From Hyaloraphidium curvatum SAG 235-1 (lineage: Eukaryota > Fungi > Monoblepharomycota): 64,000 nucleotides of DNA. The stretch covers positions 186,001 to 250,000 of the forward strand of contig JAIVFI010000010.1 of NCBI GenBank assembly GCA_025558095.1, given 5' to 3'. Numbering within the stretch: position 1 is the stretch's first letter; the number at the start of each line of letters is the position of its first letter. Position numbers and translations under genes: made by a program. The notes under the pieces were generated by a model. That model ran no database searches. It was given only the letters and a program-made list of their open reading frames with translations, and was not told the origin of the DNA. Of this stretch, positions 1 to 64,000 are shown piece by piece.

Positions 1-280
1 ACGAGAGCTCGGGGTAGTGAAGGTGGCACGTGTCATTCGACGACCGCCTCGAACAAGTTGAATCACACCGGATCTAGCTCATTCATCACATTATCGATCC
101 AGTAGTGGGGAATCAGCCCTTCTTTCTGGTGTTCTGGTCTGCCCGTCCTCCGACGGCATAGGGGGTCTGATCGTCCCGGTTTCACCTCCAACTCCGAGCT
201 CCGCTCCACTGGCCAGCCCGGCGGCCTCCCCCAAAAATGACCATGGGGACGCGCCTATCGACGCGCCGTCCCCTTTGGGC

Positions 281-1416
281 ATGAAGGCCGGCTCGGCGTC
301 GTACCAGCGCGGCGGCCCGCCCGCGCGGCAGCTGCAGCCGCCGACGGCGCGCAGCCCGCGCGGCCGCGACAGCGCCGACTCGCGCGACGGCACCGCCGAG
401 GCGTCGGAGGACGGCGACGGCTCGCCGCCGGGTCGCAGCCCGTCGCCCGGCATGGCCCGCGACGAGTCGTTCGTCGGCATCCCGCGGCACCTGCCCTCCG
501 CGAGGCACTCGATCACGCGGCGCGAGATATGGAAGGGGTTGGCAAACAGGATCCTGTACTCGCGGGCCTATGCCACGCTCTACGTGGTCATGGCGCTGCT
601 GTCGGTCGCCACCATCTACCTCGTGGGTTGCCCGGAACCGTGGACCTGTTGTCTGGATTTCATATCGGGTTGACGACACCACTTCCTTCCTCGTGATTTC
701 CTTCCTTGTGAATGCTTGGATCTTGAAGGCCTCGACCGAGAAATGGTAGGCCTTTGTTCTGGCAGACCTGCATGTGTGGAGTGTCGACGTTTCGCCCCCT
801 TCCGCCCATCACACGCAGCCCCAGCATCACCTTTGTCACGTTCGAGGTGCTCATAAACCTCTCCATGATCTTCGAGATCGCGATACGGATGACGGCCCTC
901 GGACGGGTCGGTAGACCTTGCGTTGGCGCAACGGCTCCGACCTGACATGTCCCCCGGCCCGCCAGCTGTTCTGGAAATCCATATGGAACGTCTTTGACCT
1001 CGCCGTGCTCGTGTTCTGCGTCGTCACGCTGGCCGTCATGACGGCCACGCGGCCGCTGGCCCACCAGACGGACTGCAACCCGGACTCGTGGTCCGAGAAG
1101 GAGGAGGTGCTGGACCTGTTCATGATCATCGTGCGCAACGTCGCGCAGGGCGTGCGGATGCTGTTCATGCTGCGGAAGTGGGTCGTCGTGCGGGTGCCAA
1201 GGCCGGCCCGACCTGAAACTGACGCCTTCCCCCTGCCCGGTTGCCAGAAACCGACAAAACATCTTCTCGCGCCCGCAGAACGTCGACCTCTCGGCGACGC
1301 AGGGCCTGCTCGCGGGCCACATGCCCGCGATCGACGTGGTGCCCTCGAGCCTGCCCTCGAACGGGTACGGCCGGACCGTGGTGTTCGAGGACGACGAGGA
1401 CGACTTTGACATGTAG
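281..1416 (+). CDS. Stand-alone four-TM ion-transport (voltage-sensor-like) domain protein, 5 exons
   Basis: Spliced product reads ...NRILYSRAYATLYVVMALLSVATIYL|ASTEKC|PSITFVTFEVLINLSMIFEIAIRMTALGR|LFWKSIWNVFDLAVLVFC...IIVRNVAQGVRMLFMLRK|NRQNIF...DDEDDFDM*. The E-x3-R and WNxFD motifs are typical of Ion_trans S2/S3. GT-AG introns join the frames. Confidence 0.75.
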
Positions 1417-1552
1417 CCGGCCGCGCTGGGTAGGCGCGGGGCTACGTGCCGGGACGCGGGAGTTGGGAAGACTCTGGGCATGGCACTGAGGAGCACACGG
1501 CACGCATATGCTATCATTCGGCTAGAAAGGTCACGGTCTTGTACAGCGAAAC

Positions 1553-2011
1553 TCATGCCGCTGGAGACGGCGACTGCGAATGCCTCCTCTTCGCCACTTC
1601 CGCGACCATCTCCTTCGCTGCTGCCGGCACGCGGTCAAACATCGATGCGCGCCGCTGCCCCTCGGCCCCTTCGGCCGGCCTCGAAGGCGGGGTGCCGGGG
1701 CCGGAGAACCATTCGGTGATCCTGAGCACGATCGGGCCGGGGTCCGAGAGCCTCCGCTCCTTCTGCTTCTGTTCCACCCGCAGATGCTGTCTTCCGTCTT
1801 GCGGCTTGGTCTCGGTTGCGTCCGGTTCGCTGCCGGCGTCGGCGGGCGATCGCGCACGGGAAGCGCTTCCCTGGGAGGTGCTCGCCCGGTCCGGCGGCGT
1901 CACCCGGCCGTCCCTGCTGCCGCGCGTCGGCGAAGGAGACCTCGACTCGATCGAGACGCGGCGGAGGGTGCCGTTCGAGGACTGCTGCAGCCAGAAGCGC
2001 ACGTCCGACAT
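1553..2011 (-). CDS. Hypothetical low-complexity Ser/Arg/Pro-rich protein
   Basis: Open frame MSDVRFWLQQSSNGTLRRVSIESRSPSP...; an upstream ATG near 2140 is possible. No recognisable domain. Confidence 0.4.
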   Translation of the reverse strand: MSDVRFWLQQSSNGTLRRVSIESRSPSPTRGSRDGRVTPPDRASTSQGSASRARSPADAGSEPDATETKPQDGRQHLRVEQKQKERRLSDPGPIVLRITEWFSGPGTPPSRPAEGAEGQRRASMFDRVPAAAKEMVAEVAKRRHSQSPSPAA

Positions 2012-2422
2012 GGCGCCGGTCCGCGATGAGTCGACGAAAGCCACGGCGGGCACGGGCTCGTGCAGGTCGCGGTTGCGCGAAACTCTAGGTGGCGTCGTCC
2101 GTGCGGCTTTGCGAAGCTTCTTCCGCCGCTCACGTCTCATGTAGGGGCGGAGGAACGCGCGGGAGCTCTGCAAATATGCACTGCGAAGTGCATCGCTGAC
2201 ACAGCCTTGAGTGCATCAACGCGGCGATTCAACGCCAGTGGCAAAGCAACCGACCTGTTCGAAACGAATCCTGCTGCCAGATGCTCGCTAGAAGATCATC
2301 CTGGTCTTCCGCTTCTCTGGACTCGACCGGAGATTTGGCGTGTTTGAACCCGCCGCCCGCCCTCGCCTTCCCCTGCCCGTGCCACCATCGGGCAAAATAC
2401 GCTGCGAGCCCAAATCGCGGCC

Positions 2423-4954
2423 ATGCCCGCCCGGGACGTTTCCGCCGCGCTGTCTGCGCTGCCTGCCGGGATCTCGGACGAGTCGCGCGAGTACATCGCG
2501 GCGATAGCCTCGGAACACGAAGGGGACGCCGGCGAGCTCCGCGACGCCATTGGGCCGCTCCTCGAGGACGCCGGGATGGCCGGCGGAGACATCGACGAGC
2601 TGTGTGCGAAGCTGTCCAAGGCGGAGTTGGGCAACGGGCACGCTGTACCGGTGCCGGAGGACACCGGCCCGCGACGTCTCCCGGTGCCGCACGAGTCGGG
2701 GGAGAACGGCGCCAAGACGGCGACCAAGCGCGGTCCTTCGCCGAAACCGGGGAAGAAGTCCGTGTCTCCCTCCCGCGGAAAGGACAAGAAGGGGTCGGCG
2801 GCCCCGAAGGAGAAGGAAAAGGACAAGGACAAGGAGAAGGACCGCCCGTCTCCCTCGCCGTCCCCCGCCCTCCGCGAGCCCGCCGTGGTGGCCACCACGC
2901 AGGTCTCCCGCTTCTACTTGGAGAGCATCGACACGGACAACAAGGACGTCGACCTGCCCGGGGTCACCCTGACCATCGACGGCGCCGACTTCGTCCGCGA
3001 CGCGAGGCTTCAGCTCACCGCGGGCGAGCACTACGGCCTCGTGGGCCGGAACGGGACCGGAAAGACGCAGCTGCTCCGCGCCATCGGACACGGGAGGCTG
3101 CTCGGCTGGCCGAGGACGGTGTCGGTGCTGTACGTCGAGCAGGAGCTGGTCGGTTCCCGCGAGAAGGAATGCCTCGAGAGCGTGCTCGAGGCCGACGTCG
3201 AGAGGACGATGCTCAAGAGCGAGGTCGCGCGGCTGGAAGCCGGGCTGGAGGACCACGCGGACCCGGAGGCGGTGTCGCGGGCGGTGAAGGAGGTGCGCCT
3301 CGAAAGGTTGCGGCGGGCGCTGCAGGAGGCGCAGGACATTGCCGACAAGCGCTCCGGAGCGCGGGGATGGGACGCCCGCAAGGTGCTCCTCGAGAAGGAA
3401 AAGGACCTGGCAACGGCCGAAGCAGAAGGATTCGAGCACGTGCGCGACGCCGCGCGGGCGCAGGAGATGCTGCAGGCCCTGTACGAGCGGCTCGCGCTGA
3501 CGGACTCTGACGAGGCCGAGGCCAAGGCGATGGAGATCCTCGTCGGCCTCGGGTTCTCGGAGGAGCAGATATCGGAGCCGACCGCGAACCTGTCGGGCGG
3601 GTGGAGGATGAGGCTGGCGCTTGCCAGGGCGCTGTTTCTCGACGTGGACGTGCTGCTGCTGGACGAGCCGAGCAACCATTTGGGTAAGATGGACGCTGGA
3701 TGAGGCAGGGTCGTTGCTGATCGTCGGCGCGGCAGACCTCGGAGCGACCTTGTGGCTTCAGCAGTACCTGGTCTCGCGGCGCGGTCAGCAGACGGTCGTC
3801 GTCGTCTCGCACGACCGCTACCTGCTCAACGCTGTCGCCCAGCACATCATCCTCCTCAAGGATAAGACGCTCAAGTACTACATCGGAAACTACGACGACT
3901 TCGTGCGGGTGCGCGAGGAGACCCTGACCAAGAAGCTCAAGCAGCAGGAGCTCCTGGACAAGAAGCAGGAGAACCTCAAGGCGCAGGTGGAGCGCAACGT
4001 GGCGCTCGCGAAAAAGACGGGGGACGACAAGCGGCTCAGCCAGGCCGCGTCGCGCAAGAACCGCCTCGACAACTTTGGCCTGCTCAAGCTCGAGGACGGC
4101 AAGCGGTGGAAGATGAGCAAGCACGGGTACTACCGGCAGGGGGTCGAGTTCGAGGGCAAGGACAAGGACATCGTGTTTGATCTCGAGGACCCGGAGCCGC
4201 TGCGGGGCCACGGGCCGGTGCTGCAGCTCCGCGCCGTGTCGTTCAAGTACGACCCGGACCCCGCCGCGCCGGACGTCGTGGACGGGGTGACGCTGGACGT
4301 GGACCCGGCGTCGCGGATCGGGATCATCGGCGGCAACGGCGCGGGCAAGACCACGCTGCTGCAAATCATCCTCGGCGCGCTCAAGCCTACAAAGGGCTCG
4401 GTCGAGCGCGATCCGAGGCTGCGGGTGGCCTACTTTGCGCAGCACCACGTGGACGAGCTCGAGCTGGACCGGACGGCGTTCGAGTACATCTCAAGCCTGT
4501 ACCATTTCGACAAGGAGCAGGAGGTGCATGACTACCTCGGGCGGTACGGGGTCGCCGGGCGGCTGGCGCTGCAGCCCATCGGGACCCTCAGCGGCGGGCA
4601 GAAGGCGCGGGTGGTGCTCGCGAGGATCATGCACGACCCGCCGCACGTGCTGCTCCTGGACGAGCCGACGAACCACCTCGGTGGGATGGCCTTGTCGTCC
4701 AGCGGGGGGCACTCGTGCTGATGCTGTTTGCCCTTTCAGATGCCAGCTCCATCGAGGCGTTGGTCGCCGCCGTCCGCGAGTACGCCGGCGGCGTGGTGGT
4801 CGTCACGCACGACGTGAGCTTCCTCAAGGAGGTCGCGGACGACGTCTATTCGCTGCGCAAGGGCCGGCTGGAGCGGCTCGAGGGCGACGAGGGGCTGGAG
4901 GCGTTCCTGGAGAAGATGACCAAGGCGGTGGCGAGGAGGGGGAAGGGGAAGTAG
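2423..4954 (+). CDS. ABC-F family ATPase (ABCF3/GCN20-like), 3 exons
   Basis: Two ABC domains without TM segments: GRNGTGKT / LSGGWRMR / LLLDEPSNHL and GGNGAGKT / LSGGQKAR / LLLDEPTNHL. Introns at about 3683-3735 and 4681-4739. Confidence 0.9.
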
Positions 4955-5329
4955 GTCGTGTACGTTGTGTCCATACTCAGGCGCACAGCTTGCCGCACCT
5001 GAATTCGAGGATCCGGCCGGCCGCGCAGAGATCCCCACAGCAGTTTCTCCCTCGAAACCCCGACAAGTGCAGCGACACTGCACGTTTACGTCAGCGGACT
5101 GATCTTTCGTTTCTGGGCGGCGAGGACGTGCGCCAGAAAGACCCTGGACTCGAACATGATTCGCAGGAAGCCCAGTAGCAAGACGGGTTGCATGTCTGCT
5201 GCGACCTTGAGGGAAGCCTCCCGGGAGTTGCGGGGGGACACTTCGGTGCTGTGCGCACCAGCCTGCCACCCGGCGTCCCGCCTCGCCAAGCCCTCGGCCC
5301 CCTGCTGGCAGCATCGAGTTTCCGCTACG

Positions 5330-7579
5330 ATGCGCGCCTCCACTGGCGCCGCCGCCGCCGTGCTCTTCTCGGCGGCCCTGCTCGGCGCCGCGCGGGGCGA
5401 CTACGGTGCGCGACGGGCGGCGACCCGCGGCCGCGTGTAGCTAACGCGGCGAATCGCAGTTCTCAGCGAGGCCACCCCGTCGACGCCGCCGCCGCTGCAG
5501 CCGACGGTCATCATGCCCGGCTCCGGCGTGGGCGCGAGCGTGCCGGCGAACCCCGTGCGGCGCGACGCCGCCCGCGCCGAGCCGCTGGGATCCACGGCCT
5601 TCACCGGCGTGTACGCCATGCCCGACGTACCGGACGACCTGCTCCCGTCAGTCAGCCTGGGCGACGATTTTGCTTTCGTCGGCGTCAGCCCCGAAGGACT
5701 CGTTACGAAGTTCGTTTTTGACGACGTTAACATCGGACTGCAGGTTCGTCCGGTTCGGCAGCGGCCTGCGTCTCTTTCCTGAAGCGTCTCCCCTCCAGGT
5801 GGACAGCTTCGTCGCCCTCTTCGGCCAAGCTGACCCAGTCGCCGGCGGGAGCGCCGTTGTCCACCACGTCGGGCATCCGGGCGCTCCCTACGTGTGCAGC
5901 GGCGTCGGCGGAGAGAGCAAGACCTGCACGCTGCCCTGGACGACAACCACGGAATCCGCGAGCGCGTCGGTGCCTGCGAGCAGCACCCTGGACCCTCCGC
6001 CATCGGCTTCGGCTTCGGCGTCAGAAACCGCGACGGTGATCGCTCCACCAACAAATGAGCCCTTGTCGACGACGGAAACAACAACAGATGAGCCGCCGAG
6101 CTCGACTACCACCTGGAGCTGGACATGGGACTCTAGCTCAACTCCGAGCGGCACGGAGACTGCCAAAGTCACCGTCCGACCTATGACAACCGAAGCGTTG
6201 GAGCCGACCACCACTCTCCCGCCCCCGCCTCCTCCTCCCACGAGCACCCCTGCACCCCCTCCGCCACCGCCGCCCACCACTGCCGTACCTCCCCCGCCGC
6301 CGCCGACAACGACATTCGAGCCGCCCCCGCCGCCGACGACGAGCAAGGTTGTTCCGACGACCACGGCACCGCCTGCAACGTCGGCCAAGTCCGTGCCGAC
6401 GACGCGGCCCCCGGTGCCCACAAGCAGGAAGGCGCTCAAGGCGACCACGCGCAAAAGCTCGAGGAAGCGGAGCACCTCCAGGCGCAAGCTGACGACAACC
6501 AAGAAGACCGCAAAGACCACGACGCGGAGAAAGACCACCACCAAGAAGGTCGTGCGCAAGACGACCAAGAAGGGCGCTCCGGTGACGGGCAAGAAGGTGC
6601 TCGCCACCGCGATCGTCACCGCCAAGGCCCTCGGCCGGCGCAACCGGGCGCCGATCGGCCGCCGCGCCCTGCAGCGGCGCTACATCTTCGGCGACGACGA
6701 CCGCGAGCGGCTCAACGATCCCTGGCGGGGCCGTGTGCCCTACAAGCTCGTCGGCCTCGTCGGCAACCACTGTGGGCGCTCCGACCCGGAGTGCTCCGTT
6801 CCGATGCTGACCGGAAGCCCTGCACAACAGGCACCGGCACCCTCGTCGGCCCCCGGCACGTCCTCACCGCCGCGCACTGCGTCCACACCGGCGGCCCGCT
6901 GGGTGACTGGATCCCCAATCTGAGCTTCACCCCCGCGTACGACGTCGGCGCTCCGACGAGGGCGCCGCACGGCACGCTGCCGTGGGCGTTCGCGACGACG
7001 ACGTGGCAGTGGATCCGGAGCAACCAGAGCTGGGAGCACGACCTGGCCATCGTGGAGCTGCGGAACGACACGGGGCTGGGGTGGATGTCGTACGGCCACC
7101 ATTCGGGGTTGGTGGCGGCCTGGACCATGAACAGTGAGTGGGAGGGGGCGAACAGCCGGTCCGGTTGGGAGCTCATGTCCGTTCCAGTCAATGCATACGG
7201 CGGCGACCAGCCGGGCATCATGTTCTACGACCACGGCACGCTCGCGGCCGTCAACGCCGACACCTTCACCTACCGGGAAATCGACATGGTGCGCCCCCGT
7301 TCGACCGCACGCTCCTGCCCCGCGCCCTGACCGCCCTCCCATCTCCAGGTGCAAGGCGCCTCGGGCGGCGCCCTGTACACCATCGACGGCGATGGCAACC
7401 GCGTCATCTACGGTGTCAACTCGTGCACGGCCTGGCGGGCCGGGGACGTCCGCGGCCGCAACCAGTTCTTCGCGACGGGGCACACGGCGCCGAGCTACAA
7501 CCAGGCGGTGCGGATAACCGCGGCGCAGTTCGCGCGGGTGTGCGGATGGATCGGGGCGGGGGTGCTCACGGGGTGCTGA
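5330..7579 (+). CDS. Secreted trypsin-fold serine protease (V8/glutamyl-endopeptidase-like) with N-terminal domain and Pro/Thr-rich linker, multi-exon
   Basis: Signal peptide MRASTGAAAAVLFSAALLGAARG. Triad motifs CTGTLVGPRHVLTAAHC (His), HDLAIV (Asp), GASGG (Ser). RR|YIFGDDDR resembles a mature N-terminus. Confidence 0.8.
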
Positions 7580-8215
7580 GGGAGCTCCAGAGGGAGCCGG
7601 CTGTCGTTCGAGAGGGCTGAGGTCGGCGGTCGATGGGTGCTGCTCGTCTGTTCATGTTGGTGTTGGAAATGAACCTGTCTCTTCTGAGCGACTCTGGTTC
7701 TCTGAAAACGGAATGCTATCATTGTCGGCGCCCAAGTCAACATCTCCGGCGACATCCGAGGGTACCCAATTGGAGACTGTTCTCAGGACTACCGGAAAGC
7801 TCTGACTCAACCAAGGACGCAAGGACGCGAGCACCGCCCGACCCTCGGGCCCCAAGCAATTTGCTGCGGCCGAGGCGGGATTTGCGAGCTTGGCGGCTGG
7901 CGCGCGGGCGGTGCTGATTGAAAAACGGCCCCTCACGGCCTTCCGCCCCGAGTCTGCGCCGGCTTTCGCGGAGAGCCATTGTCTGCTGCCGGGTGCGCTA
8001 TTCCGGCGGGTTTCGGCTTTTGACGACGCCGGAATCTTGGGTTCCGAGTTGTGTGGCAAATCAGCAAGGACGCTTTGGGGGTCAGCTGACGTACGCAGCC
8101 GCTTGCCCGCCGTGGCGCAGCGGGGCCCAAGAGCTGAAAAAGGCCTTTGGGACGCTCGCTGTTCGCCCCAGGCCCATTTTTGAATACCGCTATACCACTC
8201 CAACGCCCGCGCCGC

Positions 8216-10213
8216 ATGGGGAAACCCGAGGCGCCGCTTCCCGAGCCCGCCATGACCGACGCCCTGCAGCTGTACTCGGCGCACCCGCCGGCCGCCGCCG
8301 ACCTGCTGCCCGACGGCTACCACGCGCTCGACCCGCACCACTACCACTGCTCCGACGCCGCGTGCGACGGCGACTGCGAGGCGCCGCGGCCGCGCAGAGA
8401 ACGCGCGGCCTTCTGGGCGTTCGCGGCGTCGGTCGAACTCACCCTTCTGGTGCTCGCCGCCGCCGTGCTCGGCCTCTACGTGCTGCTGCCGACGCTGCGG
8501 GCCCCCACCGCCTCCCCGGCACCCGCCAACGCCACCGCCGACTTTGTCGACCCCGTCTTCCCAGAGCTGGACAATGACTTCCAGGGCCGTGCCTCCGCAG
8601 GCCGCGCCTCGTCGAGCCCCGGCTTCGTCGGCCTGGCCGCGTGGCCGGCACCCGCCGCCTGGTCGGCGGACACCCGCACGTACCGCGTGCTCAACGCCCT
8701 CTGCATCCAGCGCATCGCCGTCGCCAACACCTCGGCCGGCCCGTCGGACGCCTTTGCCCTCATCTCCGAGGCCGTGCAGCGCGCCCAGAGCCGCATGCAG
8801 AAGCTCGTGCCGCTGCCGGCGCTGGCCACCCACCCGCTGTGCGTCGACGTCGCCATCACCGACCCGTCGACCGACGCCTGGGGCGCCGGCGAGCGCTACT
8901 CCCTCCAGGTGCCCTCCTCGGGCGCCATCCGCATCACCGCCGACACAGCCGTCGGCGCCCTCCGCGCGATCGCCACCCTGCCGCAGCTGCTGGGCAAGAA
9001 CGCCGTGCGCGCCGTCGCCGGCAGATCGGGCTCGCCGCTCGCCTGGGCCATGCAGCCGACCGTCGTCAGCAACGACAAGCCCGCGTACCCGTACAGGGGC
9101 ATCATGGTCGACACCGCGCGCCACTACATCCCCCTGACCGACCTGCGCCGCACCCTCGACGGCATGGAGGTCGCCAAGATGAACCGCCTGCACCTGCACC
9201 TCTACGACAGCCAGTCCTTCCCCCTGCGGTGGCCCGGCCCCGACGGTCAGGGCAAGCTGTGGCAGCTCGGCGCCTTCAAGGACGCCGCGGGCAACCCGCT
9301 GACTTACTCGGCCGAGGAGCTCGCCGAGCTGTCGCGGTACGCCGCCCGCCGCGGCATCGTGCTGGTGCCCGAGTTCGACGTGCCTGCGCACACGGACGTG
9401 TTTGTGCTCGCGTACCCGGACAACATGGCCTGCAAGCCCGACATGGCGAGGCCCTCGGGGCAGCTGCAGATCTTGCGGGACTCGACCTACCCGCTCGTCG
9501 CGGACCTGCTCGCGTGGGGCATGGACACGGCCTTCCCCTCGTCGCCTGCGATGCACGTCGGCCAGGACGAGGTGCACAAGTGGTGCTTCAACTGGGACGA
9601 GATCGTGCCCAACGAGCAGTACTCCTTCCTCGCCAGCGCGTCCAGGTTCCAGGGCATGCTCACCGACGAGATCGTCAACAAGCGCGGCCGCACCCTCATG
9701 GCGTGGGAGGACCTCGTGACGCCCAGCACGATGGACGGGCAGGGCCTGAACGCCGAGGGCGGAGTGCCCGACGACGGCACCGTGGTGCCGCGGAGGGACA
9801 GCCTGCTCGTCGAGGCGTGGCGCTCCATGGACACGTACCGCTGGCTGCTCGGCAAGGGGTACCGCACGCTCTTCTCCGTCAGCAGCTACTGGTACCTCAG
9901 CTGCGGGCAGTGGTGCAACCCCGGGACCGGGAGCATCTCCATGACCTGGGCCTACAACGCGCCGTTGCCGGCTACGGGGACGAACCCCAACGCGGCCGGA
10001 GGCGAGGTAGCCTTTTGGACTGAAGAGACAAACGCCCAGGTCTTGGACAAAGTCATCTGGCCCCGCGCTGGTGCTGCTGCTGAGCGTCTGTGGTCGAACC
10101 CCGGCGCGGACAGGAGCAGGAAGCTCTGCACCGAGGCCAGAACAGCCGAATTGAACAGGCAACTCGCGGCCGTGGGGATCGACGCCTGGCCGGCGTCGAC
10201 GGTGATGAACTGA
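8216..10213 (+). CDS. GH20 beta-N-acetylhexosaminidase, membrane-anchored, intronless
   Basis: Motifs YRGIMVDTARHY, KMNRLHLHLYDSQSFP, VPEFDVPAH, HVGQDE (catalytic DE), GGEVAFWTE, IWPRAGAAAERLWS. N-terminal TM segment. Confidence 0.92.
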   Translation: MGKPEAPLPEPAMTDALQLYSAHPPAAADLLPDGYHALDPHHYHCSDAACDGDCEAPRPRRERAAFWAFAASVELTLLVLAAAVLGLYVLLPTLRAPTASPAPANATADFVDPVFPELDNDFQGRASAGRASSSPGFVGLAAWPAPAAWSADTRTYRVLNALCIQRIAVANTSAGPSDAFALISEAVQRAQSRMQKLVPLPALATHPLCVDVAITDPSTDAWGAGERYSLQVPSSGAIRITADTAVGALRAIATLPQLLGKNAVRAVAGRSGSPLAWAMQPTVVSNDKPAYPYRGIMVDTARHYIPLTDLRRTLDGMEVAKMNRLHLHLYDSQSFPLRWPGPDGQGKLWQLGAFKDAAGNPLTYSAEELAELSRYAARRGIVLVPEFDVPAHTDVFVLAYPDNMACKPDMARPSGQLQILRDSTYPLVADLLAWGMDTAFPSSPAMHVGQDEVHKWCFNWDEIVPNEQYSFLASASRFQGMLTDEIVNKRGRTLMAWEDLVTPSTMDGQGLNAEGGVPDDGTVVPRRDSLLVEAWRSMDTYRWLLGKGYRTLFSVSSYWYLSCGQWCNPGTGSISMTWAYNAPLPATGTNPNAAGGEVAFWTEETNAQVLDKVIWPRAGAAAERLWSNPGADRSRKLCTEARTAELNRQLAAVGIDAWPASTVMN

Positions 10214-10427
10214 ACATTGGCATATGGAAACGAGTCTGATGCATCGACATGACATGATTTATTCTATACCTATCGATCGGCATATGTAGCATGCCCCATC
10301 TCAACATACACCGTGACGATTTGAACTGGTTCGCCGAGCTCGGTCAGGAGATCCACAGTTCACGACTTCCTGTCCATTACTTGGTACTCGAATGCAAGGC
10401 TCCTTGCAACAAAATGCCGATACACTG

Positions 10428-12543
10428 TCATTCGGGCACAACGTTGGCGGCCACGACGAAGCCCGGCGCCGCTCCGGCCTTGGCATCCTCGCCCGCCGGC
10501 CCCTCGCCGCCCTGCACTTTCCCCGCCCCTTCCTTCGCCTCGGCCTCCTCCAGCTCCCGCCGCTCCTTCTCCGCGTCCTCCCGATCGAGGTACCGGAAGA
10601 ATCCGTACAGCAGCGCCCCCGCGACCGCGCTGACCACCGCCAGGCTGCCGTACATCCACACGAGGTACGGATCCTGGCTGATGGGCACCAGCGCGAACTG
10701 GATCGCCGATCCGAACGCCGAAGTGAGCAGGAAGAGCGCCATCACCACGGACTTCATCGTCTCGGGGGCGCGCGAGTAGGCCAGCTCCAGGCCGGTGATG
10801 GACGCAAAGATCTCGGAGCAGGCGATGAAGAGATAGGCCGGGATCTGCAGCCAGACGCTGACCGACGACGGCGACCCGGCGTTGTCGGCGTTGTAGATGC
10901 TCTGCTGGACCCACGCGCTCCAGGCCATCCCGGCGGCAGCGAAGAAGAAGCCGAGCGAGATGCGGAAGACGGGGCGCAGCCGGATGTGCATCTTCATCAG
11001 GCCCGGGTAGACGACCCGGTCGAACAGGGGGATTCCAACAATCACGAAGAGCGGGTCGAGGTTGACGATGACGTCGTTGGGCACGCCGTTAGTCTCCATG
11101 CTGCCGGCTTGGGAGATGAGGTTGTTGGTCATCTGCGAGTAGACGACCCAGTAGAAGGGGAAGAAGACAAAGACCTTGCACGCGCCGAGGGCGCGGTACA
11201 GGTCCTGCACAAAGTGCTCGTCGATGTTGGTGGGCTTGTCGGGGTCCGCGGCCGTGACCAGCTTCGTGCCCGCGCCGGCTCCGGCGGGATCCATCATCTT
11301 TGCCCGCACGGCGGATGCGCAGGCGTCCCAATCCCCCTTGAACTTCCCGTACACCTCGCGGACCACCCTCCATGCATCGACGAGCACGGGCGAGCCGCGG
11401 CGCGGGCGGTCCGCCTTGATGGTGCCCGACTTCCATCCGACGAGGAGCACGACGATGACGAGGAGGAATACGAGGGAGGGCACGAGAAACGCTAGCCAGA
11501 AGCCCACGTACATCTCGGCGTACGTTGCGGCAAAGACCCCGGTTAGGGAGCCGACGTTGATGGCGAGGTAGAAGTAGTTGAACACCGTCTGAGGCACGAA
11601 TGAGAGACGCGAAGGAGGAAAAGTTCTTGCATTTGCGGCCCACCTGGATGGTCAGACCCGGGTCGACGACCTCCTGCTGTCCATTCTTCTTAGTCCTCAC
11701 GAAAGGCACCTTGTAGGGGTATTGGTCTGCGACGAATGGCGACACGTTGGTCTTGATGCTCCCCGTGGCGACCCCGAGCACGATCATGGAGATGATGAGC
11801 CCCGCGAGCGCCGCCGAGGTCGACGCGGCCAGCAGCGGCGGCACCGAGGTGCCCACGAGCACGGCGAGGCCGAGCACGTAGACGCCGCAGAAGAGGAGGA
11901 TGGTGCGGAACTTGCCGAGGCCCCAGGCGTCCGAGACGACGGCTCCGAAGATGGGGGAGAGGTAGCAGAGGAACTGGAAGGTTGTGGTGAGGGCCGTAGC
12001 TGTGGCTTGACCCAGACCCAGGCCGCCACGCTGGCCACTCTCGTTGGTGGGGTACGGAAGAGAGATGTAATTCTGCAGTCGGAGCGCACCATCGATCAGG
12101 GTTGATACAATCAGCGGGCCTTTCGCGCCGCCCACCTGGAAAGGGGCGCTGACTCCGTAGTATGCGAACCGTTCCGCGAGCTCGGCCAAGACCACGAGCC
12201 AGGCAGATAGCGGCAGCATGTCTGCGACCGTCGGCAGGACCTTCAGCTGCTCGTCGGTCGGCAGCGGCCCCGGCGGCGTCGCGGGCTGGGCGAGCGGCGG
12301 CGCGCTCGGCTCCGTCGTCGCCACGCCGGCACGAGTGACCGTCAGCGCGAGGCCGCCCGCCAGCGAGTCCTTGAGGGTCGCTGTGCGCGACATCGTGTCG
12401 CCGGCGCGGGCGAGCGTCTCCTTGCGGGCGCGCTGGAGGGTCGCCACGGTCGGGTCGGCGGGCGGCGCCCGGCGGCGCAGGCTCGCGACGGGGTCGGCGG
12501 GCGCCGTGGCCGCGAGCTCGGCAGCATCGTCGACGCGGGACAT
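10428..12543 (-). CDS. PTR2: POT/PTR2-family proton-coupled di/tripeptide transporter, copy A, 3 exons
   Basis: ELAERFAYYG (ExxER motif), GSIKTNVSPFVADQ, FYLAINVGS, SEIFASITGLELAYSRAP. Confidence 0.92.
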
Positions 12544-13021
12544 GTCGTTGATTTGGAATGGGACTACGTTGATTGCATGGAGCGAGGCAGAATTGGTGGA
12601 TGACTCCAATCCTCACTCGGCGGGCGGTCCAGGCCCGGCAACGTCCCTCATCTGCACCCGCCGTGTCGAGGACGCTAATCCCCGACCCCGAGACCAAGAA
12701 CGGATTGGCCACAAGGTGGCTTCCGATTGCGAGCATCTTTCCCGCGCTTATTGGCATCGAGGGTGTGCCAGACCGAAGGTTCGGACTGGGACTCGACCTC
12801 ATTCACTTCACCCCCTCCCTTTCGTGCCTAGCTACAGAGCAACCTCAAGGAGACCAATCACTGAGATGCATCCCCGTAGCAGGAAAGGCGCCAGCATCCG
12901 TTCCGGTTTCCCGTCGCGGTCATTCCCAATGCTGATTGCCCCCAGCAGCGGGCGACCCAGCAAAGTCCCCGCATTTCCCCGACCGAATCCCGGCCAGACG
13001 CGGCGCCTCCCTTGCCGCGTG

Positions 13022-13930
13022 ATGTCCGACGCGCCCGCGGCGCCGGCGGACGCAATGCACGCGCGGCTGCGCCTCCCCGGCGTGCCGGGCCCGCTGCGCG
13101 CGGCGCTCTTCCACGGCGGCACGATCGCGGCGCTGTTCCTCAGCCTGCTGCTGCTCGCCCTCGCGTTCTTCTTCGCGCCGTTCGCGCTGTTTTCGTGGCA
13201 CCCAATCATGATGGCGTGCTTCGCGTTCCTGGCCGTGTGGGGCGCGCAGGTCTTGGCGGCCCCCGACGGCGCGAAAGTCGCGGACGCCGACGCGGACGAC
13301 GGGCCCGGCAGCGGACGGGACAGCATTTCCGACCTGCTGGGAAACCGCCCCGACACGGCCGCGGACCCCGAGCCCGGCCCGGAGCCGGACCAGGCGCCCG
13401 TGCTCCCCGCCGCCGCCAAGTCGTCCCTCCGCCTTCTGCCCCTGCCGCTGCTCCCCTGGTGGTCCGACTCGTCGCGCTCGGAGCGCTTCCCGCTGCACCT
13501 GGGCGCGCAGATCGCCGCTCTCGCCTGCGGGCTGCTGGGGCTGGCGGCCATCGTGGCCAACAAGATCATTGGCGGGAGGAACCACTTCAAGAGCTACCAC
13601 TCGGTCTTTGGCCTGATCACCCTGATCCTCTTCTTTGGCCAGGCGGTCTTTGGCCTGCTCGTGCGCAACGACTCGCGCGCCGCGGCCTACTTCCGCTCCG
13701 CGCACGGGCCCGCCGCCTTTGCCGCCATGCGCCGCCTGCACCGGATCAACGCCGTCGCGGCCGTGCTGCCCATGGCGGCCGTGACGCTGTCCCTCGCGGC
13801 GTACGAGAACTGGACCGCCGACGCGGCCCGCGCGGCTTTCGGGGACGCGGGGCCGGCGATGCAGGGGGTCATGGTCGCCGCGGCCGTGCTGGCGTTCGTG
13901 GGGGTGCTCGCGCAGGCGCCGTGGAGGTGA
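13022..13930 (+). CDS. Cytochrome b561 domain membrane protein
   Basis: Four heme-ligand His in FSWHPIMM, LHLGAQ, SYHSVFG and RLHRI. About six hydrophobic segments. Confidence 0.8.
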   Translation: MSDAPAAPADAMHARLRLPGVPGPLRAALFHGGTIAALFLSLLLLALAFFFAPFALFSWHPIMMACFAFLAVWGAQVLAAPDGAKVADADADDGPGSGRDSISDLLGNRPDTAADPEPGPEPDQAPVLPAAAKSSLRLLPLPLLPWWSDSSRSERFPLHLGAQIAALACGLLGLAAIVANKIIGGRNHFKSYHSVFGLITLILFFGQAVFGLLVRNDSRAAAYFRSAHGPAAFAAMRRLHRINAVAAVLPMAAVTLSLAAYENWTADAARAAFGDAGPAMQGVMVAAAVLAFVGVLAQAPWR

Positions 13931-14046
13931 TGGATTGATTATGGAGCTGCCGTTGTATTGCTGCTGGGGACAAATGGGGTGCGAACCGCAAATGACTCTC
14001 TATCAGCAAAACCACCAACATCCTTCCGTGGCCGCACCGCGGCACT

Positions 14047-15884
14047 TCACAGCTTCGACTTGATCCCCACCGCCCTCGCCAGCTCGCCGGGCCAGTTCCA
14101 CGGCGACGCCAGGTAGATGTACGCGCTCGCGTCTCCCACGTGGTCCATCTTGAACCTGCAATCTGGATGTCAGCACGTGCCCCGGTCCCCCGCATGAGCG
14201 ACACGCACCCGGTCCTCCAAACCCCGCCGTGGAACGAGCAGTGGCTCATGAGCTCGTACGGGTTGCGCAGCGGGATGCTCGGGTTGGCCACCGAGTCCGG
14301 GTGCAGCAGGTCGTGCAGCAGCAGCGCGAGGGTGATGCTCCTCGAGGTGTCCGGGGCAAAGATCTCGGCGGGGACGAAGTTGGCGGCGCCCCCGTACGCG
14401 AATCGGAAGAGGGTATTGTGGGTGACGCTCTCCGTGAACGTCATGGGGGCGACGTTCGAAGAAACCCGCACCCGGGAGTCCTCCCGGGCCACGATCGCGC
14501 GCCAGTGCTGCAGCCGCTTGGCCAGCGCGTAGTTCGGGCCCTGCCGCGTCATCAGCGCGTCCACGACCGCGAAGGTGTGCTCCCCCCCCGACGCGGGGTC
14601 GGGCACGCTGATCTCGGGCCGCACGTTGGCGGCCAGGAACGGCCTCAGCAGCGTCGAGAGCCCGAGGGAGGCGTGGTTCCGCCTGGCGGCCTCGAGCGCC
14701 TCGACGGGGATCACGTGGCAGTCGGTCGGGGTGCAGAGGTACGAGAGCATGGTCTGGGCGGGGAAGGCGGCGGCGACGGAGGAGCCGATGGCGTCCATGG
14801 CCAGGGAGACCTTGACGTGGGGAGCGCCGTCGAGGTAGGCGTAGTTGCCAACGACGATCCGGTGGGCCGGATCCTCCTCCACGAGAGGGGTGAGCAGGCT
14901 GAGCAGCCACTGCGGATGGGGGGCGGGATCAGCGATCAAACATCCGGGCAGACCGGGACCAGCCACCCACATTGCGAATCTCCGGCGTCTCCGTGATCAT
15001 GTTCTGCCCCATGCCCGTACCTTTCTCCGTGTCCGCGGTCGCTCCCGGTCGGATGGCGTACCGGAACCTCCCTCCGGTCTTTTCCGCCGCCTTCTTCTTG
15101 AGGTACCGGAAGATCCCCCTCCACACCTTGGGCCTGTCCAGGTCCACCCCGATCACGCTCACCCCCAGGTCGATCAGCTCCCTGAAATGCCCCATGGCCG
15201 CGCCGCACCCCAGCAGCACGAACGTGACGTTGCCCCTCCCGCCGGGCCGGTACCTGATCGCCTCGAGCCACTCGGCCTGGTTCCGCACCAGCGCCTCGAT
15301 CGCGTGGCCCGCAGACGGCTCAATGGTCCCGTAGTCCTCCCACTTCCGCGCGGCGGCGAGGAGCGAGTCCCCCGAGAGCTCGGCGCCCTTGTACGGCACG
15401 CGGTAGGTCTGCGGGGCGGAGGGGCCGCGCTCGAGGACGATCTCGCCGGTGCCGAAGGGCTGCTCGCGGTACCGGTCCATGGCCTCCCGCAGCGATACGG
15501 TGGGCTGGCCGGGGCGGACGAACTCGAACTTGTCGTGGCAGTACTCGAGCCCGGCGCGGGCCATCTTGAGCGTCTGCGGTGCAAACGGACTGATCAGCCT
15601 CCGATAGGCCCCCCGAATGCCGCGGAATCGCAACCCACGTCCTCCCTGCCGCCGACAACGGCCCTCTCGACGTGGCCGACGACGTGCTTCACGTATCCGT
15701 CGCGCCAGTTCCGCTCCTTCATCACCCTGTCGGCGGCGTCGGGGTCCACGGCGCCGACGGCTGCCGCGAGCGTGGCCTTGTTGCCGTACGTCGAGCCGCG
15801 CTCGGCCGCGCCGGGCTTGGCGGAGGGCTCGGCGGGGAAGACGATGCCCTCGTCGGGGTTGCGCGGGTCCGCGTGTTTCGGCAT
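14047..15884 (-). CDS. Conserved hypothetical protein with Rossmann-like motif, bacterial-like family, 4 exons
   Basis: Spliced frames 15884-, 15633- and 14972- join. Motifs FVLLGCGAAMG, GNYAYLDG, YLCTPTD, QGPNYALAKRLQHWRA, FHGGVWR. Ends ...AVGIKSKL* at 14047. Confidence 0.7.
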
Positions 15885-16132
15885 CGCGGGTCCGGGCGGG
15901 CTTGGGGAGAGGCTCGGGCTCCGGAGGCGCTAAACACCTGATGCTAGAGCGGAATCAAGTCGACGAAAGAGGAGAGCCCGTGAAATGGCGGGTCGGATGT
16001 GCGTGCCGGCTGCCCCAAAAGTGGCGGCCGGGCGGCGATGTCGGCTGGCTGGCCGACTTCCACGATCCGGGCGACCGCCGATTGTGTATTGAACGGTTCG
16101 CCCTCTATAAATCGAAGCCGTATCTAATGATG

Positions 16133-17110
16133 TCAATGGGGCGGCGCGGGATCGTCCGCCTCGCCCCCGGGATCCCACCGCACGCGCAGCGGGCAGCACT
16201 TTGCCCTCCTCCTCATGTACCCGCACGTCGCGTTCGCCTCCCGCAGCATGGCCTCGTAGTACCCCCTCGACTTGGGCCACCCCATCGCCGACCCCCGCGC
16301 AAACTTGCGCTCGGCCTCCTCGCGCGATTTCCACATGTAGTGGTACAGCGCCGCGTCGGCGTGGGTCGGGTTGGCCAGGTGGTACGGCGCCTCGCCCTTC
16401 CCGGAGCGCAGCACGGCGTCGGCGCCGGCGGCGTTGGCGGGGGGCACGGAAGCGCCGGGTTTCAGGACGGGGTGGTGCGGCGTGCGCATCCCCGCGAGGG
16501 TCTCGCACCGCACGATCGCCTTGAAGGCGGCCGACTTGAGGTGGCCGCGGGGCAGGCACGACGCGTAGCTGGCCAGCGCGCCGCCGGCGGGCCGCACGGC
16601 GTGGTCGCCGCCGGGGAAGACGACCCAGTTGAGGAAGACGGCGGTGCGGCCGGCGAAGCGTGGGGAGGCGAGGAAGGCGGGCAGCGACGGATGAGGGCCG
16701 GGCATCACGACGAACTCGTCCACGTCGATGAAGGCCATCCAGCCGCCGGGCGGGCAAAGCGGCACGCAGCGGGCGTACGCGTTGCCCTGCGGTGAGTCCG
16801 GGAACGGCACGGGCGAGTGCGTGCCGGCCGCGGCGTGCACCTCGACGTCCGGCGCGTCGAGGAACGCGGGCCGCGGGCCGTCCGCGATGCCGTCGTCGAA
16901 CAGCACGAATTTCGAGACGCCGATGAGGCGGTGGAAGTCGAGCCACTCGGGCAGATCGGCCTCCGCGTCCTTGGCGATCGCGCAGATGTGCACCGGCGGG
17001 AAGGCCGGCGCGGGCCGCACTCCGCCGCGGGAAACGGCGAGGGAAACGAGGGACACCGCGGCCGCGCACAGGACGGCCAGGACGCGCGGCCGCGGCAGCC
17101 CCGGCCCCAT
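16133..17110 (-). CDS. Glycosyltransferase family 92 (GT-A fold), type II membrane protein
   Basis: N-terminal anchor, CAIAKDAEADLPEWLDFHRLIGVSKFVLFDDG, WMAFIDVDEF (DxD), HYMWKSREE. Confidence 0.78.
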   Translation of the reverse strand: MGPGLPRPRVLAVLCAAAVSLVSLAVSRGGVRPAPAFPPVHICAIAKDAEADLPEWLDFHRLIGVSKFVLFDDGIADGPRPAFLDAPDVEVHAAAGTHSPVPFPDSPQGNAYARCVPLCPPGGWMAFIDVDEFVVMPGPHPSLPAFLASPRFAGRTAVFLNWVVFPGGDHAVRPAGGALASYASCLPRGHLKSAAFKAIVRCETLAGMRTPHHPVLKPGASVPPANAAGADAVLRSGKGEAPYHLANPTHADAALYHYMWKSREEAERKFARGSAMGWPKSRGYYEAMLREANATCGYMRRRAKCCPLRVRWDPGGEADDPAPPH

Positions 17111-17201
17111 CCGCCGGAGGGGGGCAGGAGTTCGGTTGTGAGACCTCTCAACGCCCCGGGATTGTGTCGACATCCTGTCGAACATTACTGGCTGATTGGA
17201 C

Positions 17202-17714
17202 ATGGCCTGGACGATCCGGCCACTAAAGAGCGAAGCCGAGGTCCGCACGGCAGCGGAGCTCGAGGCCCTCGGCTACCCCGAGGACGAGGCCGCCTCCCTC
17301 GACACGCTCCTCTTCCGTTTCGCGGCGTGCCCACAGCTCTTCCTCGGGGCATTCGCTCCCGACGGCGATGAGCTCCTGGGCTTCATTGTGGCCACCCTCA
17401 CCGCGTCGCTGAGGCTGACGCACGATTCGATGGGCACCCACGAGCCCGGGGGGACAACCGCCGCGGTGCACTCGGTCTGCGTCGCCAAACAGCATCAAAG
17501 GCGGGGCATCGCGCTCGCGCTGCTCGCTGCGTTCCGCCGGCAGTGCGATGACCTCAATAAGGAGGGGTGGAAGGTGGAACGGATCGCGCTGATCGCCAAG
17601 GAAGGGGTCGTGCCCCTGTACGAAAAGGCGGGGTTCGTGCTGCTGGGCAGGAGCGAGGTCGTGCACGGGCAGGACCCGTGGTTCGAGCTGCAGATGGAGC
17701 TGGGGAACCCGTAG
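17202..17714 (+). CDS. GNAT N-acetyltransferase (PAA1/arylalkylamine N-acetyltransferase-like)
   Basis: LEALGYPEDEAAS, HSVCVAKQHQRRGIA (acetyl-CoA motif A), LYEKAGF, HGQDPW. Confidence 0.88.
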   Translation: MAWTIRPLKSEAEVRTAAELEALGYPEDEAASLDTLLFRFAACPQLFLGAFAPDGDELLGFIVATLTASLRLTHDSMGTHEPGGTTAAVHSVCVAKQHQRRGIALALLAAFRRQCDDLNKEGWKVERIALIAKEGVVPLYEKAGFVLLGRSEVVHGQDPWFELQMELGNP

Positions 17715-17821
17715 GGGGAAGCTGGGGCTCGAGCGGTCTCCGATTACGACAAAGCCGACCAACTCGCTATAGTTCCAACGACCGCGTCTCGGCCCCTTTT
17801 TCCATCTGCCGCCTTCCATGC

Positions 17822-20800
17822 CTAAATGCCCAGGCTGTCCTCGAGGTACCTCACGTACGCCTCGCCCTCGAGCGGATCCCTGGTCCATAGCGTCGGCACC
17901 TCGCTCCTTTTCCTGTTCCTCCGCCGCCCCTCGTCCCACTTGTTCCTGTGCGGAATGTCCCCCCTGAACTCGCCCGCGTGGGCGAGGAACCCGTCCACGC
18001 CCTCGGGCACGAACTGCAGGTCAACCGTGACGTTGGCCCCCCCGAGCGCGCCGACCCCGCGGTACATCTTCGCGCCGGCCAGCAGCGCGCGGACGGCGGG
18101 GTCGGCGAGCACCGCGCGGATCTCGGGCAGGGGGTCGTGCGGGTCGGCCAGGGCCGGGGAGGTGTCGGAGAAGGGGGAGTAGGGGAGGGTGCGCTCCAGC
18201 TGGCGGCGCCGGCCAAAGACGCTGGTGAGGACGGGTTTGATCGACGCCAGGAAGAGACGCGAGGCTAGAAAAGAACGGCGTTGGAGGGCGTCGGGAAGGA
18301 GTCCTTTGTGTGCCGACTCACCGGTGCCGAGCAAGTCTCCCAGGTCGACCTCGAACCCCACGGTCCATGGGCGACTCGCCAGCTCGCCCCTGATATCGCA
18401 GTAGAACCTTCCGGCCGCCGCCGTCGCGCCGCTGATCCGGAAGTCGAACCCGGCCGACATCATCGAGATCGTGAAGAAGTTCAGCGCCTTGGCGATGGCG
18501 TCGAGGACCTTGGACGCGATGTCTGCGACGCCCTTTGCGACCTCGAGGACGCCCTGCGCGACCGTCATGCCGACCTGCGCGACCTCGTTGGCGACCCGGG
18601 CGGCGGCGCAGCCGACGTCGCAGATGGCGTCCGAGATCACCTCTGGAGAAGGAGGTCAGGGCACGGTCACAGGCAAAGCGGCCGAGCGACCGACCGCGGA
18701 TGGTGTCCCACGCCCGGCAGATCCAGATGATGATCTGCTTCACGAGCTCGCACATGCCGGAGATGAACTGCAGCGGATCGGATCAGAAGATGCACGGTCG
18801 GCTTTGGCGCTACGCACGTTCTTCCCATGGCAGAACAGGTCCCACCAGGGGCACGGCGACGGTTCGGGGCACTTGATCTGCATGGCCCAGCCTGGTTTCG
18901 CGAAATGAGCGTCGGGGAGCAAGCGCGGCACGCGGAGCCACGCACTCGTGCACCCCCAGTACTCTTTCACTTCCTTGACGCACTGGTCCTTCCTGCAGAC
19001 TAGCGTCCGACGGTCCGTCAGCAATCCATCGGATGCGGATGGCAGAACGCGGGGATGCTCACCCGACAGCAGTGTCCGCGAGACGTCCCCGCGGGCCCTC
19101 TCGACGGATGCCTGCGCCTGCGAGACAACGTCGAGTTCAGTTCCAGAACGAGACTGCGTGTCGATCGACCAACCTCTCCTAGCTTCCGTACTCCGTCCTG
19201 ACACCAGGCCGATATCTGGGCAAGCACCTTGGAGACAAACTTCTGGGCTGGAGACGAAGGGCAGCAAGGTGAGACCTTGCAACGACGCACTCAACAGTTA
19301 TGCGAGACGCACCAACGTCCAAACCTCTGCGAATCGGCAGAGGGATTAGCCAAAGCCAGCAGAGCACAGAACGCGAGAACGTACGCAAACTCCACGTAGG
19401 CACCGACGCCCATAGACGGCCAGCCCTTGAGACTGAGGTCCGCCGAGATGTTGGCGCGGGCGGACAAGCCGAAGAACTCGCGCTCCAGGAACAGCTTGAG
19501 CCGGTTGGGCATGACGATGTCGACGATCACGGATTGCTGCGGGGTTCGCTTCAGGGTCCGCGTTCGGACGGATGCGCAAGAGAAGCTCACCGAGACAACG
19601 CCGCCGAAGAGCGAGATAAAGGCGGACCCCTGGATCGTCGGGAGCACCATCTTCTGCCCGCGGGCGTCGATGTACACGAACGGCCCCTCGTTGAGCGCGC
19701 TCCTGTTCTTTGCCAGGATGAGGATGTCGCCGCCGATGCTGAAAGCGGGATATCAGAGCGATCCATCGAATTGCGCACGGCACCTACGTGAGCGGCGCTG
19801 CGGACACATCGACCAAGAAGCCGTTGGTCGGATCCACCGCGATCTCGGCCTTTCCTTTGTAGCCTGCGCCGGGCCATCAGCACGAAGGCACTATCGCCGG
19901 CTTCTCGGGACCCACCAAACATGTTGAAGGCACCTTTGATGTTGATTCCCCGAGGGAAGACGATGCCGGGGACGGGCTCCTGCTCCGAGATCATGGAGTA
20001 GGAGGCGGTGAGGATGCCGGGGAACCCGGTCTCGGCGAGCACGGAGGGCAAAGTGACAGCGCCGTCGACAAAGGCGTCAAAGATGCTCTGGAGGACGATG
20101 TTGCGCATCTTAATGCCAAACCTGAGGGACGTTGGTCAGCCCAGGATCAGGCTTGGAAGCGAAGTGTCTCACCAGTTGTTGTCCGGGTTCTGCGGGTCGA
20201 TTCCGACGTAACTGAGGCAGCTTGCGTCAGGGTTGAAAACACACAAAGTCCAGCAGTGTACTCACCCCGATCCGGAGATGCACTTCGTCCTTGGCTTCGA
20301 AGCAACGAGCATGCAGCACCTGCAGCCGCAGGGAGAGGTCGACCGGTCCTCGTAGTAGGACCTCGCCTTGTCGCGCGCGCACATGAGTCTCTCCGTCGAT
20401 CCCGGCCCCCCGTTGGCCCTGTCCGCGTTGGGATCGAGCACCTGCTTGATCTCCGCCTCGGTCCAGTCCGTGCACCTGAATGTCCTGGGCGGCGGCAGGT
20501 CGTTGGCGTAGCACGGCTGCGGCCCGATCGCGATCTCCCCCCCGACGGTGAAGGCCGGCATCGGGAGGCCGAGGATGGGGGAGGTTGCGGTCACGCCCAT
20601 GGCGACGACGATGTTGCCGACGGCGAAGCGCGGGATGCCAAAGGCGTTGGACCACATGCCGACCATGTAGCCCTTGAGCTCCACCTTGGGAGGCGTGAAG
20701 ATGGCGGCAACTTCGACCTGCAGGCAGTCCTCCCGTTAGATGCACTGCCGCACCGATCCGGCAAGCCAACTCACTCCAAAAGTCAGCGACTGCTTCGCAT

Positions 20801-23800
20801 CGACCTTGACGCTCATCTCCCCCGTGAACGCAAGCCTCGTCTTCTTCCCCAGCACGAGCTCGAAGCCGACCTTGTTGAGCATCCAGTCGTCGTTGATCTT
20901 CAGGTTCACCACCGCGGCGCTCGCGGCGAACTCGTCCGACTTGACGCGGATCGCCGCGCGCAGGCGGGCGCTCCCGAGCAGGCCCCTGAAGGTGATGCAG
21001 ATGCTGTCGCCCTTGCAGTCGGCAGGGAAGCCGAAGTCCGCGGCGACGGTGAGGCCTTTGGTGATGGAGGTCTCCTGCGCCAGCGATGGGGTCGTCCTGG
21101 AGACGTGGGGATCAGCAAGCAGCTCCCCGAAGAGAAGGGCAGGGTCACCATTTCCAATCCGCGTTGCTGTTCAGGTCCACGCTCGAGTACGAGAGGATCG
21201 CGAACACCGCCGTGCCGGCGTTGGACGGCGCCACCGGCACCGCGTTGAAGTTCATGTCCTCGCTGCCGCTGCATGCGACCGGAACGGTCAGCCAAGCCCG
21301 GCGACGGCCCGCGACGGCGGAACCCACAGAGCCGTCAGCAGCGTGCTTATCGAGCTGAACGTCCCCGCCTCGATCACCAGCGCCGCCGCCGCGGTGCGCT
21401 TGGACTCGATCGTCCCCGCCTGCATCTCCATCGTCGCCACGGGCACGAGCGACGGCGAGCCGCGGACGCGGAACTGGTAGCTGCCCTCGCCGGCGAGCAC
21501 GGCCTGCATGAAAAAGTCGTTGATGAAGAGGTTGCCGATCGCCTGGTTGACGAAGGAGAGGTCCGCGGGGATGACGGAGGTCGCGAGCTCCGTGAGGATG
21601 GCGCCGAGGGGGAGGCGGCCGCTCTCGAGGGTGATGACGAACTTAGGCGCCCGGGGGACGAGCGCGTGCGCTGCCGGCACGGCGCCACGTGTTGCCGCGC
21701 GGGATCGCCTCCGGCGGCCGGGCACGAGCCGGTCCGGCTCCATGGTACCCGGCACCGCGAGCCGATCCTGTCCGACCGCGTCAGCCCCTTACGCTCGACC
21801 CCGGCCCAGGCAATCCACCCACCTCCCCCCTCTCCTGCATCTCGCTGCTCCACACCACGCTCCTCCTGCTCATGGAGACCTCCACCGCCGCCCGCGCCGA
21901 CACCGCCTGCCCCGCGACCTTCCACACGCCCGTGACGGCGAACGTGAAGCTGCTGGACCCGTTGGCCCGCTGGTACGACGCCTCGAAGAGCACCTCCTCG
22001 AGCCGGAAGTTGCCGCCGTCGAGGGAGATGAGCTCGCCCTTGGCCACCGTCGCGATTCTGCCGGGCGGAACGGGAGCGTCAGCGCAGAGTCCGGGGCGGT
22101 GCGAGGGGGTACCCGCATCCCGATCGAATGGTCGCACGGCGCCCCGGCACCGGGCGCGCACACGCTCCCGTACACGCTCTTCAGCGTGCCGACGGTCCGC
22201 AGTTTGGCCTGCAGCGCGGCGTCCGGGACCTCCACCGCCAGCCCCATCGAGTCGAGGAGCTGCCAGAGGCCCCATCCCAGCCCGTCGAAGTTGGCGTCGA
22301 TCCGCAGGCTGGCGTTGGTGGCGGTCAGCGTGGCAAGGGGCCCGGCGGTGCCCTGGAAGGCGGGGGAGCGGATGCGCGCGGTGCCCGTCGCGGTGCTGCG
22401 GGATCGGAGGTGAACAGACCGCCCCGGATCGCACCGCGGAAGGGAACGCACTAGAGCCCGAACTCGTAGGTGACCCCCAGGGTGATGGACGTGACGACGA
22501 CACCCCCCGCGATGGGGATGTCCGACAGCGACGCCGCGAAGCGGCCGTACTGCGCCGCCCCCGACCTGTCCGTCTGCAGGAAGAACGCCGTGACGTTCAG
22601 GGCGGGCAGGCCGCCGATGCACTGCGCGCAGATGGCCGCGGCGGCGTTCAGGTCCGAGGTGGCGAAGAGGTCCGAGGCCGTGACGAGCTGCGAGGAGGCG
22701 ACGTCCAGGCACAGCGAGGACGAGCCGATCGACACGGCCAGGGGCGGGAACTGCCCCGAGATCCCGAAGATGGCGTCCGTGGCCCCCGAAACGACGTCCG
22801 AAAACACCGCAAAGTCGTCGTCGGACATCTGCGCGCCCGCCGCGGCCGTGGAGTTGACCGCGTACACGCCGTCCGAGGCGCAGCGCTGGCACAGCTCGAC
22901 GTACGAGTTGCACGAGGCCTGCTGGCCCGCGCGGGTGGTGAAGGTCGTGCGGGTGCGGGAGCGGGTCGCGGAGGCGGTGGCGGAGGTGGATCGGGTGAAG
23001 GTGGTGGTGGTGGACGTGAGCGAGGTCGAGGTCCGCGTCGCCGTCGACGTCATCGGCATCTCCGCCGTCGTAGTCGTCGACGGCTTGGGGAGGCTCTTTC
23101 CGGCAATATCGGAGCACTTGTAGCACCAGCTCTGCGGATCGAGGTAATCGGCCGCCGTGCAGACGACCGGGTTGTTCCGCAGCCCCGTCGCGTTGGCCTT
23201 TCCCCAGAGCTCGGGGATGTCGATCCCGAAGTGGCACGCGCCCTCGCCGAAGCACCGCACATCGCCGTCCACCAGGGCGACGAGGATGTAGTACCCCTCC
23301 TCGGGCAGCGGGCAGACGCGGTAGTTGTGGTACAGGGCGGTGACCTCGGTCACGTTGAGCACGCGGCTGCGGTGCAACGGGGGCATCAGCCGATGGAGGG
23401 GAAGGGCGGCGGAGGAACCCACTTGTAGATCCGGATGTCGTCCAGGGAGCCCTGGAAGGAGGGGCCTCCGATGGATACGGCGCCGCCGCCGGTGCCGACG
23501 GCGACCCCGTTGACCTGGAGCGCGCGGACGGGTCAGTGACGCCAGCCGTAGCCCACCCCCCCGCTGTGGCGTGTGCCCACCGTCTGGTCGAACGTCTTGA
23601 CGGCATCGACGTAGAATTCGCCCTTGAAGCCGATGCTGCCCCCGAGGGTGAAGACAAGGTGGTGCCAGGTCCCGTCTGCGAAGCTGTCCGGGGGTTTGTA
23701 GAAGGCCGTCATGCTGTTGCCGCTGTTGCTCGGGTTGGTTGCAGCGAAGATGAGGAAGCCGTCCGAATAGCGCAGGTTCCACTTTGTGCCGCCCCGCAAA

Positions 23801-24253
23801 AAGGTCTGGTCGCCGGTTTTCACGGCCGTTTTGAACCAGAAGCTCAGGCTGAAGGCCGAGGCCATGTTGCCGACGGCCGAGGGCGCGGTGAAGTATCCCG
23901 AGCCGTCGAACCTGAAGGTCTTGCGGGCCGGCCACGTCGCGGGGAGGTCCTCGAGCGCCGGCTGGTTACCCGCCAGCGACGTCGGCCAGTCGCTGAAGCA
24001 GGATGCCAGCGTGTCGGCGCTGCGGGTGGGATCGTGCAGCCACCTGGCCTTCAGCGACCGCGGCGCGATCGCCATGGCAAAGGCATCGCAGGGGCCGTCC
24101 TGGGCGGCCTGGAGGGGCGGCGATGGGGGGGGGGTCAGCGGTGACGGCGGGCGGCGTCCGGGGGGGACCGACCGCTCTTGGCGCGGCGCCGGCGAAGAGA
24201 GCCGCGGCTGCCAGCAGGAGCAGGCCCGCGGCCCGCACTCCCCGTGCCGGCAT
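17822..24253 (-). CDS. Very large secreted protein: LamG domain, Cys-rich module, Thr-rich linker, long beta-rich region, C-terminal helical/Cys-rich region; many exons
   Basis: Signal peptide MPARGVRAAGLLLLAAAALFAGA. LamG motifs FRFDGSGY, FSLSFWFKT, DGTWHHLVFT, FQGSLDDIRIY. Strongly C/G-ending codon blocks linked by GT-AG introns down to ...YLEDSLGI*. It could be two genes. Confidence 0.65.
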
Positions 24254-24419
24254 CGTGCTCCTCGGGTGCCGGTGGCCGCGGGAGGCCTTGCCTTTTTGGT
24301 GGCCGGGCGGCGCGATTGGGCGGTCCAGGCTGCGGCCGATGCGGTTTCCCTACGACGATGACCGGCGGCTGGAGCGGACACACCATTGCGCCGCCGGCCT
24401 CTCTCGCTCGCACATCGCG

Positions 24420-27400
24420 ATGCGGCTGCTCGCGCTGGCGGTGTTGGCCCTCGCGGCGGGCGCGGCCGCGGACGATGGCGGCGCGGCCGCGGACGATGGC
24501 GGCGCGGCGCACGACTACGACCCCGACGCCTTCCACGCCCGCATGCGCACGGCCAGCGGCTTTGCCAACCACGTCGTGTACGCCCCGCACGGCTCGCACG
24601 GCGTGTGGGCGCACGGCGACTCGCTCGTCGTCGAAGGCGGCGGTGTGGGCGGGGAGGAGGAGGGCGGAGAGGGCGGGGAGGCGGAGGCCGCTTCCGGGGG
24701 GGATCGCCATGGCGGGGAGGCCAGGCTCGGCAGGCGGGACCGCGTGCTGGACGACATCGAGCCGGCGCTACTGCCGCGCCGCGTGATCCGCCGGGTGGCC
24801 GGGTGCCCCGCAGCCGCATCGTTCTCGCTGTCGCCCGACAGGCTCGACGCCGGTGGGTCCGCCTCCCCTCGCGCCCCGGCTTTCCGCTGACCCGCTCCTG
24901 CCCACTCCTGCCCACTCCTGCCAGGTGCCCCTTTCGACCTGCGCATCGCCAACATGGAGGCCGTCGGCATCGACTTTGGCGACGGCGTGCCGCAGTTCTT
25001 TGCCTTTTGGAACGCGTCCGTCGTCGAGATCAACGGGCAAGCCACGACGACCCTGACCACCGTCGGCGACCAGCCCGTCACGACCTCGGGCGCCGGATTC
25101 GACGGGTGCTTCCCAACACTTTCGGTCCCGCTCGCGGTCACCGCCACGCTGACCCAGCTCGGCGAATCGGCGACCATGACGCCCAACGTCGCCGGGAGGT
25201 GGGGCCATCCGCCACCAACCGCACCCTTCTGATCGCGCCGCATGCCAGGTACTTTGTCGACGCCACAGTCAGCCCCGGCCTGCACTCCACCCGCTTCCCC
25301 TTCCAAATCACCACCGTGGGTCCCCCGTGTTTTCCGCCCCCTTGAAGTCCTCTCACCCCCGCCTCCCCATCGCAGACACCCTACACCTTTGTCCCCCCCA
25401 CCGACTACGTCGCCCCCCCCGTGCAGACCCCCACCGCCACCGTCCCGCAGCCGCGGGACTGCGCCGACCCGCCCCGCATGGCCGGCGGCCTGCGGACCGA
25501 CTTCCCCATCTACACGGGCAACGTCGCCGGTGCGCCCGTGACGGTGACGCTGGACAACGTGCGGGAGAGCGTCGTGTCGTGGACCGAGGGGCAGAAGACC
25601 ACGACGTACGAGGCCGTCTACCGCGCGGGGGAGATGCGCACCTTTTCGACCTACACGACCGCGTCGGGCAAGACCACGGCGACCTCCACGAAGATGGTCA
25701 CGGTCGCCGGCGGCAGGATGGTCACCACCCGGCGGTACGCCACCACGGCGCTCGACAATTCCAGGGACGGCTGCATCGCGCGCCTCGTTGATGCGGCCAA
25801 CTGGGTCGTGCCGGCGGCGGGGGTCGCGGACGATGCGGTGATGCTGCTCGCGGGGAGGGTCGGGGACGACGAGGTGATGGGCGTGGGGCTGGTGGGTTGC
25901 CCGCCTTCCGATGGGCTTCAGGCACGGGCTGACACGAGTCGTTGCGGCAGATGGCGGGGGCGATGACCACCCCCGTGTTCCCCTACCCGACCGACGTGCC
26001 CCTGCCCACCCGGCCGACCTCGATCCCCGCCACCTCCTGCTCCCCGTTCTACGCCTACGTCACGCCCACCTCGGTGACCCCCGGCCAGGTGGTGACCCTG
26101 CAGCTCTTCAACGTCCCCGCGACCCCCGTCCGCCTCCTCGCCTCGGGCTACTCGACCGTCTACGAGGCCCGCTACGCCGCCACCGTGCTCTCCAACTTCC
26201 TCGCCGTCTCGGCCGTGCCCACCCGCACGTGGACCGCCACCGTGCGCACCCCCGGGTGCGTCAACATCTCCACCAGCGTGACGGTGGCAGCGCAGACGAG
26301 GTTCCTGCCGCTGACGGCGGCGCCGAGCCCCACGGCCGTGTACCAGGTCCGCGCGAGGGCGAGGGACTTTGGGCGGCCGGGGGGGGGCGAGGTGGAGTCG
26401 GTGCAGACCTTCTACGTGGGGTCGCTTCTCGCACTCCCAAGCGCACGCGAAGCTGACGCATGCACGCCGATGGCAGCTCAACCGCGGTCCCAACACACCG
26501 GAATCCGTGCTCGCCCGGTCCTACCCTTGCCTCGTCGGCCCGCTGCGCACGCGCACGGCGATCCGGTACAGCAACGCGACGTGGGCGGCGCGGTTCTACA
26601 GCCTTGCAAGGAACACGAGCCGCGGGGTCACGACGACGCGGCTGACGTGGACGCTGGGGACCAACGGGAGGGGGAGGATGAGCTTCATCGCGAGGGACTA
26701 CGCCGCGCCGAGGACCAGGCTGGGTGGGTGCGCCGTGCGGCGTGCGGATGCGGAGGACGGAGCTGACCGCGTTCCGTCCGGGCAGACATGTACGAGACCA
26801 ACGCCTTCCGCCTGCCCCGCCCGGCGGACTGGTCCGTCGAGTGGACCGCCACGGGCGCCTTCACGGGCCGCACCATGCCGCCCTTCACCGTGACTACGGA
26901 CTACATCGTGGGCTTTGCTGCGACCGCACCCGCACGCACCAATGCGCTGACCTTCCGCCGCCGCCGCCCGCGCAGGCCGACGGCCTCCTCTTCCCCAACG
27001 GCACCGCTGTCCCCTCCTCCCGCGCCGACCTCCGCATACGCCACAGCGTCACCGTGCACCCGTACTGGCCGCGCACGCCCAAGGGTTCCCGCCCGACGGT
27101 GGCGTTCAACGTCACCGCGCCCACGTACGGGAGCATGGACAACGTCACCATGCTCTGCGCGCACCCGGGGGCGAAAAGGGCCGCGTTCGTCGTCGTGCCG
27201 ATGGGCGCGCTGAAGGAGCGGCCGGGGGAGGCGGACCTCGCGGCCGCGGTGTCGAGCGCAAGGTGGACGTTCGTGACCGACAGGGCGGGGCGGTGGGTGC
27301 CGCGCGCCCGCGCGGCGATCTACCCGCGGTCGCTGGGGCCGCTGTCGGAGATCGCGGCGAGGTGGGCGTCGGATGGGGACGGCGGCGGGATGCGGACGGG

Positions 27401-27482
27401 GGGGGAGAACCCGAACGCGCCGAAGGGGAGCCCGCCGGCGGCGGAGCTGGAGAGGCAGCTGGCGGCGTTCAGGCAGGTGTGA
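24420..27482 (+). CDS. Large secreted Thr/Pro-rich protein of unknown function, multi-exon
   Basis: Signal peptide MRLLALAVLALAAGAAA. Successive coding blocks joined by short GT-AG introns. Ends ...ERQLAAFRQV*. Confidence 0.6.
24459..24506 (+). repeat. 21-bp coding tandem duplication (GAAADDG x2)
   Basis: GGCGCGGCCGCGGACGATGGC occurs twice directly after the signal peptide. Confidence 0.8.
24891..24920 (+). repeat. 10-bp intronic tandem repeat (CCCRCTCCTG)x3
   Basis: cccgctcctg cccactcctg cccactcctg, located between the branch point and the acceptor. Confidence 0.8.
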
Positions 27483-27630
27483 AAAACTGTGTCCGTTTTT
27501 CTGCTGTGGTGCTTTGGAGACGGAGATTCGGTGTTCGATCTCCGTGGAGTAAAGTGGTGATGACCGACACGTGGCTCGACGCGTCACCAGCAGCGGGGCG
27601 CGCTCTCCGACCGCCCGCCTTCGCCGCCGA

Positions 27631-29063
27631 ATGTCCGCCGACGGCGAGTCGTTCTCCACGCCGCCGCCGTCGCCCGACCCGGACGGCGGCTCCGCGGTGC
27701 CCCCGGTCGCGGCGGCCGCCACGGCCGCGCCCCCGAAAAGGGCCGGCTTCTACCACTGCGCCGTCTGCCTGCACGACATCCTGCCGTGGCGCGGCCCGAC
27801 CTTCCTCAAGGACGCCTCGGGACGGCCCGCGTGCACGCACATCTTCTGCGCCAAATGCGTCGAGCGCGCCGGCGGCAGTTGTCCCGTCTGCCGGCAGGCG
27901 TTCAAGGAGGCGTCGGAGCTGGCCGAGTTCCCGCTGCTGTGGAAGCTGTACCGCGAGGCGGCCGTGGACTGCCCTTCGGGGTGCGGGGCGCGCTGCGAGG
28001 CGCAGGATCTGCTCGCGCACTGCGAGGCGTGCGAAAAAAGGACGGTCTGCGGCAAGTGCGAGGCGGTCGTGCTGCCGCCAGAGACGCTCGAGGTCGGCGA
28101 GATTGGATCGAATGCGGCTCGGTCGAATGCTGACGTGGACGGCAGGACCACCTCGAGGCCCACTGCCCGGAGACCGAGACCCAGTGCAAGTCCGACCGTT
28201 GCCATTTCAAGTGTGCCCGCAGGCAGATGGAAGATCACTCCAAGGACTGCCCGCGGAGGATCGTGGGATGCACCTACCCCTTTTGCGGGCACACGGTCAG
28301 TGATCGCCTTTCGCATCGGACCGCAATCGCTCACGGTCGCTTTTGCAAACAGGGTCCTTTCGAGGAGCAGGAGAGCCACGTCCAAGGAGGCACCCAGCAG
28401 CACCTCGTGCTTGCCCTCAACCAGCTGTCTGTCGTCGAGAAAAAGCTAGGAGGTATCCGATCCCCTTCTACGGTTGCAGATCAGCCGCCCTGACCCCACC
28501 TTTCAGACTCGAGCAAAAGCGTGGAGACGCTCAACTCCATGCTCCAGGCCACGATCACGAGGCGCGCCCGGATCCTCGTGAAGAAGTCGGACAAGGCCCC
28601 GGCGTACCCGGCGCTCAGCACGGCGACCAAGTGGGACGATCTGCCGCCCGTCAACTCTTCCCGGGTCTTCGAAGCATTCGGCTTGACCTTCAAGATGTGC
28701 ATCAACACTACCAGCTCCCCCGGGGAAGTGGGCCTTTTCTTGCACTTCGTACCCAAAGAGGTCAAGTGGGCCGTCGTCAAGTGGAGGGCATGGATTCAGG
28801 GAAACGTCGAGCATTCCGTCGGACCCTGCAGGGTCCTGCTCACGACGAAGCAGGGCTGGGGCTTCCCAAAAGCGATAAAGAAAGAGATGATGACGACGGA
28901 GACCGGGGTTCTGAAGCAGCTACGGGGAGGGGACTATCTTGAAGTCCGCGTCGAGCTCTACGTGCGCGACTCGGGAAGCAACGAGGAAGTCGAGGAGGGC
29001 GGAGAGGAACGAGTCGGACGGAGCCTCGACAACGAACCTCCTTGGCCCGAGGCACCTTTCTGA
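27631..29063 (+). CDS. TRAF-like E3 ubiquitin ligase: RING, TRAF-type zinc fingers, coiled coil, MATH domain; 4 exons
   Basis: RING CAVC...CTHIFCAKC...CPVC. Zinc fingers CPSGC..HCEAC, CGKC..HLEAHC, CKSDRC..HSKDC, CTYPFC..H. MATH motifs FEAFGLTFKMCI, VGLFLHF, GWGFPKAI, DYLEVRVEL. Exons 27631-28092, 28146-28295, 28353-28452 and 28507-29063 keep frame. Confidence 0.82.
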
Positions 29064-29113
29064 TGCGCGGATCGGCATGTTCGAAGAGATTCAGCGCCAG
29101 CATCCACGAACTG

Positions 29114-30751
29114 CTACTTTGACCATCCCTTCGTCCAGTCCCCTCGGTTGGCCTTCTTCCACTTGCTCTGGTTCTCCCGTTCGGCGTCCTTCAGCAGTTG
29201 GTCGACGTCCAGCCCCTTCGGCTTCTCGCCGGCGAACGGGTTGCCAGGTCTCGCCGCCGTCGGAAATGGATTCGAGGCCTGCGACGCCTGTTGGCTCCCC
29301 GGCGGCGACGTCCTCTTGGCGGACGACGTGACCGTCGCCAACCGCGCGTGCACCTCGAACCTGCCAGTGTGGTCCTTCATCCCATGCGCCGGTTTGGCCT
29401 CCGGCTTCGGCACGGGCCTCGCCGCTGCCTGGTGCACGCCGAACCCGCGCGAGCGCACCTGCACTTCCTCCACGACCGGCACCTCCTTCCTGGCGATCCG
29501 CCAGAAGCACAGCGTCCGGCCCGATTTCTCGCGCCAGACCGGGGCATCTTCGTCCCTAAAGGTCCGTTCGAAGGGATCCTCGGCGCCTTCGGCTTCCCGC
29601 CTAACCGTGCGGACCGTGTTACGCGTGCCGGCCACCCACACCTGCTCGACGACGGGCCGCGGACCCGGCTTCTCGTCCTCGACGTAGCGCCTGTTCTCCC
29701 AGCGTCCCTTGAACGGCGCGGTGGAGGCTCCGCCGAGGACGTAAGATCGCAGGTCTTCGTCGTGCTCTTCTGCGGCCAGGGAGGCTCCTTGGATTGCGAA
29801 GGTGAGGTCGATGTCGGTCGTCGGGTCCACCAGCGCCGCGCCGAGGAACTTGCGCACCATGGCCTCGCCCTTTTCCTTCGGGTCGCCTCGGGTCGGGTTC
29901 CACCAGGACCTCGTCTGCCGCTGCGGGTCGGATTCGGGAAAGATGGAGTGCGCGGGGTCCAGGACGAGCCAGCCGGACTCGAAGTTCTTGAGCAGCGGTT
30001 TGATGCCGTCCCCGTACGAAACGTAGGTCCGGGAGAGGTCAATGGCAAGCAGGGCAGGAAACCGTCTGATCAGCGGGATCGAGTGGTCCGTGATTCCGGT
30101 GCCAGAGAGGTTCAGATACTGCAGCTTCGAAAGGCCTCGCGGACCGTCCGAGAAGTCGTCCAAGTCCTCCTCCTCGAGCTCCGAAAAGGGCCGCTTGCCT
30201 GCCGCGGCAGACGTGGCCCTCGCCAAGGTCCCGAATCCGAGGTCGGAAACTTCGACGTTGCCGGCCAGGTCGAGGAGCTCGAGCTTTACCAGCTGGCAGA
30301 GCATGGGCATATCCGCGTCCTTGAGGTTCGCGTTCCTCAGTTCCAGCCTTTTCAGGTGGACCAGGCCGGAGACGCGTCGTACACGCAGTGCAATCTGCGC
30401 GTCTTCGCGGGAGAAAGACGCGCCGGAATGGAGAGCAGTGCCGGTCGAAGACACGGGCATGTCGCGGACCGCCAGGGAAAAGAAGCTCCTCGGCAGCCTC
30501 GCGCCGTAGTGGCGCTCAAAGGCCGCGGCAGCCCTCGAAGACCACGCAAAAAGGCGTCTCTGCCGCGCCTCGGCGAAAAGCAGCGCACCGCATGTGTCCC
30601 AGGGCAGCACGTCGAAGCACTCGTACGGGAAGGTGTCGTCGAGGTACGGCGCGAGCGAGGCGCACGTGAGAGCCCGGAGCGACGGGATTCGCCTTTGTGA
30701 CGCGTGGGAATGCTCTTCTGCGCCATCTGACGAGAGATTGAAGGGCTCCAT
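29114..30751 (-). CDS. Leucine-rich-repeat (RNI-like) protein, intronless
   Basis: Repeats LKRLELRNANLKD, LELLDLAGNVEVSD, LQYLNLSGTGITD, LLAIDLSRTYVS. N-terminal PSLRALTCASL. Confidence 0.8.
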   Translation of the reverse strand: MEPFNLSSDGAEEHSHASQRRIPSLRALTCASLAPYLDDTFPYECFDVLPWDTCGALLFAEARQRRLFAWSSRAAAAFERHYGARLPRSFFSLAVRDMPVSSTGTALHSGASFSREDAQIALRVRRVSGLVHLKRLELRNANLKDADMPMLCQLVKLELLDLAGNVEVSDLGFGTLARATSAAAGKRPFSELEEEDLDDFSDGPRGLSKLQYLNLSGTGITDHSIPLIRRFPALLAIDLSRTYVSYGDGIKPLLKNFESGWLVLDPAHSIFPESDPQRQTRSWWNPTRGDPKEKGEAMVRKFLGAALVDPTTDIDLTFAIQGASLAAEEHDEDLRSYVLGGASTAPFKGRWENRRYVEDEKPGPRPVVEQVWVAGTRNTVRTVRREAEGAEDPFERTFRDEDAPVWREKSGRTLCFWRIARKEVPVVEEVQVRSRGFGVHQAAARPVPKPEAKPAHGMKDHTGRFEVHARLATVTSSAKRTSPPGSQQASQASNPFPTAARPGNPFAGEKPKGLDVDQLLKDAERENQSKWKKANRGDWTKGWSK

Positions 30752-30819
30752 CGAAAGTGGCCCGTGAAATTCCGGAGGTTGCGAGGTGATGAATCGAATT
30801 CGCGGCCACCAAGAGTGCG

Positions 30820-32608
30820 ATGGAGCCCGATGTCCTGAAGAAATGCAAAGCATGCTCGCCTTCGGAGCTTTGCTCGGAATGTACGAGGGCTCTGGAGGTC
30901 CTTGGAAGGCAATGCAAGCCCCCGCGACGCCACTCTTCCAGCACCGAAAAGCTGGTCGCCTTCGCCGAGGAGATCCTCAACGCCAGAGAGCCTCCTAAAA
31001 ACGACGTCGCCTGTGCTCTTGAAAGCTTGCGCCGGGCCTCGGCTGCTGGTTTTATTGCCGCCTGCGTGTACCGCGCCAAGGTGTCCTTTGCCGAGAGACT
31101 CGGGGACCAGATCAACAAGGACTCTGTGGTGGTGGATCTCTTCGCCGTGGTGGACAGAGCACTAGAGCTTGGGGTGGCCTCCCCCGGCCCGTTGTTGCAG
31201 AATTTGGCTCTCGCGGAGGAGGCGGTCTTCTACTCGTACTACGTTTTCAAGGAAACGCCAATTGGCGAGGCCATCGGCCGACCTTTCATTCCGCAGCGAT
31301 TGGATGCGCTAGAGAGAATCATTTCCGTTGCGATGAAGTACGCCCAGGTTCCCGAGCCCCGTTCCGCAAGGGTGGCGAAGGAAGCTCGCATCACGAAGGA
31401 AGCTCGCATCATCATCTCCAGGGCGGTCAGCACCGTGTACGAGATCACGCGCTTCATCGTCAGCAATCCTGGATCTCCTCTCGAGACGAAGTACACGGCG
31501 CAGTGGATCTTCGACGTGCTTCAGAGCGCGATCGACGCCGGATGCAACGATGAATCGATCAAGGGCGGCATGACGACCGCTGATGCGATGCTTCATCAGG
31601 GAGAGATGCTCCTAGAGTGAGTGGTTACCGACAAGAGCGCGGTTGCGGAATCGTAATGCGCGCTCCGCGCCAGAGGAATCGATGGCGCAGCTCCAGACCC
31701 TCGGAGGGCTGCGAAGACACTCCACCGCGCTGCTGAGCTCGCAGGCTTGCTTCCTCCTTTCATGCGGATACCGGACTGGGAACGGGGTGCCGTTGGACAA
31801 GATCAAAGCTGACTACTGGCTCGACCGCCACTTCGAGCTGATCGACGACGACGACCCCGAGTGTGGCCCGTACAAAGCTCTGCACCAAGTTGGCTACTTT
31901 GGATCCACGTCGGAGACCGACACAGTCCGCATGAGTATGCTGAGCGCCATCGCTTCTGCTTGTTCGATCGGGGAGGATGATGCGAAGGCCATTCTGGCCG
32001 GTAGCGATCCGCAGAAGCTCGACCGCGCTGCCATTTTCGGCGTCCTCAACTGGCTCATTGCCAGTGGCCAAGCGGATGGTGCCCTGCTCCTTGCTAGGCG
32101 GATCTCGAGGGCTTCGTGCGTGGACGACGGGGTCGCGGTCATCGAGGCCATCATGGCGAAAGTGACCCTCAAGAAGAACCGTACGATGCCGCCCGAGGTG
32201 GCGATCCCGGACGAGCCCGACCTTTTGCTCCTGCGCTGGATCCTCTGCGACTCGGAATCCGCAGAGCCCGCCGCCGATGTCATGTCCCGCGCATCGCACG
32301 TTTCGGAACGCTTCCGTCGGCTTGCGTCGAATCTCAGCCTTCTCGGTGGCCACGGAACGCCCGTCAGCACTCCGGCACCAGGCGAGGGGAAACGGGAGCA
32401 GCTGGCCAAGCTGGCGTGCCTGGGTTGCGGGAAGGTATCCGACAAGAAGAGGTTCCAGCGGTGCAAGGCGTGCGGATCGGCGGCGGTGGTCTACTGCGGG
32501 CCTGCCTGCCAGAGGAAGGACTGGAAGGGACCCGAGGGCGTGCATGGGGTGACGACGGGCTGGCGGGCCGGCAAGAGCGAGTGCGCCAGGATCGGCGAGA
32601 TGAAGTGA
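30820..32608 (+). CDS. Helical protein with a Sel1-like repeat and C-terminal MYND zinc finger, 2 exons
   Basis: ACFLLSCGYRTGNGVPLDKIKADYW (Sel1-like) and CLGC...CKAC...YCGPACQRKDW...H...C (MYND). Intron about 31617-31673. Confidence 0.78.
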
Positions 32609-32972
32609 CGGAGCGAAATCGGAGGGCGGCGATACGGAAACCAGATATAGATTTCCCTGAGCACGGTGTCAAACATGACGAGCGAGTCGAGCAATGGTAC
32701 TCCACGTTCCAGTGTCCAAAGCCAGCAGGTTCGCGGCGCACGAGTAGCGGGAGCAGGGAATCGACCACGGGGGAGTTCCCCAGAAGTTCGCAGCTAGAAT
32801 AGGCCCATCAGGATACTCGTTGACGTCGCAGACTGGTGCCAGCCCACTGCAGGTGTTGTTCACTCGGCAGGGATGGAACACGGGACCTGGCAGGAAAGAT
32901 GTAGGAGCAGACTGATTGTACTCAGACCGTGATGGCAAACACGACGACGTGCTCAGCAATGTGGTTCGCCGC

Positions 32973-34519
32973 CTAGTCCTTGATCTTGAGGTTGGAGACG
33001 TCGCCAATGTCACGCAGGGTCAGGTACGTGTCGCACCCGTAGCCGTACATGGACTCGATCGCGAGCGAGCCACCAAAGTACTTGGCTGGCGACGGATACC
33101 AGTCAGAGCCAGACCACTTTCCTGGCAATGACCCCGCAAACCCACCGTAGATGTTGCTCATGGGCAGCCCGAACCCCAGCCCCGCCATCGGCCCGCCCGT
33201 GCCCCTCTCCATGCTCTCCCTCATCACGTCCGCCAGCACCATCCCGCCCCTGTCGAACCCCTCGCTCTCCTCCGCGGCCTCGTGCGACACGGTCGTGTAC
33301 GAGTACTCGAACGCCTTGGTCACGTCGTCGTACGGGATCCCGCCCCCGCGGTCCGAGATCCGGAACGTGACCACGCCCGGTCCCGGCGCCACCGTGACCA
33401 CCACGGGCGGGTACTCCTCCGACGCGCCGACGGGGAGCGTCTCCCCTTTGCGCCTCCGGAGCGCGCGGCGGTGCTCGATCGTCGCCCGCGCGGCGTTCTT
33501 GACGAGCTCTGTGAGCATGTACTCGAGGTGCACGGGGATGTAGGCGAACCGCGTGTCGGCGGGACCCTCGACGACCACGTCGGGGCTGGAGCCGTAGTTC
33601 GCCTCGGCGAGGTCGGACACGATGTGGGCCACATCGCGGACCAGGCCCAGCGGGTCCAGCTTGGTGTTGACGATGCCGATCCAGCCGTCCATGGGGTGGT
33701 GCAGCGCCAGGTGGTGCTCCGCCAGCACGCGGATTCCGATCCGCGCGTGGATCATGCGGTCCAGCCACGCGGCGATTGCGGGGCGGGTCATGTAGCGGTC
33801 GCACTCAAGGAAGCCGCGGGCCAGCTTGGGCACCACGTCCGCGTGCGCGCCGACGAGGTCCGTCAGCATCGAGGTGAAGCTCGCGTCGTCGTCGGCGGTC
33901 TCGATCGGGGGGAAGGAGAGGATGCGGTCGAACGAGTCGCGGTAGAGGTTGTATACGTTGCGGATGTAGGGGTTCAGGCCGACGATGAACGGCAGCGTCT
34001 CGATCGCTGGACATCAAACACGCGAAGGGACACGAAAAGGAATTTTGCGGTCGTAAGAGTCGGCTTCCGGCCGCGTTTCGGGCGTAACCGACCTCGAACG
34101 CGTCTCGCGAGCCGCTTCGGCAGCTCCTCCCGCAGCCACTTTGAGCTCTCGACCAGGCCCTCCTTCCCGCGGCCCAGCCGCAGCAGGTCCTTGAGCGTGA
34201 TCGGCGCGATCTCCTTCTTGGCGTACTCGTCCAGCGCCGACGAGAAGTACGGGTGCATGGCGCGCGGGGCGGGGCCGGGCGCCTGCGGCGCGGCGTCGTC
34301 GGCGGGGTGGAAGCGCGCCTGCCGCGACATGGCCAGGAAGGGGTGCGACGGGTCGTCGGGCGCGATGTTGCTCGTCGACGGCGGCGGCCGGTCGGGCGCG
34401 TCGCGGCGCGCGGCCGCCGACGCGGAGAGCGCGCGGCGGAAAGGGGCGACGCGCGGGGCGGCGCGGAGCGGTGCCGCACACAGGGCGCACGCGGCGCTGG
34501 CGGCCTTTCGGGGGCGCAT
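32973..34519 (-). CDS. Mitochondrial pyruvate/branched-chain alpha-ketoacid dehydrogenase kinase, 3 exons
   Basis: Arg/Ala-rich presequence, ELPKRLA, RIGIRVLAEHH, ELVKNAARATIE, DRGGGI, AGLGFGLP, GYGCDTYL. Confidence 0.92.
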
Positions 34520-34689
34520 CGCTGGGGAGCGCGTGTTCGATGTCTCCGCCCGTTTGCCGGTGCGTGTGGCGATCTGATCTGGTCGATCAGCATAGGTCGA
34601 TCAGCAGACATGATCAATCATCGTTCGAGTCATCCAGCAATTTTGAGCTTTCCACATGCAACCTGCATAGCAACTTCCGAGGCGACGAC

Positions 34690-36814
34690 ATGTCCCGAAT
34701 CGACGATGCCGCGGAAATGTCCGCGGCGGGACCGTTCGACCCGGTCGCAAGCCTACGCCGCCGGCCGTTGCCTGCCGCCCCCACCGTGGCAACGCTGCAC
34801 CGGGCCCGCAAAGAGACTCTGGCCCGCGCGGGCGACACGATATCTCGCACGGCAACCCTCAAGGACTCGCTGGCGGGCGGTCTCGCCATGACCGTCGCTC
34901 GTGCCGGCGTGGCGACCACGGAGCCGACCGCAGCTTCGTTGGGCGAGCCTGCTGTCCCGCCCGGCCCGCTGCCGACCGAGGAGCAGATGAAAACGCTGTC
35001 AATCGTCGCAGACACGCTGCCTGTGTCCGCTTGGCTGGTGGTTTCGGCCGAATTCGCCGAGCGATTCGCGTACTACGGAGTCAGCGCTCCGTTCCAGGCA
35101 GGCAGCTCCCAGTCCTGCTGTTGGAAATGTCTTGATCAATCTGGGCCTTCTGACAGAACTACATCTCCATTCCCTACCCGACAAATTCAGACGGCCAGCG
35201 CGGTGGCCTGGGCCTGGGTCAAGCCACTGCCACAGCCGTCACTGCCGGGTTCCAATTCCTCTGCTATATTACCCCGGTCTTTGGCGCCATTGTCTCGGAT
35301 TCCTGGGGCCTCGGCAAGCTCCGAACTATCCTCCTTTTCTGCGGCGTCTACGTGCTCGGCCTCGCCGTGCTGGTGGGCACCTCGGTGCCTGCGCTGCTGG
35401 CCACCTCGACCGCGGCGTCCCTTACCGGACTCATCATCGCCATGGTCGTGCTCGGCATGGCCACAGGTGGCATCAAGCCCAGCGTGTCGCCCTTTGTGGC
35501 CGATCAGTACCCGTACAGGGTCCCTTTCGTAAGGACAAAGAAGAATGGGCAGAAAGAGGTCGTCGATCCAGGCCTGACAATCCAGGTGTGCTGTCGAGCT
35601 GCATGCATCCGCCGCTCCGTTTCCTCACCTTGCAAGCTTCATGCCGGCAGAGGGTCTTCAGCTACTTTTGCCTCGCGCTCAACGTAGCCTGCCTGACCGG
35701 CGTCTTTGCCGCAACTTACGCCGAGATGTACGTGGGCTTCTATCTCGCGTACCTGCTCCCCTCGCTCGTTTTCCTTTTCGTCATTGCCGTGCTTCTCCTC
35801 GGGTGGAAATCAGGAACCATCAAAGCGGATCGCCCCCATCTCGGCTCATCCGTCCTCGTGGATGCGTGGAAGGTAATCCGCGAGGTGTACGGCAAGTTCA
35901 AGGGGGATTGGGAGACTTGTGCTTCCGCAGTGAGGGAGAAGATGATGGATCCTGCGGGACCTCCTTCGGGCACAAGCCTCTTGACAGCTGCGGACCCCGA
36001 CAAGCCGACCAACATCGACGACCGCTTCGTCAGGGACCTGTACCGAGCCCTCGGCGCGTGCAAGGTCTTTGTCTTCTTCCCCTTCTTCTGGGTGGTCTAC
36101 GCCCAGATTACCAGCAACCTCATTTCGCAGGCCGGGAGCATGGAGACCAACGGGGTGCCCAACGACGTCATCATGAACCTGGATCCCCTGTTCATGATCG
36201 CCGGCATCCCGTTGTTCGACCGGGTCGTTTACCCGTCGCTGATGAAGATGCACATCAGGTTGCGGCTCGTGTTCCGCATCTCGCTCGGCTTCTTCTTTTC
36301 TGCTGCAGCGATGGCGTGGAGCGCCTGGGTTCAACAAGCGATCTACAACGCCGAGGATGCCGGAGCGCCGGGTTCGATCAGCGTTTGGCTGCAGGTACCC
36401 GCGTATTTCTTTATTGCGTGCTCGGAGATCTTTGCGTCCATCACGGGCCTGGAGCTGGCCTACTCGCGTGCTCCCGAGACCATGAAGACGGTCGTCATGG
36501 CGTTGTTTCTCCTCACATCAGCATTCGGATCGGCGATCCAGTTCGCCCTGGTTCCGATCAGTCAGGATCCTTACCTCGTTTGGATGTACGGTGGGCTGGC
36601 CGTCGCCAGCGCGGCCGCGGGGGCGCTGCTGTACGGATTCTTCCGTTACCTGGATCTGGAGGACGCGGAGAAGGAGCGACGGGAACTGGAAACCGCGGAG
36701 GCAAAGCAAAGGGTCGCGAGGATGCCAGGAGGGTTGGCATCGGAAGGCAACGATCGGAAGGCCGAGACGGCATCGTCCATCGCCGTCGTCGCGGTCAAAG
36801 ATGTGCCGGAGTGA
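34690..36814 (+). CDS. PTR2: POT/PTR2-family peptide transporter, copy B (close paralog of 10428-12543), 3 exons
   Basis: Nearly colinear with copy A from MSRIDDAAE to DVPE*, with the same two intron positions. Confidence 0.9.
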
Positions 36815-37063
36815 AGAAGGTGGGCAAAAGATGGATTTTGTTCCCAACAAGCCCCTGCACGAGTGCTCGATTCCGAGTCCGAACGGGATTTGACCACGCT
36901 TCCATCCGAAGCTGCTGGGACGTGATTCGCGGGCGTCTTTGCCCGTCGCAAGATTTCCGGCCTCAGCTGCGCCTTCGGCTTGGCATCGCGGTGCGCTTTG
37001 CGTCAAATTGACTGGAGTGACTGGGACTTTCGCCCCAACCGCTCTCGACCCCTCCTTAGGCCG

Positions 37064-39326
37064 ATGAAACCGGCAAGAGCGAAGGCTGCGGCTGGCGTCA
37101 GGCCGTTGACTTCGTACTTTCAGCGACTACCTTCAAGGTCTGCGTGGCGGAGGCGGTGCTCCGCGGCCCGAATGACCGTCGAACCGACCCCGCAGTGCCG
37201 GCAAGGAGAACGCTTCGAGAACTGGACCTGCCTCCGGAGAGTCGGGGGAGTCGAGGCCGGAGCTGAGCTCGGCACAAGGCTCGTCGCAAGGCGGTCCTCT
37301 TGCGGCGCCTGCGGAGCCTGGGGGAGGCGGAGACGCTGGACGCGACGGTCTGTCGAGGGACGCGGGAGCGCCGGCGCACGACGCGCGAACCGGCTATCCG
37401 GACGATGGCGACGCGGTTGTGCAATGCTCCCTTCCGGCGGAACGCCCAGTCGGCGGCCTTTTCGAGCCTCACGAGGAGCCCGACGGAGCCGCGGACGGAA
37501 GTGACATGGCCCTGGACCCTCACGACCAACCGCTGGTCCTGGACGGAAGGCTGTCGGAAATAGCCTCGGAGTCGAGTTCATCTGCCGAGGACAACGACAG
37601 CCAGGAGGAAGAGGACCTACCCGACCTCGGCGCCTTGTTCGGCCCGTCCCGCTTCGACGACTTTTCCGCGCGTCGTCGGCACGAGTCCAGGGCCACAAGG
37701 AACCCCGCGCCTCTGTACACTGGATTTCCTGAACCCGTCGACGTTGGCGGTGCCTTGCAGTCTCCGGTCGTTCGCAACACATCGACGTCGTACGATTTGG
37801 CGAGCCTTTTGAAGGAAAGGAAAGCCGCTGAGCGCCGGCAAGAGAAACTGCGACAAAGCGCGGAATCGGTGTCGGGTGGGGACGATGCGCCGGCGGGGTT
37901 TTCGGACCCTCCGAGCCCTCGGGACTTGTCGGCAGATCCTGGAAGGGCCGTAGCAGATTCGGTACTCCAGACACGCTGTTCGACTGGATCCCAACTGATC
38001 TTTCTTCTGCCTGCCAGAGTGTGGCAGCTCGGCAGATGCTCGGAACCCTGTCTCTGTTTGACCAAGATTACGTGCTGCCGAAGCAGACAGGGCGGCCTTC
38101 GCAAATGGCAAGCCCGAGCCCTGCTCGCCGCTTGTCCAGCAAGCGGACTCGCATTTCGGCGTTGGCGGACCGCGTGCGTTTGGGCCATGTCCTGCGGCGC
38201 AAAGAGAAAGCCATGGTTTGCGACTCAGGTGAGCCGGTGTTCGGCTACGCCTGGTGCTGGGTCCTGACCTCCGAGATTGCAGTGCGATCCCAGTCGGTCG
38301 ACTCTATGGAGGTGCAGAGGCTTGCCGCCGAAGTCCTGATCGAACACCTTCGCGGCCGGAAGGAGAATCTGTCGCGCTCGCTTCTCGAAGGTGCCTGGGG
38401 AGATCGCCTCCTGGAGGCCGCGGTGCTGGACGATGGTACCGGGGATCCGGACGGCGCTACGGCAAGACCGTCGCTTCCTCAACGTGAGTTTAGTGCTTTT
38501 GCGTGGTGTCATTGTGCTGAGGCCGGATGGCAGGTTTCGAGCATCGCTGGAGCGCGCACGTCCAGGAACTGCTCGCTGCTTCCGTTGCTGGCTACGAATC
38601 CGCAGGTTCCGTGGCAGCCGATCGATCGCGGGCAGCTGCGCTTCTCGTGGCAGGCAGCTTGGATTACCGCTTGGCGCCCACGACGGTCCTTTCTTCCTCG
38701 ACGGCATTGCGACGGCTCATGCTTGTTTCGCCTGTGGACGATCTCGAGCGGTCGTCGCTCGCTGCCAAACTCAACGCCTTCTGTGCGAAGACCGCCGCCG
38801 AACCCATCCTGGTGCTCCGGCGCCTGCACTCCTCCCTGGATTCCGTGCGGCAGGTGAAGGCCCTGTTTTCGCAGTCGGCGATGGGCCACGACGGGGCGGC
38901 CACCATTGCAGATGCCATCCGCGACTTGGCGAACCAGGCGCTTGCCGACAGCCCGGCGGAGGCCGGCAGCGGAGCGGACCGATACCGACGGCTGGCGGCC
39001 GCCATCGAGCTGGCGTTCCACGCGATCGGCTCGGTGGCGTCCGTTCGGGGCGGTGCGATGGAGCTGGGAACGCTGCTCGAGACCGTCAAGGGGGCGTACC
39101 GGAGGATCAACGACAGCTCGGGGGCGCATCTTGCCCGGACGGAGGTCTGTGTTCGGGGATTCGGCCTTTGTGGCTGGGACTGATGCTTCTTCCGCGGCAG
39201 GCCAAGCACATCATGGTCAACTTCCGCATCTGGATCGAGAACAGTTCGGGGCCGGCGGATCCGACGGAGGGCTCCAATGCGGTCGCACCGCCCAGGCAAA
39301 CGAGCCTGCTTCGATACCTCTCGTAG
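37064..39326 (+). CDS. Hypothetical nuclear protein, possibly SLF2/Nse6 (SMC5/6 loader)-like, multi-exon
   Basis: Disordered N-terminus with RPLTSYF. Helical C-terminus with RRINDSSGAHLARTEAK. Terminal QTSLLRYLS*. Internal exon boundaries are uncertain. Confidence 0.5.
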
Positions 39327-39480
39327 TTCGGAACCATGTCGATACCGGAGATACCACGCTCAGGATAGATGCAACCGAGAGGGAAGCAAAGCAGCAATTC
39401 AATCGGCGTGGCAGTCTACATCTTTGTGCAGGATATTAGATTACCCCCCGTCCATCCCCGATCCCCCCCGGGAAGGCGCC

Positions 39481-41229
39481 TCAGCGCGCCGGGCACACCA
39501 CGGGCCCCGTCGGCGCAAACGGATCCGTCCGCTCCGTCCTGCCGAACCCGGGGATATCGTACTCCCAATACAGGGTGTAGATGGTATCCCGCCCCCCCCT
39601 CGGGGCGATCGTGTAGGCGTCGTTGGTGTAGGCCACGCCCGAGGCGAGCCAGGGGAAGGACATGTGGTAGTCGAAGATGCGCAGGGACGAGGCGACGTCG
39701 TCGCCGGGGGAGCCGTAGGTGGAGCACCATTTGATCATGCCCTGGGGGTGGGGAGGGTCAGCGACGAGGGCAAGATGCGCGGAATAAAGGGCTCACGTCG
39801 GGGACCCGGGTCCAGTCCGTGGGGACTCCGGTCTGGGCTTCGCCCACGTTGGTCAGCTCGCAGACAAAGACGTCGTTGCCGCCGTAGATTTCCATCGAGT
39901 AGTACTTGCGCAGGCCGCCGTTAGGCACGTTTTTGGGCACGTCGGGCGAGTCGCCCTCGGCCCAGTAGCTCGTCCACAGGCCGCGGCCTGAGGGGTACAC
40001 GCCGGCGATGAAGATCCGCTGGTGGTACACGACGATGTCGCTCATGGTCTCGGTGCCGGGGCCGCCGTACTGGCGGTTCCAGAGGATCCGGCCGTCGGCG
40101 GCGTTGAGCTGCGAGATGAAGATGTCGCCGCCGCCGCGCGAGTAGTCGCCGGCCACGGCGCCGTAGGTGGTCCCGCCGACGTAGACCGTGTCCGAGTAGG
40201 TGTCGACGGCAATCCCGGCGGGCACGTCGCGCGCGCGCGACCCCACGAGGCGCGACCACATGATGTTGCCGTTGCTGTCAAGTTTGGAGGCAAAGACGTC
40301 GCCGCCACCGAGAGGGACGTTTCCCCCGAGCCAGCTCGTCGTCGAACCTGTGACGTAGATGTTGCCGTGGCCTGGCGACCGGAAGTCAGCGAGGCTCGGC
40401 GGCAACGGGCCTGACCGACGACCCACCGTCAAAGGCGATCCCGCTGGCGCCGCGCCCCGGCATCGACTCGCTGCCGGCGAGCCCGATGTGGGAGCACCAC
40501 TTCAAGAAGCCTCCGGGAAAGGCGCGGCAGACGACAACGTCCCAGTCTGTTCGCGACGCGGGCTTCTTGCGGCAGCCCGTGAGCGAGACCGAGGCGGTGG
40601 TCTGCCCGCCAAAGAACAGGTCGCCGTCGCGGCCGAAGGCGATGGTGTTGAGGCGCAGCGTCCTCCCGGCAGGGTCCGGGTTGCCGATGAAGATCTGGCG
40701 GACGAGAGCGCCGAATTGCTGCCGGACGGGAAGGGACGGTAAGGGGTGGGCTGCTGGGCAGGAACTCGGCAGGACCCACGCTAACGACGGCGATCCAGTG
40801 CTGGCCGTCGCTGCGGCCCAGGATGTACAGCTGGTTCGCCGCGGGCAGCCAGGCGATGGCCAGGCCCTCGTCTGCCGACGGCGTGCCGACCGAGAACTGG
40901 CGCACCAGGCGGCCGTTGCGCGGCGAGTTGAGGATGGCGACCTTGAGGTCGACGCCGCCGCAGCCGGAGCGGGCGCCGCGGCGGGCGCGCAGGCCGCGGC
41001 ACGGCGCCACGCCGATGGCCGACGAGTGCAGCACGGCGGCGAGGCCGCTCGTCGGGTGGATGTCGTGGCCGACGAGGACGTCGTCGGCGGCGGTGCCGAT
41101 GCCGGCCGTGTAGCCCGGCACGTACGCGGCGGCGGGGAGCGCCAGCAGCGCGGCCAGCGCGGCCAGCGCGAGCACGGCGAGGGTGGCGGGGAGCGGCAAA
41201 AGGCGGCGCACCGCGGCCGCGGGGGCCAT
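39481..41229 (-). CDS. Secreted SBBP-type beta-propeller repeat protein, multi-exon
   Basis: Signal peptide, then repeats GNIYVTGSTTS...GGGDVFASKLDSNGNIMWSRLVGS and TVYVGGTTYG...GGGDIFISQLNAADGRILWNRQYGG. Ends ...VVCPAR*. Confidence 0.78.
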
Positions 41230-42486
41230 CGCGCCGTCCGCCGTCCGCCGCGCCGCGGGGTCGTCAAGCGCCGAGTGCGATGGGCGCTGCGGAGCACGGG
41301 CCCGCCTGTGGCGCCCGATATGGCAGCGCAACGGCAGGGGAGCTTTGCAAGGACGGCGAGGCGGGGCTGGGGTTGGCTGAGCGGCGGTTGTGGCTTGGGT
41401 CTGCGGTCTGGTCCTCCGAAACCTCCCTCGGATCCCCTGCTGTCCTCACAAGCGTGCCGAGACCGCGCCGGAAAGTGCGCAACGGTGCAAGCTGATGGGC
41501 ATCCTGCGAGTCCAGCATGCTGGTTGTGGTGGGGTGGTCTTGGGTGTTCCCCGCCCCCGTTGTGCCAGGGCCCTAAATCCCCCGACAACTGCTGCGGTTT
41601 CGTCCCCCGGCCCGTCTTGGGCGAGGGTCCTGAACTGAGGGTTCCTTGGTTGGACGGATGGAGAAAAGGCGCACTCGTCCGAGCCGTTTCTGGCTGCTTT
41701 GCGACGGTTGTCTCCTGCGGCGTCCCCGAGCGGAATCCATGCCGCAGGCAAGCCCGAGGCGGAGGCGGCGGCCGCTCCGCTTCTAGTACCCGGCCGGCCG
41801 CTGATGTCGGGCCAATCGTCGGTTCGACAAGAGCTTCCAGAGGAGCACCAGAGGTTGCCGGAAGCGAGGTTGCCGCCTCCTCGAGGGGTGTCGGCGGAGG
41901 GGCGGCGCGAAAAGCGATCGCCGCCGCGATCGGTCTCCTCTTCCTGCGGCGGCGGCCCCGTATCAATGCCAGGCGATTTATTTTGGATTCGCGACGGCAT
42001 GGATAGGAAAGGAGCGGGTCCGCGCCCAACCCTGTCCCTCTCGCACCGATGAGTCACATGGCAGGCGCCGGACTCCTGGGGTGCGAAGGCAACGGCGCTC
42101 CGAGCCGTCTCCGGACAAGACGGCTTTGCGTCCTGTCCGGTGCGACCCCGAGCGCGGAAGAGCTCATGCGCGAAGCGCGGCACCGCCCCGCGGCGCGTCG
42201 GTTCGTTCGCGGCAATTGAAAGGAGATCGCGGCAACCTGCGGCCGCCCCGCAGCCGCGGCCTTTCTCCCACGGCAATATGCCCTCGTTGACTGGTCGCCC
42301 GCAGAGGTCGCCCCTGTCCCCCGGGACTTCGCCCACCGAGTGCGAGTGAGGGCGTGATCGGCGGGAACCACTTGACTAAGCGTCAGCGCTGGCACCACTT
42401 TGCAGCCTGAACATCCCACCCCTCCTCGCCCTCCGGGCACCTCCTCATCCCTCCTCCTCGGGCCGCCGGCATCGTAGGCCGCAGCC

Positions 42487-43665
42487 ATGTCCACCTGCGA
42501 CCCGTCAAACACGGCCTGCGTGACGGTGGGGCCGCCATCGCCGCCCGAATCTTGCTTTTGCCTGACTCGATTCCCCCCCGGACCCCGCCCCATTTCGACG
42601 GAACCACAGTTCCTGTCGATCGTTGCGCCGCTCATCGGGAATATCTTCGCCTTGGGATTAACTTTGGCCCCGCTCCGGGCGGTGCTGCAAGTTCAGAGGA
42701 CCAATGTGCTCGGGGAGATGAACCCCGCCTTTCCCATCGCCATGATACCCAACTCGGTGATCAATTTGGGTGGGTTTCGGCCGTGGGAGCCCGGGCGGGC
42801 CGTGGGAGTGCTCGCAGGCCGCGGAAGAAGCTGCCGGCTCGCCGGCTTCGCGAGAACCCCTCTCTGACCCTTCCTCCCCTCCCCCTCTCCTCCCTCCGCT
42901 CCTGTACTTCTTACTACAGCGTACGCCTTCCTTTTATCGAACTGGTGGATCGCCGCGCCCAACCTGACGGGCCTGGCCTTCGGGCTGTACTACGTTCTGG
43001 TCCTCCTGCGGGCCATCCCCGCCCCGCGCTTCCCCCGCTATGCCCTGGCCTTGTGCGGCCTCACCTTCATCTCGTGCTTCATCTCCTCCCTCTCGCTCAT
43101 CCACTTTGAGCCCCTGAGTTTCGATACGGCCCGCCTGGTGCAGGGAATTTCGGCCACCTGCTTCATCGTGCTCTTCTACGCCGCGCCCCTGTTAACAATG
43201 TATCAGGTCATCAAGGAGCGGGACTCCAGTTCGATCAACATTCCGATCGCGCTGGCGATCGGCGTAAATTCGGCGTTCTGGTTCCTCTACGGCACCTTCA
43301 TCCGCGATCCATTCGTTTGGGCTCCAAACGTGCTCGGCTTCGCCAGCGGCATCGCGCAGGTCGCCCTCGCCCTCGTCTTCCCGCGCACCAAGGCCGGAGG
43401 CAAGTCGTGGATGACCATGCGCGGGAAGCGGTTCTGGCGCACGCTGGGCCGCTCGTCGGCGCAGGCGGACCCGGGGGAGATGGAGCGCGCGGGGACTGTG
43501 GAGCTCGGTTCCGGCGGCGGCGCGGAGGAGGGGAAGAAGATCGAGGAGGCGTCGGATGCGGAGTCGGAGAGGACGGCGGATCCGGAGGCGGCGTCGCAGA
43601 GGGTTGAGACGCCGTCGCCCAACACGGCCGGATCGGAGGAGCCCGAGGTCCGGGTGGTGGATTGA
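42487..43665 (+). CDS. SWEET (MtN3/saliva) sugar transporter, 2 exons
   Basis: Two MtN3 repeats: LAPLRAVLQV...PNLTG and FYAAPLLTMYQVIKERDSSSI...WFLYG...DPFVWAPNVLG. Acidic C-tail. Confidence 0.9.
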
Positions 43666-43980
43666 TTTACAGGACTGGACGGTGGCTTTGCGGCCTATTT
43701 CGCTCTGTCGGCTGCAGGCCTGCGGATACCCCTGGCATATAAGCTAGAGCTCAAGAGTTGTCATTGTAGAGATAGACGCTAGACACTTCATCATGTCACG
43801 CAGCGGGAATGGACCTTTGGGCGGAGGACCCACGCGATCGACCTCGCCACACGGCGCCCGGGAGACAGTCCAAACCCATCTTCCACTGAACACGCGTTTT
43901 CCACGTAGGGCTTTGAAGAAGAAGGCCAGAGCCGTGAAGTAACTTACGCTTCCAACTCCCAGCCCAGCTCCCAGCCGACG

Positions 43981-44917
43981 ATGTCCGTCCCCGTGTTCGC
44001 AGCAAAGACCGCGCTCACCGGTCTTACGTTCGGCGAGGATCCAAGGTGGCGCAACGGCAAGCTTTTCTATTCCGACTTTTACAGCTACTCCGTGCGCACA
44101 TATGATCCCGCTACGGGCGCCAACGAGGTCGTGCTGCAGCTCCCCAAGGACAAGGAGATCCCCTCGGGCCTGGGCTGGCTCCCCGACGGCACGATGCTTG
44201 TCGTGACACTGCAGGGATTCAAAATCATCGCCGTCGCGAAGGATGGAACAGTCTCGGACTATGCGGACCTCAAGGACATCGCGACTTGGTGGCCAAACGA
44301 CATGGTGGTTTCCAAGAATGGCACTGCCTACGTTGGCAACTTCGGCTTCGACCTTTTTGCCAGCCACGAGCAGGGCGAAAACGGTCGCCCCAAGAACTTC
44401 AAGACCGGAACGCTTGCCATCGTTCATCCGGGTGGCCGCGTCGAACGCGGGCCGGACGACCTGTACTTCGCAAACGGCTGCGTCATCACGCCCGACGAGA
44501 AGACGTTCATCATCGCCGAATCGTTTGCCAACCGCGTCTCTGCTTTCGACATCAAGGAAGACGGCTCGCTTACCAACCGGAGGGTGTTTGCCGAAACGCC
44601 CGGCACGATTCCCGACGGCATCTGCCTCTGCGAGGACGGCACGGTCTGGGTCGGTGGGTGCACCTTGTCGCATCCGCACTTCCTGGAGCTGACCGGTCGC
44701 AGCCAACCCCTCCGGAAATGAACTGCACCGCTGGGCCGAAGGCGGCAAGATTACCGGAACAATCAAGACCTCGCAGCCCAGCTTCGCCGTCACCCTTGGA
44801 GGGCCGGAAATGAAGACGGCATTTGTGATTACTGCGCCGGGATCGGGAGACCCCACCTCGACGGCGGGGAAGATCGAGGTCGTGGAGACGGACGTGGCGG
44901 GAACCGGGAGCCCGTAG
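43981..44917 (+). CDS. SMP-30/gluconolactonase/LRE family protein, 2 exons
   Basis: FGEDPRW, PNDMVV, FANG, PDGICL. An intron at about 44654-44702 restores VWVANPSG...GTGSP*. Confidence 0.88.
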
Positions 44918-44946
44918 GGAGCGTGTACCCAGAAACTTGACGTCCA

Positions 44947-46311
44947 TCATCCGACCACATCGCAGTACTTCCGCAGTTCCTCCCCCGCCTGTCCCCTGAG
45001 CGCCTCCCAGCCGGCATCCAGCGCCCCGAAGTACGCATCCAGCCCTACCGGCTCCCCGGGAGCCGGCACCAAGATCAGCAGCCCGTCCCAGTTCGCCGGC
45101 GGCACCCTTACCGCGGCCGGCAGCCCGACGCCGAACGCATCGATGTCCTCCAACCCCAGGCCGGCCCAGCGGGTCACGGCAAAGTCGGGTCCAAGGAAGC
45201 TGTTGAAACCCGGGAGCACGGTCGCGGGGTCGGGTGAGGCACGGAGGAAGGCCAGGGCCGAGGCGGCGTGCGACGCGCCGGTGGCGGCGAGGGCGACGGC
45301 CTTACGCACGGCTGCTGCGTCGTCGCCCAGGGGCAAGGTGACGAGGTCGCCAGCGCAGAGGGAAGCAGTTGCGTAAATGTTGAGGCAAGGTAGCCAGGTG
45401 GCCGGGAGGCCGCATGCGACGCGGCCATTGAAAGCCATTCCGAGGCGAACGGCCTGATCCGCGGCGAGCGAGCGTGCGTGCGTGGCGGCCCGCCAAAAGA
45501 GCGCCACGAGGGCATCGTTCGTGCTTATCCACGGGGTGTCACCGGCGGAGAGGGTGGCGGTGGCGTCGGCCTTGAGCTGCGCCAAAGACGATGCTGAGAA
45601 CCGGAGAATCTTGGTGGAGAAGGGCGGAAGGGCAGGCGGCGTCGATCCAGCAGCAGCCGCAGGTGGCGCAGGCGACGGCAGCTTGTACTCGGGGTGTTCG
45701 CCCGGCTTTGCCGGCATCTTCCCGGCCAGCGCCTTGTCGAGCAAGCTGCGATCGTCAACCACCGGTTCCGCGGTGTTCCCAGCTTCGCCGCCTAGCAGGC
45801 CGCGGCACTCGTCGGCGATTCGCCTCAGCAATGCAAATCCTCCGGCACCATCCGTGAGCCGGTGATGAACCGTGAAACCGAGTGACGTTCCACCGTCCGC
45901 GAGCACAACTGCGTGAAGGACGACCAACGGGCCTCCCGGCGCCGGGAACGGCGAGTCCGGAACGAGACCGGCCGGCGTTGCAGAGTGGGCGAACTTGGCT
46001 GCCGCGATCGAGGCGAAGCTGACGTCCGAGCGTGCCCCGAAGCGGACCGGCACGCCGTCCGAGGACGGCACGACATGCAGCCCACCCTTTTCGCGCAACC
46101 GGCCGAAGAGCGTCGGGGCCTCGCGCTGCAGCACGGTCTTGGCCGCATCCGCAAGTGCCTTGCCGAGTTTGGACGCGTCCGGAGCGGGACCCTTGGGCGC
46201 GTAGAGAAGGACGACTCGCGTGTAGACCGGCGGCATCACCGCGTCGAACGGCGTCAGTTTAACCTCTGATGCCGGCAGCGGCGCATCCGGGATCACGATG
46301 TGCTCCTCCAT
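44947..46311 (-). CDS. CoA-dependent acyltransferase (BAHD/Tri101-type transferase family), intronless
   Basis: HHRLTDG (HxxxD), ISTNDALVALFW, DAFGVG (DFGWG-like). Confidence 0.85.
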   Translation of the reverse strand: MEEHIVIPDAPLPASEVKLTPFDAVMPPVYTRVVLLYAPKGPAPDASKLGKALADAAKTVLQREAPTLFGRLREKGGLHVVPSSDGVPVRFGARSDVSFASIAAAKFAHSATPAGLVPDSPFPAPGGPLVVLHAVVLADGGTSLGFTVHHRLTDGAGGFALLRRIADECRGLLGGEAGNTAEPVVDDRSLLDKALAGKMPAKPGEHPEYKLPSPAPPAAAAGSTPPALPPFSTKILRFSASSLAQLKADATATLSAGDTPWISTNDALVALFWRAATHARSLAADQAVRLGMAFNGRVACGLPATWLPCLNIYATASLCAGDLVTLPLGDDAAAVRKAVALAATGASHAASALAFLRASPDPATVLPGFNSFLGPDFAVTRWAGLGLEDIDAFGVGLPAAVRVPPANWDGLLILVPAPGEPVGLDAYFGALDAGWEALRGQAGEELRKYCDVVG

Positions 46312-46529
46312 GGATCGTGCCTCGCCAAGTCACGGTGCAAAAGCGGTCGAAAGGCGGCGATATGAAGCTCAGGGACTGGGGATGTTGTCACCCATCGAGT
46401 GATCACGCCACCAACGGGTTCCTCGGCGATCCGATTGCATTCTTTCTCTAGACAGTGCCGACCGCCGCTCCGACCCCTTACCGCCGCCGATCCGCCAGCC
46501 CAACCATGGCCGAGTCCCTCCGCCGCCGA

Positions 46530-48287
46530 TCACTTGTAGAAGTCGAAGTCGGTCGACGCTGCCCCGGAATGAGCTCCGTGCCCAAGCGAACCGCGCAGGA
46601 GGTAGACGTACGTTTGCTCACGTGGCTCTTGTACCCCGCCTCGATGTCCTTGGCCAGGATCACGTACCGGTTCTTGCGCACGGCCTGCATGCCGGCCTCC
46701 TGGCAGATGGCGGCGATCTCGGCGCCCGAGATCTTGTCCGGCCGGGAAATAACTTCGGGCGACGTCGTCAGGACTGTAAGAGCAGTAAGAGGCGCAGACA
46801 ACCCACAGTCCTCGAGGTCCACCTCCTCGCTCAGGTTCATCTTGCTCATGAGCGTGGTGAAGACAAGCCGCTTCTGCCGCCGGTCGGGGAGCGGGAACTC
46901 GATTTTCCGGTCCAAGCGGCCCGGTCGCAGCAGTGCGGGGTCGAGGGTGTCGGCGCGGTTTGTCGCCATGATGACCTGCGAGTCCGAATGAGCGCCAAGG
47001 GAAAAGAGTGCTGAATTGACAACGTACCTTGACGTTGCTCGTCTGGTCGAAACCGTCCATCTGATTCAACAGCTCCAGCAGGATCCGCTGCACCTCGCGG
47101 TCGGCGCCCGTCTGCGCGTCGAAGCGCTTGGTCGCGATGGCGTCGATCTCGTCGATGAAGATGATCGACGGCGAGTTCTCCCGCGCGAGGCGGAACACGT
47201 CGCGGACCATCCGCGGGCCCTCGCCGAGGTACTTTTGCACGAACTCGGAGCCGACGACGCGGATGAAGGAGGCGGTGGTATGGTGCGCGACGGCCTTGAC
47301 AAGCATGGTTTTGCCTGCGGCCCGGATCGTGAGCCAACGAAAATGGAAGGGGCCCGTAGGGTACCCACCCGTCCCCGGCGGCCCGTACAGCAGCACTCCC
47401 CGCGGCGGATCGATGCCGATCTGCCGGTACAGGTCAAAGTGCGTGAGCGGCAGCTCCACGGCCTCCCTGATCTCCTGCTTCTGGATATCCAGCCCTCCGA
47501 TGTCCTGGTACGTCACGTCCGGCTTCTCCGTGTCCCCGAGCATCGCGATCGACGAGTCCGCCTCCGGCGGGAGCACGTCCACGAGCGCGTTCGAGTGCCG
47601 GTGCAGGGCGACGGAGGAGGAGGGCTTCAGGAGCTCGCGATCGATGGTGGAGAGGATGCGAACGAGGTAGTTGGAGCCGGTGGTGGAGCCGGCGATGCCG
47701 GTGTAGGCATCGATGGGTTCAAGGAACTGGCCGATGACGAGGGGCACGGATTGGATGCGCTTGACCTCCTCCTGCAGGGCGGGCCCGGATAAGCAAAGGG
47801 CGCCAAGAGCACACCCGGGGGAGCCGAAGAATAATGCCACGAGCCGGAAAATGCCGTCCCGGTGCCCGGAACGCGTGTGCCGCCAGAGATCTGCCCCGCT
47901 CCGGCCCCGGCTGGCCCGACGCGTCCAACACCCCGAGCAGCTTCCCGCCCCGCCATTCCGCCCCTCCGGTCTGCGCCTCTTAAATGCACGGGTCCGAGCC
48001 CCACCTGCGCGCGGATCAGCTCGCGCTTGAGGTTCTTCTGCTCGTCCTTGATGTACTCCTCCTGCAGCTCGAGGAACTCGAGCAGCCGCTCCAGCTTCTT
48101 CAGCCGCGTGTACGGGTCCTCCTCGGCCAACACTTCGAGCTCGTCGAGCTTGTCCTCCGTAAGCGGGGCGTCCTGAGGGCGGGCACCGCGAATATTGGGC
48201 ACGCGTCGGTAAGCGTTCCCCGCAGGCCCGGCGCGGGGCGCGCACCTCCTCGGCCGCCTTGGCGACTTTGATGCCGATCTCGTCCAT
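46530..48287 (-). CDS. RPT3: 26S proteasome AAA-ATPase subunit Rpt3 (PSMC4), multi-exon
   Basis: [24 protein letters not shown]|[41 protein letters not shown], ...DFDFYK*. Confidence 0.97.
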
Positions 48288-48513
48288 GGCGGCGGCAGCG
48301 CCGGGCGGCGCGTGGGTATAAGGGCGCCGGGTCCGCGCCTGTTTCGCGGAAGCTGAACGCTGGCCGCTGCTAGACTGGATGACTTCCAAAACCGCATTTT
48401 GGTGCGCTAACCAATTTAGTTTGCCCCGGCGTTTAACCCCAACTTTGACCGCGCACCAAACAGTTGACTTCCGAAACCTGTTTGCCCCGTCCCGTCCCGG
48501 ACGCCGTACAGCC

Positions 48514-49041
48514 ATGGAGGACGACTTCAGCGTGTTTCTATTGCTTGCCGCGGTTGCGGAGGAGGAAGAGAAGCAACGCGCAGTCGAACGGGCCCGGCGC
48601 GTGCTGCTCGCGTACCGACTGCGGCAGACACTCCGCACCCGGAATTACGTGATGGTAGCGGACCTGGAGGACCCGGCGCATTCGTGGTGGCCGAAGTTCT
48701 ATCGCGACGCGTCGGATTCGGCCTTCGTTAGCGAGCTCGGTCTCAACCGAGCCGCGTTCGAGGAGCTTCTTGTTGCGTTCGACGGCGCGTACGTCGTAAA
48801 GTCTGGAGACGGGAAGCCGGGCCGGCCTCCGAAGCTACCGGACAAAGCGGCAGTTTTGGCTCTTTTGCTCTGCTTCTACTCGAGCCGGGGGGAGCGGAAG
48901 GAGTTGTGCACGAAGTTCGGCGTTCCCCCGGCCACCAATTCCCGGGTCCTGGACAATGCTGAGCGCGCTCTTTACGAGGCCCTGGAGCACGTTGAATCCG
49001 CTGCAATCACGTGGCCTTCAAAGGCGCAGCAGCTTGAGTGG
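48514..49041 (+). pseudogene. Truncated Harbinger-type transposase (N-terminal/HTH part only)
   Basis: FVSELGLNRAAFEELL, GRPPKL, LALLLCFY, LCTKFGVPPATNSRVL, ITWPS. Sequence switches to the opposite-strand gene before any DDE domain. Confidence 0.75.
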
Positions 49042-49472
49042 ATCCGCTTGGCCCGCTCCACGTTGGGCGGCATCGGCTTATTTCCTGCCATGGTAACCCA
49101 CATCAGATCGGTGCCAAAAGCAACGGCAAAAAGACGCTTACCGGTCGGCTTCTTCGCGCCTTTGAGTTCGTTGTACTTGCGCCGGATTGTCTCCACTTGG
49201 CGCTCATAGCCTTCCCCCATCCGAGCATTGTGCTTTGCGAGAGCAATTTTCCATTCTTCGATGCCAGAAGGTAACTCTTCTTCGATACAATCAAGCATGA
49301 CTTGGGGAGAAGGGTCAGATGCTGTCCTGCGGGGGAAAGGCTAGACCAACTTACTGCTGATCTCGTAGTCCTTCATGGTCTTCCCCCGCGTCTTCTTGCT
49401 CGCTTCCACCTTCTTCTTGGCCTCTTTCCTAGCCTTCCTTTTCTTTCTCTCGCCCTCCTTGGTCCGCGCCAT
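49040..49472 (-). pseudogene. Truncated Myb/SANT-like accessory protein of the transposon (DUF6818-like), 2 introns
   Basis: MARTKEGERKKRK...|MLDCIEEELPSGIEEWK...ERQVETIRRKYNELKGAKKPTG|NKPMPPNVERAKRI, then runs into antisense transposase sequence. Confidence 0.7.
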
Positions 49473-50008
49473 GGTGTGCTGACAGGGTGGATCGCCAGAA
49501 TTCAGGACGGGGCATGGAAGCTCATAGAACATTCGGCGACGCTACCTGCTGGTCCCTGCGAAGTCTCGAGCCGATCCCGGCCCACAGCGCGCGTGGAGAG
49601 GACGTCGAAGTGATTTGGTGTTTGTGTTTTGCCCGGCGGACCGGTTGTCCAGACGGGTTTGGTGTCTGCGCAAATTGGGCGGTTGCCCCGACGTTTGGTT
49701 TGGTGTTTGCCCCACGCGCTAGCGGACACCAAATAGGGTTTTGGAAGTCATCCACTGAACCGCCTGTCCCCTTGACCAACGCAGCGATCTAAAGATCAAA
49801 GCAGCTTCCAACTTCGCAGATCTTCAAAGAGTGTCAATGGCTAGCTGGATATTGACATGGGACATCCAAACGTGGCCTGCCAAGTCAACAGCTCTATCAT
49901 TCCCAGCCCAGCAACTGGCGAGGCCTCAACAGCAGTTCGAGCAACAAAATACCAAGGCCGCTCTTCGTTCCATCTGAATGTTCGACGACCATGTAGCGGC
50001 AGCACCAC

Positions 50009-50466
50009 CTATACCGCAGGCGTGCTCTGCGCCTTCAAAGCTGCCGCCACCTGCCCCGAAATCTGGTTGACGGCATCGGCCGAAAGGGTCCCGTCCGTCG
50101 AGCCGAAAACGCTCTGAAGCGCCGTGAGCGCCTTCTTGACCGCGTCCGGGTGCTCCGCAAAAGACTCCTCCAGGGCCTTCTTGCTGTGGCGCGTTCCCGT
50201 CCGCGTTACCCCGCGCAGCCCAGCATTCGCCGCCGGGAGACCCACATTGTGACCGGATCCGTCGCTCCCAGCTTCTTCAGGGCCGCCTCGAGCTTCTCCT
50301 TGGTCTCCTTTGGGGCACCTTCGAACTCCTTGCGCAGGATTTCGGCCACCTTCTTGTAGCGCTCCTCTTCCGCGTCCGGTGGCGGCTTGTCGCCGTTCGC
50401 CAGGGCAGCGTCTTCGGCCTGCTGGCCACGGATTGCGGAGGAGGGCTGGATGTCCTCGGAAGCCAT
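50009..50466 (-). CDS. Small helical hypothetical protein, 2 exons
   Basis: MASEDIQPSS...EKLEAALKKLGATDPVT|KKALEESFAEHPDAVKKAL...STPAV*, with coding-like codon bias. Confidence 0.55.
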
Positions 50467-50662
50467 AGCTTTAGAGGTCGGGACGGGAAGTTTGGTGGAC
50501 CCTGCCCAATAGTCCCTGACCGCCAAGGACGTTCTCGCTTTTTCACTGGTGCGCTGATAAGCCTAGCACCAAAGTGTCCCGGGACGTTGATCATGCCGAA
50601 AGCATTTCATTACGATGCCCTTGGGCGCCGATCTCACAAAGGGCTTCCCGATCACTCCCAGG

Positions 50663-51656
50663 TTACAGCTTCGACACGCCGTTCCAATCCAGCCTCCACT
50701 CCCTCGACACGGGCTTGGGCCTTCTTGCGTTGAAGTCGAGCACCGCGATCCCCCTGGCGTTCACCTGCACGCCCTCCCCCGCCAGCGTCTGGTCCTCGAT
50801 GCACATCATCATACCCTCCGCGACCGTCTCGGCGGGCACGCTCCGCCGGATCACGTCTTCCTCGCTCTCGTCCGGGTAGCTCCATTTCTTCAGCTCGGGG
50901 TCCCTCAGAGCAGTAAGAACCAGGGGAGTCATGACGGCGCCAGGAAGGACCGCGTTGACACGGATGCCGCGGGTCTTGCCGAGGGGCTTGAGGGAGCGGG
51001 TCAAGTGCAAAACACCGGCCTTCGCAGAAGCGTAAGCGGCCAGGCGGAGCACCTCGTGGATTGCCGCCATCGACGCAGTATTCACGATGACGCCGGGCTT
51101 GCCCTCGCGGTTGAAGATGTCGATCGCGAGCTTGGTGCCCAGTATGACTGCCCGGAGATTGACGTCCAGCATCTTGACGAACGCGCGGGGATTGGGCCCG
51201 TCAACGAACGACTCGGATTCGGAGATGCCGGCGTTGTTGACGACCACGTCGAGGGTGCCGAAAGCATCTGCAGCGGATGTTCGCTCGAGGGTAGCCTGGC
51301 TCGTTACGGACGACATACCGATCGCGGTCTTGAAAGCTTTCTCCACGTCGTCCATCGACGAAAGGTCCGCATTCACGAAGATGACCCTCTGTTCCCCTAG
51401 TCAGTTGCGCGCCGGAGCTCGCCAAGCGGGCGCGACCGACCTTCTCGGCCTCCGCCTTCGACGTGCCCCGTTCCTCGAGCAGCTTCCGCGTCTTTGCCAG
51501 CACTTCCGCCCCGAGCTTCTCGTTCCGATCCACCATCGCGACCTTGGCCCCCTTGAGCGCGAGCTGGATCGCCAGGAGCGAACCGAACCCCGACGCAGCA
51601 CCCGTCACCAGGCACGCCTTGCCGGCCACCTGGTACGTGTTTGCGCGGGATCCCAT
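50663..51656 (-). CDS. Short-chain dehydrogenase/reductase (15-hydroxyprostaglandin dehydrogenase-like), 3 exons
   Basis: TGAASGFG, VNNAGI, NTAS, YASAK, IRVNAVLPG. Confidence 0.9.
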
Positions 51657-51906
51657 TGCTGCGGAGGGCTCGGTGCTGCTGATTGGCTGTGGATAGCCGC
51701 GATGAAGCAACTGGTTTGTGGGAGACGCGTCGGAGGCAAGGCCTGTGATTCTGGCGGTGTCAGCGGCACTGTTTGCGCGCGTGCAACCTCCAAATCCCGG
51801 GACCAAACAAGGCGGGCCGACCGTTGTTACCGCAGCAACCGGCGCTCTCTCGCACGGGCAAGGCACCCTTCGTCAAGTTTCGGACCATTCCCGCCCCGCC
51901 GCCGCC

Positions 51907-53748
51907 ATGCGCCGCCCCATCGCGTGCGCCCTGCTCCTCGCGGCCCTCGCTGCCCCCGCGGCCGCACAGCCCGCCGCCGGCGCCGCGTGGCCCATGTGCT
52001 CGTCGGCGACGCAGCAGTACTGCATCGCCGCCGCAACCCGCGACGGCGAGCCGCTCGATGGAGCAAACAACGGCCCGTACGAGGGCGGATCCCTCGTGGC
52101 CCACGCCGCGCTGACGGACACAAACACCGTCGCCTGGGGCATCCTCTGGTCAATCGACGAGAATTCGCTGCCCGGATCGACAAAGGGCTCGATGATGGTG
52201 CGCCCGGTAAACATCCCGGATCCCCGCTGAGCTGACCCTGCACGTCAACAGTCCATCAAACTCCGGCTGGGCAAGCTGAACCCAATGTACACCATGGCGC
52301 GGGCCATGTCGTTCCGTGTCGACAGCGTCTCCGGCTCTGCGGCCACGAACTTTGAGGTGCGTTTCCTGGCTTGCTTGCCGGAACCCAACGCCATATTGAC
52401 TCGTCCTCAACCGCCCCCCCCCCCTAGATCACATTTGTCGGATCCCCCATCGTCGCGGAGTGGCTGACAAAGACCGGCACCGCCAACTGCTACGACGATC
52501 CCGAGAGCTGCGACAACCCGACCGTCCGGGCGGACGTTGCCTTGCGCATGTTCACGGGCATTACCAACAACATGGACGGCTGGTCCGATGCGGCCAAGTC
52601 GATGTTCGGAGGGATGTACATCTCCACCAACGCGCAGTACGTGCAGCGCGTGCTCGACACCACGAAGTGAGTTCGTGTCGGCTCATCGAAGGAGTCGCGT
52701 TTTCTAAGCTCGCTTCTCAACCAGGCTCGACGGCGGGGGCAGTGTGTGGGGCCTCCAGCTCGCCAACCCCCACCTCGGCATCAACGGTACCAACACCACG
52801 GGCGAGTTCAGCGCCTGGATCCCCGAGAGCTACTACACACAGCAGGCGGCCATCTCGGCCTCCTCGGCCGCGAGCAACGGCCTGGTCGCCCAGATCGTCG
52901 GCAGGCAGTGGACCCAGGGCGCCGACGGAAAGTGGACCTCCGCACCCGGCACCGTCTCGATCGCCTCGGGCAGCAAGCTCATGGGCTCCGGGGTCTACAC
53001 CCGCGTCACCCAGGTGCCCTACTCTAGCCCCCGCCTGGCTTTCAACTCCAAGACCGGCCAGTTGGCCGGGAGCAGCGCGACCAACTACGTCCCGTCGGAC
53101 CCGCCCGTCCTGACCCAGCTGACTCAGGCGAGCGGCATCGTCACCATCGCGTTCCGCCCCCCGTACTTTGACGGCAACGCCGAGATCACCTCCTGGACCG
53201 GGTACTGCGAGCAGGGCGGCAAGATCTACAGCCACACCATCGAGCAATCCTTTGCGCGCGCCGTTGCCGTGGCCGGCATGGGCGAAGGCACGGCGTACTG
53301 CTGGGTCAAGGCCCGCAACATGGGCGGCGAGTCGCTCGAGAGCGAGACCGTGGTAGTCGGCGTCTCGGAGGCGCCCCCGATCTTTACGGAGCCGGCGAAA
53401 AGCACGTCGGCCACTGCCCAGGCCACGTCGGCTTCGGCCTCGGCGTCCGCCTCTGCTTCCGCGTCTGCTTCGGCGACGTCGGCTGCGGCTAGCTCTGCCG
53501 CAGCCACTTCGAGTGTCGTTGCGGCCACCTCTTCGGTAGCTGCCGCCACCAGGTGAGAGCCTAATGCAATTGCTGCCTGCCACGAGGCACTGATTGCGCC
53601 TCAATCCAGCTCCGGCGTCGTTCCCACGACGACGACCATCGCCAGAACCACGACGAGCATTCCCAGCGCAGCCTCGGCTTCTTCCATCGTGCAGCTCGCG
53701 CTCGCGGTCTTCGCGGCCCTGATCGGCGCCGTGGCGCTGTCGAACTAG
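51907..53748 (+). CDS. Secreted, probably GPI-anchored surface protein with Cys-containing N-terminal domain, fibronectin type III domain and Ser/Ala stalk; multi-exon
   Basis: Signal peptide MRRPIACALLLAALAAPAAA. FN3 motifs PSDPP...FRPPYFDGNAEITSW...YCWVKARNMGGES. ASASASAS stalk. Hydrophobic tail ...IVQLALAVFAALIGAVALSN*. Confidence 0.75.
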
Positions 53749-53959
53749 ACATGCAGTTTTTCCAAAAGGCGTTTCCGCGGGAGAGAGTATAGTTGAGGCT
53801 ACCCGGCAAACTGGCTGTAGATCTATCAAGTTGTTATGACCTCTTTCAGTACATGGAGACAATGATCAGAAACAGACAAAGCCACCGTGCCAAAGCTTGC
53901 GCGCCATGCGCCCAGAGAGTGCCCGCACCAAGTCCCGCCTCCAACCTCCCGGTCCGCAG

Positions 53960-56900
53960 CTACCGCGACGTGATGGGTTTGCGCTTGATGTGCGGATGCC
54001 CCCTAGAGACAAATGTCAGCCCATCGCGTGCATGATGAAGGGCGGGGAGATCACGCACTCGTCGTCCTTTTCGATTCGGAAGAAGTGGTCGGCGTGGTTA
54101 CTCGCCCCCAGGGCGCGCATGAAGTCCTCGTCGTGCGTGATGACGATGAGCTGGAAGTTGGCCTGCTTCTTGCGGTCCTCGACAATGTCGCTCAGGCTCT
54201 GCGCCAGGCTCATCATGTTCTCGTGATCGAGGTTGGTTGTGGGCTCGTCCAGCGCCAGGATGCCCGAGTTGATGCAGAAGGTCTCGGCGAGCGCGAGCCG
54301 GATGATGAGCGACGTGAGGACCTTCTGGCCCGCGCTGCAGCGTCCGCGCATGTCGAGCTCGGTAGTGTCCTTGACCATGACGACGCGGTAGTTGTAGGAA
54401 CGGTTGCCCTTGGCGGACTCGGCGTCCGCGCGGATCTCGATGGTCTGGATGTCGTTGCCCTTGTACGTCTTTTGCCACAGCTCCTTGATGATCTTGTTGA
54501 TCTCGTCCATCTTCATGGAATGGTATTTCATGATGGCCCTGCAACGTGGCGAGGGTGAGGCGATGCAAGGGATGACATGCAAGGACTACTCACGCGTCCA
54601 GGGCCTTGGCGTACTTCTCAAGGTCGATGTGCGCCATCTCCTTTGTCTTGAGGGCAATCAGATGCTCGGACCACTGCTTCTCGATGTTCTTGTAGCTCGT
54701 CGAGAGCTGCTTGTTGAGCTGCCGTTCCTGCTCCTCGAGCTGCTTGAGCCCGCCCATGATGTGCGCCCGCTCTTCAACCAGCGCTTCGTGCTTCTTCTTG
54801 AGCTTGGAAAACTGCTCGGCCAAGGTGCTCTTGTCCAACCTCTCGCGTTCCTTCTTGAGCTGCTCGTACTCGCGGGACGTCGACACCAAGTCCTTCTGCA
54901 GTTTACGCAACCGCAGGTTGTCTTCAACGTTCCGGCGCTCCACGGCCTGCTCGGACGCGCGCTTGTCCAACCGCGTCGCTTCCTCCGCCACGTGCTGCAG
55001 CTTGAGCTGAACCTGTGCGACATCGGCTTCGTTGCGCTTCAGATCGCTGTCGAGCCGAACGAGCTTCTCCGCGATTCCCTCGTTGATGAACCTGAGTTCG
55101 GTTAAGAAAGTCAAGAAACATCTGGCGTTTGTCCCGACAGAACCCGCCTCTCGATTTCTCGGTCGTACGTCTCCATGCGATTGAACGAATCCTTGAGCTT
55201 CGATGCTTCCTTGGACGCTTCTTGCTCCAGCTGATTGGTCCTCGAACGCAGCTGACCAAGCTCGTTCTCGAGATCAAGCTTCCCCGGCTCCAGGTCCTCA
55301 ATCTTCTCTTCCAGACTCCGAATGGAGCCTTCGCGGCTCGAGGTGTCCTCCTGCAGCGCGTAAACCTCCTTCTGCTGGCGTTCGTGTTCCGCTCGCTGGT
55401 TGCGAAGAGCCTGCAATCGGTCGGTGGCATCGCGGACAAGCTCGGACTTGTGCTGGATGTCCTGCTGCTTGACCCGCGCGTTCTGGTTCGTTTCCTTGAT
55501 TTGGTTTCGCAGGCGATCGCTGGAAGTGAAAGTCAGACGGAAACATCAGCCGGTACCACTCGCGGACTGACCAGGCATTTTGGACCTCGCTCTGTTTCTC
55601 CCGGAGCTCCTCCATGGTCGCAGCAGAACCCGACGACGCGAGCTCCGCGTTGAGCTTCACGACGTCCTCCTCAAGGACCCTCAGCTCCTTGATCAAGCGG
55701 CCGACGTCCTCCGTCCTCCGCTTGAGATTCTGCGCCTGTTCTTCCTCGGCCTTCAGCTTGGCCATCTTCGACTGCCGCTCCTCGACCAGCGCGACGGCGT
55801 CGTTCTTCCGCTTCTCGTTGATGTTAAGCTCCTGGCGGGTGCGAGGGATCTCCTCGTCTCGTAACTTGATGGCCTCCTCTTTGGTGGCTATCAGCTCTCG
55901 CATCTTGAGAAGCAGGGGCTCCCTCTCCTTGAGGTTCTGCTCCTGTTCCACTTTTGCCACGGGGAAACTGTCCCTTGTTTTCTGCACCAGCTTGAGGATC
56001 GTCTCCTCTTCCTGATCGTCGCGGAACTTGCGGCTGCAAGTGAAACAAGTGTGCGACTTCACCATCCGGTTGAGGAACTTGTCGTAAAGCTTGACCATGC
56101 TGTCGAAGGAAGCGATGCCTCTGCCGCAAAGGACAGTGTCAGAGCAGGCCACAGTTTCAACAACGGCAACCCAACTCCTTGAGCTCGAGAACTTCCTTCT
56201 CCTGGTCCGCGAGAGCTTGGTCGAAGTGGTCGATGTCCCGATCGTCGAGTACGTGCTTCAGAATCTGGCTCTTCTTCGCGAACTCGGCCTCTGCCTTTCC
56301 CAGCTGCGACTTCGACATGGTCATCTTGGTCTCCCACTGCGAGAGGTCTCGGTTCGATTCTTCGAGCAGAGTCGCCGCCGTCCGCAGCTCCGCCTGCTTG
56401 GCGCGAATGACCCCCATAACGTCGCTTTCGAGCGACCCGCCGGAGGACTTGCGAGAAAACTGCGCTTCGAAATCGCGGACGCAACCGTCCTGCTGTTGCT
56501 TCAACGAGTCGGATTTCCGCTGCTTCTCAAGCGTCTTCAAGCTCAGCCGGGCCTTTGTTTCGGCCAGCGAGTTTGCAAGGGTTATTTCCTCGTTGACGGT
56601 CTTGAGCTCGTGCTCTTTGGCTGCCAACTGGTTCCCGAGCTCGCGGAGGGTCCTGTCGACGTCCATCTTTCTCATCTGCTCCTGCGCGTTCTCCAGCTCC
56701 AGCTTGTGGGTGTTTAGCAGGGACTCCTGCTCGGCAAAGTCGGCGTTGTCGAGCGTGCTTGCCGCCAGCTGCCTCTTCAAGTGGTCAATCTTGGCTTTGT
56801 TCGCCGCCTTCGGAAAAGTCAATTAAGAGACCGTCCAACAACGCAGCCCGTATAGCACAACGACTCACGATTTGTCTCTTTTCCCCATCGCGCTCGCTCT

Positions 56901-58447
56901 CGAATGTGGTGATCTTCTTCTGGAGCTCCTGCATTTTCTGCTGCACCACTTCCTCGTCCTTGCGACCTTTGGTCCGGATCTGCTGGACCCTGTTCTCCGC
57001 TTCCCGTAGGCTGGCCTTGAGCTTATCGGAAAACTCGGCAACGTCGGACTCGGAGAGCGGGAAGTGATCGAAGCCGCGGAAGCCGTGCTGAGCAGACAAG
57101 CTCGTCACCAAGGCGGCGCGATCGGCGATCTTCTGCGCTTGAGCATCCGATTCGGCCTGCATCTTGCCCTTCTTTGTGAGCATCCTGGTCGCCGCAGTCT
57201 GGAGATCGGCGAGCTTCCGCTCCTCCGTCCTTTTTGATTCATCCAGTTGCGCCTTGACGCCGTCGAGATTCGCGTCCTGCTCCTTGTAAGTTTCCAGGAC
57301 CCGCGTAAGCTCCTCGTCCGAATCTGCGTAAAGCGATTCAAGGATGCTTGAGCCATCGGCCTTCAATGGAAGAAAAACGGCACCAACCTCCTAGCTCTTC
57401 GATGCGTTCAGAGATCTCCGTCACCTGCTTCTCGATACTCTGCTTCTCCACAAGCTTCATGTTGATGCGGACGTCCAGGCCCCCGATGTTGGTGAGGGTG
57501 TCGCCAGTGCTCTTGAGCTGCTCCATGACCGTCGCAATCTCCCCACCGTCCATTTCGGTGATGCGTTCCTTGGCGCGCGCAACCTTGTCTTCGACGTCCG
57601 ATAAGGTCGTCTTTACGTTCTCGAAGCGCTCCTTGTCCAACTTCAGGAACTCGAGCTTCTGCGTGTCCAGCTTGAGCTCCTGCGCCTGCTCCTTGCGGAG
57701 GTCCTTGATGGACTGCAAAGCCTTGGTGTACTTTGTGGCAGCGAAGATCTCATCGAACTTCTTCTTCAGAATGGCGGGCTCGGAAAGGGGCCTGGCAGAG
57801 CGCATGAGCAGAGATCGTCGGCTCGCAGCTTCCAAACGAACCAGTTCGATTCCTCCTGGTGGACGAAAATGACGTTCTCCAGGATCGCGCGGCTGACGCC
57901 CAAGTGCTGGGGAATGTCCGTGTCCAAATCGAGGCATCGGTTCGAGGTGCTGATCTTCTCCATGTCCGAGTTCCTGGCCACGAGCGCCGACTCTAGCGTC
58001 TTGAACGTGACAGAAGCCTTCTTCTGGGTGAGCTGGAGTGAACGCGTCGCGACCATCTCCTGGCCCGTCACAGATCGGAACTTGAGCTTGATCTGCGCCC
58101 TGACCTCGGTTTCACCGGCGACCTGAGGCACTTAGAGCGTCAGGAACGATCGCACAGGGCATCGGTTCGGCCGGCCAACCTTGGGGTCATTGATAAAGGC
58201 TCCTCCCCTACTGTTCGGAGGCAGATCTCCAGTTGTGATGTACTTCAGGCACTCGATAATGGTCTGAAGCGACGTGAACCTTCGTGAGCCGGGTCGGCCG
58301 CTGGGGCCCGCCCGCGCGCCGTACCGTCTTTCCGCTTCCATTGTGCCCGACGATGAGGGTCAGAGGCGTGTAGAACGCTACGACTTCCTCGTTGTGCGGG
58401 TCGAAGGAGCGCACTCCGCGAATGAGGAGCTTCTCGATGGAAGACAT
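53960..58447 (-). CDS. RAD50: DNA repair protein Rad50 (MRN complex), multi-exon
   Basis: [18 protein letters not shown], zinc hook [33 protein letters not shown], long coiled coils. Confidence 0.96.
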
Positions 58448-58687
58448 CCTCGCCCTGGCGCCGGCACGCGGCACGGGTCGATGTTCGTTCCGCCTGCGCT
58501 TGGGCCGCGCAACAGCGCACGATGCGCCCTCTAGAGAGAGACCGCGTGGTCGCGCCGAAGGCGCGCTCCGTTGCTCTAAGGTGACCGTCGTCCCGTGCGT
58601 TCACGTCGTTTTGGAGAGTGGCTCTGCCTCGCGACATAGTCGCCCTTGTATGTAGTATGACAAACGTCGGCACCATCAGCAACCAGA

Positions 58688-60604
58688 TTAGTCTCTTGCG
58701 AATACATCGAGGCAAGAGCTACGTGCGATGTCCTCTTCCAAAGCTTCGACTTCCGTGCTGATGCCCTGCAGATCGTTCCTGCCAAGCGCAGATCGCAGCC
58801 TCTCTGCCGACGTCTCCATCCGAGAGAGAACCCAGAGGAATCCCCGCTTGGCATTCGCGTCTTTGCGATCACCGTGCGCTATTGCCGCAGTCGCTGTTCT
58901 CAGAAGCACCTCAAGCCTCCGCCCTCGTCCTTCCGCTACGAGTAGATTCAATCTCCGGAGATCATATGTGGCTTCCTCGGACATGTTGTCGGGATCTGCA
59001 GCTTGCCGCTCCAAAAGATCGGCAACGTGCGAAACGCAGAAAACGACGTGGGCTAGAGCTCTGCAAATGGTCTTGGCGGCTTGCACGGTAGTCGAAGACC
59101 GGTGCAAAGTGTCCGGCCACATCAACTCGACACCAGCGCTGAAGAAAGGTTCACCAAAGCCCAGGCCTAGCGCAGCCTCCGAAGCTCTTCGCAAGACGCT
59201 GGTCAGAGTGCCCAAGAGCCGCATGCACACCGCCAGAGGGTGGAAGCGCGAACGGTAGGCCCCGACGCCTGATACAACTGGTGCCAGGGATGAGCTCACT
59301 TCCGACGCTCTCGCAAAGAGAAACACGACCACTTCAATGAGCCTGCAGCACACGGCACTGCATATGTTGAGTTCAGCGTTGCTTGCTTCGCCGTGCGACA
59401 CGCGGTCGCGAACGCGTGGCCCGGCTGGAAGAACAAACAGATCATGGGCAAGATTCTGCGAGGGGTTTATCTCCATCAAGGCCGATTGCTCGGGTCTACG
59501 CACCATAAATCCTTCTCCCATGTGTTGTCGCAACGTGTTCGCTCTCCCTTCCCCTTCACCTGTTAGGCTTCCAGCGAGGAGGGCGTCTAGATCAAGATAC
59601 TTGGCCCCGGCCTCCGCAGTCAGCAGCAATGTCTCCGGCAGGGAGTTCATCGAAACGAATGTGTGACGGAGATGCTCCTCAAAAAGCGGAAGCAGAGCAG
59701 AAACTAGCTCCAGGCTCGAAATGCCCGGCGATGAAACCATTTGCCATGATGGCAGCGTGCTTCGTAGAGTGAACGGGCTGGCGGCGAAAAAGCCACATAG
59801 ATTCACTGCCATCGGTCGCCAATCCTCGCCTTCGCAGCTGCCTGAGCCATCACAGTAGAAGCCGTGCAAGGATGTCTTGTACGACGGCGAAATTGTCAAA
59901 TGGCATAGCTTGTCGGCAACACTATCGAGAATCAGCAGCAATAGACTCGCGTACGCCCCAGCGCTGGGACCAAAATCGGAAGCATGGGCAAATCCGTGCC
60001 ACGATATGTTCCGCAGGTTGAACGACTGCACGGGCCCGATGAGAACTTGCAGAAATGCGGCCGTCTCTCGCCCCAGAGCCGCCACTAGTGGTTGCATGAG
60101 GAGGACATCTCTCAAGAGAAAGGGGACCTGGGGCTCAGCGATACCTGCAACCGCTTTGAGCACATCCTTGAGGTAGCGCTCGATAGTACTCGTCAACAAG
60201 AGCAAGGAAAGGAGCTGCCTCCCAGGGTCTCCAGGGTCTCCATGCGGACGCGCAGTTCGAAGGATGACTTCGACGTCGTGGGGCAACGACGCAGCTTTGA
60301 TGTCCTTTCCAGACCCGAGAGCGGAATGCGCAAGGATAGCTGCCTCATGCACTGCCCGGATCGTGCCATCGTTGAGCGGGAATGTCGCCTCCACGTCCCG
60401 CGAGAGACGTTCCAGCACAACGGCAGCGGTGGAGCCAAGGGACGAGGTCGGACGCGGTTCGACGCAGAAATAGCCGAGCGCTGGCGTGTGAGCCGGGCTG
60501 TCAAATCCCTTGCAGGAAGAAAACGCCAGAGTCCCGGCTCCACTTTCCGTCTGACTGGGCCGGAGCGCCCTTTTTCGCCGGCCTTTTGAGGCCATCGGAG
60601 CCAT
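58688..60604 (-). CDS. ERMARD/DUF4209-family protein
   Basis: [52 protein letters not shown]. Start uncertain (60604 or 60595); in-frame introns are possible. Confidence 0.72.
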
Positions 60605-61943
60605 GGTGGGCCAGGGAGTCGAGATTCTGCGGCGGAACTCGTCTCATGCGGCGTTGCCGGCGACAGAGGCCCATCCTGCTCCACGGCCACGAACGCGCCC
60701 TGACCCGCGTGCGGTACAATGTCGACGGCGATTTGCTCTTTTCGGTGGCGAAGGACAACAAGCCGACGTGCTGGTTCTCGCACAACGGAGAGCGGCTGGG
60801 GACTTTCGACGGCCACAACGGCGCGTGCTGGGACATTGCCGTGAACGGTGGGCTCCTTTTCGTGGCACGGATCTTGCGTCAGCGGACATTGACAAAGGCT
60901 CTTCTTGCGGCGGATCCCCCTCTCTGTTCATCGATTTGCCTTGACGGTCGATGTGCGCAGACGAGTCCACGCGGGTCCTCACCGGCGCCGGTGACAACAC
61001 CTGCAAGCTTTGGGACATCCGGACGGGCAAATGCCTGTTCACTTGGGACACGAGGAGTGCGGTGCGGTCCGTGGACTTTGGCATGGGAGGTCGGATAGCG
61101 CTTTTCACGACGGACGCGACGATGGGGAACACTTCGGAACTCAACATTGTCGAGATTGCCGAGGACCCGGCGGACCGTGCGTTTTCATCGAGGCTGAATT
61201 GCGCTTCCGGATCGCTGATTGGGAATGCTGTCTTCAGAGACCAACGAGATCATCCTGACCATTCGGATCCCCAAGCCGAAAGCGACAATCGCCCGTTGGG
61301 GTAATCTGAACCGAGTCATCTTTACCGGGCACGAGGACGGGACGGTCACGCAATGGGATCCCGAGGTAGGTTGTCGTGCACTTTTGGCGTGGACGTCTCG
61401 CTTACGTTTCGTCAGACCGGGGCTGCGATCGACAAGGTCCGGCCGCACACCGCTGCGATCCAGGACCTGCAGTTCGACTCGTTCAAGAGCATGTTCATCA
61501 CGGCGTCGAAGGATCACACCGCGCAGCTCCACGACGCCGAGACGCTCAAGCCACTGAAGCGGTTCCAAACGGAGCGGAACGTGAACGGGGCCGCAATCAG
61601 CCCCATCCGGAATCACATCATCCTCGGCGGCGGGCAGGAGGCAATGAGCGTAACCACGACGTCGGCCAGGGCCGGCAAGTTCGAGGTACGCTTCTTCCAC
61701 GCCGTTCTGGAGGAGGAAATCGGGCGCGTCAAGGGACACTTCGGCCCGATCAACACCGTGGCATTCCACCCCAATGGGCGGAGGTACGTGGCAGTTACGA
61801 GCGCTGTCTTTTCGTCGTTTGACACGGTCCTGTCCGCCAGTTTCGCCAGTGGCGGAGAGGACGGGTACGTGCGGATTCACCACTTGGATCCGGACTACTT
61901 CACGTTCAAATTCGACGACGAGAAGCTGCCTGCCGAAAATTGA
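60603..61943 (+). CDS. TIF34: Translation initiation factor eIF3 subunit I (WD40), multi-exon
   Basis: M|[63 protein letters not shown]. Confidence 0.95.
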
Positions 61944-62170
61944 TCTGATTGATGTATACCTTGCCTGAATCGATGGCGTGAAAAGCGAGTATGCGAAACT
62001 TCGTCGGATTCGACGACGCTGCAGTCAACAACGTTCAACCCTACGCTTGGCACCAGCACATCGCACCGCTAGACGACGAGAACGTTGATTCTTTGCCGTC
62101 GCTAGCACCTAGCCGCCCTTTTCGGCGGTGTCATTCTCTTTCGTGCCCTCTGGGGACGGTCTTCCCCGTC

Positions 62171-63673
62171 ATGGCGTCTCTTCTCGGACGGCTCTTCCGC
62201 GTGAGTGGACACCTTTAATGCTCTCTCATGGAAGCCATCTGATGTCTTCGCGATAGAATCCTCATTTCCATGCTCCGTTTTTGAGGACTCTGGGCTATTC
62301 ATCGCAGGGAGGTTCGGAGATTGGTGAAGCGTTCGTTACGGCCGAGCGCATCATCAATTCGGGGTCGGAAACGCGCCGAGCGTGGTGGGAAGCGTGGTCG
62401 AGCATGGCGAGATTCGTCCAGGTTGGGGGCGAAGAGAGTCTCGCCAGGGGTCACTTCGTGAGCGGTCGAGTCCTCGCTCCGTCAAGCAAACGTTGATCTG
62501 AAACTCCGCAGACCTCTGCGCGGGCCAGCTTGCTGCGTGCCACGGAGTACTATCGGGCATCGACGGCCTTCTCGGACTCGACGGACCTGAACACTCGGGC
62601 GGCGTACCACAACATGCGGTCCTGCTACGAGCATGCCGCCGACATTGCCCCGTTGAGCGTTGTCAGGACTATCATTCCCGTAGCAACGAGCTCGGGGACG
62701 ATCGACGTTCCGATCGTGTACCACCAATGCGCAGCTGCGCGGCGGGAACCCCGGCCGACGGTCCTCGCAGCGGCGGACGATTTTCTTGAGGAGACGGAAT
62801 TCTCTGTTGCCCGGCCGATGTTAGAGCGGTCTTTCAACGTCCTGACCTTTGAGGGCCCGGGTCAAGGGAGGCTTTTGAGGGACAGCGGACTGCCCATGAG
62901 AACCGATGGATGGGGCGAGATAGCCGAGGGACTCATCAAGTGGTGCGAAGCACGGGAAGATGTCGATTCTTCCAAACTGGTGGGTGATTTCGCTGGCGCA
63001 AGGGTCGCCTCCTTACGTATTGCTACAGGTCCTTTTTGGCCGGGGTTTTGGAAGTTACGCGGCTTCCAAGGCTGCCAGCCACGATTCTGTTGCTGCGAAG
63101 GTCGCAGCCCTTGTTTTGGATCCCGGAGCGACGGACCCCGAATCAATGCTGCAGGGAGCGATCGATGCGGCCGGCTCCCCGGACTTCCTGGAGCTCTACC
63201 GGAAGGCGGACCTGACCGGCATCGACCACTGGTACCGCACCCACGTCTCCACGCCGTCGGACGCGGCATTCGAAGAGGTGCCCGGCTACGATGCCTTGGA
63301 CATGCGGCGCTTCTACTTCGAGAAGCGATTCGTGGCGTTTGGATCGATCACCCTCTCGAGTTACCTGTCGTCGATCAAGGCGTTTGACGCCGCAGCATTC
63401 GCGGGTCAGATCAGGTGCCCAGTGCTGATCTGTACGAACGATTCCATCCCGGCGGTGGCGCAACGCTCGACCACTCGCCTCCTGGACTCTCTCAATGGGA
63501 CGCGAGACAAGATGATTTTGGCGTTCGATTCCCGTCGCGGAGAGTTTGGAGATTGCCAGCCGGTTGGCCACGAGGCGTTCTACCGTCAGGTGTCCTACTG
63601 GCTCAAGGATGTGCTTTTCCGCAACGGGCGCTGGGAAGGGGAACGGAAGGAGAAGGTTGCCGCGAGCGTCTGA
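62171..63673 (+). CDS. Alpha/beta-hydrolase-fold protein (FrsA/dihydropseudooxynicotine hydrolase-like), apparently lacking catalytic residues, 4 exons
   Basis: GGSEIGE, LRATEYYRAS, FEGPGQG. Nucleophile elbow reads GRGFGSY and the His loop reads GEFGDCQ. Confidence 0.75.
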
Positions 63674-63770
63674 CAATGACGGTGTTCTATTCGGACGGCC
63701 CAATCTGAAAATCTTCCCACCATTTCCTGCATTGCTGTCGTCCAATGCTTGTGTGATTCAGCTCGGAACT

Positions 63771-64000
63771 CTACGTGAGAGTCGATCCCATCGGGTTCGC
63801 CCACGCCTGGAACGAAGTCACGAGCTCGTCGAGCTGGCTCGGCAACGTTCTCTGGTTGAAGCCATGGATATTTCAGAAAGCCAGAACAAAGTGCGTTCCC
63901 AATGCTCACCTGAATGAACGCGACGGCGTACTCGCTGAAGGGCACACCGATGTGGGCCGAGTCCTTTTCGAGTCCCTGCTTGATCAGCTCCGCGGTGCGC
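63771..64000 (-). CDS. 3' end of an unidentified gene entering from beyond the window
   Basis: RTAELIKQGLEKDSAHIGVPFSEYAVAFIQ|GTGAGC intron|RTLPSQLDELVTSFQAWANPMGSTLT*. Confidence 0.5.

What the first reader, a model, noticed from the sequence alone, without database searches (positions are those of the whole stretch)
27631..29063. Complete TRAF architecture (RING, zinc fingers, coiled coil, MATH) in an apparent fungus
Seen in sequence: four exons splice in frame to give a C3HC4 RING, about four TRAF-type zinc fingers, a short heptad segment (LALNQLSVVEKKL...VETLNSML) and a C-terminal MATH domain. The ORF track hides this by splitting it into pieces. Established: this domain order defines TRAF signalling E3 ligases of animals and Dictyostelium, and it is not part of the yeast/filamentous-fungal toolkit. 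Inference: this is an ancestral receptor-coupled ubiquitin-signalling adaptor retained in an early-diverging fungus, with unknown receptor and pathway.
Basis: partly seen in the sequence, partly recalled or inferred. Interest (0 to 1): 0.78.

Follow-up and report, generated by a model that had tools for sequence, protein, structure and literature searches.

The report
Expanded TRAF-like ligase family in fungus
A four-exon gene of an early-branching freshwater fungus encodes a protein with the parts, in the same order, of the TRAF signalling proteins of animals and amoebae (the last part identified from a predicted fold); it is one of at least 16 related genes in this species and likely tags partner proteins with ubiquitin, a design I found no report of in fungi.

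Summary
Four exons splice in frame to 422 aa, identical to an NCBI model of Hyaloraphidium curvatum. A transcript contig skips intron 2; introns 1 and 3 are not bridged. RING plus four zinc fingers match TRAF6 best (family profile, E 5e-15). A 33-residue helix follows. The last exon is predicted to fold as MATH (Z 11.8 to SPOP, 11.4 to USP7, 9.6 to TRAF6).

The gene belongs to a lineage expansion: 15 of the top 20 non-self hits are from the same species. Its MATH lacks the W-P-F motif of TRAF-type MATH (0 of 9 versus 17 of 18). A C-terminal W-x-x-x-P-F-like tail is in 8 of 16 paralogs and 0 of 140 other proteins.

So it is TRAF-like, nearest the amoebozoan type, and likely a RING ubiquitin ligase. 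Ancestral retention, receptor coupling, trimers and K63 chains are untested. No paper search found fungal TRAFs, but other fungi were not surveyed. Earlier scan notes show only RING plus TRAF-finger modules on other tails elsewhere.

The parts
27631..28092 (+). Exon 1 (aa 1-154): low-complexity N-terminus, RING, linker helix, zinc finger 1, first half of finger 2
   Evidence: matches P0001 aa 1-154 at 100%
27757..27891 (+). C3HC4 RING (aa 43-87); V45 and L47 at the E2-binding positions, P85, and R88 right after the last Cys
   Evidence: aligns with TRAF6 I72/L74
27970..28032 (+). Zinc finger 1 (aa 114-134); K105 in the preceding helix sits at the TRAF6 linker-Arg position
28048..28166 (+). Zinc finger 2 (aa 140-161), split by intron 1
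28093..28145 (+). Intron 1, 53 nt, GT..CAG, phase 0; the same position appears to be used in unnamed relatives
   Evidence: 10 of 13 matched unnamed fragments have Val (GTN) at the next residue; not bridged by RNA
28146..28295 (+). Exon 2 (aa 155-204): end of finger 2, finger 3 (28185-28250), start of finger 4
   Evidence: transcript contig covers 28191-28294
28296..28352 (+). Intron 2, 57 nt, in frame and stop-free
   Evidence: skipped in a contig of run X1
28353..28452 (+). Exon 3: end of the C-C-H-H finger 4 (to 28403) and first half of the coiled-coil helix
28453..28506 (+). Intron 3, 54 nt, GT..CAG, phase 1
   Evidence: retention gives a stop at aa 251; not bridged by RNA
28507..29063 (+). 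Exon 4: end of the helix (to 28544), MATH domain, acidic linker, conserved tail, stop codon
   Evidence: transcript contig covers 28530-29070
28545..28973 (+). Divergent MATH domain (aa 251-393) with a GWGF strand motif at aa 354-357 and no W-P-F motif
   Evidence: predicted fold matches; hhalign; motif counts
29043..29060 (+). Conserved C-terminal tail motif W-x-[D/E]-x-P-F (aa 417-422)
   Evidence: 8 of 16 named paralogs, 0 of 140 other proteins; W417 and P421 invariant in 5 of 5 subfamily members

Best explanation
This intron-containing fungal gene encodes a RING, four TRAF-type zinc fingers, a predicted coiled coil and a predicted MATH domain, and the protein likely works as a TRAF-like ubiquitin ligase that would cluster through the coil, catch a target peptide on the MATH domain and tag the target with ubiquitin. 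Shown: the gene structure, the RING and finger motifs, and at least 16 paralogs in the species. Predicted: the helix and the MATH fold. Inferred, in steps: (1) the RING binds an E2~ubiquitin, because the E2-face residues and the basic residue after the last Cys are kept; (2) RING pairs use the linker helix and finger 1 to hold ubiquitin, as in TRAF6; (3) the coil oligomerises; (4) each paralog's MATH picks different targets. I think the family most likely serves cell-autonomous surveillance, tagging damaged membranes or invader proteins as Dictyostelium TrafE does, rather than relaying a TNF-type receptor. About 0.85 that it is an active RING ligase or ligase partner; about 0.4 for the surveillance role.
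For: The family profile's three best PDB sequence hits are TRAF6 RING+fingers, E 5e-15 to 1e-14. Foldseek ranks TRAF6 N-terminal structures 1-2 and SPOP MATH next. V45 and L47 align with TRAF6 I72/L74, which a double mutant shows are needed for Ubc13 binding (PMC5702613). Arg follows the last RING Cys in 7 of 13 paralogs with a RING (its role as 'linchpin' is recalled). The linker-Arg column is Arg in 9 of 15 rows of A2 and Lys in P0001. The nearest Atlas cluster is Dictyostelid DG17-type with zf-TRAF and MATH_2, score 0.96. D. discoideum has more than 40 TRAF-like genes (PMC5758549, passages), and TrafE marks damaged compartments and needs its RING and TRAF-N (PMC10181826, passages). Paralog MATH regions average 21% identity against 30% for the RING without Cys/His pairs.
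Against: No activity, partner, localisation or oligomer evidence. All Pfam scores for P0001 lie under the curated cut-offs. The extra divergence of MATH is modest: the zinc fingers are at 24% once Cys/His pairs are removed. P0001 has Lys, not Arg, at the linker position, and six of 13 paralogs lack the Arg after the last Cys. Phagocytosis has not been described in chytrids (PMC6899921, passages), so TrafE's pathogen-vacuole setting does not carry over directly. Several paralog models are truncated and may be pseudogenes or wrong models.
Confidence: 0.65

Rival explanations
1. Origin A: the full RING-fingers-coil-MATH protein was inherited from the common ancestor of amoebae, fungi and animals, lost in most fungi, and expanded here.
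For: The whole order is kept, including the C-C-H-H last finger leading straight into the coil (13 of 16 paralogs). The nearest Atlas clusters are Dictyostelid, cnidarian and sponge TRAF-like proteins. The MATH profile still matches TRAF-type MATH (E 7e-6). Ubiquitination families were lost during fungal evolution (bioRxiv 10.1101/2022.11.15.516418, one passage).
Against: No other named fungus among the 30 of 149 hits looked up (15 H. curvatum, 15 without an organism name). The MATH lacks W-P-F and fits SPOP/USP7 better. The MATH tree is unresolved.
Confidence: 0.45
2. Origin B: the architecture was assembled independently, when a mobile RING-fingers-coil cassette picked up a general SPOP/USP7/TRIM37-type MATH domain in this lineage.
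For: The model matches SPOP and USP7 at Z 10-11.8 and TRAF-C at Z 9.2-9.6. W-P-F is in 0 of 9. The same cassette carries SPRY, H-lectin and ankyrin domains among my own hits. RING+MATH TRIM37-like genes occur in a few fungi, and convergent MATH gains are documented in TRIMs (PMC3503706, section 7).
Against: 7 of 8 weaker-scoring TRAF-like MATH domains from other organisms also lack W-P-F, so its absence does not need a new fusion. Shorter loops alone could favour SPOP/USP7 in a fold match.
Confidence: 0.35
3. Origin C: an old horizontal transfer from an amoeba-like protist or a giant virus, followed by intron gain and expansion.
For: Many giant-virus proteins named TRAF-like match the model over its length (E down to 5e-13). 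Giant viruses persistently infect zoosporic fungi (title of bioRxiv 10.1101/2024.01.04.574182).
Against: Identities to the listed viral proteins are only 7-22%. No relative was found in IMG/VR contigs by two pattern scans that find only close matches. Introns, GC3 and neighbours are native-like. That preprint does not mention this genus or TRAF.
Confidence: 0.2
4. Function rival: the protein is a plain degradative ligase, like SIAH or a self-contained SPOP-type ligase, that binds degrons on the cell's own proteins and builds K48 chains.
For: The MATH is nearest SPOP/USP7 and keeps the GWGF strand (that this strand binds substrate in SPOP/USP7 is recalled). SIAH1 and RNF125 RING-finger fragments match the N-terminal model at Z 7.7-8.4, above TRAF6 at 6.9. 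The RING has the canonical Arg after its last Cys, where TRAF6 has Asn.
Against: The sequence profile prefers TRAF6 by four orders of magnitude over the next RING. Four fingers plus a coil is the TRAF layout.
Confidence: 0.3
5. Function rival: a receptor-coupled adaptor that reads a membrane receptor tail and builds K63 chains for kinase signalling.
For: This is what animal TRAFs do (PMC6125299, passages); the linker-Arg position is mostly kept.
Against: No receptor is identified, none is encoded among the neighbours with a Pfam match, and the MATH is not the TRAF-C subtype.
Confidence: 0.2

Closest known systems
Dictyostelium TRAF-like proteins (DG17/ZfaA type, TrafE)
   Same: RING, TRAF-type fingers, coil and a general MATH; a lineage expansion (more than 40 genes, 16 with all domains; PMC5758549). 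Top Atlas cluster, score 0.96.
   Different: The host is a walled fungus; family-specific RING-loop motif and C-terminal tail; no direct sequence comparison with named Dictyostelium proteins was made.
Animal TRAF2/3/5/6, TRAF6 nearest
   Same: Domain order; best PDB sequence match for RING+fingers; E2-face residues and the linker basic residue line up.
   Different: The MATH lacks W-P-F and fits TRAF-C less well; longer first RING loop; Arg after the last RING Cys; a 29-residue extension after MATH; trimer and K63 activity untested.
SPOP and USP7/HAUSP MATH domains
   Same: Best fold matches for aa 250-393: Z 11.8 (rmsd 2.7, 127 aligned) and Z 11.4 (rmsd 3.1, 127 aligned).
   Different: No BTB or protease domain was detected; identity only 14-20%.
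TRIM37-like RING-B-box-coil-MATH ligases
   Same: RING, coil and MATH in one chain; reported in a few fungi (PMC3503706).
   Different: TRAF-type fingers here, and no B-box Pfam match.
SIAH/SINA ligases
   Same: RING, related fingers (weak Sina_ZnF hits in paralogs) and a TRAF-fold C-terminal domain (Z 7.6).
   Different: Four fingers and a 33-residue helix; the MATH match is much weaker than to SPOP/USP7.

Membership tests
TRAF (architecture sense) | N-terminal RING domain | tested here: met
   C3HC4 pattern at aa 43-87; model pLDDT above 90; Pfam under cut-off for P0001 but over it for several paralogs
TRAF (architecture sense) | Series of TRAF-type zinc fingers | tested here: met
   Four fingers; zf-TRAF E 4.2e-5; TRAF6 best PDB hit
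TRAF (architecture sense) | TRAF-N coiled coil before the MATH domain | tested here: met
   Predicted helix at 218-250; five hydrophobic a positions. Coiling with partners not shown
TRAF (architecture sense) | C-terminal MATH beta-sandwich | tested here: met
   The top seven rows of the wide fold search are all MATH-bearing chains; the model came from a 15-row family alignment with no Pfam-recognised MATH; hhalign E 7e-6
Animal TRAF1-6 | TRAF-C/meprin subtype of MATH (PF21355; W-P-F motif) | tested here: not met
   W-P-[FYLM] in 0 of 9 paralog domains against 17 of 18 strong TRAF-type domains; no PF21355 hit; Z lower than SPOP/USP7. Using the motif as a marker is my own choice
Animal TRAF1-6 | Mushroom-shaped trimer through coil and TRAF-C | not tested
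   The complex-prediction queue was full; no job ran
TRAF6-type ligase | RING-dimer residues and linker/finger-1 Arg that activate Ubc13~Ub | tested here: inconclusive
   Linker Arg in 9 of 15 rows, Lys in P0001; I72/L74 equivalents kept; the two alignments disagree by one residue at the dimer-face Phe; finger-1 Arg not checked
TRAF6-type ligase | K63 chain synthesis and binding of receptor-tail motifs | not testable with these tools
   Needs biochemistry
TRIM37-like | B-box after the RING | tested here: not met
   No B-box match up to E 10; the region holds TRAF-type fingers
SPOP / USP7 | MATH joined to BTB or a USP catalytic domain | tested here: not met
   All 422 aa are accounted for by other parts

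The most novel reading that the evidence does not exclude
An early-diverging fungus runs an expanded, amoeba-style TRAF surveillance system. Its members share a ligase half, carry diverged MATH sensors, and end in a built-in ligand mimic (W-x-[D/E]-x-P-F, like the TRAF6 motif P-x-E-x-x-aromatic with Trp for Pro) that plugs the MATH groove until a target displaces it, or links paralogs into chains. It would be a TRAF-type immune or damage pathway in fungi, with a self-locking switch.
Probability: 0.15. Interest if true: 0.8.

Novelty: new variant of a known kind. Interest (0 to 1): 0.5.

Why it matters
TRAF ligases are hubs of animal immunity and of damage sensing in amoebae. A 2012 survey found them only in animals (PMC3503706), and my ten searches found no fungal report. 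A native, transcribed, expanded family in a fungus either fills the gap between amoebae and animals, or shows the design arising twice. A MATH tree with named sequences could decide this, and the 422-aa protein can be assayed in vitro or in yeast. The interest is limited because the architecture is already known outside animals (amoebae, giant viruses) and no function is shown.

Tried and rejected
No whole genome is held, so paralogs could not be counted in the DNA; 16 is a floor from 50%-identity representatives. The single-sequence model of exon 4 was unusable (mean pLDDT 44). Exon 4 alone found nothing in PDB sequences. The three word-index searches returned only P0001, two paralogs and one unnamed protein. 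Locus scans found no relatives: metagenome contigs and viral contigs; the wide alignment was too diverged to scan with. The homotrimer prediction never ran because the queue was full, so there is no verdict. No run on record as RNA was listed; X1 does not cover exon 1 or bridge introns 1 and 3, which is no evidence either way. A mixed profile of 10-11 paralog C-terminal regions did not detect TRAF-type MATH (hmmsearch best E 0.018; hhalign E 0.05-0.06); only the five-member subfamily profile did. MATH identity of the second subfamily (P0003, P0010, P0016, P0019) is not shown (E 0.12 to TRAF-type MATH, 0.0073 to the first subfamily). The MATH tree (31 rows) is unresolved, with long branches meeting. 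The RING tree used 49 of 152 proteins, those my pattern matched; four family rows were left out. Rejected: contamination or recent transfer (native introns, GC3 and neighbours); TRIM37 or SPOP membership; a tandem copy inside the window (none). Paper searches with no fungal TRAF report in the listings. Most subscription journals and Zapata 2007 are outside the library, and bioRxiv supplements are closed; the gene-family tables of 10.1101/2022.11.15.516418 may bear on the novelty claim.

Full report
Gene structure. The region holds four exons: 27631-28092, 28146-28295, 28353-28452 and 28507-29063. The three introns (53, 57, 54 nt) run GT..CAG with a branch-like site 16-23 nt before the acceptor. 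Spliced, they give 422 aa; retaining intron 1 or 3 stops translation before the last domain. A search with exon 4 returned one protein, P0001, named as a hypothetical protein of Hyaloraphidium curvatum, identical to my spliced product. The species is in Monoblepharomycota; a review calls it poorly studied, with an unclear lifestyle (PMC6899921, passages).

RNA evidence. One run, X1, holds the region. It behaves as RNA: 10 of 13 joints over 14 kb read GT..AG, skipping 50-68 nt. One contig skips intron 2 exactly and another covers exon 4. Introns 1 and 3 are not bridged, so a single transcript rests on the reading frame, the NCBI model and the paralogs' shared architecture.

N-terminal half. A C3HC4 RING lies at aa 43-87, followed by three C-C-H-C fingers and a C-C-H-H finger at 196-221 that 13 of 16 paralogs share. 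Pfam scores for P0001 are below the curated cut-offs. A profile of 15 paralogs finds TRAF6 RING+fingers first among PDB sequences (E 5e-15; next non-TRAF RING 5e-11). In TRAF6, I72/L74 bind Ubc13 and a linker-helix Arg is needed for activity (PMC5702613, section 3 part 2 of 5 and passages). P0001 has V45 and L47 at the first two positions and K105 at the third; that column is Arg in 9 of 15 rows. Arg follows the last RING Cys in 7 of 13 paralogs, P0001 included.

Coil and MATH. AlphaFold2 with a 15-row family alignment (14 named paralogs and one unnamed relative) gave mean pLDDT 78, a helix at 218-250 and a beta domain at 253-394 with pLDDT about 58-83. Heptad a positions are hydrophobic five times running. 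Against 48,161 PDB representatives the top seven rows are USP7, SPOP, TRAF1, TRAF6 and TRAF3 chains matched over this domain. In the closer look SPOP scores Z 11.8 (rmsd 2.7, 127 aligned), USP7 11.4, and TRAF-C domains 9.2-9.6. Independently, a profile of five paralog domains matches 18 TRAF-type MATH domains at 84% probability, E 7e-6, against E 0.25 reversed. The W-P-F motif is in 17 of those 18, in 1 of 8 weaker TRAF-like MATH domains, and in 0 of 9 paralog domains. The domain is therefore MATH, but not the animal TRAF-C subtype. The Atlas agrees on the whole protein: its first hit is a Dictyostelid cluster with zf-TRAF and MATH_2, score 0.96. The domain alone scored 0.85 to TRAF/meprin MATH clusters, a lead only.

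A family, not a relic. HMMER over 1.84 billion representatives gave 180 hits at E up to 0.001 and listed 150. The window holds no second copy. A RING-loop motif marks 15 of 16 paralogs and 16 of 140 other proteins. Those others are mostly unnamed fragments whose match ends where intron 1 lies; 10 of the 13 that my pattern matched, of 17 tried, have Val next, as a GT donor read through would give. In a tree of RING+finger 1 (49 of 152 proteins) the 25 family rows form one side of a branch at 94/87, unstarred. So relatives with the same intron likely exist in other samples; their organisms are unknown. Several paralog models lack the RING or the C-terminal domain.

The tail. Mean pairwise identity among ten paralogs, without Cys/His pairs, is 30% in the RING, 24% in the fingers, 20% in the coil, 21% in MATH, 18% in the linker and 40% in the last eight residues. 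A terminal W-x(2-3)-[P/L]-[F/L] occurs in 8 of 16 paralogs and 0 of 140 others; six of the eight have Asp or Glu two places after the Trp. The TRAF6-binding motif is P-x-E-x-x-(acidic or aromatic), with small hydrophobic residues allowed for Pro (PMC6125299, passages). The tail fits this except for the Trp. Model confidence rises from 56 in the linker to 73 at 411-420, a hint that it packs somewhere; I could not see where. A self-locking ligand mimic is a hypothesis only.

Mechanism. The best reading is a TRAF-like RING ligase: the coil clusters subunits, MATH binds a target peptide, and the RING half transfers ubiquitin. The closest studied case is Dictyostelium TrafE, recruited to damaged compartments and needing both RING and TRAF-N (PMC10181826, passages), in a species with more than 40 TRAF-like genes (PMC5758549, passages). 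I favour surveillance (about 0.4) over routine degradation (0.3) and receptor relay (0.2). Against it: the MATH is only slightly more diverged than the fingers, and phagocytosis is not described in chytrids. No oligomer prediction could be run.

Origin. The gene is native-like: GC3 0.85, introns the size of its neighbours', and flanking eukaryotic genes such as a pyruvate/branched-chain dehydrogenase kinase, POT transporters and eIF3i. Retention, independent fusion and old transfer all remain open. The MATH tree is unresolved, and MATH trees are known to resolve poorly (PMC3503706, PMC4545420; passages). The same front cassette carries SPRY, H-lectin or ankyrin domains among my hits. Giant-virus proteins named TRAF-like match the model at low identity. 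From memory, not tested: filamentous fungi have RING plus TRAF-finger proteins without MATH.

Novelty. A 2012 paper states that all TRAFs then detected came from animals, while TRIM37-like RING-MATH genes occur in a few fungi (PMC3503706, passages and section 7). Ten searches listed no fungal TRAF report. Term look-ups in PMC8778642, PMC4986451, PMC8195603 and two preprints gave nothing on fungal TRAFs. The library is partial and I surveyed no other fungal proteome, so 'unreported' is provisional. Verdict: a real feature and a new variant of a known kind; interest 0.5.

Noticed in passing
window 29117-30976 (-): Single-exon LRR gene converging on the TRAF-like gene, 50 bp between stop codons; a transcript contig covers 29105-30764.
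   Followed up: partly
window 30833-32605 (+): Gene with an intron near 31617-31673 seen in RNA contigs and a C-terminal MYND finger.
   Followed up: partly
window 24900-27482 (+): Multi-exon Thr/Pro-rich gene directly upstream, six introns seen in RNA contigs, no Pfam match in the three frames scanned; ends 148 bp before the ATG.
   Followed up: no
window 35094-35154: Joint in the POT transporter gene read as CA..GA with three ambiguous letters; possibly a non-canonical intron.
   Followed up: no
window 39761-40501 (-): Frame with an SBBP beta-propeller repeat match, E 5.5e-8; origin not examined.
   Followed up: no
window 54019-58131 (-): Run of exons in a lower-GC stretch ending in an SMC/Rad50-type ATPase end.
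   Followed up: no
protein P0002: Closest paralog is modelled with a polysaccharide pyruvyl transferase domain in front; probably two genes joined by the annotation.
   Followed up: no
proteins P0004, P0010, P0019, P0116: P0004 ends in a Cys-rich segment in place of MATH; P0010, P0019 and P0116 have much longer predicted coil regions.
   Followed up: no
viral fold library: Hyperionvirus, Harvfovirus, Faunusvirus, Edafosvirus and Sylvanvirus entries include many TRAF-like proteins.
   Followed up: partly
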